Source: Octopus vulgaris (Eukaryota). From it: DNA of 64,000 bases. Below, piece after piece: positions 1-64,000 of the stretch; the first letter of the stretch is position 1; the number at the start of each line of letters is the position of its first letter. The notes under the pieces are model-generated. The model did no database searches. It was not told where the DNA came from and saw only the letters and a list, made by a program, of their open reading frames with translations. The stretch spans positions 83,700,001-83,764,000 of the forward strand of contig OX597826.1 in NCBI GenBank assembly GCA_951406725.2, read 5' to 3'. The translations under genes were made by a program, and so were the position numbers.

Positions 1-29
1 TAAACGAAGGAGTCAGGAAAAAAATTTAC

Positions 30-200
30 CAAATAAGTGTCTGCTGATACAAGAATGAATGCAAAGTTTGAGAATCTTATCCCTGATTATGTTGAGGATT
101 TTTTGTGTTAGAATGATGAAAAAGTTATTTTTCTGGAAAAGGGAACTTAGTTTAGCTTTATGAATTAGAATCATGCATTCTTGCTGTACAATTATAGTGG
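30..200 (-). mobile_element. Possible highly decayed Penelope-like element fragment (C-terminal part of the GIY-YIG endonuclease region)
   Basis: Minus-strand translation across frames gives ARMHDSNS*S...EK*..HHSNTKN / ILNIIRDKILKLCIH. This resembles the PLE C-terminal pattern (A.PY....C.LC..EK..I.......LN.R.E....C.H). Very degenerate. Confidence 0.25.
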
Positions 201-2617
201 ACAATAAATGCTAAATCCGGTCGTAATACCTGAGATGGATACAGAGATGTTATCAAATATTTGGTTGGATGTAAATTTATCCTACAAAAGCAGCTCAAAG
301 TTAAGAGGCAGGTGATTAGGTAGCAAATTGGAAAGATGTAGTTTGTTTTGTAGTGTACACTTGAGGGAAATTCCTCTCCTCTCTCTATTATATATACATA
401 CGAACATAGAAGATAACAGCTAGCCTTTGGCCGCATTTTGGACCCTGTTGTGTCCACTGCTTTGATTGATTGATATTGGCGTAATTTGTCTCTTGCTCCA
501 TTGTGCGCTAATATGCCACCCAACCAATCGCAGCCTTCAAATAAGGTGATGTGTGACAGCCTGTTTTTCTACCTCAGCTGAGCCCACAATTAATTATAAA
601 AAAACCTAACTTTTCCTCGTCTCAAGGTCTTTGGTTTCAGACCTTTTATGGTCTGGCCACTGACCATACAAGACACCGCCAGTTCCAGTGACAACACAAC
701 AGCAGCCACGTGGAGACTCATCAACCTCGTCCAGCAGCATTACGGCAACCTCCATCTCCGTTGCCACCATTTGTTTTAACGTCAACATCTCTTCCAGCTT
801 CCAACACTCCACTGTTCATGAATTACTTCACCATGGACCAACAGCGAATATACAACCTGCAAGAACTCCTGTACCAAGTGACCCAGGCAGCAGCATTACA
901 GCCACAACTTCACGTACAACATGTACCACAACTGGCTCTGCATCATGGCTGCAACTTCTTGATACAGTATTTCAACTATCGTGTACCATTGACTATGAAC
1001 TGGTGTTTACCATTCTTGTGTCTATGAACTTCTCACTTCAATGGCTACAGACTCTTTCACTGTCTCTTCTTCATTGCTATCCTTATATGTTCTTAACAAG
1101 TATATGGCCATGCCTACATACACACACATACATCTTGTTCTTGTGACGGCCTGTCTATTATTCTGTATATATGACACACACACAATCACACGTGTTAATA
1201 TATCAATAAATCTTCTCTTAAACATTCTGCCCGGTTGTGTCTCTCTTTTCCCTCTGGCACATAAATGTATTATTGTATTGATTGTGTGATGTACTAAGGA
1301 GCCATTCTTGTCACCTCACTTCACATGGACGTTTCAAATTGGTGATACGTTCCAGCTCTTTGAAACAGAAAACAATTACAATGGGAGAAGGAGATACTCC
1401 ACAGGTATCTAAACCTTCAGTTCCATTATAGTTTAATACAAGAAAACAAAACCATGAGTTTGAAGGTATGAGAATAAATTGCGGAGGGAAAGGACCACCT
1501 TGAGACTTGAATTAGATGAATTTATAAACAGGGAAGAAACAATAGAAACCATTTATTACAGAAAAAAGATTTTCTGGGTGAATAACGCAAAATATAATTT
1601 TAAAATATTACTAGAAAATAGTTTGGTTATATAAGTTAGAAATAAGATCAGTAAAATGAAGTAAAATACAACAATATGAATCTAAAATCACAAGTTTTTT
1701 TTTTGATGGGTAGAAGAATGTGAAAAAGTCAGAGAAGAATCCTTCTAAGTTCCTGCAAAATCAAACTGTCTGAAAAAAGAATTGGTAGCAAAGATGTATT
1801 AAAGATATATTTCAAAAGATTTGGGATTACACAATGATATCTTCTTTAATATTTTGTTGTGAAGGAAGGATTTAGCAACAAGTATTTCCTGTTTTTCAAT
1901 TAGTCAAGTAACATTATTTTCTCCGGTCTGTATTTGAATGAATAGGATAGTTTAAAAGTATTTGTAGCTAAATATTTTCGTAATAGTTTTACTCTGAAAA
2001 TCGAAATAATATATTTCTAAATCTCTCAGACAGATTTATGCAGTAGCAGCATGATAAAGTGATAGTGTGTTGTTGACTTAATGTGACAGTCCCACAGTCC
2101 AATAGGAAACGGTGTTTCCTAGGGCTAAATAACAGTAGCATTCTTCCCTTTTATGGGACAACATGCTATCGCTTTAGTTTTACTCTGGTATCATTTAATA
2201 GTATTTATGCTGAAAGGTGAGTTCTTCTTAAATATAAGATAAAATATTTTCTACCCAGCTTCCATGTTGTAAGGTGGAATATACCAACAAATGCATCTTT
2301 GTCGATTTCTATTTTTTTAATTTTCTCAGGAGTTTGTGTGTTCATGGATCCCTCTCCTTCTTAAAACTTTATTAAGATATGACAATTCTTAAATATATAC
2401 GAGAGTGTGTGAAATACCATCATTACCATCATCATCCTCATTTAATGTCCAGTTTTCCATGCTGGCCGAGGTTAGACTGAGTTTTTGAAGCCCTTTCGGT
2501 CAACAGCCTTTCCACTTGCCTCTGACAGCACACAGGAACACAATGCAGTGATTCTAAGACCAGAATTTTGAGACGATAAAGGAATCTAATTCTAATTACG
2601 TCTCTAGAATTACAAAT

Positions 2618-2859
2618 ATGTGTGTGTGTATGTGAGAGAGAACAGTAATTTCTTGTATGTGTGTGTGTGTGCACAAAAGCATGAAATCACAGTTAACTCT
2701 ATCTCTCTCTTACACAAACATTCATATGCACATTGATAGATATACATATGTATGCACATGTGTTTGTGTGCATATATATACATATATATATACATATAAA
2801 TATACATGCATGCACACACACACATGCATATATATATGTATGCATATGCACACACACAG

Positions 2860-2891
<32 letters not shown>

Positions 2892-2894
2892 GTG

Positions 2895-2950
<56 letters not shown>

Positions 2951-3053
2951 CAAACATGCATACATTTTAAATCAGTGTAAATGCATATATGTTTGTACAT
3001 GAGAAGCAAACATTTGTATGAATGTAAATTGGTGTATATTTTCAATATCATTT

Positions 3054-3096
<43 letters not shown>
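2618..3096. repeat. Compound (TG)/(CA)/(TA) microsatellite tract
   Basis: Alternating dinucleotide runs directly visible; source of the HT/VC/YI ORFs in the track. Confidence 0.95.
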
Positions 3097-4594
3097 TATA
3101 GACACAAATTCATACAGAGATGTTACAGACAGGATATCTGAAGAGGTCCCCTGAGAAATAATAAACACTCAACAGCTGAGTGACCCCTTTAAACTGAACA
3201 GGCAATTCCTATGCTAAGGGTACCTAAACTGTGGGTGTTTATGACTCCCTTTATGTTGTTCTGACCCTTACCCTAACCCTTTTGATATTTTGCAGCAGCC
3301 AGACTGCAAAGAAATTACAATTTCTTAAACCCTTTTCTTCACATGGACCAAAACTTCATGTTCAAATATAAGACCACCCTGAAGAAGAAAAGGAAACCAA
3401 CATTTAAAGAAGAAGTTGTTTAATAAGGGTGGGCGGTAACATGAATCTGTTTTTAAAAGTATATAATAAGATTTTAGAGATGGGTCAATGAGGACACCTC
3501 TAGATGGTAGAGAGAGTAGCCAAATCACCCTCAACCTGAACTTGCCTTATACTCTGACTGACCTAATGTGTAGTATTTTGAAAGACAATCTTCAACAGGA
3601 ATCTAGAATGTAGAGTACTTCTAGTGTCTGCCTTCAAGAGAATATTTGCTAAATGTTAGATATAGTCTTCATGTCCTTAGTTTCTGCATTCTACCATAGT
3701 TTGGTGAGAAGTAATGGCAGAGGGGGGCATTTCTTGCCATGGGGAGGCACTTGCTCTCATTCCTTCATTTCAATCCTTCGCTTCAAATGTATAACAGAAA
3801 CGGTTCTCATGAAAAGTTATGCAAGTTTTTACGCTTTCTTTGTTAAGTTAAATCAATGAAGCTGCAACAGTTTAATTCCCAAGATCTTATGGATCTTGTT
3901 TCAAATCCCACCAGAATAAACTCTGCATTTATTTCAGAGAAATGATATGAAGAAAACTTGTATGAAAAGACTGATTCTGCAAACAAATAGTCCCATCCAT
4001 TCACTGCTCAATTCAAGAGTAACTTTTCACAAATTTTTTTTGTAACAGAGGTTGATTTAGTGAATGAATTTCATCACACAATTAAAAACTGAAATCTGGA
4101 TTCTGATGGGGTTTTTTTTATTATTGAAACAGAAACAATGTGTATAGTATATTTAACTGTTTTGCCATAATTTATTTGTAAACACAAAGAACTGGTTATT
4201 GTCATGTCTGACTCCTTGTTAAGATTTCAAATTCCCATTGCATGTCTGAGTCCCTGTTTAATTTAGGCTTCATTTTATCACCTTTAAAAAGGAATAAATT
4301 TTTTGTAATTAACTGAAAATGTCATCATTTTGCAAATTTTATAGTATACCATTTTGAAAAGTGATATAATTAACAGAATTTTGTGATTATTTGGTTTGTA
4401 ATTAAGCAGACAAGCAACTAAGTATATAACTTAAATGAGCCGATACCACAATTTGGATTAATAAGTTTAAAAGACGATGTAATGAATGTCATATGCAAAA
4501 AATTCTTAATTAATTGAAATTGCTCTGTTATTTGGAGAAAGAAAGCAAAAACCAAGTGGCAATTGCTGAAGAAAAAGGAAGATGAAGCAGTGAA

Positions 4595-4806
4595 GTGGGC
4601 AGCAGACTCATTAAAATATCAAAGTGTTAAGCAATAGTTCTCCCTTCTCCCAATTTTATGTTCCGAGTTCAAATGCTACCAAGGTCAGCTTTGCCTTTTT
4701 TCTTTTCAAGGTTGATAAAATAAGGACCAATTGAGCACTGGGGTCGATGTAACTGATTGGCCCCACTTCCTCAAAATTTCAGGCTTTGTGCCTATAGTAG
4801 AAAGGT
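4595..4806 (+). mobile_element. tRNA-derived SINE, family A (central GCCTTTCATCCTTT.GGGGTCGATAAA.TAAGTACCAG, Meta-domain-like)
   Basis: B-box-like GAGTTCAAAT, degenerate central motif and TTGTGCCTATAGTAGAAAGG tail; homologous to copies at 19740, 20468, 59760 and 60055. Confidence 0.75.
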
Positions 4807-4818
4807 AAAAAAAAAGGT

Positions 4819-6026
4819 GAGGTAATTTCAAGGAATTAGAATAATTAGTCCATCAAGGTTAATTTAGATACTTCAAGGAAGGATCGTTTGATGATTGTTA
4901 GCTGATAATGGACACAATTACTATGCCTAGGGATCTTAGCTGCCCATATAACTGCAGGAATGAAATCGACTTCAGAGGTGCAAATTTGCACAATTTTCTT
5001 ATTCCAGTTCAAGCTAGGCCGAAAAGCTGCTGAAACAGCTCATGATATCAATGATGCGTTTGGCCCAGGAACCACTAATGAACGTACAGCACAATGGTGG
5101 TTCAAGAAATTTTATAGCAGTGATGAGAATCTTGAAGATGATAAGCATAGTGGTCAGCCATTGGATGTTGATCAACTAAGAGCCTTAGTGGAAGCCAATC
5201 CATGCACAACTGTTCGAGAGCTTGCTTCTGAATTAGACGTAATGTATACAACATTTTCCAACCACTTGAAAGAGATTGGAAAAACAAAATACTTGAGAAA
5301 TGGGAGCCGCATGAACTGAACGGCAGCCAAAAAAAAAATGACGTTTTGAAGTGTCGTCTTCTTTTATGCAACAAGAACAACCCGTTTCTTGACCGGATTG
5401 TGACTTGTGATGAAAAGTGGATTCTTTACAACTGGCAATGCTCAGCTCAGTGGTTGGATGCTGACAAAGCTCCACAGCACTTCCCGGAGCCAAAGTTGCA
5501 CCAAAAGAAGGTCATGGTGATCTGTGGCTGGTCTCATCCAGCACAGCTTTTTGGATCCAGGTGAAACCATTACAGCAGAGAAGTACCGTCAGCAAATGGA
5601 TGAAATGCATAAGAAACTCTGACAACAACAGCCAGCATTGGTCAATAGAAAAGGACCAATTCTTCTCCACGACAACGCTCAGCCACACGTCACACAACTG
5701 ACCCTGCAGAAGTTGAACGAATTGGACAACGAAACTCTGCCTCATCCGCCATACTCACCAGACCTCTCGCCTACCGACTACCACTTTTTCAAGCATCTCG
5801 ACAATTTCTTGCGTGAGAAATGCTTAAAAAACCAAGACGATGCCAAGTATGCCTTCAACGACTTCATCGCCACCAGAATGCAGGATTTTTTGCTACTAGC
5901 ATAAATAAACTTGTTTCGCCTTGATTCTGATGGAGTTTATTTCGATTAATAAAGATTTGTTTGAGCTGAGATATGTACATCTGAATTTAAAGGTTAAAAA
6001 CCTCAAGAAATTTCTTGACAACCTAA
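4819..6026 (+). mobile_element. Mariner DNA transposon (Hsmar1-like, D,D34D), decayed
   Basis: Right TIR ...CAAGAAATTTCTTGACAACCTAA followed by TA at 6027-6028; the left TIR is mostly missing next to a SINE; transposase remnants inside. Confidence 0.92.
4960..5904 (+). pseudogene. Mariner transposase pseudogene (frameshifts and stops)
   Basis: ORFs 4960-5319, 5346-5564 and 5638-5904 give the HTH (LGRKAAETAHDINDAFGPGTTNERTAQWWFKKF), WEPHEL (WVPHEL-like), RIVTCDEKW, ILLHDNAQPH and HPPYSPDLSPTDYHFF. Confidence 0.95.
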
Positions 6027-6639
6027 TATATTTGTACACCAATCAAAATGGTAAAGTAATGCTTCAAATTAGTCCAAAAATGTTTCTAAACACATTGTTT
6101 TGCATGATAAAGTTTGTCATGGGAATCTTCATAGCATTTTCATTGTCCCCTCCAACCATTTTAAGGGTTGCACTTGCACCCCACACGACCTCTCTTCCTC
6201 TGCTTATGGCTGTCTGCAAGCAAAGACTAGACCTAAATATTTAATTTTCTTGCCTACAGTATTCCATATATTTAATTTTCTTGCCTACAGTATTCCATAG
6301 ATTATCCTCTAACTTAACCCCACAAATAATGTCAGATATTTAGCCAAGGGCCCCACTGATTAAACCAGTTCTCTGCTCAATGCTACTATTACAATATTAA
6401 TAGTAAATTTTCAAGAAATCACCTTACAAAATAGAATGAATATCATTCAACATTAATGGTTTACTCTCCACAAAAACGAAATCCTGTAGAAGGAAGTTTG
6501 GGTCCATTTCAAAATAAATATAAAAATATTTACTTTTTAAATTTATACATTTAATTCAGGAAGTAACTACTATAAAATACAGATTAAATTTCAGTGGTAT
6601 TTTTTGAGAAGAAAAAAGGAAAAGATAGTATCACAACTA

Positions 6640-6830
6640 AGGAGACTTCTACACAGCTATTTGACATGCTAAAAATAGCAGTCAAATTCACACCCGACAG
6701 TCTTTAAAAAATGAAGGAGGCGAATGTAATCTTTGACATGCAAAACTGGGATGGTCATGGTTAGAATGCCATTGATCACAAGTTTGCCTACTCAGATCTC
6801 ACTGACCTGGGGTTAAAATCCTAACAACAA
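6640..6830 (-). repeat. Old unclassified interspersed repeat, family X (TTAGCCCCAGGTCAG...ATGACCATCC...GCTATTTCTAGCAGG)
   Basis: Reverse complement matches diverged copies at 19390, 45350-46880, 50240-50660, 57430, 62030-62580 and 63480. Confidence 0.6.
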
Positions 6831-7209
6831 CTTCCAGTTAATATTTTAATGGCTTGCTTCTTACCCATGCTGTTATTTGAAAAGTTTTCATATTAGAAGA
6901 ATCACAGTTAAAGAGAATGGGAGGAGAGAGAGGGGAGGAAAGAGAGAGAGAAAGAAAAAAAGAAAGAAAAGCAGAGAGAGAGAGCAGGTTGTGGAAGGTG
7001 TTAGGTGTTCTGGATTGTGAGGCAGTTTAGGAGGCAGTGTAAGCTTATGAAAGGAAGAAGAAAGAAAAAGCACTTAAAGGGTGTGAATGCATTTGGAATG
7101 ATCAGCAAGAAGGCCTAAGATGTCTGTCAGAAGAGGCTACAGGCTTGTCAACCAGGTTGTAATCAATGACTACTCTAGCTACATTGTACTCAGATGTGAG
7201 GAGGGTAAA

Positions 7210-7950
7210 GGAGATAACTTCAACAAAGGGAAGTACGGTGGGTGGTGGTGGTGGTGGGGGGGTTGGTATCAAATTGCTGGACCTGGTCATAGTAAGAGTT
7301 AGAACCAAATTGGTTTGAGAAAGTTGTCCAAGATGCAATGTAAGTTGGGTTTTTTATCAAGGAAACACACAACTGATGCCATCTTCTTGGTAAGGCAGCT
7401 GCAGGGGGAGTATTTTGCTAAGAGTCAAGTTGTTGTATGAAGCATTTATGGTCTCAAAGATAGCTTTTGACAGAGTCCCTTGCTTAGAGATCAGGTTGTC
7501 AGTGAAGAAGCTTTGTAAGAGCCAGCAAGCTGTGTAGAAGGGTGCTGTCAGCTATGAGTACAGGAACCAGTTTAGTGAGTGGGAAGGAGGCCATCAAAGT
7601 TCATTGCTCAGTTCTTTTCTATTTATCATTGTGTTGATGGTTTTTATAGTGGAATTTGTATGAAAATTAAAGACGAAATTCCTGTCATGGAAGCAAAAAT
7701 CTGGAATCAAAGGGCCTCAGTGTTAAGTCAGCAAAGACTAAAGTATCAATCAGTAGGAAAACAGACATCTCCCTACAGCTATCAAGGTCCCTGCTGCCAT
7801 CAAGGTCCCTGCTTCTGTTATTTAAGTGATCTAATTAGCAGTGGTTGAAGATGTTCTGAAAGTAACCCAAGTAAGAACTGACTGCAACAATTACCTCTCT
7901 TCATAACAAAAGAATTCTTTCTCAAAGGGAAAAGCAAATTCTATTATGAT
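7210..7950 (+). mobile_element. Old, highly diverged RTE LINE RT fragment
   Basis: Colinear similarity to 13480-14520 (ACTGATGCCATCTTCTTGGTAAGGCAGCTGCAGG = TDAIFLVRQLQ; GCTTTTGACAGAGTCCC = AFDRVP). Confidence 0.75.
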
Positions 7951-7956
7951 TGCATA

Positions 7957-8790
7957 TTTTTTATTTCTATCTTTTACTTATTTCACTCACTGGATAGTGG
8001 CCATGCTGGGGCTCCACCTTGAAAAATTTTTGGCAAAGGAATTGGCCCCAGTATTTTTTTAAGCCTTGAAATTATTCTAACAGTCTCTTTTTAGAGGAAT
8101 GTAAACACACACTAGCACCAATTGTCACATGGTGGTGTCGGGGACAAACACACACACACACATGTGTGCACGCACACACACAGTGCTAGATTAACCATTA
8201 AGCAAAATAAGCACATGCTTAGGGCATCAAGGGAAGGAGAGGGAACCACAGAAATGGTAAATGGTTTAATGCACAAAAGAAATCACTTCAAACTTGCTAA
8301 AATAATATTTGAGATGCCTTTATCTCTATTAAGTATAGATGCAGATGTGTTACCTAAGATTAACTTTGAGGATCTCATCAAAGACTTTGCAATTAAAAGA
8401 AGTAGGAGGAAACTTTTCAAATATAAATAAAAATTGGAAGTATACAAAAATAAACATTATTTTCCCTCTTACAGTTTTGTTTCGTTTTGAAAAATAAAAA
8501 TTTATTTTATGGTTTTTTATTGTTTATATTTTGAATCACATAATCTTTTATGGAGGTACCAAAATCTTTTATGTGTTTAGGGCCTCGATGGATCTTAATC
8601 CGGCCCTGTACACACACACACACACATGATGGACTTCTTTCAGTTTCTGTGCATTAAATCGGCTCACAAGGTTTTGATTGACACAAGACTATAGTAGAAG
8701 ATACTTGCTCAAGGTGCCATGCATTGGGACTGAAACCAGAACCATGTGATTCGGAAGTAAATTGTTTACCTCACAGCCACGCCTGCTCCC
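7957..8790 (-). mobile_element. SINE family B (tRNA head, CORE-like CCTTGGGCAAG region, internal microsatellite, 3' tail), interrupted by a hAT element
   Basis: Head at about 8625-8790 and tail at about 7957-8150 on the minus strand match the copies at 22147 and 44692. Confidence 0.8.
8181..8608 (+). mobile_element. Non-autonomous hAT element retaining the C-terminal dimerisation-domain fragment
   Basis: Imperfect TIRs CAGTGCTAGATTAA / TTAATCCGGCCCTG; 8-bp flanks CACACACA / TACACACA; internal peptide LSLLSIDADVLPKINFEDLIKDFAIKRSRRK. Confidence 0.85.
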
Positions 8791-9080
8791 TATGAACTGC
8801 AATGCTAGATGAGGGTGAAATGTGATCACTGGATGTGCGACGTAAGTGTCTAAATGTGTTGAAGGAAAAACTAGGTGTAAGAAAAATCAGATGCAAAGTG
8901 CAACAGAGAGACTGTGTTGGTTTGAGCATGTGATGTGTATTGATGACGATAAAAAAAGGTGCTGACTGCTTACAGCAGCTGGAACCTGTGGATGATGAAG
9001 ACCCAGGAAGGCATTGGATGATGTGGTGAAGGTTGATCTCAAGAGGTTGATCCTCACAGAAGAGATGGCAATGAACCAAA
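8790..9080 (+). mobile_element. Diverged RTE LINE C-terminal fragment
   Basis: Similar to 14590-14880 (GTGCAACAGAGAGACTGTGTTGG; AGACCCAGGAAGGCATTGGATG). Confidence 0.7.
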
Positions 9081-11534
9081 GCGGCTGTTACAATTTGAAT
9101 ACCTTGAGATGATCTACTGGCTTGTTGGTTACTTTCACCTGGTAGAATTCCTTGGAAACAGTAGAAACCAAGAACTTCCCCGCATTTATATTTTTTTGCT
9201 TCTTGACTACTAGCACTCTATGCGGAAAAAGAAAAGAAAAAAAAAGGCGGAAAGAAAAATGCATAGTCCATAAAATTCTTCCAGACCATAACTATTTTCT
9301 ATATTTAAGAAATGTTTTACTTCATAAAATGTGTAAGTAATGCATCCTTGGATAAGTGATGCTGATGATTTCTAAAAAGAATAAAATAGTACAACACACA
9401 ATCTTGATTGACTGGGAATGTTAAGAACTTCATAATAAGTCAGCAAAAAAGTTGAATGTCAGTTCTATGCACCCTTTTCTTTATAATTCCTTATTTTCAA
9501 TTCCAAATTTCTGATCCCACCAAATATTAAGAAAAAATAATTATTTCACATGTAATAACTGTCATCCAGGGAATAATGTGTATGCATATGTATGTGTATG
9601 TATGTGTGCATACATATAGACATATATACATACATATACTCATATGCATTACATATAGATAAACACATATATATATACATATTTATAAATTTGTATGTAT
9701 GTATGTATATATATACATACACACACACACATATACATGTATATATATATATATATATGTGTGTGTATATATATATATATATATACTCATACATATCTAT
9801 ATGTATATGTATGCATATATGTCATCATCATCGTTTAACGTCTGTTTCCCATGCTAGCACGGGTTATATATATATATATAGTTATATAAATTTTTGATAT
9901 GTTTTTTTAAGAAAAATTGCTTGGAATGTTATATTTAATCTTTCTATTTTATAATTTCATATTTGATTTTAATACATCAATTATGTTTTTATTTATTTGT
10001 ATATAAATTATCATTGTTTCTCATATCGTTTATTGCCTACTAACAATAGTATTGATAATAACAACAACAAACAGTAATGATATTAATAAAGGACAGCTCC
10101 TAGAATCTCGATGTTTTTCTGACAAAATCATATTTTTAAAAGCCTATATTTAGACGTTCACATCTGTCCTATATTTCCAAACAGTTGTGCGTAGAATGTG
10201 TGTATTCTTTGCCAGGGTGTTTATTTACACAGCTTCACAAATGTTTGCCTCCCCACCACCCCACACTCACAAAAAAGTGAACATTCGTAATTGTATTTAT
10301 GTCTGTGTGTCCTTCTCCAAGATATTTTATTTGTCACCATCTACTCCATCCTTACTGCCTTCCTTTTCTCTATACTTTCGGGGGGGGGGGGGAGTTTTAG
10401 ATGCTGGAGTGCAGCCATGATCAAGTGGTTGTGGAGTTTGTTTTTTCTCTCACATGCTTCTCGCTTGGGCCCACAGTAGTGTAGGATCTTAAGCAAGTTT
10501 ATTTATTCTACTGATGTCACAGATCAAAAATACTTGGTCAATGAAATGTGCTAGAAGGAAACAGTACAGAAAGTTGTTGTTGTTGTGTGTGTGTGTGTGT
10601 GTGTGTGTACATATCTTTTTCCAAAATTTATTAGTGAAAAAATGTAGAAATTGGTGAGAAAACTGATAAACTGGTGCATTCAAACAAAAATACCTGGTGG
10701 TATTTATTTCACACTAATTATACAGACTGTCTTTTTTGTAACTCTCACCATCAGAACTTAATTAAGCATTGAGTAGCATACTGGAAACGTTTAGAAGGTA
10801 ATGTTATTGTTTATAAAATGAATGAAACAAAAATAATAAATAAAATAATGTTTTTGTTTTTTTTTTATTTATGAAAGTGAAAGTTTAGGATGGAAACCAA
10901 TTTTTCTTGCACAAAGAGAAAAAGAAGCAAACTGTTATTAGACATTTCTGTCACCGGAGACAGGAAGAATCAACAGTGCTGGGATATGAACCTGACATCT
11001 ATCAGTAGCCAGGTGATTACACCACACCTGCAAGTACCTCTTCTCAAATTAGGTACCTTTGAAATGTTTCAGCCTTTACTGAGCATCTCTGATTGATTGA
11101 CTGGTACCACTTCAGTATGCACCATTTACTACCCCTACTGACGCTCCTTTTCCCCTTCCTTTTCTTTCCATGTGCAAGCCCTGTCTAAGACCATCCCCAG
11201 TCTCACTCTGGTACAAGACTGGTGCAGTCCTGCACCCATAGCCTCTCACCACATCATGCTTTTGGGGTGGTCAGTCAGCCATGCCCGCTTACCGCTTCAG
11301 TGCTCACAGTTGTCACCCCAGTTGTATCCCCTTTCTAAGCAGTCCTCACAGCTGGGTCCACATTGCCAATCCCAAAGGATCATCTTCAGTACACTAGATT
11401 CCATCATGTCATTATTGTCCTCAGTAAGGTCAATAACCAAATGAGGCTGGTTGTCTGCTACTGGACAGGACAGGACACCTACAGTTTGCCTCCAATTATG
11501 GACCCTATTAATGTCTCTTTAGATTTTGCTTGTT

Positions 11535-11912
11535 GTTTTAGTCTTTTACTTGTTTCAGTCACTTGACTGTGGCCATACTGGAGCACCGCTTTTAGTCGAA
11601 CAAATCGAACCCGGGACTTATTCTTTGTAAGCCTAGTACTTATCCTATCAGTAGCTTTTGCCGAACTGCTAGGTTACGGGGACATAAACACACCAACTTT
11701 GGTTGTCAAGCAATGGTGGGGAGACAAACAGACATGCACACATGCACACACACACACACACACATATGACGGGCTTCTTCCAGTTTCCATCAACCAAATT
11801 CACTCTGCCCGAGGCTAAAGTTGAAGACACTTGCCCATGATGGCATGCAGTGGAACCAAACCCAGAACCATGTGGTTGGTGAGCAAGCTACTTACCACAC
11901 AGCCATTCCTGC
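11535..11912 (-). mobile_element. SINE family B, near full length
   Basis: Reverse complement of the head (GCAGGAATGGCTGTGTGGTAAGTAGCTTGC), internal (CA)n and tail (AAGTGACTGAAACAAGTAAAAGA). Confidence 0.9.
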
Positions 11913-12692
11913 TTGTTGTTTTTAATTGTATTTAAAGAGCAAATGGTAAACTGTAATATTTACAAGTTACTAACCTTACAAGATTACAATAAACAAGACA
12001 AACCATTCTACAAATGTCCAAAACAACAAGTTATCCAACTTCATTTTGATATAATTAACATAAAAGGACTCCGTGAATCACATTATGAATTAACATCTAA
12101 AATGTTACTATGCATATATATGTGTGTGTGTGTGTGCCGTTGCCGATTTTTTTTCCTTAACTTGACATTCCATTTTAATGATCTGGAAATAAACAAAAGT
12201 TAACTAGAAAAAAAAAAATAGATTCCAAAATGATTCAAAAACAAAATTCTCGTAAAAAATAGATTCCAAAATTTAAAAGAACGGTGGGAACTTAGTTGCC
12301 AACCCAATAGATGGGCAGAGAAGAAGGTCTTTAAATGTCCAACACTAATCAACAGAAAGGATTCTACTCATATGATGAACCCCTTAAATTATTCATTGCT
12401 ACACAACGTTCCATGCGACTGTGTATAACTAAACAGAGTAATAAAACTATTTCACCTGAAAAAACAAGATTTTTGAAATGTTTTACAAAATATTATCACA
12501 AAAACGAATTCTATAGAGGAAGCCATAATAAAGTCATTGTATCTGATTGATTTACTGATCTTATAACAGTAAACCGATCAGAAGTTTTATAGAATATTAG
12601 ACATTTACAATATCTCGACTGTTCACATTTTATAACTCAATTTCTGTCTCTTTTCACACGAAAATCAATGGCTGATGCTTGGTTGCCAATAG

Positions 12693-12745
<53 letters not shown>

Positions 12746-12814
12746 AACAGACCTCATTTGTTAATTTTTTTCATAAATATATTTATTATACATTATATTA
12801 TACATTATATTATA

Positions 12815-15631
12815 AACTGCTAAGGGCCACTGACCAGATCTGTGGATGGTGCAAAATCCCCTCTCGACCCAAGGTAATGTGGTGGTGGAACAATGTGGTT
12901 GACAGGGCTATTAGACAAAAGAAACAGGCTTGGAAGAACTGGAAGAATGAAGGTAGCAGGGAATTGTATCAGACTGCCAAAAGAAAAGTTAGGAGACAGG
13001 TCTATTTAGCCAGAGGGGAAGCAGATAAGAAGAAATTTGCCAATGTTCTGCGCCGTGAGGACCAAAGACTTGAGGTGTTTCGTGTTGCAAGACAGTGTGT
13101 GAGAGAGAATTGTGATGTCGTAGATGAGAAATGTGTCCGTATGGTTCACTTGCACTAAACGAGGCTGCAAAGAGAGAGGTTTGGAGACGCCACTATGAAA
13201 GGTTGCTCAATAAAGAGAATGAATGGGAGAAAGAGAGTCTGCTGAATGTCGACCCAACAGAGAGACCAGCTATCCGTGTTGACAGTACCTTGGTAGATAA
13301 AGCAATCAAGAGTATGAAGGCAGGGAAAGCCCCAGGCCCATCAGGAATCACTGCAGAGATGCTCAAAATATCTGGCAGTGTTGGCTATACCCTAGTCACC
13401 CATAAAGTTAACCAGGTGATACATGAAGGAGTCATATCCAATGACTAGAGTACCAGCACCATAGTCAACTGCTACAAAGGTGAAGGTGATGCTTTAGATA
13501 TAAATAATTACAGAGGTATCAAGTTGTTGGATCAGGTAATGACGGTCACGCAGAGGGTCATAGCCCAACTAATTAGAGAGAGAGTCAGTTTAGATGAGAT
13601 GCGGTTTAGGTTTGTGCCAGGGAAAAGCACCACTGATGCTATATTTCTGGTAAAACAGCTGCAGGAGAAATACCTAGCCAAAGATAAACTTCTGTACCTG
13701 GCTTTCGTTGACTTGGAGAAAGCCTTTGACAGGATCCCCCGATCCCTTATCTGGTGGTCAATGAGGAAACTAGGGATAGATGAATGGTTAGTGAGAGCTG
13801 TGCGAGCCATGTACAGGGATGCCATCAGTAAAGTGAGGGTTGGCAACAAGTACAGTGAAGAATTCTAGGTAGAGGTAGGGGTCCACCAAGGTTCAGTCTT
13901 CAGCCCCTCCTATTTATCATAGTTCTCCAGGCAATAACAGAGGAATTCAAGACAGGATGCAACTGGGAGCTCCTCTATGCTGATGACCTTGCTCTAATTG
14001 CTGAGTCACTTTCAGAACTAGAGGAGAAGTTTCAGGTGTGGAAGTGAGGATTAGAATCGAAGGGCCTTAGAGTCAACCTAGCTAAAACCAAAGTCCTAAT
14101 AAGTAGGAAGGTAGACAAACCACAAACCCCTTCAGGTAGATGGCCCTGCTCGATCTGTAGAAAAGGTGTAGGTAGAAACTCTATAAGATGTACCCAGTGT
14201 AAGCTATGGACACATAAGAGGTACAGCAATGTCAAAGGAAGGCTAACTGGGAAGATAGTTTTTGTATGTGGCAGATGCTCAGGAGTAATAAACACTGAAA
14301 ATGCACAGAGACCAACTTCCGCCACATTCCAGGGAGAAAAACTAGAAGTAGTTGATAGCTTCCGTTATCTAGGTGACCAAGTCAGTAGCGGGGGTGGGTG
14401 TGCTGAAAGTGTAGCTGCTAGAATAAGAATAGCTTGGGCTAAGTTCAGAGAGATCTTACCTCTGCTGGTGACAAAGGGCCACTCACTCAGAGTAAAAGGT
14501 AGACTGTATGATGCATGTGTATGAACAGCCATGCTACATGGCAGTGAAACATGGGCCGTGACTGCTGAGGACATGCGTAAGCTCACAAGGAATGAAGCCA
14601 GTATGATCCGATGGATATGTAATGTCAGTGTACATACTCAACAGAGTGTAAGTACCCTGAGAGAACCTAAGAAGCATCAGTTGTGGTGTGCAAGACAGAC
14701 GATTGTGTTGGTATGGTCATGTGGCAAGAATGGATGAAGATAGCTGTGTGAAAAAGTGCCACATCCTAGTGGTTGAGGGAACCTGTGGAAGAGGTAGACC
14801 CAGGAAAACCTGGGACGAGGTGGTGAAGCATGACCTTCAGACATTAGGCCTCACGGAGGCAATGACTAGTGACCGAGACCTTTGGAAATATGCTGTGCAT
14901 GAGAAGACGTGGCAGGACAAGTGAGACCATAATGCATGGCCTTTACCAGGGATGTAGCCAGCCCACTTATGCATACCTTTCCTTCTTTGGACACAAAACT
15001 CTGCTTGCAAAGACCTTTTGAGGCAAATGAAATCGAAATTGAATTCGAAATCAAACCGAATTCGACAACTGGCACCCATGCAAACCTCCCTTCATTGGAC
15101 ACTAAACTCTGCTTGCGAAGACCTGTTGGGGCAAGTGAAATCGAAATTGAAATAATTCGATGACTGGTACCTGTGCCAGTGGAGTGCTAACAGCTCCATC
15201 CGAGTGGGATCATTGCCAGAGCAGCTGTCTGACTTCCATGCCAGTGGCATGTAAAAAGCACCATTTGAACATGATCGTTACCAGCATCGCCTTACTGGCA
15301 CTTGTGCCAGTGGCACGTAAACAAAACATTCGAGCGAGGTCATTGCCAGTGCCACTTGACTGACTCCTGTGCAAAGGGGCATGTAAAAAACACCATTTCG
15401 AGCATGGCCGTTGCCAGTACTGCCAGACTGGCCCTCATACCAGTGGCACTTTAAAAGCACCCACTACACTCTCGGAGTGGTTGGCATTAGGAAGGGCATC
15501 CAGCTGTAGAAACTCTGTCAGAGCAAATTGGAGCCAGGTGCAGTCATCTAGTTCGCCAGTCCTCAGTCAAATCGTCCAACCCATGCTAGCATGGAAAGCG
15601 GACGTTAAACGATGATGATGATGATGATGAT
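12815..15631 (+). mobile_element. 5'-truncated RTE-clade LINE: RT pseudogene, structured 3' UTR and (GAT)n tail
   Basis: Motifs WWWNNVV, KAPGPSGITAEML, NYRGIKLL, STTDAIF, FVDLEKAFDRIP, GVHQGS, YADD (13976-13987), FRYLG, GSETW, RRLCWYGHVARM, GRGRPRKTW; several stops and frameshifts; ends GGACGTTAAACGATGATGATG. Confidence 0.95.
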
Positions 15632-16597
15632 ACATATGCATTTAAACTTACGCAGATACACGCACGCACACACACACACACACACGTGTGTGAGTGTCTA
15701 TGTATGTAAGATTCAAGTAAAGAGCTTGTAGGATGCTTTACAAAGCTTCTCCACCGTTATTGGCTACCTGGTATCATCCTACATTGGACATGTTCGTATT
15801 ACTGGATGTAAATCAAGAATTCCATAGTAACTGTAGAGTTTATGTAAATAGACAGATGACAGAAAATAGAATTAGCAACATTATTTAAAATCACTACAAT
15901 TGTTTTGACCCCCACACTTACACCGTTGCACAATCATTATCTCATAACCATGGTGTAAAATGTGCCTCCTCAGACAACTGTTTAAATAAGTTAGATTCTC
16001 TTGCCATTTCACTACCCAGAGTGTATACATACCCCGCCCCCTTGACATCACTCCTTCATTTCTATCAGGCATTCTGTATAACAAGGAACGTCATCAGACA
16101 GCATTTGCAAGGGTCCATAATTAAAATGGACCTGATGCAATCAGTGAAGGGCATTCAGCTGTAGAATTCATGCCAAGAATGGAATGTCTGAGAGAGGCAG
16201 AATCTCCAGTTATAATGTAATGATCCATCCGACCCATGCCAGCATGGGAAGCAGGTGTAAAATAACATTGAAGATGATGATGATGATGTGTATGTGTGTG
16301 TGGGGGGGAGGTGCATAGGTGCAAGAATTGATTGTATTAAGTGCATCCCTTTGTTGGTGGATCAACCAAGAGTTTACAACCGACATTCTGGTGCAAGGGA
16401 ATGCTTGAGATAAAATCATAGTCTTTGGAAAACTTCTTTACTTAAATACAATCTGATGATTGCCTTATTGGCAAGAAATTTAAAGTAATAGAAAATTAGC
16501 CGACTTTATTAATAATGGTATAAATACACACACACACACACACACACGACATACACAACACACACACACACACACATACACACTCACAAACAACACA

Positions 16598-16636
<39 letters not shown>

Positions 16637-16643
16637 CATACAC

Positions 16644-16694
<51 letters not shown>

Positions 16695-16891
16695 TCACAA
16701 CACACACACACAAGTTTTATCAAGATAGATTTGAAAGTAGAAATGATTGTTGCAGGTTCAGTGAAGAAAGTCAAGGAAAAGTGTGTAGGTTTGATGATGA
16801 ATAGGAAACTTGAATATGGGAGGCGGCCGAACCCACTGTGTGGCAGGGATATAAATTTCCTTGATAAGTAGCAAAGCATAGAATCGCACTA

Positions 16892-16932
<41 letters not shown>

Positions 16933-17559
16933 TGCACGCAGGTGTTTGAGAAGATAAATAGATGCAAGAAATTGAAAGATGAATGGCAAGAGAGGAAGAG
17001 AGCCAGTGAAAGGGAGAGAGATAGTGAGTACATATAAGGGGGGGGGAGAAAGAGAGAAAGAGAGAATCACAAAGCAGCCAACATTAGATAGACAGTTAAA
17101 CAGCAATGAGGGTGAAACTGGCCGAACAGACAGATTCTTGAGTAAAGATTATGAAGCCCGGGGGGGGGGGTGAGAATCAGCTGTGAATGTCTTGCTTCAG
17201 ACATTTTGTTTGGTCTAAATCACAAGACACACACAGAGATAAGGGTGGGTGGCTTTGCCTGTTGTAGGGCAAAGGGGTACGTGTGGAGTGGATCCCTTCA
17301 ATCCATGCCAGCAGAATGGATTGAAGGGATGTAAAAGAATGATAGGGGTGGAGGTTGTGTTGGTGATGATGATATATTATGCTTTGCTCAGTGCACCTTC
17401 ACTATTAAGAATGGTTACTAAGTCTTCTAGAGAAAGTTAAATGTAAGAAAATGGCAAAACATCCGAGATAAGGTTTTACTACTGCTAATTCTTACAACTT
17501 GAACTGAAGCAGATTAAAGGCCATAACAATCCTAGGAGGGAGAGAGAGGGAGAGGGAAA

Positions 17560-17597
<38 letters not shown>

Positions 17598-17719
17598 GGT
17601 GGGAGGGAGGGAGGGAGGGAGAGTAGAGAGAGGGAGAGAGATAAAAGAGAGTGAAGGTTGTTGCTAAGATACAGTTGGCAAAGGGTTAAATCCTTTTGTC
17701 TGAATTGCCTGCTTTATGA

Positions 17720-18900
17720 GCCACACATTTTGGCCAAAGTGCCTGGTATTTGTTTTTGCTAGTGTGGTCAGGAAATCACAGTTCTGTGTGATTCTTGGCA
17801 GACTTATCCATAACAATTGCCACCTGAAGCGATGTGCTATGGAGCAGGTGGATGATAAACTTAGCTTTGGTGCAATTCTAATACTTTGGGATCAACCGAA
17901 AGCTTCCTATAAAGTCAACTATTGGCCCTTTCGTTGCTGCCCCAGTCTGTCCAGTCCCAATGTAGAACCGCATCAGAGATCAAAGTAAATGGTCAACCAT
18001 GGAAAAGGTTTCAGATCTCAGGCTCAGATTGTGAAAGGTGTCCACACTCATCACTCTTTCATGTTGTGGCTTTTGAGCAGCCATTGTTGCAAAAGCTAGA
18101 GGTATGGACAAGTGTTTCTCTTGAACATGGACAGTAATATCAGTAGACAACATCCCATGATCTCACTGGACACCTCAGAGTGACCAGAGTCATCCAGGAA
18201 TGGGGTGGTGGCTTTTCAGGTGAGATCACACCTTTCTTACATGCCAGGCCCCAGTTTTTTTTTCCAATCAGATTAGAGTTTCTGCTTTTGCACTTCTTAT
18301 GGAATGAATGCATTCCTCGTATCAGAAGGTTTATTTGCTGCCAATACCACTTGTGCAACAAAATCAAGATGCCATAGGTTAAGATGCAGAGGCATGTGAG
18401 GCAGTGAGATCTGCAAAACTTTGGGAGACAGGAAGAAGTTGGTGTGGTCACTGTTTGTCTGACATGTCTTTCCACAATTTGGTTTTTTGATGAAGCTTTA
18501 GTCAATCTTTAGTCGGGGAAAGACAAAGATTGAGTGTCTGGCATTTGAAATTTTGTCAAGCACTCAGTTTTATACCAGTCAATGGTAGATCAATATTTGT
18601 ATTCTGTAGAGGATTAGTAACACTGGACTCAGGCTGACCCTACATATTGACAAAGATCAACTGAATAACACTTTGGAGAATATTCATTGAATGGGAGGAT
18701 TTTTGGAAGCTGTCCATGATTTATGGACAACTTCCAGAAACCATTAACCAGTTAATGCTACTGGGAAGACTTGTTGACTTGGAATAAATTCTACAGGAAT
18801 GGTAATTCCCATCAGCAAGACCTATCCATGATGTGTGCAGAGTAATAAAAGTATTGTATGCTCACTTGTTTGATATTTGAGCATTGGTGAGTCGCTAAAT
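17720..18900 (+). mobile_element. Old L1/Tx1-clade LINE RT remnant
   Basis: GRLIHNNCHL...GAILILWDQPKASYKVNY resembles GR.I.DN..L....LDQ.KAFDRV; RCPHSSLFHVVAFEQPLL resembles GCPLSPLLY.LALEPLL; LHFLW...ICCQ downstream. Confidence 0.65.
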
Positions 18901-19739
18901 GAAACGGTTGTCCCTGCATGTTTGACAGACCTGACTAATAAACATGAGAAGCCCCTTGTCATTTTCTTGCTTCCCTGCAGTGAATTCGCTGTGGGTGAGA
19001 ACCACAAGACAAAACAGGAACATGTTAACACTCACCATCAGTTAAGATCAGAAGTCATCGTTTTATCCGGTCGTAGCAGGTATTAGTTTCCATGAAGTCA
19101 TCGTTCAGTTGAGATTTTGGCTGACAAATTTAAGTAGAAAAAAAATGGATAAGTTTTTACCTTTTTGCAGGAATTTACAGGCATTGCAAATGAATTGACA
19201 ACCTTCTCGACCAATCATATATCTCGATATATCAATATGTCTACAATATGTTTGAAATCCACCCCACCCCACCCACCCCCATTCACACACTCAAAATAAA
19301 TCTCTTTTGCGAACGTCTGCCCCACCACTTTCTCCCTGTGTTCATAACCATCAAATGAGACAAATTCTTCAGCCGTGAATCAATGATGGAACCTCTACAT
19401 GGTTGCTCAACCTACTAGAAATAACAGCTGATTTCCCTTCTGTCTTTGAAAAACAAGTTAAGTTAGATGAGGTGATGTAGTCCAAAATAAACTATATCTT
19501 TAAAAAAAAATAAAAACCAATGAAATATCCACAACCAGAGCACTTTGATCATGACCAAACACACACACACACACACAAAGTTTCCATCTACCAAATCCAC
19601 TGAAGGCTTTGGTCAGCTTGAGGCTATTGTAGAAGACAATTACCCAAGGTGCCATGCAGTGGAACCGAACCCAGAACTAAGAGGTTATAAATCAAGCTTC
19701 TTAACCACATGCCCATATCAATATATTTACACAAATGAA

Positions 19740-19950
19740 GCCAGCTAATGAGCAGAATCGTTAGCACACCAGGCAAAATGCTTAGAGACATTTCATCTGT
19801 CTTTGAGTTCAAATTCCACCAGGGTCGTCCTTGCCTTTCATACTTTCAGGGTCAATGAAATAAACACCAGTTGAGTATTGCAATCGATTTAATCAATGAT
19901 CCCCACCTCTCCCCCGAAATTGCTGGCCTCGTGCCGAAATTAAAAACCGA
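19740..19950 (+). mobile_element. SINE family A
   Basis: GCAGAATCGTTAGCAC head, GAGTTCAAATTCC B-box and GCCTTTCATACTTTCAGGGTCAATG core. Confidence 0.85.
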
Positions 19951-20467
19951 TATATTTACACATATGTACTGACCAATAAACATGCATGTAGAGTTTAAAG
20001 GATGGGGTGCAGGGGTGCGATATGCAGAAACAAGAGAGGAAAAGAAAGAAATGGTTTTGTGTAGGATCCAGGATGCGATAAGTCACGGAGATAAACTAAG
20101 ATGTAAAAACGAGGAATGGCAAATTAGTATCTAAACAAAACTGCTGGTACACCCAGTATGGCTTTGGTTGCTAAAAGACCAAAGCATTGAATTAATTAGA
20201 TTTGACCATTCTTCATATAAACCAAATTACCTCTCCAATTATATAACCTCTGAAATATTCCTGAAATAATGAAGATCAGATGTTGGTGAAACACTTGCAG
20301 GCTGTTTCTATTTAATCTAAAACTCGTTTGATAACGAGCTGCTCATCTGCGTCATTAATCCGATGCCCTGATAACGAAATATTAAGTGAAGAGTTTCCTA
20401 CCCAAGACTTTCCAAATTTCAGAATAGTTTTAACACAAACGATTGTTAATAATTATTGGTGCTTCTA

Positions 20468-20775
20468 AGGCAGCAACCTGGTAGAATTGTTGGTATACGG
20501 GACGAAATGCTTAACGCCATTTCATCCGTCTTTACATCCTGAGTTCAAATTCTGCCAAGGTCGACTTTGGCTTTCATCCTTTTGGGGTTGATAAATTAAG
20601 TACCAGTTGCATACTGGAGTTGATCTAATCAACTAGCCCCCTTCCCCCAAATTTATATCCTTGTGCCTAGAGTAGAAAAGAATAAAATAAAGTACTAGTT
20701 GAGCACAGGGGTCAATGCCATTGACTTAAGCCCTCCCACCAAATTGCAGGCCTTGTGCCTAAATTTGAAATCAAT
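20468..20775 (+). mobile_element. SINE family A, full copy followed by a second 3' half
   Basis: Full copy 20468-20682 (GTCGACTTTGGCTTTCATCCTTTTGGGGTTGATAAATTAAGTACCAG), then a second AAGTACTAGTTGAGCACAGGGGTC...GCCTTGTGCC. Confidence 0.85.
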
Positions 20776-21454
20776 AAATATTGGTTCTTCAAATATTGTA
20801 TTTTAAGAGAAATTAAAGAGAAAAACCAAAAGTTTGGATGAGATCTGAGACTTCTTTGAGATGAAACCATTCCTTTGCATTAAATCTATTAAAATATTTG
20901 GCAATTGTAGAATTTATTGATGTGTGTGTGTGTGTGTGCGGTGGCAGTGGTGGTGGTGGCAGTGGTGGTGGTGGTGGTGGTGTAGCTAAGACTACATTAT
21001 CCAATTGCACTTCTTTTTGAAGATGGTACAGTGTGAGCTGAGCAAGATTTTACTGCTATTTTAGCTAGTCAAGCAATCCTTTAAAGGCATTTGAATTAAG
21101 CTGACATAGAGCGAAGTTACGTAGCTCACTGGATCTGATGAACAGAGGCTGTTATAGTAGCTGCAAATGAGACAAAGAGAAGACACAGCACAGTATGTTG
21201 AGGAGTGGGTCTTTAACAATCAACCACTCGACCCTTTAAACAATGTAGGATGTTTGCATATAGCAGCAGCAACATCCTAGATGTTGCCAAATGTGACCCA
21301 CACTGTCAAATATAAACTGATTAGTATTCTTCTTTATTTAACAGAGTCATTTTGCAATACGTTAATAGTCCTCAAAGTTTTTCACTTTGTCGTGCACAGG
21401 TGATCAAGTAAAAAAAATTACAGGTGTATTTCACAATGGAACTAAAATATTTCT

Positions 21455-21612
21455 TGTGCACAAGCTGTGGTAAGAAGGTTGCTTACCATCCACATGGTTC
21501 TGTGTTCAGTCCCACTGGGAAGTACCTTGGGCAAGTGTCTTCTACTATAGCCTCAGGCCAACCAAATCCTTGTGTGAGAATTTGGTAGATGAAAACTGAA
21601 AGAAGCCTGTCG

Positions 21613-21615
<3 letters not shown>
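21455..21615 (+). mobile_element. SINE family B head
   Basis: GCTGTGGTAAGAAG...CCTTGGGCAAGTGTCTTCTACTATAGCCTC...GAAACTGAAAGAAGCC, then (TA)n(GA)n. Confidence 0.85.
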
Positions 21616-21649
<34 letters not shown>

Positions 21650-21652
<3 letters not shown>

Positions 21653-22108
21653 CCCAGGAAGACATAGGATGAGGTGGTGAAGCATGACCTTCGAACGTTG
21701 GGCCTCACAGAGGCAATGACAACAGACCAAAACCTCTAGAGATATGCTGTGATTGAGAAGACCCAGCAAGTAAAGTGAGATCACAGCTGTAGCCTATACC
21801 TGTGTCGCATAACCAGCCCACTCAAAAAGTACCATGGGTCGTAGGGTGACATGCTATGCTTGAGAAGACCTATTGAGTCAAGTAAATCAAAAATCAAAAT
21901 TGAGATCAAATTAACCAGTGGCATGTAAATAGCACCCACTACACTCTCGGAGTGGTGGGCATTAGGAAGGGCATCCAGTTGTAGAAACATTGCCAGATCA
22001 GACTGGAGCCTGGTGCAGCCTCTTGGCTTGCCAGCCCTCAGTCAAACCATCCAACCCATGCCAGCATGGAAAGCAGACATTAGACAATGATGATGATGAT
22101 GATGATGA

Positions 22109-22112
<4 letters not shown>
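21650..22112 (+). mobile_element. RTE LINE 3' end
   Basis: AGACCCAGGAAGACA...GTGGTGAAGCATGACCTTCGAAC, 3' UTR AGCACCCACTACACTCTCGGAG and (GAT)n tail. Confidence 0.9.
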
Positions 22113-22146
<34 letters not shown>

Positions 22147-22149
<3 letters not shown>

Positions 22150-22500
22150 CACAGGCATGGCTGTGTGGTACGAAACTTGCTTCCCAACCACATGATTCTG
22201 GCTTCAGTCCCACTGTGTGACACCTTGGGCAAGTATCTTACACTATAATCTCAGGCCAACCAAAGCCTTGTAAATGAATTTAGTGGGTGGAAACTGAAAG
22301 AAGCCCATCATATATATATATATATATGAACATATGCTTGTGTGTCTGTGCTTGTCTCCCCCCACTACCACCTGACAACCAATGTTGGTGTGTTTACGTC
22401 CCCATAACTTAGTGGTTCAGCAAAAGAGACCAATAGAATAAGTTCCTCAAGGTGGTGCCCCAGCATGGCCACTGTCTATTGACTGAAATAAGTAAAAGCT
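22147..22500 (+). mobile_element. SINE family B, full length
   Basis: Head GGCACAGGCATGGCTGTGTGG, short internal (TA)n, tail GACTGAAATAAGTAAAAG. Confidence 0.9.
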
Positions 22501-22929
22501 ATAAGATAAAAAGATTTAGAAAAATATGGAAAACTGTTGCAATGCTCCAGTCTGGCCTGGGATGCCAATTTCAAACGACTGTCTTACGTGTGCAGTTATG
22601 ATGAACAAACAAGAGAACTTCTATGTCAGACATGGGCCAACACTCTGACCACATGTAGCCCTTTATGACATGTAGAGCCACAACTAATGTTATGCTGTGG
22701 TAAACAAACTTTTTCTCAATTAAATTTAGGATTAATGTCTTTTTTTTTAATTTTATTTTTTAAATGTTTTTGAATTGCTTAAAATATTTTGTAATGTGGC
22801 ATTTGGGTGATGTGGCTTCAATTGATGAAGAGTTAGAAAATAATTCCCACCCATGCTTTGCATACTTGTTTAGCTGCCAAATCTCCCCGAGGTCCCTTTT
22901 CAGGATTTTACATGATTTCACCAAATTTA

Positions 22930-23110
22930 TTCATATTTTTCAAAATTCAATCCCTTATTTTTTTGTAGCTTTGTAATTTCAAAGATGTGATTGTCTATTT
23001 TTAGAATGACATAGTAGGGTAGGTGTGTGAGGCCAGATCTGGTCAGTTTGAACGCAAAACAGGGAGAATATTTGGGGTGGACATGGGGCCAGTTTAAATA
23101 TTAAAGGGTT
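22930..23110 (+). mobile_element. Right end of a putative piggyBac-type MITE
   Basis: Ends ...GCCAGTTTAAATATTAAAGGG|TTAT; homologous to 28400-28542, which ends AATGCTAAAGGG|TTAA. Confidence 0.5.
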
Positions 23111-23984
23111 ATTATCTTAAACAGAAAATGTAGTCTTAAATGCATTAAGTCTGCATTAATAAATAAATAGAATATAAAATCAAGAGGGGCTGGCCATGGC
23201 CAGAAGATCTTTTCACATGAGGTTTTACTAGATCTTCCTCACCCCTCCTCCTCCTCACTGAAGCATATTCATTTGATTTAAATGTATTTTCTCAACAGAA
23301 TAGAATATGTTAGGCTGATGAGATCTCATAAGACCAAAACATGTATGAGGCTTTGACCAGATGGTTTTAAAGACAGATCCCTGCTGTGCAGACACCATTC
23401 CTCAAATCAAAAATTGTAATCAACTGATCTTAATGATGTTACCTTACTTGGTTTTAGACCATTTTTAAACACCCAAAAAGGGAGTTTTTGTTCACTAATT
23501 GCTTTGATAATCTCAACTAGTCCAAGTTTTCGACTCACAATATACGTGTGTGGCCCTCCTGTGTTTATTGTATACAGAATGCTCAACAAAGGTGTTTTCC
23601 TTTTTATTTTGAGTAGGAAGCTGGCGGCAATGCTGTCCACCCCTTCTCAAACTAACAGAATGGAATCGTCTATCAAAAGTTTTCTTTATCAACAGTCAGA
23701 ATAAACCAAACAAGTCTTTGAGAGAGAGAGAAGAAGAAGAAGAAGAAAGAGAAAAGAAAAGAGAAAAAGAAGTGCTACTCCCATTCTTTCTTTCTTTCTT
23801 TCTTTCTTCCTTTTTCTTCCTCCAACTACCACACAAGGAAAATACATCAAGTGAAGAAATATGATGTGGCTGGTTGCTATAGAGAAGCTTTGAGTGGTGG
23901 TGGAGGGGCGGAGGAGAGATTGGATGGGGGCTGTGAGGGGGGGAGCTGCCACTACACAGCACCAGCAGCATGAGGGAGTGGTGA

Positions 23985-24015
<31 letters not shown>

Positions 24016-24156
24016 GTCAGTTAAAGTGAGGGGAGGGAGGGGAGGAGGTTCAGAAGAAAAAGAGGGGGGGGAGAAGTCAAGAAGAAGAGAAGAGAAAAAG
24101 AAATTAAAACCTAAAGGAAGAAAAAAGACAAAAAAACAACTTTTTATATTCTCATA

Positions 24157-24246
24157 AACATCATCACCATCATCATCATCATCATCATCACCACCATCAT
24201 CATCATCATCACCATCATCACCATCATCACCATCATCATCATCATC

Positions 24247-24278
<32 letters not shown>

Positions 24279-24347
24279 CATCATCATCACCATCATCACC
24301 ATCATCACCATCATCATCATCATCATCATCATCATCACCATCATCAC

Positions 24348-24379
<32 letters not shown>

Positions 24380-24425
24380 CCATCATCACCATCATCACCA
24401 TCATCATCATCATCATTATCATCAT
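24157..24425. repeat. Compound (CAT)n/(CAC) trinucleotide array
   Basis: About 270 bp of CAT triplets punctuated by CAC; directly visible. Confidence 0.95.
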
Positions 24426-25339
24426 CTTTACATATGTTCATTATCTCTATCATCATCACCATCATCTTTAGCATATTTTAACAGCTACTGATGCCATCAT
24501 CATCATCATCATCACCACCACCACCACCATCAAAATCCTCCTCCTCTGCCTCATCATCATCATCATCATCATTAACATCTATCAACAGTGCAGAACTTCA
24601 TCATCAGCAGAAATTTTGTTCTTTTCTCCCTACAACCAGCTGCACCACCGCCACCACCGCCACCACTTCTAACCACCCTCGCCACCACCGCCACCACTTC
24701 TAACCACCCTCACCACCACCGCCACCACCACCACACCACTTGTATCTGACTCCATCATCACAACTACCAAAACCACTACATCCTTCACTACCCCCTCACT
24801 TTGCAGCAGCAATACCAACATCACCCCCGACCGCCGCCCCCACCGACTACTTTCACATCCGCACCACCACCACCACCGCCGCCGCCGCCGCCGCCGCTAC
24901 CGCCACCACCACCACAATCACCGCTGCCACCACTACCACTTCTACAAACGCCACTATAATCACACTCACCACCACCACCACCACCGCTACTACTTCCACC
25001 ACTACAATCCACAACAGCCACAGTAAAGTTGGAATCCACAAAATGGTTTTATTTTGGTCTGGAAATAGAATGAGACGAAGTTCGGACATCGCGAATGAGT
25101 TTGGTGTGAAGTGAAAGAAAGAAGAAGAAGAAAAAGAGAGGGAAAAAAGAAGGAGAATAGAAAGAAAATAAAAAAAGGAAGGAAAAGAAGAAGGAAGAGG
25201 GGGGCAAGAGAGTGCAAGGGAAAGTTGTCTGAAGAACAGACAACAACAACAACAAATCTAAACCAAATTTATCAGCAAACTTATTCCAATTTGGAAGTTG
25301 AAGGAGGAAGAAGAAGAGGAAGAAAGAAGAGAAAGTTTT

Positions 25340-25597
25340 AAGACAAAACTACACCCACCCCCCGCCACCATCATCGCCACTGCTGATACTACTACTACTA
25401 CTACTAAGGCGCTAGCAGAATTCTGATGAGTGGCCGAGGAGGACCCCACGAAGTACTTTTGTGACTGGACTGTGATATTTACCCTATCAGTCACATTGGT
25501 CAGGATCCTTGTTTTAACTGGTCAAGAAAGTTGGCCTTGGATAATCGATACAGACCCGTAAAGAACGATCTTGGCCTTGTGATTACGTTTCCCCAAG
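25340..25597 (+). other. Candidate non-coding (5' UTR-like) exon ending at a consensus splice donor
   Basis: CCCCAAG|GTAAGT perfect donor after 25597; unique, higher-GC sequence; all three frames contain stops; start position uncertain. Confidence 0.4.
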
Positions 25598-25826
25598 GTA
25601 AGTGATTGATTATCAATTAGTAAATTATTTGGCATTCTAATATTTATTTATTTATTACGTGTAGGCTTTTTACACCCTGGTTAAGCTATGTTTATGGGGT
25701 GGATTTTGTGTTTTGAAATTTTATTGGGATTTCATGCATAGAGTGTAAATTATGTGTGTGAACAAATTGCTGATAAATATACGGCTGTATTCTAATAGAT
25801 ATTATATACATATTTATATATGTGTG

Positions 25827-25864
<38 letters not shown>

Positions 25865-25953
25865 CATGGATAAAAAAAAAGAGCATGCAGTGACAAATAT
25901 GCTGAAAAACTCTCTGCATATACATACATATGTATATAAGTGTGTGTATGCAT

Positions 25954-25987
<34 letters not shown>

Positions 25988-26556
25988 ATTCACACAGACA
26001 TTAATAGTTGTGTACTTTGACAATTGCTTAGAGTGAAAGCAGCATGTGCGAGTCTGTGTATTGTGTGTACGTATGTATATATATGTATGTATGTGTGTAT
26101 GTATGTATGTATGTATGTATGTATGTATCTATCTATTTGTATGCAAAAATATAAATGCGCGTTCAGATTACATTATATATATATATATATATACATGTAT
26201 GTATGTATGTACGTATGTATATAGTTATGTACATGATAAATAGATAGAATGATAGGTAGACAGAAAGCGATATGTTTGTCTAATGATTGCTAAATAAAAC
26301 ACTAGCTGCGTGGGTATATTATCTGAGTGTGGGTGTGGCTGCAATGTCCAGCAAATAAAGTAAGTGAGGAATGTATAGTCACTAGGGTATATACGCATAC
26401 CCTGGTGTATATCTAGACACAGTTATGGCCAAGTGGTTGTGAAGTCTGCTTCACAATTATGACATCAGGGTTCAATTCCGTTGTTTGACACCCTATAAAA
26501 TGGTCTTTTAGCATAGCTTCAGTTTGATGCCGGCCACGTGAACGAACTTCTGGATC

Positions 26557-26824
26557 CAATGGCTCCTCAACCAAGGTCCACATGACCCTTAAGGGTCCAT
26601 ATAAGAATTTCATTGTTAAAATTTATCTGCAACAGATTAGAGCTGAGACTTTGACAATACACCAAAAATATTTTGACAATTTTTTGATATAATTCCTAAT
26701 AATATTTAATCAAAAAAAATCCAAGAAGATTTTTAAGCATCAAATGGTCATGAAGGTCGATCCAAGTAAAATAGGAATAAAAAGGAGGGGTGGGGCATAG
26801 TGAGAAAATGGTTGAGAACCACTG
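26557..26824 (+). mobile_element. hAT (Charlie-type) MITE, diverged
   Basis: Ends GGTTGAGAACCACTG; starts CAATGGCTCCTCAACC; the internal GGGTCCATATAAGA is shared with 62233-62507. Confidence 0.7.
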
Positions 26825-27009
26825 GGGGTAGACTGCTTATCACTGGAAAGGCAAACTGTCATGAAATGTTCTGTGGTTGCATTGGAATGCTCAACCATTT
26901 CCACTCAATATGCGGAGAGAGTTCCGTTGATCAAACAAGTGGAATGTTTTACTGTCCACACCAACAAAGATTTGTTATGTCATAAAAGAAAATCTTTTTT
27001 AAAACTGTA

Positions 27010-28312
<1,303 letters not shown>

Positions 28313-28399
28313 ATTATACACACATACAAACAAGTGTATATGGTGTGTCTTTAATCGTTTGCCATTCAAATCACTCAGTCAAGTTTGATGTTTATTCAT

Positions 28400-28542
28400 T
28401 CCCATTATGAATTAGTCATGAGTCATCTTGGAGCTTTGAGATTTTGAACAACATTGCAGGATAAGTGTAAGAAGCCAGATATGGTTGGTTTCGACAGAAA
28501 GCAGTTTGCATATTGGAGCCGGTTTGAATGCTAAAGGGTTAA
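28400..28542 (+). mobile_element. Right end of a putative piggyBac-type MITE
   Basis: GCCGGTTTGAATGCTAAAGGG followed by TTAA; related to 22930-23110. Confidence 0.5.
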
Positions 28543-28914
28543 TGACAATCACATCACAATCCATTTCCATATAAAACAAATGTGTGTGTGTGTGTGTACA
28601 CGTGTGTGTACATGTGTGTGTACACGTGTGTGTACGTTGATGTATTTGTAAATGCAATTAATATCTGTTTTCCAGGTTGGCATGGGTTAGAGAGGGGGGG
28701 TGGTTGTGTTGTTCTTCCTGTCAACTGGACTTGTTTTTCTACTAATATATATACAAACATTACATATACATACAATATACACAAAGTTTTATGTATATGA
28801 CACACACACACACACATTTATGTAGGTGTATATGGATGTTTCCATGGAAACATGAAAATAAGAGTCCGTCTTGTGAGTGTGTGTCTGTATATTTATTCAA
28901 AAGAAGATGCATAG

Positions 28915-29004
<90 letters not shown>

Positions 29005-29544
29005 TGTAGGTATGATTGGATGCACCTGACACAACAACTAAACAATTATATATATAAACATGCATGCACACGCACACACATGTATACATGTATGTATGAA
29101 TGTATGTGTGGCTAAGAATTGGTTTCAGGTTCAGTCCCACCGTGTGACATCTTGGGCAAGAATCTCCCACTATAACCTTGGGCTGACCAAACACTTGTGA
29201 GTGGATTTGGCTGATAGAAATTAGAGAAAGCCTCAGACGTGTGTGTGTTAGAGTCTGTATGCTTTAACATCCTGTAGTAGCTGTAAATGAGTGTCACCGT
29301 CACACAAGTGATATTTCCAATCTTCTGTAAAAACATGTCTGGTCTTAGGGAAATATTATTTTTGCTTGCAATCAAGAAGGTTGGCAACAGAAAGGGGATC
29401 CAGGCATGGAAAATCTGGCTGGATCAATTCTGTAACACTTATGGGAGCATAGAAAAGAAGAAACACTAAAAACAATAGTGATGATGATGTTGATATCCAT
29501 CCATCCATCTGTCTGTCTGTCTGTCTCCCCCCCCCTCCAGGAAA

Positions 29545-29892
29545 TGACAAGGGACCAAAAGATGTGGCGATTTGCTGTACTTGATAAGACACGTCAAGCT
29601 TAGTAAAATCGCTGCCTTCCCCACGAGCAGGCTTCTCCTTTCAGGTACCGGTGCCACTTAGAATGCACCTGTGCTGCTGCTGCTGTCTTGATGCACCTGT
29701 GCCAGTGGCATGCAAAAAGCAGCCAGTACACTCTGTAGTGTGGTTGGCATTAGGAAGGGCATCCACCCATAGAAACCATGCCATGACAAACAGTTGCAGT
29801 CTAGACTGCTGACCCCTGCCTGGCCAGCTCCATGTCAAACTGTCCAACACATGCTAGCATGGAAAACAGACGGACATTCAATGATGATGATA
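29545..29892 (+). mobile_element. RTE-type LINE 3' end, diverged subfamily
   Basis: GGTTGGCATTAGGAAGGGCATCCA and TGCTAGCATGGAAAACAGACG, then a GAT tail. Confidence 0.8.
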
Positions 29893-30144
29893 TATCATAC
29901 ATATCTACTCAAACACACACACTGGGCTTCTTTCATTTTCCATCTGCCAAATCCACTCCATGTGCTTTAGCCAGCCCAGTGTTGATAGCAGGAGACATTT
30001 GCCCATGGTATATACACAGTGGGACTGAACCCAAAACACATGTATGTATACATATGCATATACACACAGACACACATGCGTCTGTGTTTACATTCTCATT
30101 TAGTCCACAGGGAGGCTTTGAAATATCATAATATGTGATATTAT

Positions 30145-30167
30145 GGTGGTGATGGGGGAACAAACAA

Positions 30168-30202
<35 letters not shown>

Positions 30203-30358
30203 ATGGGCTTCCTTCAGTTTCCATCTCCCAAATCAACTCACAAGGCTTTGGTCGGCCTGAGGCTATAGTAGAAGACACATGCACAAGATGTCATGCAGTG
30301 GGACTGAACCTGGAGTCATGTGGTTGGGAAGCAAGCTTCTTGCCACACAGCCACTCCT
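30145..30358 (-). mobile_element. SINE family B (head plus microsatellite)
   Basis: Reverse complement of GGAGTGGCTGTGTGGCAAGAAGCTTGCTTCCCAACC. Confidence 0.85.
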
Positions 30359-30516
30359 GTGTATGTGTGTGTGTGTGTGTCTGTATGTATGTATATGTGT
30401 GTATGTATATAAATATATATATACATGTGTGTGTGTGTATATGTATATAAATATGTGTGTGTATATGCTTATATATGTATACATATATGTATGTGTGTGT
30501 GTATATATATATATGT

Positions 30517-30556
<40 letters not shown>

Positions 30557-30558
30557 CC

Positions 30559-31394
30559 TCATCATCGTTTAACGTCTGCTTTCCATGCTAGCATGAGTTG
30601 GACGAATGACTGAGGGCTGGCGAACCAGATGGCTGTACCAGGCTTCAATCTTGATCTGGCAGAGTTTCTACAGCTGGATGCCATTCCTAACGCCAAACAC
30701 TCTGAGAGTGTAGTGGGTGCTTTTACATGCCACCAGCATGGGGCCAGTCAGGCAGTACTGGCAGCGACCTCGCTGGAATCTTTTACACATTCCACCAGAA
30801 CAGGTGCTCTTTAAGGCGATGCTGGAGGCGATGCTGGTAACGATCACGCTCGAATGGTGCCTTTTAGGTCCCACTGGCATGAAAGCCGGTTGGCCGCTCT
30901 GTCAATGATCACACTCGTATGGTGCTCTTTGCACCCTGCTAGCACAGACGCCAGTCATCGAATTTGATTTTGATTTTGATTTTTTATTTCACTTGCCCCA
31001 ACAGGTTTTCGCAAGCAGAGTTTTAGTGTCCAAAGAAGTAAAAGGTACTCATAAGTGGGCTGGTAACGCCCCTGGCATAGGCCACGAGATTATGGTCTCA
31101 TTTGGCTTGCCAGGTCTTCTCAAGCACAGCATATTTCCAAAAGTCTCAGTCGCTAGTCATTTCCTTGGTGAGGCCTAATGTTCGAAGGTTGTGCTTCACC
31201 ACTTCATCCCAGGTCTTCCTGGGTCTACCTCTCCCACAGGCTCCAGCAACCATAAGGGTGTGGCACTTTTTCACACAGCTGTCCTCATCCATTCTCACCA
31301 CATGACCATACCAGCGCAATCGTCTCTCTTGCACACCACATCTGATGCTTCTTAGGTCCAACATTTCTCTCAAGGTACTTACACTCTGTCGAGT
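30559..31394 (-). mobile_element. RTE LINE 3' portion
   Basis: Minus-strand RRLRWYGHVVRMDEDSCVKKC...GRGRPRKTWDEVVKH; 3' UTR repeats; tail TCATCATCGTTTAACGTC; TA microsatellite on both flanks. Confidence 0.93.
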
Positions 31395-31414
31395 ATATAT
31401 ATATATATACATAT

Positions 31415-31464
<50 letters not shown>

Positions 31465-33269
31465 AAGGTAATGTTTTGCATATGCATGTACTTGGAAATG
31501 TAAAAACAAGTGGTGTAGAATGAATGAGAAATGTTGCGGAGAGAGAGAGAGAGGGAGAGGACAGCTTTTAATTTCTGTTTATCTAGCTTGTTCTGATGTC
31601 TCCACTTTTTGACGCTGGTTGAGTTCTGCCACAAAGTGAAAATGGTTTTGAGTTCCATTTGTATAGATTATTCCATAGCCAATGCCAGGCTGAGAAGTGT
31701 TGCTCTCTCTCCCTTTCAATGGTGCAATTAATTTGGGAAAATGGTAACAATCAAAACTTTGTTGGATTGCATGTGTGTATGATGCAAGTAAGTCTACATG
31801 GTGTGTGCATGTGGGTTGCGATAGCATGTGCACTTTCATACAAGTGAGTCTGTAAAATGTGAATGAGCAATGATGTACATATGTTTCAGTTTACACATCA
31901 TACATATACATACATGTACATACATATACATACATATACATACATATACATACATATACATACGTGTACGATTTACATTCTCAGCTACTATGCGTTCTTT
32001 AAAGAAAAGTGAGCCAGTTTGTAAAGTTGATGATTTTGTAATGAGGTTTGGCTCACATTTGTTTTCTGTGAGTTGAAGGTGCTCTTTGCCAGGGTTGATC
32101 CGGAATGTTTCATAATTACAGTATCTGAGTTAATCCTTGACAATGGATTTTCTGTCCTTGCTAACAGGTTTGTGATTGTTCCAACTGAAGTAAACAAATA
32201 AAGCAGACAAAAGGTGTTGTTTTTGGTATCATGTTGTCTGTCAGAAAACTTAGCTTTAAAAGGTGAAAAGCAGAGAGTGGGGAGCCATACAGTGTGGGGT
32301 GGGGGTTATGGTGTTCCGTGGTTGTTTGATAAGCTGAGTTATTATTGAGGTTGTAGTAAGTTAAACCAGCTAATTCAAAAAGATATCATAGCAGTTATCA
32401 GATAAAGGCCATTTGATCAAGATCACCAATAGAGATGTGAGAGGCAACAATAAAGTGGACTTGTTTGTGAATTCTCATTTAGTTCCTCCTATCTGTCATG
32501 AGAAGGTAGAAGGAAAAAAAAACACTTACAATGTTTGCAATGTTCTTAAACAACACATGTTTATTCCGAAATATTTATAAAGAAGAACTTTCTCTGAAAT
32601 AAAAACTCATGCAAAGAAACATAAAAATTTTTAATTGCACATAAAAGCTACTTTGGAATTAACATGTAGCATTCCACATATGAATTGCAATAAATTTTAT
32701 ATGCTTGTGAAGAAAAAAACAAGTTGTTAATTTTTTTTTTTTTTTGACGGGGGAGGGGGTCATAAATATTGCTGAATATTTAGGAACTGGAAATCAACAT
32801 TTGTGGTCTGTAAAGTAACAGAACCGAAAACAGAGCAAACTGAATGTTTTGTTCTGTTGAAATATATTTTGTATTTAAGACAGACAGAAGCCAGAGCAGA
32901 CAATGACTAATTCTACCGTTTCTTTGCTTTGGTTGAGTTGCTGACAAGAGATAAAGTCTTTTAGATGAAGGGTTCTCACCCGTTTTTTTATTTTTGCCTT
33001 TGGGCCCTGTTGATTCTTATTTTGCTTTCCTGGACCTCCAAAGCCAGTCAATGTAAAAAAAAACAACATATTTTTATAATTAATTATTATAAGAAACAGT
33101 GAAGAAAAAAGTTATTAAAATATTTTTGTGTTGCAATTTATTGCCCATAAATATTAACAACAAAATCTTGAACGGCCCCTCAAGGGTCATGTAGATCTTG
33201 TTTGAGAATCACGACTATCCAAGGAAGAGAAAGTCTATTTGGAGATGACCTTTCTCTACCTTGCCACAG

Positions 33270-33339
33270 TTCCGTCACAGTCTAGCTACAGAGTTTAATG
33301 ATGCCAGAGTGCCATGTATTGGGATGCTGGGCGTGGATG
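33270..33339 (+). other. Candidate 70-nt internal exon
   Basis: Acceptor CTTTCTCTACCTTGCCACAG| and donor GATG|GTGAGT; open in phase 0 as FRHSLATEFNDARVPCIGMLGVD. No homology recognised. Confidence 0.4.
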
Positions 33340-33491
33340 GTGAGTGCTGCCAGTGACAGTCTGTGATTGTTTTATTTGCTATCAAATTATTCACAGCTAA
33401 CCTCTGTAACTGCCTCGAACCAATTCTACTGTTCACCACTTGCAAACATATGAAGGGACGTGTGTGAATGTGTGTGTGTGAGTGTGTGTGA

Positions 33492-33545
<54 letters not shown>

Positions 33546-33907
33546 AAATAGACATATATGTCTATATGTGCGTGACTAAGTCTAAAGATGTGGCAGTCAG
33601 TCTCAAGTTATAGATGGCTGGCTACAGCAATATATTACATAATAACATTTGCTTATGCGTGTGCATGTGTATGTGTGTATACAAACATGCATGCGTACAT
33701 ACACACACACATGTATACGGGGTGGGGGCAGCTTTACCCTAGCACACTTGGTACTCTTGTATATGCACATGCACGCATAATCTGAAACGTAAATTGATAT
33801 CAAGCTGTAAAGTTATATGTGTGTTTGTGTGTTTATATGAGAACATATACACGAGCCTGGGTGTATGTGTGTGTGTGTGTGTGTGTGTATGTGTGTGTGT
33901 GTGTATT

Positions 33908-33944
<37 letters not shown>

Positions 33945-34131
33945 ACACACACACATGCATTTATAACAAAATCCAAATTCTTACTTATGAGAGAGAATGT
34001 GTTTTGATGTATAAATAAATGTGAAGAGTACGCAACAATATTCATGCAATAAATATATTTTTCTCTCTTTCTCTCTCTCCATACACATACTACACATATT
34101 TATACATACATACACACATGCACACGCACAA

Positions 34132-34167
<36 letters not shown>

Positions 34168-34325
34168 GTATATATATATATATTCAACTGGCTGGAACCA
34201 AATCTGGTTGAAACTGAGTTTCAACCAATTTTTGTTCCAGATGACCAAATTATATATACATATGTACATACATCTATGCATAGATATATATATATGTATA
34301 TACATACATACATGCATACACACAC

Positions 34326-34420
<95 letters not shown>

Positions 34421-34708
34421 GATGAATATATATATATATTCTCTATATTAAAAAAAAATGTTCAATAGTGTGTGACGTATCAGTTCTACATGTTTTGATC
34501 ATTTGCTAAAAAATTCAGACCTACTTTAGCCTGTGTATGTTTACTCTCTCTCTTTCTCTCTCTCTCTCTCTTTCACACACACACACACACACACACGTTA
34601 TGTATGTGTGTATTTGTAAATATGGTACCAGCAGACATCAAAGAAAACACCAACCAAAACTGTAGAAAGAAAACCGATATTAATATTTCAATTTCCTCAT
34701 CCTCCCCC

Positions 34709-34767
<59 letters not shown>

Positions 34768-36257
34768 TTCATCAGTTCTATAGCCATTTCAAATCTATAA
34801 GGTACCTGTGGAACTATATGCTAAATAAAGTAGCCTGTTACCTTTGAAACCACAGTCTGTTTATTGTCTTTAAAAATGGCAATGTTGGACAAAGCAGTTC
34901 TGAGTTCTCTGTTCAGTGGCAGAGGAAAGAAAGGTTACATCTGGAATACTTTTGACCACTGGTCAGCATTTACATTCAAACAAAGACTCAATAACATTCC
35001 GATTTCCATTCTGTATTCATTCATTTTTTAATCTTTTTTTCTGTTCTTTGAGAATTGGTCCCTTGTCTCCTTCAATGCAAATTATCACACAATATGATGG
35101 GCCCCAGGAGCTCCCACCAAAGACTTGACCTTCATGGAGTGCCTATCGAGAGCAAGAAAGCCTGCAAAAGCCCATGATAAATGTAAGTTGCAAGAATATG
35201 TTGGAGGGGTCTTCAGACTTGTTGGCATCAAGTCCTAGCAAGGGGTGTCATAGTCATTGGCAAGTGTGTGTGTGTGTATTTATATAGGGATCCTATGATT
35301 CAGCTTTTGTCTTTACCCCCAGAACATAATATAATTTTTGATTTTCCATTCCTATATTCTGCTGTGTTTTCAGAAAAGTTCAACTTACAAGAAATTAAAC
35401 TCTAAGGCCATGTGAACTGGATATTGAACAACAAACCAATAGGTTGTGAGTTCAAATCTCCAACTATGAATTTATTGTTTCCAGCCCTTAACAGTCCCTT
35501 TGCATTTTAAGAAGTACCTCATGAAGACACTCAGGAAAAGTGTGTCCCCTTACAACAGTGAACCTTCCCATAACTCTAATCACATTTACTTCTCTGTAAC
35601 TGGTTGCCTGGCAACACTTCCATGCTAGAAATAACACCTAAGTTTCACATCATAATACTTATCTGTGACATGTTGCAATATAGACAGAGAGGAAGTTCCA
35701 GTCGGATGCAGTTGAAGAAACAAAGGATTGGGTAACGAAATAATAAGAGCAGGGATGATTGACAAGTATGTCAAGTGGGCCTGAAAGCAGGTGTTAGGCT
35801 AGGGTTAGGGGATTGGAGTGACATGTAGCCACCTAATTCCCAGGGGCAAAGACTGTTTGTGGGGCTGTTGTAATGAGAAGAAACATCTGTAAACCAAGTG
35901 GATGTAGAATGTTTGATAATGAATAAATCTTTACTCAGGGCCTGACATGCATTTTAGGGGCTGACAGCATTTCTGTCCCCTGTTTACTAATGCCCTTGTG
36001 AACAGTTTAACAGCCACAAATACCTTGTTTTCAAGATTTGTGTCAATAAAATATTTCACTATAAATTATTTGTGTGTAATATCCATTTTTCCCAGAATTT
36101 TAAATCTGAAAATTAGTGGGGCACATTATACAAAACAAATGATATGCTACCCTTCTTTTAGTTTTCCTGTTTCCCTTGTGAAGGGCCATATTTTGGGACA
36201 ACATAATCACAAGTAATAAGTGATATCTTTTGTCCAGGAATAATGATGTGTGAGTGC

Positions 36258-36292
<35 letters not shown>

Positions 36293-36649
36293 TGTATGTA
36301 TGTATGTATGTATGTATGTATGTATGTATGTATGTATGTATTGCCAGTGCTGCCTGACTGGCCCCTGAGTCATTCCATCTGTTGAACATCCATTCAAGCA
36401 ATTCCTAATGGATAATCCCTTCCCAGTCCCACCATACAGTCAAAGCAGCACTGGCATTCAGACAGGCATTCAGCAGCAGGGCCTCCCTAATGCTATGATG
36501 GACCTTGAAGTCTGGCATAGCATAGTAAATTCCATTGTCTCGACCACTGATGATGATTATACAGGGGGAGGGGAGTAAATGTCCTAGACTCATATATACC
36601 ATCATCATCATTTAACATCCGTTGTCCATGCTGGCACATATACGAATAT

Positions 36650-36808
36650 TTATGACAAGCTTCTTTCAGTTTCCATTTACAAAATTCACTAGCAAAGCTT
36701 TGGTCAACCCAAGGTTATAATAGAAAGCACGCAAGGTGCCATGCAGTGGGACTGAACCTGGAACCATGTGATTAGGAAGCAAACTGCTTAACTATACAGC
36801 CATGCCTG
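36650..36808 (-). mobile_element. SINE family B head
   Basis: CTTCTTTCAGTTTCC...AAGGTGCCATGCAGTGGGACTGAACC...CAGCCATGCCTG. Confidence 0.85.
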
Positions 36809-37698
36809 TGTATTTCATCCTGTTATTGCCATTGGTTCTCATAATAGAAGATACATGCTTCAGGCCACTAGGCTGACAAACAGATTACATTCTTAATTCA
36901 TGGTTGGGTGTTTTAGAATAAGAAAGGGTTTTTTACTGAAACTATCATCATATTCATTTCTAACAAGAACAAGAACACCATGTCTGCCAAAACCATCACT
37001 ACCATCATTGGAATCACTTTTACATCTGATTGCTACTTTCCTTATTAACAGCAACAACCTCCCCACCCCCACCCCCACCACTCCTTAGATTCGTCCCAGC
37101 ATGTCTGAGTTGTAGGGTTCTTGGATTGGCAGGCAGAAAGCATGGAAGAACTGCAACAACAGGCTTGTACTCTCTCACCGCTACAAAACTGCTGCCACGT
37201 CTGGCTGTTCGGCCAATCACCAACCAGTTACCATTGGAAGGCTCAAAGTTGACCTGGTACCACAAGATTACCACAATGGCAACAACAACAGGAACAACAT
37301 GCAAAACCCTAATTTGTGAGATTATTTTAACAGGGAACAATGAAATGTCTTGGATAAATTATTGCCTTTATCATTATCATCATCGTCGTCGTCGTCGTCA
37401 TCGTCCCCGTCATCATTTTTACATCCATTCCTCAGTGTGGCATGGTTTGCAAATATTTTCAACTGGGAATTGAAATCAGAACTGTAGTTTGACTTCCAGA
37501 TGCCTTGCTTTTAGTATTGATGTTTTGGTTTATTCATAGAGGACTGAAGAAACAGAAATGGTAACGGTACCAGGCTGAAGAGCTTGCTCTCTTTTAGTTT
37601 CATGCCTCACTCAACTGGGTTCAATTCTTGCCAGGATTAAATTTGCTTTTTCATTCTTACAAATTTGTTGAAATAAGTACCAGTAATATACTGCAACA

Positions 37699-38005
37699 TG
37701 GAGGCACGTGACCTGGTGGTTAGAACAGCAGACTCACGGTCAAGGGATCATGGATTTGAATCTTAGACTGGGTGATGTGTTTGTTTATAAGCAAAACACC
37801 TAAGTTCCATGCGGCTCCAGCAGAAAGTAATGGCAAACTTCTGCTGACTCTTTCAACACAACTTTCTCTCACACTTTCCTCCTGCATCTAGCAGCTCACC
37901 TGTGATGGACCAGCATCCTATCCAGGTGGGGAAGCTATACGCCAATGAAACTGTGAAACCGGCCCTTATGAGCCAGACATGGCTCAAGAAGGAACAAACA
38001 ATAAC
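37699..38005 (+). mobile_element. tRNA-derived SINE, family C, full length with a 14-bp TSD
   Basis: Perfect TSD AATATACTGCAACA at 37685-37698 and 38006-38019; tRNA-like head TGGAGGCACGTGACCTGGTGGTTAGA...GATTTGAATC; internal CCTGTGATGGACCAGCATCCTATCCAGG; AAC-rich tail; inserted in a family A SINE. Confidence 0.9.
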
Positions 38006-39051
38006 AATATACTGCAACAGTCTGACCCATACAAACATTCAAAAGTGAATGTTAAAAGATGATGATGATATTGGTGATGATGATGACGACGATGATGATG
38101 ACAACGATGACGATAATTGCTCAGTGAAACCTATTTTTTTCTTTTTATATATAAAAAAATAACACTGAGTCACATTAAATAAAATTAGGCAAAACAATTC
38201 AGAATTGTTGTGCAAAGAGGAAGAAGACGAATGGGATTAGGGGGATTAGGGGCCTTGGATGCTGGGATGCCAAAAGGTTTCAATGAACCTGCTCTTCAAT
38301 TACAACAACTACTACTACTACTATGCCACTGCCAACGGTGATGACAACCATGAAGATTACTGTTTCTGCAAGTAGCATCGTCCCCTTAAGGGTCAGCCAC
38401 ATTTAGGTGGCAAATATACTTCACAATGTCGTGCTGCTACTGTTTACATCTCGCTCAGAGATTTATTATTGTTTCTTCTGGACCACCAACAAAAAAATAG
38501 ACCTGATCTGATCCGGTTGGTAGAAATAATACAATGATAATAATAAAAATAATCTTTTCTGCTAGAGGCACGAGACCTGAAGTTCTGGAGGAGGGGACCA
38601 GTCGTGTTAATGATTTCCCCAGTTTGCTGTCCTAATAATAATAACGACAATAATAATAATAATAATAATTACACAGTGCACAATTTGTGAACGCAGGTTT
38701 GGACTGAAGGTAGAATTCAGACTCTAACGTATTATAATTTATAGCAACAATCAAAGTACAAATTATATTGAAATATTTGTAAAAATGTATGTTCATAAGT
38801 CAATTAGAAACTTTGTGTTGTAGAAAAACGTGTTATAAAAAATGCCTGTGCACACGCACAAATATATTTGGTCACTTGACCATAGGTCAGAAAAAAAGCA
38901 CATTCTAAAAGAGAATTTGAGACGTTTGACTTTTATATTGTTGAGTAGTGTATTCCTGGTTATGGCATTGACTGGTCAAAAAAAGTTATTATGGGTTTCC
39001 TGTCTACTGTTGCACTTAGCAAGACAGAATGGAAGTGATCACATACATATA

Positions 39052-39095
<44 letters not shown>

Positions 39096-39877
39096 TATGT
39101 ATTTGTGTGTGGTTGGGGGTGTTGAGTGCATACATTTTCCATATCGTTTTTCTACAACACAAAGTTATGTAATTGACCTATGTACATTTTTACAAACAAA
39201 TTGATGCAATGTGTACCTTGATTAATGATGTAAATTACTTCTCCATCTCTGTCTCTCTCTCTCTCACTCTTGCTCTTTCTATATATATTTGTGTTTTACA
39301 ATATAAAGTCAATTGAATTATGAATTAAGTGCTGCTGAAAATTTTACAGAAATTGTAGCTACTACTCTAACTCATGCCAGCATGGGAGCAGGATTCTAAA
39401 TAATAATAATGGAGATGATATATCCATGTTTATATGTTAAAATGTTTACCAACAGATAATGCTTAACTGCAAAAGAAATTTTCTTTTGAAATTATTCTGG
39501 CAAGGCAGAGGTAAATAGTTAAATGTAGCAAGGAGTGGAGGAAAACAGATTAGCCATGACTGGATGTGACAGGAAACTGAGAGAGAGAGAGAGAGAGAGA
39601 TTAAGTGTTCAATTTAAAAAGCTCCAGAATGGTCTCCAGTCTTTGATTGGTTCATGCAATACACAAGGAGACTATGACAAAACTGAAATATTTTCATAAA
39701 GACATCATGAATGCCAAATAGAATGTAGCAATGTTCCTTTACTTTTGTGAGTTCAAATCCTTTTGGGATTTACTTAAAGAACTTGATAATCCTTATTATA
39801 GCAACTCTATGTCTCTTTAATCTTCTGTGGTCAATAAATTAAATATTACTGATTGACTGAAATCTATTTAACCAACA

Positions 39878-40019
<142 letters not shown>

Positions 40020-40599
40020 TTGAAGCAGTGTGACCAAAGCCTTCCCAAATCCTAAACTTTGAAATGTCTTTGATCTTGGGTTCAAGATGAATTTGCAACT
40101 AAACATCAACAACAAAATCAATAAGGTGAACACCCCCACCAGCATCTCCTCCACCATCATCTCCTCCACCAAAACCATTGCAATAGATATCACTACCATC
40201 ACCACCAACCCAACAAATTTGAATTAACTGGCAACAACAATGGTAATAGCATGAGAGTAATATCTGTAGCTACATATGTTGTATGACAGCTCAACATAGT
40301 GCATGTATGTAACTGTGTATGTGTGTGTGTGTGTGTGTGTGAGTAGAGTGTGGTGGAGGTTTTTGGGCTGAAGTCAGAGATGTATGGAGCAAAGTGCCCA
40401 TACATCTCTGATAACCTTTAAACTAACTGTAACCACACAGAACTTCCTCCCACTTCACCTCTTCCATATTCTCATTCTCTCATTCTCATCCATAGGAATA
40501 AGACAACAATCTTTTACTCTCACAAAATTCTTATTTCTTGTTGTGTGTGTTTTTTTTTTTTATTGCATATTTCTTGTGTTTGTTGCTGCTTTGGACTTG

Positions 40600-42191
40600 C
40601 CTTCAATTCAAGATGTCTGGAAAGAAGACATCAAGAGAAACTATAAGCAGTCGGGAAAAGTGGGAAATGCAAAAGAATTGCACTGGACGTTTTAATGAGG
40701 TTTGATACAAGAGACGTAATGAGCCACATTGCCAAAACATTAAAGCTTATAACATTTACAGTGGAAACAGTACACAACAAAAGACAACAGAATTAAGTAT
40801 TCCAGAAACTGTTCCAGAAACTGTTCCAGAAACTATTCCAGAAACTATTTTTTTTTTTTTCCATAGATCTAATGTAAGGTTTACAATGGAATGGCTCTGA
40901 AATGATTGGCCTGGGGATCATACCTGAAATATGCCAATAAGCGTGAGAGTCTTGTAAAAAAAGTGAAATGTCTGTTGATGATTTGCAGAAAAAGGAAAAT
41001 GAGGATTTTGATGAAAAACCTTTTCTGGTTAGAAGAGGTTGGATTGAAAAATTTAAGAAGAGCTTGAATTTGCACAGCATGAAAATGACTGGTGAATCTG
41101 GGGGTGGGGATACAGAGGCTAATACTAATTATTCTGAGCAGTTGAAAGAAATATTTACTGGAAGGAGCTACACACCGGAGCAAAGAAACAATCTCAATGA
41201 AATTGTAATTTCCTGGAGGGTCATATCTGGAAAAATTCATATTTTGTTAAAGGAAAAAAAAAAATCAATAGCAGTATTTAAAGCTTCCAAAAATCATCTG
41301 ATGCTTTTTCTGGGAGGTAATGCCAAAAAATCGCCACTGGTGATGTGAAATTGAAACCTTTACTCATGTATCACTCCAAAAATCCAGTTTAATTTGTCTC
41401 TGATTTGGAATTTAATTAAGTAAGGGCCTATCAAAGAATGGTTTGCAAACTATTTTTTGTTTTTCTGTGGAGAGATACAGTGTAAAACATAATATTCCCC
41501 AAAAGCATTCCTCCTTTTAGACAAGGTACCAAATCCCTCAGTGATAATGTGAAAGTAGAAGATATCCCCAAGAATATGACATCTTTGCTCCAACCAAAGT
41601 ATGAAAGCTAACTTCAAGACATATTTTCTGAGAACTTTTAAGGAATAAATGAAATAAGTTGAGAGGCGGAATAAACCTGCAATTAGAGACTTCAGGAAGG
41701 AATCCAACATGAATGCCGTGGATAATATTGGTGAGTCATGGAATGAAGTAAAACCCTCAACTTTGAATGGCTATTGGAGAAATATGTGGCAAGACAGTAT
41801 TTGTAACTTTACAAGTTTTCTGTCAGCAGAACATTCACAGCAAATCTGCAAAGATATTGTGACACTTGCAAATGATGTAGGGTCTGAAGAGGTTGTATGG
41901 GACAATGCGGTTGATTCGCTAGTGTCTCACAGGAAAAGTTTATCTAAAAAGGGGCTGATGTTGTTAGAACAAGAGCAAATTGAGAACAGAGATGAGAACA
42001 CGGAAATTCCAGCAGCTCCACTTGAATTAATTGCAAAGAATATTGCTAAAGTATTGGCACTTACAGAGGAATGGCTTCAAGATTTTGTTGATAACAACTC
42101 TGTGAAAGTATCAAATATTACAAGAGGAGTTTACAATGAGCTCATTTTCTACCCTGAGCTGTACAAAGAAATGACAAGCCATAAACATTAA
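40600..42191 (+). pseudogene. Tigger/pogo-family transposase remnant (CENP-B-type HTH and DDE_1), heavily decayed
   Basis: RGWIEKFKKSLNLHSMKMTGESGGGD, YTPEQ..NLNE, FKASKNHLMLFLGGNA, KLKPLLMYHSKNP and AVDNIGESWNEVKPSTLNGYWRNMW are typical Tigger-like motifs. Confidence 0.85.
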
Positions 42192-42376
42192 GGAATTGTA
42201 GATAAGTTCTCCGCACCTTGGCAGATGTTGATGATGATGATGGCAAGCAAGATAGAAGACAGTGTCTTTCATCCTCCCAGCAACTCATATTCTGACACCA
42301 CCCTCCCGCACACTACAATCAACATCTCTTAGATATAAAAAAACATACCCTATTACCATATTACAATTCTTATTTA

Positions 42377-42670
42377 TGGAGTAAAGATTGTTTGCCAACA
42401 TAACATGGCAGTCCTGGTTTAGGACGAATGTTGCTGTAATTTAGCCCCAGGAGTCATCATCTCCAGCTGGCTATATGACATGATTTGTGTACTTATATTT
42501 TCAAACAAGGGAATCTAGCGCCCCCACTCAGCTCCCTTGTTTGAAAAAATAAGGACAGAGATTGTGTCATGTAGCCCACAGGCTATACGATGTCTCCTGG
42601 GGTTAAATTACAGCAACATTCGTCCTAAACCAGGACTGCCATGTTATGTTGACAAATAATCTTTACTCCA
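42377..42670. mobile_element. Foldback MITE (294-bp near-palindrome)
   Basis: The left arm TGGAGTAAAGATTGTTTGCCAACATAACATGGCAGTCCTGGTTTAGGACGAATGTTGCTGTAATTTAGCCCCAGGAG is reverse-complemented at the right end; pairing continues inward to TCAAACAAGGGA / TCCCTTGTTTGA; left flank is TA. Confidence 0.92.
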
Positions 42671-42919
42671 AAGTACAGTTGCTGAATATCTCTTGTTGTG
42701 AAATTTACAAATAGTAATTTTCTAATTCTTATTTATTATCAAACGAATTTCCTTCAAATATTTCCATGTCTCCATATTGTTCTGAGCATGTTTAGAAATT
42801 GCTAGTTTCATGCATAAAAGTGGTTGTGCTGAATTTTAAAAAAGATTACTTGGAAAATATCCATCAGATTACATTATCACTTTATGAAAATAAACGGGAA
42901 AATTAATTTCATGTTATAC

Positions 42920-43256
42920 CTCGACTGGCTTCTGTGCCGGTGGCAAATAAAAAGCACCATCTGAACGTGGCCGATGCCAGTGCCGCCTTGGCTGGCCTCC
43001 ATGCCGGTGGCACGTTAAAAGCACCAACCGATCATGGCCGATGCCAGACTCCCCTGGCACCTGTGCAGGAGGCACGTAAAAAGCACCCACTACACTCGCG
43101 GAGTGGTTGGCATTAGGAAGGGTATCCAGCTATAGAAACACTGCCAGATCAGACTGGAGCCTGGTGCAGCCCCTGGCTTCCCAGACCCCAGTCGAACCAT
43201 CCAGCCCATGCTAGCGCGGAAAACGGACGTTAAACGATGATGATGATGATGATGAC
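42920..43256 (+). mobile_element. RTE LINE 3' UTR and tail
   Basis: Three TGCCGGTGGCA..TAAAAAGCACC-type units, GGTTGGCATTAGGAAGGG and a (GAT)n tail. Confidence 0.9.
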
Positions 43257-43324
43257 TACTTTGCCCTGCAGTGAATTTTGGATAAAGTGAGGATTCTTGA
43301 ACACACACATACACACATATATAT

Positions 43325-43490
43325 AGGTGCAGACACGGCTGTGGAGTAAGAAATTTGTTTTCCAACCACATGGTTCCAGGTTCAGTCCTACTGCATGGCA
43401 CCTTGGCCAAGTGTCTTCTACTATATGATCAGGCTGACCAAAGTCTTCTGAGTGGATTTGGTAGGCGGAGACTGAAAGAAGACATTCATA
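43325..43490 (+). mobile_element. SINE family B head
   Basis: GGTGCAGACACGGCTGTGGAGTAAG...CACCTTGGCCAAGTGTCTTCTACTAT. Confidence 0.85.
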
Positions 43491-43942
43491 TACATGTGTG
43501 TGTGTTGACAAATGAAAGTAAATGACACTCAACACATTTGGAAAAAGAACGCCAGACAGAGTTAATTAGACTTGGGGAGGGGTGCCTTGTGATTAAAGTG
43601 CGGACATGTGTATCTCCCTCTGTTTATAATATCATTTTGTCAACATCTGTAATTAAATTATATATTGTTAGGTATGTATCCATGTGTGTGTGTGTGTGTG
43701 TGTGTCTGTTCAGTGACACCTATGTGCAACAGATGAAGACACACAGTTACAAACATTATAATAATACGTTTAAATATTTGTTGTGCAAGATTTTTTATGT
43801 GAAGTCGTGTGTTGAAACAGATATTGTTATATTTCGGAATGGTCATATTGCCAGTTTAGCCAATAAAAACACACGCACTATATATTTGGTGTTATTTTGC
43901 TTCAGTGATATTTATTTTTTACATTAATCTTAATCTTATTTC

Positions 43943-43987
43943 GGCCAAAGTTCTTTCGTCACACTCCTGTGACCGCATCAGTGGTCC
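43943..43987 (-). ncRNA. Minimal type I hammerhead-ribozyme-like motif (degenerate), probably derived from a Penelope-like element
   Basis: Minus strand reads GGACCA-CUGAUGC-G-GUCAC-AGGAGU-GUGAC-GAAA-GAAC-UU-UGGCC. Confidence 0.45.
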
Positions 43988-44547
43988 TTTGTTTTCTTCT
44001 CACTTACTTGTGTCTCTCCTTACTAACCGTCAGCCATTTTGTATTATAATAATAATAATACAGCAAATATATCTAAAGGATGAAGAGCTTGCTTCTTGTG
44101 ATAGCAATTAAAGATGTAGTCTTATGATGGTGGTGGTGGTTTCAGTGGTGGTTGGTGCCAGCGGGGATGGGGTGGCAGAAGCAGCGATGGTGGTGGTGGT
44201 AGTAGGGGGGGGGGGCAGTGATGCTGTGGTTGCAGTCTTAGCGCTTGGTTGGTGGTTGATTATGTTGATGGTGATGGTGATGATGGATGGTACTGGCAAT
44301 CTTGATGTGGCATTGGTGGTAGTAGTGGTGGTGGTGTTGGTGCTAGTGTGGTAGTAACTGGTACTTACCTCAGCATAGCTGCTTGGATCTGTCTTAAACG
44401 CTGTGGAGATGAAATAACAGCTAAAAATCCCTCTCAAATCACATAGTCACAGTTTATCTAGGAATAAACAATGTGTAGATGCAGCTGTAAGTATTTATGA
44501 GTGTATGTATATACATATATGCATGTATGTGTATACATATACGTATT

Positions 44548-44593
<46 letters not shown>

Positions 44594-44691
44594 TATACAT
44601 ATATACATACATGCATACACACACGTGTCCCTATATGTTGTCTATGAGGTCATATAATCTGGTGAAGATGCTAGTTATCTACATATATTTT

Positions 44692-45112
44692 AAGGAGTGG
44701 CTGTGTGGTAAGAAGCTTGCTTCCCAACCACATAGTCCTGGGTTCAGGCTTACTGCATGGCACCTTGGGCAAGTGTCTTCTACTATAGCCACGGGCTGAC
44801 CAAAGCCTTGTGAGCGGATTTGGTAGATGGAAACTAAAAGAAGCCCACCGTATATATATATATATATAGATAGATATAGATATACATTTATATGTATGTA
44901 TGTATGTATATGTTTGTGTGTTTTTGTTTATTCCTCCTAACATCACTTGACAACCGATGCTGGTGAGTTTACGTCCTCGTAACTTAGTGCTTTGGCAAAA
45001 GAGACTGATAGAATAAGTACTAGGCTTGCAAAGAATAAGTCTTGGGATCAATTTGTTCGACTAAAGGCAGTGCTCCAGCATGGCCACAGTCAAATGACTG
45101 AAACAAGTAAAT
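44692..45112 (+). mobile_element. SINE family B, full length
   Basis: Well-preserved head, internal TA/TATG tract and tail ending CAAATGACTGAAACAAGTAAA. Confidence 0.93.
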
Positions 45113-45349
45113 AAATATATGCGCACGCACACACATACACACACACACTTATAGACACACACATATATATATATATGTCAGAATATGTATGTTTTTTTAT
45201 ACTTTATGTGTATATAAATATATACATGCACATTTGTGTGTGTGAGTATTGTGATAATAGCATTACTGGTTAATTGTGTGCATATGTGAGAGATCGTAAA
45301 GGTAGGAAGATATTATTCTTGTGTGTACTTCGAGGGGTGGTGGTGGTGG

Positions 45350-46880
45350 TGATAGTGTTTGACTGAGGTTTAGCCCTGAGCAAGATGACTTATGATCAAA
45401 GACAATACCATCATTAATATCGTATCCTTTTTTTAATTGGCAAAGTGAACCTAGGATCACATTCTCTAATGCGTTCTTCCTAGTTTTACAACAGTGAAAT
45501 GGGATTTGAGTGATGCTTGGCTACCGTTTCTTGCAGCTCAACCAACCACATAGTGGCACCTCGCTTCATTGGCTCATTTTTCAGAGGAAGTAATTAAGTG
45601 TTGGTTGCTGGGTGAGTGGGTGGGAGTGAAAAGTGAGGTGGGTAGGAGTAGAAATAAGGAAATGGGAGGAGGTAGTGTTTGGGAGATGAGAGAGAGAGAG
45701 AGGAAATAAAGGCGAGGCTGGTTGGACTGAGTTGGTTGAATGGATTAAATGGTACCAGTTTGGTATGTTACCATTTAGTCAGCAAGATTGAAAAGGCTTA
45801 TATATGAAGGAAATTGTTGTAAACAATGAAAGATGTTTCAATCATGACCATCCTGTCTTTTAGTCAACATGTATCTAAGACTAAATTAGTCAATGTGTCC
45901 AACAAGGTTTTTTTTTTCAAAGTTAGAAGTTGAAGGAGATTTGACTGCTACTACTAGCAGGTAGAGTCACTCTCTTATCAGCACGCTACTGTTGTTGTTG
46001 TTTTGCTCCAAATCCTTGAGTGATTCCCTGATCAAAGATATTCCGTCCATGACCAACATGTCTTTTAGCTGACCTCATTATTTAATGAGTTTTTTACTTT
46101 CCTGAGAGGGAGGAGTGTAGTTTGAGGCAAATTTGGCTGCTATTTATAGCAGGTCACATTCACACATGGAGACTTCATCATATGAAAAGGGTGATGTGAA
46201 TGTTGTCATGTGGGACATTTGCTACATGTGAAGTATGTATGACTGCAAGGGGTAAAGCCAAGCAATTCGTGCACATGTATACATGGGATTGATGTTATTG
46301 TTATTTAACCCCAGGCCAATCATAATAGAACATATAGACCTATGATGAAAGACCATTCCAACTATAACTTTACCATCTTTTGGATCTCTTTGGTTTGAAC
46401 GCCAGTTTTTTCTAGCGGTGTCATATGAAATTGTCACCCATAATTATGACCCTAGTATCGATCTATTGCATTTCAATCTGTTTTAGGGTTAGGGTTAGGG
46501 GGAAGGCTATCTTTTTTTCTTCACAAATGTAAATAAATCCAATCTGTTTCTTAAACGAGGGACATACTCATCAGTGATTGGTTGAAATTGCAGAAATTGA
46601 AGAAAAAACAACAAATATCTTACAAACTATAGAATTTTCTCAATAAAGCCAAGAGAAAAAGATGTTTTATAAACACATTCTACCAGTATACGAAGTTTAA
46701 AATTTTTTAGTTACCTAGAAATTATGTTAAAAACTGCCGTTCAAACTGAAAAGATCCTGTCTTTTTTCTGGAATAGTACATTCCTGACAACATTATCCAA
46801 GTGTTCTTAAATGTTGTAGGGTGTAGTTTGAGGGAAATTTAGTGACTGTTTCTAGCAGATAAAGTGACCACATAGAGGCT
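45350..46880 (+). repeat. Cluster of about four co-oriented copies of old repeat family X
   Basis: Recurrent TTTAGCCC/ACCCCAGG, ATGACCA and TTTGGCTGCTATTT.TAGCAGG blocks at about 45370, 45840, 46020 and 46305. Confidence 0.6.
46382..46757. mobile_element. MITE with about 29-bp TIRs starting GG and an 8-bp TSD (Merlin-like), internal (TTAGGG)3
   Basis: TIRs GGATCTCTTTGGTTTGAACGCCAGTTTTT / AAAAACTGCCGTTCAAACTGAAAAGATCC; flanks CATCTTTT / TGTCTTTT. Confidence 0.85.
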
Positions 46881-47526
46881 CCATTATTGATCCTTGTTTA
46901 CAAATTGTTTCCTATTGATACCAACCCACCTGAGGCCACCCCTGTTCCACTTTTGTTGAATGACACAAACTTTCTGATTGAAAGTAAATCCTTCCACCAA
47001 AATTTCATTTTGGTTTGTACCAAAAAACAGCTGAAAAATGATAAAATTATTTTAATAAATTCTTCCTTATTTTGGAAATTAATTGAAACAGAAGTAGAAT
47101 ATTTCATCAGAAATATGGTAAGACCAGTGCCTGGCCCGAGTTTACCTTTTGCAGAAATTCCCTTTATTGTTATCTATATTCAACCACAAAGAATATAGAG
47201 AACAAATTGAAGAATGGATTGTAGGTATTTGACACCTATTTCTGGCACTGGCAATGGTCATTTCCAGTAGCCCTTAACTATATCTTTATAAACGTAAAAA
47301 TATACATATATATGTATATATATATATATAGATAGATAGATAGATAGATATAGATATAGAGATATATACATGCACACACTTTTACATAAACACACACACA
47401 CACACATGCACTCACACACTTTCCATTCTTCTGTCTGTTTTTGCTTTTAGTATTACTTCCTCCTCCATAGAACACAGCCATTTCCTCTGTTTTATATACA
47501 AACCAGTTAGATATATGTTTATTTAT

Positions 47527-47624
<98 letters not shown>

Positions 47625-47934
47625 TGACGTATATATATTTATATATATATATACATATATATATATATGGAGTGCACATGCATATTCCTAAAAAATACAC
47701 GTATCCATAGATAAGTATCCGTGTACAGTTTTTATTACTACCATCTTGTCTACTTGAGCCAGATTTTCTCCTAATTTACTTCATTTCTGTTTTACATTCA
47801 AAGCTGCCTGTCTGTCTGCCTTCCTGCCTGTTTGTCTGTCTGCCTGCCTGTCTGTTTATTTATGTCCCACACTCCTGTCTTGTAACAGATGCACACTCAC
47901 ATACACGCACGCAGCATCACAAATATTTATATCA

Positions 47935-48140
47935 TCATCATCATCATCATTGCTTTAATGGCCATTTTCTCAGAGTTTATTGAAGCCGATTTTTCAACAA
48001 CCGGATGCCTTTCCTGTTGCTAACCCTCACCCGTTTCCAAACAAGGTAATATTTCCCCTCCATGGCCAGACGTGTTTTTCACAGAATATTGGAAATAGAC
48101 AACTTTGCTTGTGTCACAGAAACACTCATTTACAATTATC
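47935..48140 (-). mobile_element. Retroposon 3' end with (GAT)n tail, RTE-related, second family
   Basis: The reverse complement has GGGTTAGCAACAGGAAAGGCATCCGG and a GAT tail; similar to 29280-29490. Confidence 0.65.
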
Positions 48141-50325
48141 GCAAAAATCTGTAAAACTTTTCAGAAGTTTATCATTTAAATATATATGAGCATGTCTAGA
48201 TATGCAACTATATGCATGAGAATGCATGCATAAAACATACAATGCACATACATACATACATACATATAAACAAACAAACAAAAATACTCTGTTGTTGATG
48301 TTGAAATTCCAATGAAGGAATCTTGGATCTAGGTTAGAAACCGGTTCTTTCTCTATTGGCAAGAAATCTTGAAATAAACTGAATAATGACATACATACAT
48401 ACATACATACATACATACATACATACATACATACATACATACATACATACATACATACATACATACATACATACATACATACATACATACACACACATGC
48501 ATGCATACACACATATATACATGCATGCATACATAGATACATGCACACGCATCATCATCTCTCCTAAGGACTCACAGTATGTAAAAGCACTCGCAATTAT
48601 ATTGTTGACAAGCAAGAACGGTGTTGCTTCGGCTGTCGGAACTGCCAAGTCGTGTTATTTCCTCCCAGACTACATCTGTTCATCACACACACACACACAC
48701 ACACACACATAATGCCTAAATTGTTCAAGAAGTTGACAATGTCTGGGTTGCTTCTTTGGTTGGTGGTTAGAGCCATGAGCACAGCATGGCCTGCTTTTCC
48801 ATTTCTTGCATCATGGAATCTGCCTTGTTGATGCCATCAATACATCTCTGCAAGAGAAAGTTATAATTTGGCACATTCCACATAGCATTACATTTACAAC
48901 CTGCAAAAGTTTATCAATACACACCCAGAACACACCTGCCTGTGCATGTGTGTGTGCATTCACATGTAACAAATAAATGCTGCATGAAGTGCGAACAAAA
49001 ATGAGGTGGTCTAGGCTGGATTGCTTTTTTCTTTTGCTTTTTTTTTTTTGATCAATATTGTCCCAGGCCGAAACAACAAAGCCCAAAACATGTCCTGATT
49101 ATTTGAAGCAGGGCACTGAAGTAGCACAAACAACAGTGTTGAAATGTTTCGTTTTATTTACCTACAAACCTTTGTGTTGTAGGTTCAAGTTCCCTCGAGG
49201 TTGGCACTGCCATATGTTTTTGTTTTGAATCTCTTCAGTATTGATAAAAATAAGCTCAAATCCTATACTAGAACCAAATCTCTAAGACTCTTCCTCTGCC
49301 AGTATTATTAGTCCGGTGCCAATGTAAGAAACCATTAATCTACATTCTGTCCATTTCCCTTCATAATGTTCTGTGGGGTCAAGCATTGGCTTTATTCTAA
49401 TTCATTGGGACCATAAAGCACGGTCTAGATGCTGCTGGCCTCCCTTCCCAGTGGGGCTAGACCAAGGCAATGGTAAAAGACCTGACAGTATGACAACTTT
49501 TCCAGTCTGGGGTGGTAGGCTCCTCACCTGGAAGGTCATATTCTCTGACACCTTCTCCAGTAGTGTGTTCAGCTTCTGACCCTGGCTCCACTGCTTATCA
49601 GGCTGAGAGTATTGGTCATTTTCTAATAGGTTTGTGGTCGATCTTGTGGCAGTGGGAACCTCTGGGCATTCTTGACCCCAGGACCAGATTTTTGCTTGCT
49701 CCTATCAGGGTGCAGATGGCTATCTGCAAGCGCAAATCCCCATGTGTCCGAGTGGCTGGTCCAGTGTATCTCCCTTGTCATCCTCAGAGGACTATGAGGT
49801 GAACTGGCAAGCCATTTTAGATATTTCTTTGCTCTGAGGAAGAGGAAAGGTAAGATGATTCCGACAGGGCCCTTCATCAAATTTATAAAATCATTTCATT
49901 AAACATTTTAATTTTGCCGACCACTGAGGCAGAAATAGACTGGAAACCCTTCCCTGAACTACATCTTCTCTTTCCCATAAAAAAAAACATGTTTGGCTTT
50001 GTGTCAATGCAAGAGGTCTTCATTTAATAGAGAGAGAAGATATCGCGGGGCAAGGATGGAAATAATTTGATTTTTAACAAAACATTTCGTTAAAACAGAA
50101 TGGTTGGAATGAAGTATTGAATGATATTAGCCAAGACCTCCTTTTTCGAATAAGCTGAGACAATATGAATTGAAATTCAAAGTATTTCATTTGTATTTCA
50201 TTTTGCATTGTTCCAGCCTTGTCTCAGAAGTTGTTTAGCCCCAGGTCAGTCCCGACCCAGTGGAGGAAAGACACTCCACATGGAACCATTCTGGTCTGCA
50301 TTCATTGCTCAATGTATCCATTTTT

Positions 50326-50433
50326 ATTTGCGCTATGGCGGTACATATTGTACAATTCGAATGATACAGAGAAGATTGGCATGGCCCCTGCACAAGGATG
50401 ACACGCAAATTTGTGAAGTGTTCCATATTTTTT
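50326..50433 (+). pseudogene. U6: U6 spliceosomal snRNA retro-pseudogene, essentially full length
   Basis: Gap-free alignment to canonical U6: CGCTATGGCGGTACATAT...GATACAGAGAAGATTGGCATGGCCCCTGCACAAGGATGACACGCAAATTTGTGAAGTGTTCCATATTTTTT. ACAGAGA box at 50366-50372; AGC triad changed to GGC; CpG transitions; no TATA box near -30. Confidence 0.96.
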
Positions 50434-50592
50434 CACTACACTCTCGGAAGCACATCCAGCTGTAGAAATACTGCCAGATCAGATTGGGGCCTGGTGTAGC
50501 CTCCTGGCTTCCCAGACCTCAGTCGAACTGTCCAACCCATGCCAGCATGGAAAATGGATGTTAAACGATGATTATGATGATGATGATGATGA
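50434..50592 (+). mobile_element. RTE LINE 3' terminus fused directly to U6
   Basis: CACTACACTCTCGGA...CATCCAGCTGTAGAAA...CCAACCCATGCCAGCATGGAAAATGGATGTTAAACGATG(AT/GAT)n matches the RTE ends at 15462-15631 and 43088-43256. Confidence 0.93.
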
Positions 50593-51332
50593 CAGAATTG
50601 TGTAAACTGTGGAAGTTTTGGTTATTTCTAGCAGATTGAATGACTCATAGAATTTATCCTTGGTTCATTGCTGCAAAGTTTACTCAATTTGTATGAAGTG
50701 TTTGGCTTCTTTGAAATTCTCTGTCACAGACTGGCATCACTGTTGGCATGGTGGACAAAATGCTTAGCAGTGTTTCACCCATCTTTATATTCTGAATTTT
50801 TAGGTTGATAAAATAAGTACCAGTCATGTACTGGGGTCACTGTAATCGACTTACTCCTACACCTGAACTAACTGGATTTCTGCTAGAATTTGAGACCAAT
50901 ATTCCATGTAAAGAAAACGGCTCAATTCTGCAAATACTGATGTTGCTGTTTCATCCCAAGCCTTTGATAGTAATAACACTGTCTTTGACAGTAATAACAC
51001 TTTCCTTTTATCTTAAGACGTTAGTAAAGGATTTTAGGAAACTTTGGCTGCTGTTTCTAATGGATCTATCACCTTTGTAGAGGCCAATTTGTTGCCTCGT
51101 ACAAATAGTTGTTATTAAACTGTGGTCAGCTCTCACCAACCAGAACTATGACCAAAGCCATTCAAGTGACCATTTGAATGATATAAGGGTGTGTGTGTGC
51201 ATGCATGTTGTGTGTATGTGCATGTATGTGTGTGTACATGCATGTGTGTGTACATGCATGTGTGTGTGTGTGTGTATACTGAAGCATGACTGCAGCTGCA
51301 ATGGCTGGCATGTATAAAAACAAATCAAAGAA

Positions 51333-51690
51333 TAGCTGTGTGGTAAAAAGTTTGCTTCCCAACCACATGGTTCCAGGTTCAACCCCATTGTGTGGCACCT
51401 GATAATGATCAAACCCTTATGAGTGAATTTGAGAGATGGAAACTGAAAGAAGCCCACTGCATGTGTGTGTCTGAGTTTGTGTTTGTCCCCCACCACCACT
51501 TAACAATCTGTGTTAGTTTGCTTACTTCTCTGTAACTTAGCAGTTTGCCAAAAAGAGACTGATATAAGAAGTATCAAGCTTAAAGAAAAACAACCTAAGT
51601 CCTGGGATCGATTCATTCGACTAAAAGTTCTTCAAAGTGGTGCCCCAACTTGGCCACAGTCTAATGACTTAAACAGAAAATAAAAGACAC
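51333..51690 (+). mobile_element. SINE family B
   Basis: Head GCTGTGTGGTAAAAAGTTTGCTTCCCAACCACATGG and a diverged tail. Confidence 0.85.
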
Positions 51691-51703
51691 ACGCACACAC
51701 ATG

Positions 51704-51761
<58 letters not shown>

Positions 51762-51828
51762 ATATTAGGGAGTAAATCCAAACTTACAGGGAAAAATTAG
51801 ATTTAGGATTAAATCAAATTTCACAGTA

Positions 51829-52140
51829 TAAATATAAATTAGATTAGAGATAAAACCACTATTAGGCAAATCAAACAGTGAAAAACATAAACCAAAACAT
51901 AAAAATAAAAATAATTAATATAATATACAAAATATATAAAATTTAAAAATTTAAATTTAAAATTAAAATTATTAATTTATATTTATAAATTAAATATAAA
52001 TTAGATTAGAGATAAAACCACTATTAGGCAAATCAAACAGTGAAAAACATAAACCAAAACATAAAAATAAATATAATTAATATAATATACAAAATATATA
52101 AAATATAAAATTTAAAATTAAATTAATTTAAATTAAAAAT
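51829..52140. repeat. 162-bp AT-rich tandem duplication (about two copies)
   Basis: TAAATATAAATTAGATTAGAGATAAAACCACTATTAGGCAAATCAAACAGTGAAAAACATAAACC occurs at 51829 and 51991. Confidence 0.9.
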
Positions 52141-52261
52141 TTTTAATTTATATTTATAAATTTTTATATTTTTTAATATTTTTTAATTTTAAATTTATAA
52201 ATTTTTAAACTTTTAATTTTTTAATATTTATATTTATATATACATATATTTTATATATAAC

Positions 52262-55175
52262 TAACCTGGCTCCATCAAACTCAATCTCGCAGATGGGACT
52301 ATCCACAATACACAAGACCGTCACAGCAAATAGACCCAAGGTGGACACCACCGGCAACAGCATACACATCATCTCGATGCTCCTACTGAACATCAGAGGA
52401 CTGCTAACACTCAGTAACAGGACAAAAATCCCGTTCTTGAGAGACTTTGTTGCATGCAATCAAGCCTTATGCATAGCACTTACGGAAACACACCTGAAAC
52501 CGGACATAGCAGATGCGGAAATACACATACCACAGTACGTTGTACTACAGACCGACAGAAAAGAAAGGAGTCATGGAGGAGTTGCTATGTACATCCGTGA
52601 GGACCTCACACCCCAGGTACTTTTGTCATACTCAAATTCGGTATGTGACACACTAATTGTACATATAAGGCAACTTGCTGTAGTTATATGTGCTACATAT
52701 CACCCTCCAGATGCCCCAAGCCATGTAGGCAAGTTTGAAGACTGCCTTATAAAAATAGAAGTTCTAGTCACATTAGAACAACATATAAGTGTACTTCTCA
52801 TGGGAGACTTCAATCTACCCAATGTCAGATGGCCCGAGGGCCTTTCTCTCCCAGGAATGACACGATGCGAACAAGGACAGGCGAGGTCCCTCCTGAACCT
52901 CATCAACACTCTGTACATGGAGCAAGTACTACTCCAACCAACCAGGGCAGGTAACATACTGGATCTCTGCTTCACAAATAATATGGATCTCATCCATAAT
53001 GTGAAAGTGACACCGACACTACTCTCGGATCACAACATGGTAGAGCTGACCATGTATGGGCCAAAGGAAAGCATGGACATGCAGCCTACAAGAAACTCTC
53101 AGAATCTTTCCAGCTTGAACTTCCATAAGGCAAACTGGAAACAAATTGAGAAAGAGATCCTCAAACAAAACTGGCCTGAATGTCTCTCCTCGCCAGACAT
53201 TGACATGAAACTTCAACAATTCATGTCTGTAATGCAAGCTATATGCTACAAATGTGTCCCCAGAGAGAAAGGCTACTGTACACAAGAACAAAATCCCCAG
53301 AGAGGGGAAAATTCTAATGAGACGGCGTACAAAAATTTCAAATTGCCTAAACAAACAAATTGAAAGCAGTGAAAAGTCCCGCCTGAAAATAAAACTGTTG
53401 GAAATTGAAAAATGTCTGCAACTCTCCCATGAAAAAGAAAGAGCAGACAAAGAAGCCTGGGTTATAGACAACATAAAATCTAACCCCAGAGCTTTCTACA
53501 GGTATGCCAAAGAAACAGCTACGGAGCACTGTAGGATAGGGCCACTCCTTGAAAAGGATGGCACACTCACAGGAAATCCAATGAGGGTAAGTGAAATACT
53601 AAATGAGCAATTCAAGAGTGTTTTCAATCCACCCCTAGGGCATTTTCAAGACAGCAATCCAACTGACTTCTTTACCACTGCAGATATAAAATCAGAGGCA
53701 GCGATGATTGATTACATCAATATAAAGGAAGATGATGTAATAAAGGCTATAGATGAAATGAAAACAAACTCAGCTACTGGCCCCGATGGATTCCCAGCAA
53801 TCCTTCTAAAAGTATGTAAGAGAGTCCTAGCAAGACCACTGCAGTTCCTCTTTCAGAGCTTCCTTCCAACTGGCAAACTTCCAAGAAAACTAAAGGAAGG
53901 TAAAATATGCCCTATTCATAAAGGAGGTAGCAGAGCGGAGGCCAAGAACTACAGACCTATCTCTCTGACCTCACACATCAGCAAGGTCATGGAACGAATA
54001 GTCAGAAGGAAACTAATCACCTTCCTTGAAGAAAATGACTTGCTGCCTGACACCCAACATGGTTTCCGACCAGGAAGAAGCTGCTTAACTCAGCTCCTAA
54101 AATACTATGACTGGGTGCTGAAATGACTGCTCAACCACTCAAATGTGGAAGTGATATATCTCGACTTTGCAAAGGCCTTTGATAAAGTCAATCATGGAAT
54201 GATATGTCACAAACTGCGTGATCTTGGCATAGTTGGAAAACTGGGAGAATGGCTTCATGACTTTCTGAAGGATAGAAGTCAGGTGGTAGTAGCCAATGGG
54301 GCCACTTCCATTAACACGCAAATAGTGAGCAGTGTTCCGCAAGGCACTGTTTTGGGACCACTACTGTTCATAATGGCCCTCTCAGACATGCCCTCAGCCA
54401 CGCAGAGAGCCACGATCACAAGTTATGCAGATGATACAAAAGTTTCACAGGCAATACAGAACCCTGAAGGACACTAAAAACCTGCAATGTGAGCTGGACA
54501 AAATATACAAGTGGGCTGAAAAGAATAGCATGCAGTTCAATGCTGAAAAGTTTCAAGCTTTATGCTATCAGCATGCAAAACTAAATGCAATACCCAATAA
54601 ATACACTGGACCTGGAGGGATTGCAATCCCAGAGGCACAATCAGTGCGAGACCTGGGTATTTACATGAGTGATGATGCAACCTTTCATGTGCATATTGCT
54701 AGTTTGGCGGTGAAATGTAGGCGGCTGACCGGATGGATTCTTAGAACCTTTAGAACAAGAGGCCTGGAAACCATGATGGTCCTCTGGAGGACACTTGTTC
54801 TAAGCCACTTTGACTATTGCTCTCAGCTATGGTCACCATCCAGTGTCAAGTTAATCACAGAACTTGAAGCGATCCAACGAAGCTACACGAAGAAGATAGC
54901 CTCTGTGCAGCATATAAGCTATTGGGAAAGACTCAAGAGATTGAGACTCTATTCCTTAGAGCATAGGCGAGAAAGATATGCCATAATATACATCTGGAAG
55001 ATCCTAGAAGGACTTGTCCCAAACTTTGGCATCGAGAGTTACACAAATGCCAGAACTGGGCGCCACTGCATGGTGCCAAGGACTCCAAATTTGCCATCAA
55101 GATGTAGGACAAGATACTGTGATAGCCTGGGCTTCCGAAGCCCACAGCTCTTCAATATCCTCCCGAAGAACCTAA
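52262..55175 (+). mobile_element. CR1-group LINE ORF2 (APE endonuclease plus reverse transcriptase), nearly complete pseudogene
   Basis: APE motifs: LLNIRGL, IALTETHL, GGVAMYIRE, YHPP, MGDFNLP, PTRAGNILDL, SDHNMV. RT motifs: GPDG, PIHKGG, NYRPISLTS, QHGFRPGRSC, YLDFAKAFDKV, VPQGTVLGP, YADD. C-terminus: YCSQLWSP, YWERLKRLRLYSL. Frameshifts near 53260 and 54465; TGA at 54124. Confidence 0.95.
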
Positions 55176-55364
55176 GAAAAAGTAATAAAAACATGGATTT
55201 TTCTTTTTCTTTTGTCTTGATTACGTTTTGGTTGTTTTGCTAAATTTTTCTCGAACATTTCTTAGTGGTGAGACCATAGCGGATCTATTTCTAGCATATG
55301 GGTGTCCACATAGGGGTTTCCCTCATATATATATATATATATATATACTGCACTACATATATTT

Positions 55365-55685
55365 TTATTCTTCTACTTGTTAATCAAAGAAATCAACCCC
55401 AGGACTTATTCTGTGTAAGCCTAGTACTTATTCTATCAGTCACTTTTGTTGAACTGCTAAGTTATGGGGGACGTAAACACACCAACATCAGTTGTCAGGT
55501 GATGATGGGGACAAACAGGCACACACACACACATGCAAATACACATACACATGACGGGCTTCTTTCTGTTTCCATCAAGCAAAATCCACTCACAAGGCTT
55601 TGGTTGACCCAAAGCTATAGTTGAAGGCACTTGCCCCAGGTGGGACTGAACCCAGAACCATGTGGTTGGGAAGAAAGCTTCTTAC

Positions 55686-55690
<5 letters not shown>
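55365..55690 (-). mobile_element. SINE family B
   Basis: Reverse-complement tail (CCCCAGGACTTATTCTGTGTAAGCCTAGTACTTATTC), (CA)n and head. Confidence 0.88.
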
Positions 55691-55719
<29 letters not shown>

Positions 55720-55732
55720 TACTCATGCATAC

Positions 55733-55786
<54 letters not shown>

Positions 55787-55936
55787 AAGCGACAAAAATA
55801 TTTTGGCAAATTAAATTTAAATGTTGAAGTGAATCTAACAGTTTTTGTGTTTTTTAAATGGCATGCCATGCTGCAATTGTTTTTGTTCCAGCACATGATC
55901 TCAGATCAGATCACTTGCTATGCAAGTACATCTCCG

Positions 55937-55983
<47 letters not shown>

Positions 55984-56479
55984 TATACAGAGAGGGAGAG
56001 AGTGAGAGAGATGTGTTGTTTTACACTCTCTCTTTCTTCTTTCTCCTCTCCCTTTACCTTACTCTTTCTCTCTTTCTCTTTACCCTTAACTTCATATTCT
56101 CTCTTTTCTCCTGCCCCCTCCTCTGTGGGCTGTATAACCCTTTTCTTCTTTTTTTTCCCTTCCCCTTATCTTACAAACACACTGATTCCACCCCTTCAAC
56201 TTTCCTATTCTTTCATTCTTGCTTTTGGTTGTTCATTGCTCCCCCTCCATACCCTATCCACCCCTCTCCTATCTCCTCCCCCTCCATTCCCATTAAATCT
56301 TTGTAATTCTAACTCCCTTTTTTTCTCAAACCTCTTCCTTTCATCATAATTCTTCTTAATTTATCTCCATTTGTCAGATTCATAGGAAATTCCTCTCCCC
56401 CATCATTACCTCCCCCACTCCATTTCTCTTATATTTTTCTTTCTTTTCTATTTATTCATCATCATCATCATCATCATCA

Positions 56480-56511
<32 letters not shown>

Positions 56512-56819
56512 TCACCAAATCAGTGAACTGGAACCAAACACATTCTTTATTTGAAGAATTTCTTTTAACAGGTTTACATCCATTTTACAATGATAAAATT
56601 GGTGGGAAGGTTCAGCACACTTCAATGGAATTTAACCATTTCTTTATCTTCTTTTAATGCCATGCAAGAGTTTTGGGTTAGATTCTTCTTTGCAGGAGAT
56701 CAACTTTGTCTCTTTTCTATGGAAAAGGGTCAATAAAATAATTAAGCAATCTCTGATTAAATCCAAATTAATTGACCAAACTTTATTCTGACTTTGTGGC
56801 ATTATGGTTTTATGCTTAA

Positions 56820-57185
56820 CATCTTCTTGCTTTCAGTCACTGAACTGTGGCCATGCTGGAGCACTGACTTGAAGGATTTACTACAACAAATTGCCCCACC
56901 ATCACCACCACCACCAGCATGTATTTTTAAGTGTGGTAGTTATTCTGTCAATCTCTTATGCCAAACGATTAAATCATGGGGATGTAAATAAACCAACCCT
57001 AGTTGTCAAGCAACACACGCATATACAACAGGCTTCCACACAGTTTCCTTCTACCAAATTCACTTACAAGACATTGGTTGGCTATAGGTTAGAAGACTTT
57101 TGCTCAAGGTGCTGCCTAGTGGAGGGATTGAACCTGGAATTGTGTGGTTGCAAAATGAGCTTCTTAACCACACAGCCGTGCCTGT
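56820..57185 (-). mobile_element. SINE family B, diverged
   Basis: TGTGGCCATGCTGGAGCAC tail and CTTAACCACACAGCCGTGCCTG head on the minus strand. Confidence 0.8.
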
Positions 57186-57296
57186 ACTTAGAAACAACCT
57201 AGATTCCAGGGAGTATTGAACTCATAACCTTCTGCATTAGGCAGATGGGAAAACCACTACACCCTGCCATGGGGATACATACACGCACACACACAT

Positions 57297-57329
<33 letters not shown>

Positions 57330-58512
57330 GAGCCACTCACACATACGTCCACGCACACAACAAGCTTCTACATAGTCTCTGCCTACTAATTTACAGTCAA
57401 GCTGAGGAGGCTAATACCATGTAAACAGAAAGCCAGTTCCAGCCATGACCATCTCACCTAAATATATATATATCAAGGATTATAGTATCAGATTCTTCTT
57501 CATCTTAGACAATGGAGTGTGATTTTAACAAGATTTAACTGCTATTTTTAGTAGATTTAAGCAACCACCTCGAGGTTCCTGGGTTGGTTCAGGGCTCCAA
57601 GCTAAATGCTGCAGGATGTTCTTTGATTAAACCTCAGCGCCGGCTTTAAAATAGATAAGAACAGGAAAAAGCAAGAAATAAAAACTAAATTTTATCTGCA
57701 AAACTGAGACTGGCAGAAGTTTGTTGTGTGAAGTGTTTATATTTTGTTTTCGGTGCTGCCTCATTTCTGAGATAATCTTTTATCTTTATATTATTTGGAA
57801 GAAAAAAGAAGTCTTGGAGGTCTTCACTACAACTGGCAAATTTGGTAAAGCGCAATATCTGTAGAGAGGGCAGATTTGGATTGGGTTTTCTTTCAAAGGA
57901 TTATTTTTAGCTTTATGGTTAACCTAAGAGTAACTGAGAAGATATCAAGTGTGTGCACACACACACACACACACACACATGCACAGACACGCATGTGTGC
58001 ACATACACATACACACAGGCATTCATACACACACATGTACATAAACACACAAACACATGGACTTACACACACACACACACCACATTCGCATACACACACA
58101 CAGCTGTACACATTTACACATGTACACACACTGGGGGAGTAAATTAAGACCATCAAACTGTAGGCATACGGTTTTTAAGTTCATGTCCAGTTGAAGTCAA
58201 GATTTGTACTCTTTGACAAGATCTTCATCACTACTTGCACAGCATATAAGATAGTGACAAAACATACTTAAAATTGGGAAAATAAATCTAAGAATATTGA
58301 TCAACAGCTGACCCCAAACTGCTATACTACCCCCACTACCCAACACCTTGTACCATGAAGAAAAGGTCACATGGCTTACAATGTTTGTGTATGAGGTTAT
58401 ATGTTTTTACTAGTTTCAGGCCATGCTGGAGCTCTTTGGTGTAACCATATTTGGAGAGTTGGATATTGATTTATATAAAGCATGGAAGGAAAGAAGAGAA
58501 ATAAAGAGAAAA

Positions 58513-58817
58513 GAAAGTGGGTGACATGGTGACAACTTACCACATGGAGAAAGTGGGTGACATGGTGACAACTTACCACATGGAGAAAGTGGGTGACATG
58601 GTGACAACTTACCACATGGAGAAAGTGGGTGACATGGTGACAACTTACTACATGAAGAAACTGGGTGACATGGTGACATCTTACCACATGGTGACAACTT
58701 ACCACATGAAGAAACTGGGTGACATGGTGACAACTTACCACATGGAGAAAGTGGGTGACATGGTGACAACTTACCACATGGAGAAAGTGGGTGACATGGT
58801 GACAACTTATCACATGG
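58513..58817. repeat. 36-bp minisatellite, 8 units plus one extra 18-bp sub-unit
   Basis: Unit GAAAGTGGGTGACATGGTGACAACTTACCACATGGA starts at 58513, 58549, 58585, 58621, 58657 (54 bp), 58711, 58747 and 58783. Confidence 0.97.
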
Positions 58818-58864
58818 CGAATTCAAAGAGTTAAAACTGTATAAAATATAAAAATAATCATAAT

Positions 58865-59235
58865 GTGCAGACGTGGCTGTGTGGGAAGAAGGTTGCTTCC
58901 CAACAATATGGTTCCAGGTTCAGTTCCTGTGTGTGGTAGCTTAAGCAAGTGTGTTCTACTATAGTCTCAGGTTGACCAAAGCTTTGTGAATGGATTTGGT
59001 AGACGGAAACTGAAAGAAGCCTGTTATGTGCATGTGTGATTGCCACAACTTCACTACTGGTGCAGGTGTGTTTCCATTCCTGTAACTTAGCAGTTTAGCA
59101 AAAGAGACTGATAGAATAAGTACCAGGCAATAACAAAAATGAGTCCTGGATTGGATTCATTCAACTGAAAGTTCTTCAAGGCAGTGCCCCAGCATGGCCA
59201 CAGTCTAATGAGACTGAAACAAGTAAAAGATAAAA
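58865..59235 (+). mobile_element. SINE family B
   Basis: Head GTGGCTGTGTGGGAAGAAGGTTGCTTCCC and tail GACTGAAACAAGTAAAAGATAAAA. Confidence 0.88.
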
Positions 59236-59759
59236 TATATTATTTAAAAGTTGTCATGAACATTATAACAAATATTATGAGTAATTTTCTTGGGGGACAC
59301 AACCATATTTTCCTTATAATTAATTCAGCCAATAACACTCAAAGTTTGTATTTGTTCAAAATTAATCTTTTATTTATACGAAATTCCCTCAAGCCAACTG
59401 TCAGTCTTTTTTTATTATTATTATTGTTGTTGTTGTTGTTGTATCAAAGAATATTTAAATAGACTTCATCATGCAATTTTGTCTTTGTTCTGTTTTGGAG
59501 AATTACTTTCTAGCATTCTTGAAACACTAATCACTTCTGTTTATCCTAAGAATCATTAAGTAAACAATAAAAGACATAATTACTTCAAATTAATTGATTC
59601 TATAATAATAAACCCCTTTTTTGTTAAACACGCAACCCTTCACACTCATCCTTTCTCTCTCTCTCTCTCTTTCTCTCCCTCTCTCTCTCCCCCTCTTTTT
59701 CATGAGAGAGAAAGAGCAAGAGAGTGTCTCTATTACAAAATATCAACTAATATGGCCTT

Positions 59760-60222
59760 CAAATTTTAGCACAAGGCCAGCAATTGCGAGGGTGGGGATT
59801 AGTTGAGGGTGGAGGTTAACTGGTAACTACTTCATCAACCCTGGAAGGATGAAAAGCAAAGTCAACCTCAGTGGAATTTGAACTCAGAACATAAAGACAA
59901 ATGAGATGCCACTCATCATTCCACCCTGCATGTTAACGATTCCGTCAGAAGAATTCATCAACAAATAAGAAAAGCCTTCATTCATTTCCAGGTATTTCTG
60001 TGAATTTCCTGGTAAATGAAAAGCAATCAGTTAATTTCTACCTGCAGCATTCATATGAGTTGGCAGTATTTCCTGCCAGTACTTTGTGTTCTGTGTTCAA
60101 ATTCATTTGCTGTCGACTTTGCCTTTCATCTCTGCTGGGTTCATAAAATAAAGTACCAAGCGCTGGGTTAGTTGTAACAGCTGCTCACCCCACCCTGCCC
60201 TTCCAAATTGCCGGCCTTGTGT
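59760..60222. mobile_element. Two family A SINEs in inverted (divergent) orientation
   Basis: Minus copy 59760-59950 (GGATGAAAAGCAAAGTCAACCTCAGTGGAATTTGAACTC); plus copy 60055-60222 (GTCGACTTTGCCTTTCATC). Confidence 0.75.
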
Positions 60223-60985
60223 CACCGTTTCCCATGCTGACACGAGCTGGACTGTTTGACAGGATCTGGCAAGGGAGAAAGCTCCTATTGGCTGCTTTGG
60301 CCCGGTTTCTATGGCTTGATGCCCTTCCTAACAGGACAACTGGAGCCTGGTGCAGTTCCCTATCTTTGCCAGCCCCGGTCAAACCGTCCAACCCAACCCA
60401 GCACAGAAAACAGACAACAAATTTTGATGAGAATGACACAAGGCTTGCAACTGGGGTGGGGTGGGGGTGGTTAGCAGGTACAATTGACCCAAATAAGAAA
60501 CAATTACGCACACACACACACACACACACACATACACACACACATACACACACACACACACATGCTTAGAAAAGCAACAAATTATAAACTATAAGGAACG
60601 AGAGTGAGTTATTAGTTAAGAAGAAAGACAACATCTTTTTATGTCAAGTCAATGGCTAAAACTTCATTTCTGTAAGAAACTTGTTTGGGAATATAAGGGA
60701 CTTTATGAGTAATTACTTAAATATGTTAAGGATAAAGAAGAAACACCAGAAAAAGGGACATTATGTGAAGCTGTCTTTCATAAATCTCCCTCCTTTGTTG
60801 TTAGCAGTTCTACTCTAATAACCATCATCATCACCCCCAACACCTCTTTCATCCCAATTCTTACTCTAAACCTTTATGCCAGGGATTCCTAACTTGTTTT
60901 TTTGTTGTTTTTGCCTGTGGACCCTTTTAACTTTGATTTTACTCTTCTCGGTCTCCATACTCATTTGGCATTTAAAAAACCCTGT

Positions 60986-61545
60986 TCATCATCGTTTAAC
61001 GTCCGACAGTTCAACTGGGGTCTGGGAAGCCAGGAGGCTGCACCGGCCCAGTTTGATCTGGCTGTGTTTCTTCATCTGGATGCCCTTCCTAACGCCAACC
61101 ACTCTGAGAGTGTAGTCAGTGCTTTTTACATGGCACCAGCACGGGCTAGAGGGGGCTGGCATCAACCACGATTGGATGGTGCTTTTTATGTGCCACCAGC
61201 ACAGAAGCCAGTCAAAGTGGCACTGGCATCGGTCACGTTCGGATGGTGCTTTTTACGTGCTACTGGCATGGGAGTCACAACTACAATTTCTATTTGATTT
61301 GATATTAATGTTGATGTTGATGTACTTGACTCCTCAAGCACAGCATGTCACCCTATGATCCAAGGTACTTTTGGAAGGGCTGGTTATGGTGACACTGGTG
61401 TCGGTTACAGCCGTGAACTCACTTTATTTGCTGGGTCTTCGCAGTCACAGCATATCTCCAGAAGTCTTGGTCTTTTATCATTGCCTCTGTGTGGCCCAAC
61501 GTTCGAAGGTCATGCTTCACCCATGTCTTCCCGGGTCTCCCGCTA
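60986..61545 (-). mobile_element. RTE LINE 3' end
   Basis: TCATCATCGTTTAACGTCCG tail, GGATGCCCTTCCTAACGCCAACC, UTR repeats and CCCAACGTTCGAAGGTCATGCTTCACC. Confidence 0.9.
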
Positions 61546-62232
61546 CTCCATATTTCAATAATTAGATATTATTAGGAATTGTATAAAAAAAAAATTGTTA
61601 TTGTTAAAGTAGAACCAATTTCTTGGGCATAAAATCTTCTATGGACCCCTAAGGGCCATTTGGACCCTGGTTGTGAGCCACAGCTTTATGCACTTGATTA
61701 CCTTACAAATAATAGCAGCCAATTCTCCTTCAAATCACTCTTAAAGACATTTCACTTATCAGAACACTTGCCTAAGGTGCCATGCAGTGAGACTGAACCT
61801 GGAACCATGTGGTTGGTAAGCAAGCTACTTATCACACAGCCATTCCTGCACCTACATCATCATCATTTAACGTCCGTTTTTTTAAGCTGGCATGGGTTGG
61901 ACGATTTGACTAAAAACTGGTCAGCTGGGGAGCTGCACTGGGTTCCAATCAGATTTCTGGTTTGGCCTGGTTCCAATCAGCTGGATGTCCTTCCCAACGC
62001 CAACCTGGATGGGTTCCCTGCATATAGGAATGGAACAGGATGGTCACTGCTGGAATGCTTTTGATCACAAGTCTGCTCAATCAGAGCTGACCTGGGGTTA
62101 AATAACAACAATTATCACAGTTGTGAGCCAACAAAGCAGCCTGTACAGAGTCACTTGACCTGCTAGAAATAGCAAGCAAATTTTCCTCAAATCCCATCTT
62201 ACAGTGTCTTGAAAATAGAGTACACATTAAAG

Positions 62233-62507
62233 CAGTGATTTTCAACCAGGGTCCATATAAGATTTTAAGGGCCCCTGAAAAAGATTTGCTTTAGATGTAT
62301 GTATTGGTCTGTATTGCAAGAAACAGCTGGGTTTCTTTCTCTGACCTTTTACATGGTTCAACCTACACAAATTAATGTGAGAAAAACAAAGTATTTTGAA
62401 AGGAGTTTCTATAAAACCAGTTTTTAGACATGGAATGGCTTTGGGGGTCAACCGGAATAAAATAGTAGTCAAAGGGGTTCACGATGACAAATGGTTGAGA
62501 ACCCCTG
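62233..62507 (+). mobile_element. hAT (Charlie-type) MITE with an 8-bp TSD
   Basis: TIRs CAGTGATTTTCAACC / GGTTGAGAACCCCTG; flanks CATTAAAG / CATTAAAC (7 of 8 match). Confidence 0.88.
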
Positions 62508-62748
62508 CATTAAACAATGTAATTGTTTTATATATACCAAATGATGGGTTGGTCATGGATGGAATGCTTTTGATCAGTGTTGCCTATCACAATTACCACC
62601 ACTCCCACCTCAAGCACTAACTGCCATTAGGATCAGTAGCAGCAGCTTTGCCAACATTATTATTATTATTATCCTAAGCAGCTGTTTAAGCCATCACTTG
62701 AAGCCAGCTGACAGGAAAGAAGACACTGATGCTGCTGTCCATCCAAGA

Positions 62749-62810
<62 letters not shown>

Positions 62811-63028
62811 CTCTCACTCCACCGCCTCCATTATCAATCCTTACAAGAGAAACAGAGACAGGCAGGCAGCACTGGAATGTTTGATCCCCTGCACAGATAG
62901 AAGGAGTGTCACCCAAAGGAGTGAGCCAGTCCCTTCTCTGTTATGCTTAGGGACCTGCTGTTTATCTTCTCAGCTTTCACTTCTAGTTTATCTCTACTTC
63001 CCTCCCTCACAACCCCAGCTCACTTCAC

Positions 63029-63062
<34 letters not shown>

Positions 63063-63681
63063 TCTCTCTTTCTCTGGCCTGCTGCCCTACCCACCACCAC
63101 TGCCCTCTAAACACTTGTAGCAGAACCATCACCTAAAGCATCCCATGTCAGTGACCCCCTAATTACTTTAAGACACAACAACATTCTTCTCAAATTCCAC
63201 ATTCCCAAAATGCAGGAACCAAGAAAACCAGGCAATTGTCATAGACCAGGTTTATAGCCAAACACCAACATTATACACACACACACATTCTTTTATTCAT
63301 TAATTCTTTTGCTTGTTTCAGTATATATATATATATATATATATGCGTGTATATATTCTATTCACAAAGTGTTAGCTACAATAAAAGACATTTCTTCAAG
63401 GTGTTGCACAGCAGCATCAAACCTAGGATCACACGGTTGCAAAGGGAGCTGGGTTTTTTATTTTAGCTATACCACCAGTGAAGTGGTCAAGGCTGGAGAA
63501 CATCTGATTAGAATTCATTCAATCAAACCTGACCTGGGGCTAAACAACAACAACAGTACTTGTTTAACCTTAAAAAAAGCATAACAAGGAGAAGAAAGGG
63601 ACAAAGTGAAGAACTCTTTGAGTTGCACAAAACTTGCAACAACAAAATTTGAGAACATTGAACATGGTCCGTATGGCTCTA

Positions 63682-63683
63682 CT

Positions 63684-63714
<31 letters not shown>

Positions 63715-63770
63715 CTATTATTATTATTAATTATTATCATTATTATTATCATTACTATTATTATTATTAC

Positions 63771-63812
<42 letters not shown>

Positions 63813-63820
63813 CATTATAA
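63682..63820. repeat. (CAT)n then (TAT)n trinucleotide microsatellite
   Basis: Directly visible. Confidence 0.95.
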
Positions 63821-64000
63821 GGTACATGTTTATACTCCGTGTATGTATATATTATATGACAGAACTTGGGATATTCAATAGCAGTAAAAATTGTGTATAT
63901 GTATGTATATATGTGTCCTTTACTTCTGTCATATATATACATATATTATATATGTGTGTGTGTATGTATGTATATTTACATATATATAGCACTCTCAGGC

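Follow-up and report, generated by a model that had tools for sequence, protein, structure and literature searches.

U6 snRNA joined to the 3' end of an RTE-type LINE in Octopus vulgaris: a chimeric insertion and its siblings across the genome

The window considered here, that is the whole stretch of 64 kb that was analysed, starts at C13:83,700,001 of the Octopus vulgaris assembly, and the genome searched comprises 2.8 Gb in 227 contigs. At the locus under study a U6 snRNA copy is followed directly by the end of a LINE, and the unit lies inside an old interspersed repeat, here called family X. The features, with a reference copy of the LINE found elsewhere in the window, are listed below.

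50267..50325, + strand: left half of family X, the old interspersed repeat that served as insertion target (positions 27-105 of the profile; score reached by 2 of 300 shuffles)
50332..50433, + strand: U6 snRNA retrocopy of the variant A type, with its first 6 nt absent or unmatched and six T at its end (RF00026, 95.7 bits)
50434..50566, + strand: terminal part of the 3' UTR of an RTE-type LINE, by alignment with copies in the window; no extra base and no microhomology at its start; 16-nt deletion after 50448
50567..50592, + strand: (GAT)n tail of the LINE, read from the sequence, with an equal tail in other copies
50592..50645, + strand: right half of family X (positions 115-171 of the profile; score reached by 0 of 300 shuffles)
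12810..15631, + strand (5' end approximate): decayed reference copy of the LINE with reverse transcriptase (RT), PHD-like finger, 3' UTR of about 700 nt and (GAT)n tail, by translation (RVT_1, E 2.8e-10 and 1.2e-8)

The U6 part was recognised by Rfam model RF00026 at 50330-50432 (95.7 bits, E 1.8e-23, model positions 1-105), the sole Rfam match that reaches the gathering score within the 64-kb window. The initial annotation had described an essentially full-length, gap-free U6 between 50326 and 50433. The absence of gaps and the end at 50433 were confirmed, but the start was not: since five of the first six bases mismatch both gene variants A and B, U6 homology begins at 50332. Across positions 7-108 the copy aligns with gene variant A without gaps and with 9 differences, against 12 for variant B, and five of the nine would be, judged by eye, CpG-type transitions. 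Upstream of the copy there is no U6 promoter context, and the genome holds no second copy of the locus; it is therefore a dead pseudogene, valuable as a record of RNA-end chemistry.

The 159 nt that abut the six T without spacer (50434-50592) match LINE 3' ends elsewhere in the window at 80-87%, and copies in the genome at up to 95%, in good agreement with the approximately 160 nt of RTE 3' terminus and (GAT)n tail annotated initially. U6 and LINE tail lie on one strand throughout, again as annotated, and the 3' tail of the LINE is retained. The 16-nt deletion already noticed at this place is visible in the alignment to the window copies, where it sits between two GGA words. In parent copies of the LINE the base before the junction position is C rather than T, and one upstream 8-mer is common to 49 of 73.

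Concerning the identity of the LINE, the window copy ending at 15631 ties the 159-nt tail to an element with RVT_1 matches, and one sibling chimera (L253) aligns to this copy in one piece, from the RT region through the tail. Protein relatives have a single open reading frame of about 1,050-1,100 aa with AP endonuclease (PF03372), RT (PF00078) and PHD-like finger. The tail is a short tandem repeat, (GAT)n, and not poly(A), which is RTE-like. The partner fits the RTE type (RTE and RTEX taken together) by its architecture and its motifs, the label being one of architecture and not of phylogeny; no clade names accompany its relatives in the protein databases. Identity with the published RTE-2_OV was considered and could not be established, the 3' UTR of RTE-2_OV being described as mostly microsatellite, unlike that of the partner LINE. 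Two further traits of the reference copy may be mentioned: a 66-nt tandem repeat of variable copy number in its 3' UTR (14980-15460), inside which many truncations and U6 junctions fall, and a PHD-like zinc finger directly after the RT core (13871-14650), present also in many database relatives.

Siblings of the locus were searched for with a 27-nt pattern of the U6 3' end, found at 231 places in the genome (control 0). The first 100 of these 231 ends, from contigs C1-C8, were fetched and 99 were classified, partly by hand. Eight proved gene-like and 91 dispersed, and 86 of the 91 dispersed ends have a retroelement partner in sense orientation. The dispersed ends were distributed as follows.

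SINE heads joined at their 5' start: 39 of 99 ends (28 SINE B, 8 SINE A, 3 other SINE-like, two of these three by eye)
Short two-hairpin CR1-type tail: 26 of 99 ends
Penelope-like repeats: 12 of 99 ends, at 9 loci
RTE: 6 of 99 ends, with varied junction points
Truncated SINE B: 2 of 99 ends
U6-U6: 2 of 99 ends
Other CR1-type end: 1 of 99 ends
No recognised partner: 3 of 99 ends

Chance would produce 0.06-0.18 adjacencies per partner class. For RTE about 0.06 are expected among the 99 ends and 6 were seen. The proposal of a chimeric retrocopy, with the U6 T-tract joined directly to an RTE 3' end, is thus supported. RTE is a minor partner of U6 here, SINEs, the CR1-type tail and hammerhead-bearing Penelope-like repeats being commoner. 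It should be noted that SINE A, SINE B and similar names are working names and that the tRNA origin of these SINEs was judged by eye from A and B boxes, ARAGORN calling none. The U6 part of the chimeras is generally near full length, 81 of 109 starting within 10 nt.

The genes from which such copies derive are of two kinds. Variant A forms seven tandem copies on C1, preceded by TATA-like sequence, and variant B is also present. The two, located at C1:139,422,600-139,429,800 (L035-L039, L052, L053) and in L062 and L064, differ in the 5' stem-loop; the A array has a spacing of about 1.1 kb, and both variants have been retrocopied. In one retrocopy (L044) the copied sequence extends beyond the end of a variant A gene as far as its second T-run. 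Two others (L119, L161), counted among those without partner, have nothing after U6 but some 12-15 nt similar to the 3' terminus of SINE A; by eye, L119 has apparently a short target site duplication (TSD).

The two-hairpin tail forms the 3' terminus of a LINE that possesses an RT frame and would be, by its motifs, a CR1; SINEs B and D end with it as well. When copies of this tail were read, 6 of 30 began at one common point without U6 and 2 of 30 with U6. In a set from C1 (L182-L211) the tail measures about 45 nt with two hairpins and is represented by 7,745 exact 29-mers; its 5'-truncation hot spot is common to solo copies, to U6 chimeras and to the start of SINE D homology. A ribozyme was looked for at this hot spot and in the SINEs, and no Rfam match was obtained in 8 loci. 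A twister-like look of the 3' part of SINE B, noticed by eye, was given up, as the starts of two truncated junctions deviate by 5-8 nt.

U5 served as control for the preference for U6. Among 26 Rfam matches to U5, 23 lie in gene clusters and 3 are dispersed, while the exact U5 27-mer, a pattern that lacks the CpG degeneracy used for U6, has 1 dispersed match out of 23. Capture is thus biased to U6, with 91 of 99 ends dispersed. Two of the three dispersed U5 copies are fused to full-length SINEs (L250:1500-1750 and L252), one U5 being full length and the other cut at base 76. U5 genes occupy three tandem clusters on C25 (3.88, 32.67 and 33.36-33.39 Mb).

In the Penelope-like class the inverted U6 pairs represent U6 joined to fold-back repeats in (TA)n, and most insertions turn inside U6. 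Directly upstream of the junction, parent copies contain a predicted minimal type I hammerhead made of the core, helix II, GAAA and a short palindromic helix III; helix I, whose pairing spans the cut, varies from family to family. At 11 loci of six families, listed here family by family, the U6 T-tract abuts the predicted cut without extra base.

L079, L134, L164, L282
L135
L140, L335/336
L144
L151
L173, L324

One of these (L324) has one internal mismatch, and L282, L324 and L335/336 were read after the hammerhead idea had formed. A scan for the motif gave 11 occurrences in the 0.93 Mb examined and none in reversed sequence. Rfam Hammerhead_1 scored one motif at 22.6 bits, below its cut-off of 34, and the folding energy of three parents was no better than that of shuffles (z from -0.2 to -0.9), so that the hammerhead assignment depends on the motif and on helix I and not on stability. 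U3-A8 replaces C3-G8 in several cores, which is a compensatory change. In the L173 family (L312, 23.1 bits, cut-off 22.6) a GIY-YIG frame is present upstream on the same strand, in the L140 family (L274) one is near but not contiguous, and none was seen in the other four families. Two loci deviate, one with its junction about 43 nt beyond the predicted cut (L328) and one with a junction 2 nt off or unclear in a family whose core is non-canonical (L175). The tracing of parents covered the AT-rich partners apart from five (L319, L323, L329, L330, L333/334), and two of the seven matches of one genome pattern search were due to chance, with no U6 present. The window itself holds, at 51829-52258, an AT-rich tandem and inverted repeat similar to an arm of the L140 family.

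As regards the joining at the locus under study, our preferred reading, to which we assign a probability of about 0.5, is that the near full-length U6 and the last 159 nt of the LINE entered the genome in one retrotransposition event, after RtcB had ligated the cyclic-phosphate end of U6 to a broken LINE RNA. The LINE RNA would break within its 3' UTR and leave a 5'-OH; U6 ending in U>p would then be ligated to it, a step suggested by human work and by the siblings at hammerhead sites. The LINE protein would bind the 3' tail of its own RNA, begin reverse transcription at (GAT)n and carry it across U6 to within about 6 nt of the end, which corresponds to the product present in the sequence, and the copy would have integrated into the old repeat, where it is indeed found without TSD. 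The junction is clean, with six T, no extra base and no microhomology, and about 6 of 9 assessable RTE siblings are likewise templated from the first base. Moreover the genome carries genes of the USB1 family (PF09749) and of RtcB (PF01139).

Hammerhead cleavage leaves a 5'-OH end. Because the hammerhead cuts supply such an end, the chimeras at hammerhead sites fit ligation, even if a precise jump of the polymerase would look alike; the capture of U6 by four unrelated classes of elements would be explained in one step by a host ligase. It is known that human U6/L1 chimeras have about 4-8 T at the junction, that RtcB needs U6>p and a 5'-OH, a triphosphate end having yielded 0 of 26 full-length products (PMC6789731), and that it ligates hammerhead products in vitro (PMC7229834). 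For the locus itself ligation is favoured only slightly, since its junction is internal, clean and without microhomology, like those of most RTE siblings.

Several observations stand against ligation. The biggest class of siblings (39 of 99) has its junctions at the 5' starts of SINEs, which are expected to bear a Pol III 5'-triphosphate. Template jumping is indicated by U6-U6 junctions onto base 1 (L113, L118), by the two U5-SINE chimeras and by a tRNA-U6 junction, and on the assumption of a 5'-triphosphate on SINE RNA the SINE-start, U6-U6 and U5-SINE junctions fit it better. In addition, an RT jumping at a cleaved 5' end would yield an equally clean junction, two hammerhead-family loci (L328, L175) deviate from the predicted cut, and the locus is without TSD. 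The multi-part chimeras concerned are tRNA-Lys(CTT)-U6-U6 fragment (L113:1366-1560) and U6-U6-CR1-type tail (L118).

It is possible, at rather less than even odds, that the single insertion was joined by end-to-end template jumping: the RT would reach the 5' end of the broken LINE RNA, add an A (or G), pair with the U-tract of U6 and continue. This one mechanism would serve all partner classes whatever their 5' chemistry. The SINE chimeras begin at the 5' boundary of solo copies (17 of 18 solo SINE A have AA before the head), and their leaders vary from 2-6 nt in SINE A (14 read) to 1-9 nt in SINE B (33 read). In 109 chimeras the first base after the T-run is A in 58, C in 45 and G in 6, and the run is about one T shorter before C; such an excess of C after a shorter T-run is what untemplated purine addition to the cDNA would give. 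The R2 enzyme is reported to append untemplated bases and to jump nowhere but at the 5' end of a template (PMC8594491), and human U6 5' ends are described as gamma-methyl capped (PMC5855946), yet in L118 U6 is joined to base 1 of another U6. However, the junction of the locus and the 11 junctions at hammerhead sites have no extra base, the strong bias for U6 over U5 is less directly explained by jumping, and the flank of the source copy could itself be the template for the extra bases at SINE heads. Taken together, the junctions suggest that RNA ligation and template jumping may both be at work in the octopus genome.

Both routes presuppose that U6 and LINE end arrived together. The reverse situation, a U6 pseudogene hit later by an RTE fragment at its T-tract, or the two events in the other order, is improbable in our opinion. 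In its favour are the lack of a TSD flanking the unit, where one was looked for and none was found, the preference of elements in the octopus genome for A/T-rich sites, and one sibling with a possible partner-only duplication (L148; 1 of 96). However, TSDs are equally missing from solo copies of this LINE, in which duplications of at least 10 nt were counted in 2 of 95 against 0.8 by permutation, with crude boundaries; the missing TSD at the locus is thus normal for the element, and no TSD of at least 10 nt was found in 8 U6-RTE chimeras. Among the 96 siblings, whole-unit TSDs of at least 10 nt occur in 6, mostly SINE A, against 0.33 by permutation; this count rests on 96 of the 109 ends with a partner and overlooks L033, in which a duplication of 16 nt was recognised by eye. 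Two independent insertions are also at variance with the 6 RTE adjacencies seen where about 0.06 are expected, with the fact that every partner is in sense and exactly at the U6 T-tract (no antisense partner among 142 U6 3' ends), and with the few dispersed ends that have no recognised partner (3 of 91).

Finally, family X continues only past the whole unit, in accordance with the interruption initially annotated. Its profile was built without the locus under study and has 59 matches; the two halves (27-105 and 115-171) are collinear across the unit, the right one resuming about 10 profile positions after the end of the left one. The family was found by profile search only, the left flank having appeared unique by a BLAST-type search, with scores within shuffle range. 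We conclude that the locus is very probably a single chimeric insertion of a near full-length U6 and a LINE 3' end in sense.

The initial annotation had left two options for this insertion, a one-off chimera or a member of a SINE-like family, and the first one stands. The junction pattern of the locus has a single match in the genome, the locus itself, and no second copy was found among 40 scored candidates. The pattern of the 16-nt deletion occurs at 29 places, 28 of them other RTE copies, and in the 15 of these that were read U6 is never present; since the deletion recurs in RTE copies without U6, it represents recurrent slippage. U6 is joined to the RTE-type LINE in 10 of 142 distinct U6 3' ends, at distances from about 60 nt to 2.1 kb from the LINE tail, and all 10 junction points differ, indicating repeated and independent chimera formation, as had been anticipated for variable junctions; at least four further U6-RTE junctions were found besides. 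Having an external promoter, U6 cannot drive a copy that it heads. An amplified family of SINEs made of U6 and an RTE tail, for which only the architecture of small-RNA head and LINE tail speaks, is hence extremely unlikely, the junction being unique, the deletion recurring without U6 and each main partner being found with both U6 gene variants.

Comparison with known systems places the locus, taken alone, in a known class, because U6/RTE chimeras have already been reported in a lizard. Doucet 2015 (PMC4476161) describes U6 chimeras with L2 and Mon-1 of platypus and with RTEX-2, L2 and AnolisSINE2 of Anolis, as well as an opossum RTE chimera without TSD; partners of the RTE-like, L2 and SINE types being on record in vertebrates, novelty in kind is not supported. 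As in those vertebrates, stringent LINEs and their SINEs capture U6, TSDs are short or absent and stand-alone U6 retrocopies are few. The octopus differs by the larger scale (231 exact 3' ends) and by U6 parts that are mostly near full length, and the accessible account of PMC4476161 contains no junctions at the beginning of SINEs, at one hot spot of a CR1 tail or at the hammerhead cuts of Penelope-like repeats.

The locus also resembles the mammalian U6/L1 chimeras (Moldovan 2019, PMC6789731; Law 2025, PMC11838501) in having a near full-length U6, a short T-tract, sense orientation, a 5'-truncated LINE with its 3' tail and a unique junction. The architecture is therefore alike, as proposed initially, while the partner is an RTE-type LINE, with (GAT)n instead of poly(A), no TSD and an invertebrate host, so that it is not U6/L1 in the strict sense. 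SINE partners dominate in octopus, whereas human U6/Alu chimeras are called rare. With the snRNA-headed SINEs named SINEU (Kojima 2015, PMC4494074) the locus shares an snRNA head on a LINE-derived tail, but the octopus junction is single-copy and not amplified.

For the Penelope-like elements, the minimal hammerheads previously described (Cervera and de la Pena 2014, PMC4209133; Frangieh 2024, PMC11167929) have likewise a type I core and a short palindromic helix III and sit in terminal repeats; their nearby GIY-YIG frame has its counterpart here in the L173 family. These reports mention weak in vitro activity and a lack of evidence in vivo, or an absence of RNA-seq reads that end at the cut. 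Unlike in them, U6 marks here the predicted cut in genomic copies of six families, in siblings and not in the studied locus. Literature searches on U6 in cephalopods, or on U6 chimeras with SINEs, template switching or invertebrates, returned nothing, most subscription journals being outside their scope, and those on Penelope-like elements with hammerheads and RtcB returned nothing about U6 by title or beginning of abstract. The word 'snRNA' is absent from PMC11167929, from a 2026 retrozyme preprint and from a 2026 octopus repeat paper; the octopus paper does contain SINE families with the labels U and U-L1, and these may be such chimeras named automatically. As far as this search reaches, the known class takes here a new form, with Penelope-like partners at predicted hammerhead cuts and SINEs at their starts.

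By itself the single locus extends a vertebrate phenomenon to a mollusc. The set of chimeras touches two questions that the sources leave open, namely the route of U6/LINE joining, where ligation and template switching are both still considered (PMC11838501), and the in vivo cutting by Penelope-like hammerheads (PMC4209133, PMC11167929). Both are testable from junction sequences and a few assays, because the 5' chemistry of the partners is predictable: 5'-OH at hammerhead cuts, triphosphate at SINE starts and a cap at base 1 of U6. Tentatively, and with somewhat more doubt than belief, we propose that U6 tags free RNA 5' ends across the genome in the germ line of the octopus, with RtcB sealing U6>p onto the hammerhead 5'-OH of Penelope-like RNAs and onto broken LINE RNAs, and RTs jumping onto U6 from intact SINE 5' ends. 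The chimeras would then be fossil evidence of in vivo cleavage by minimal Penelope hammerheads, and this genome the first in which ligation and jumping are separated by partner class.

Other repeats of the window were observed near the locus and further away. Just 3' of it, and separate from it, lie an old SINE A copy and a SINE B copy (50720-50900 and 51315-51690), and a minisatellite array with units of 36/18 nt occupies 58511-58821.
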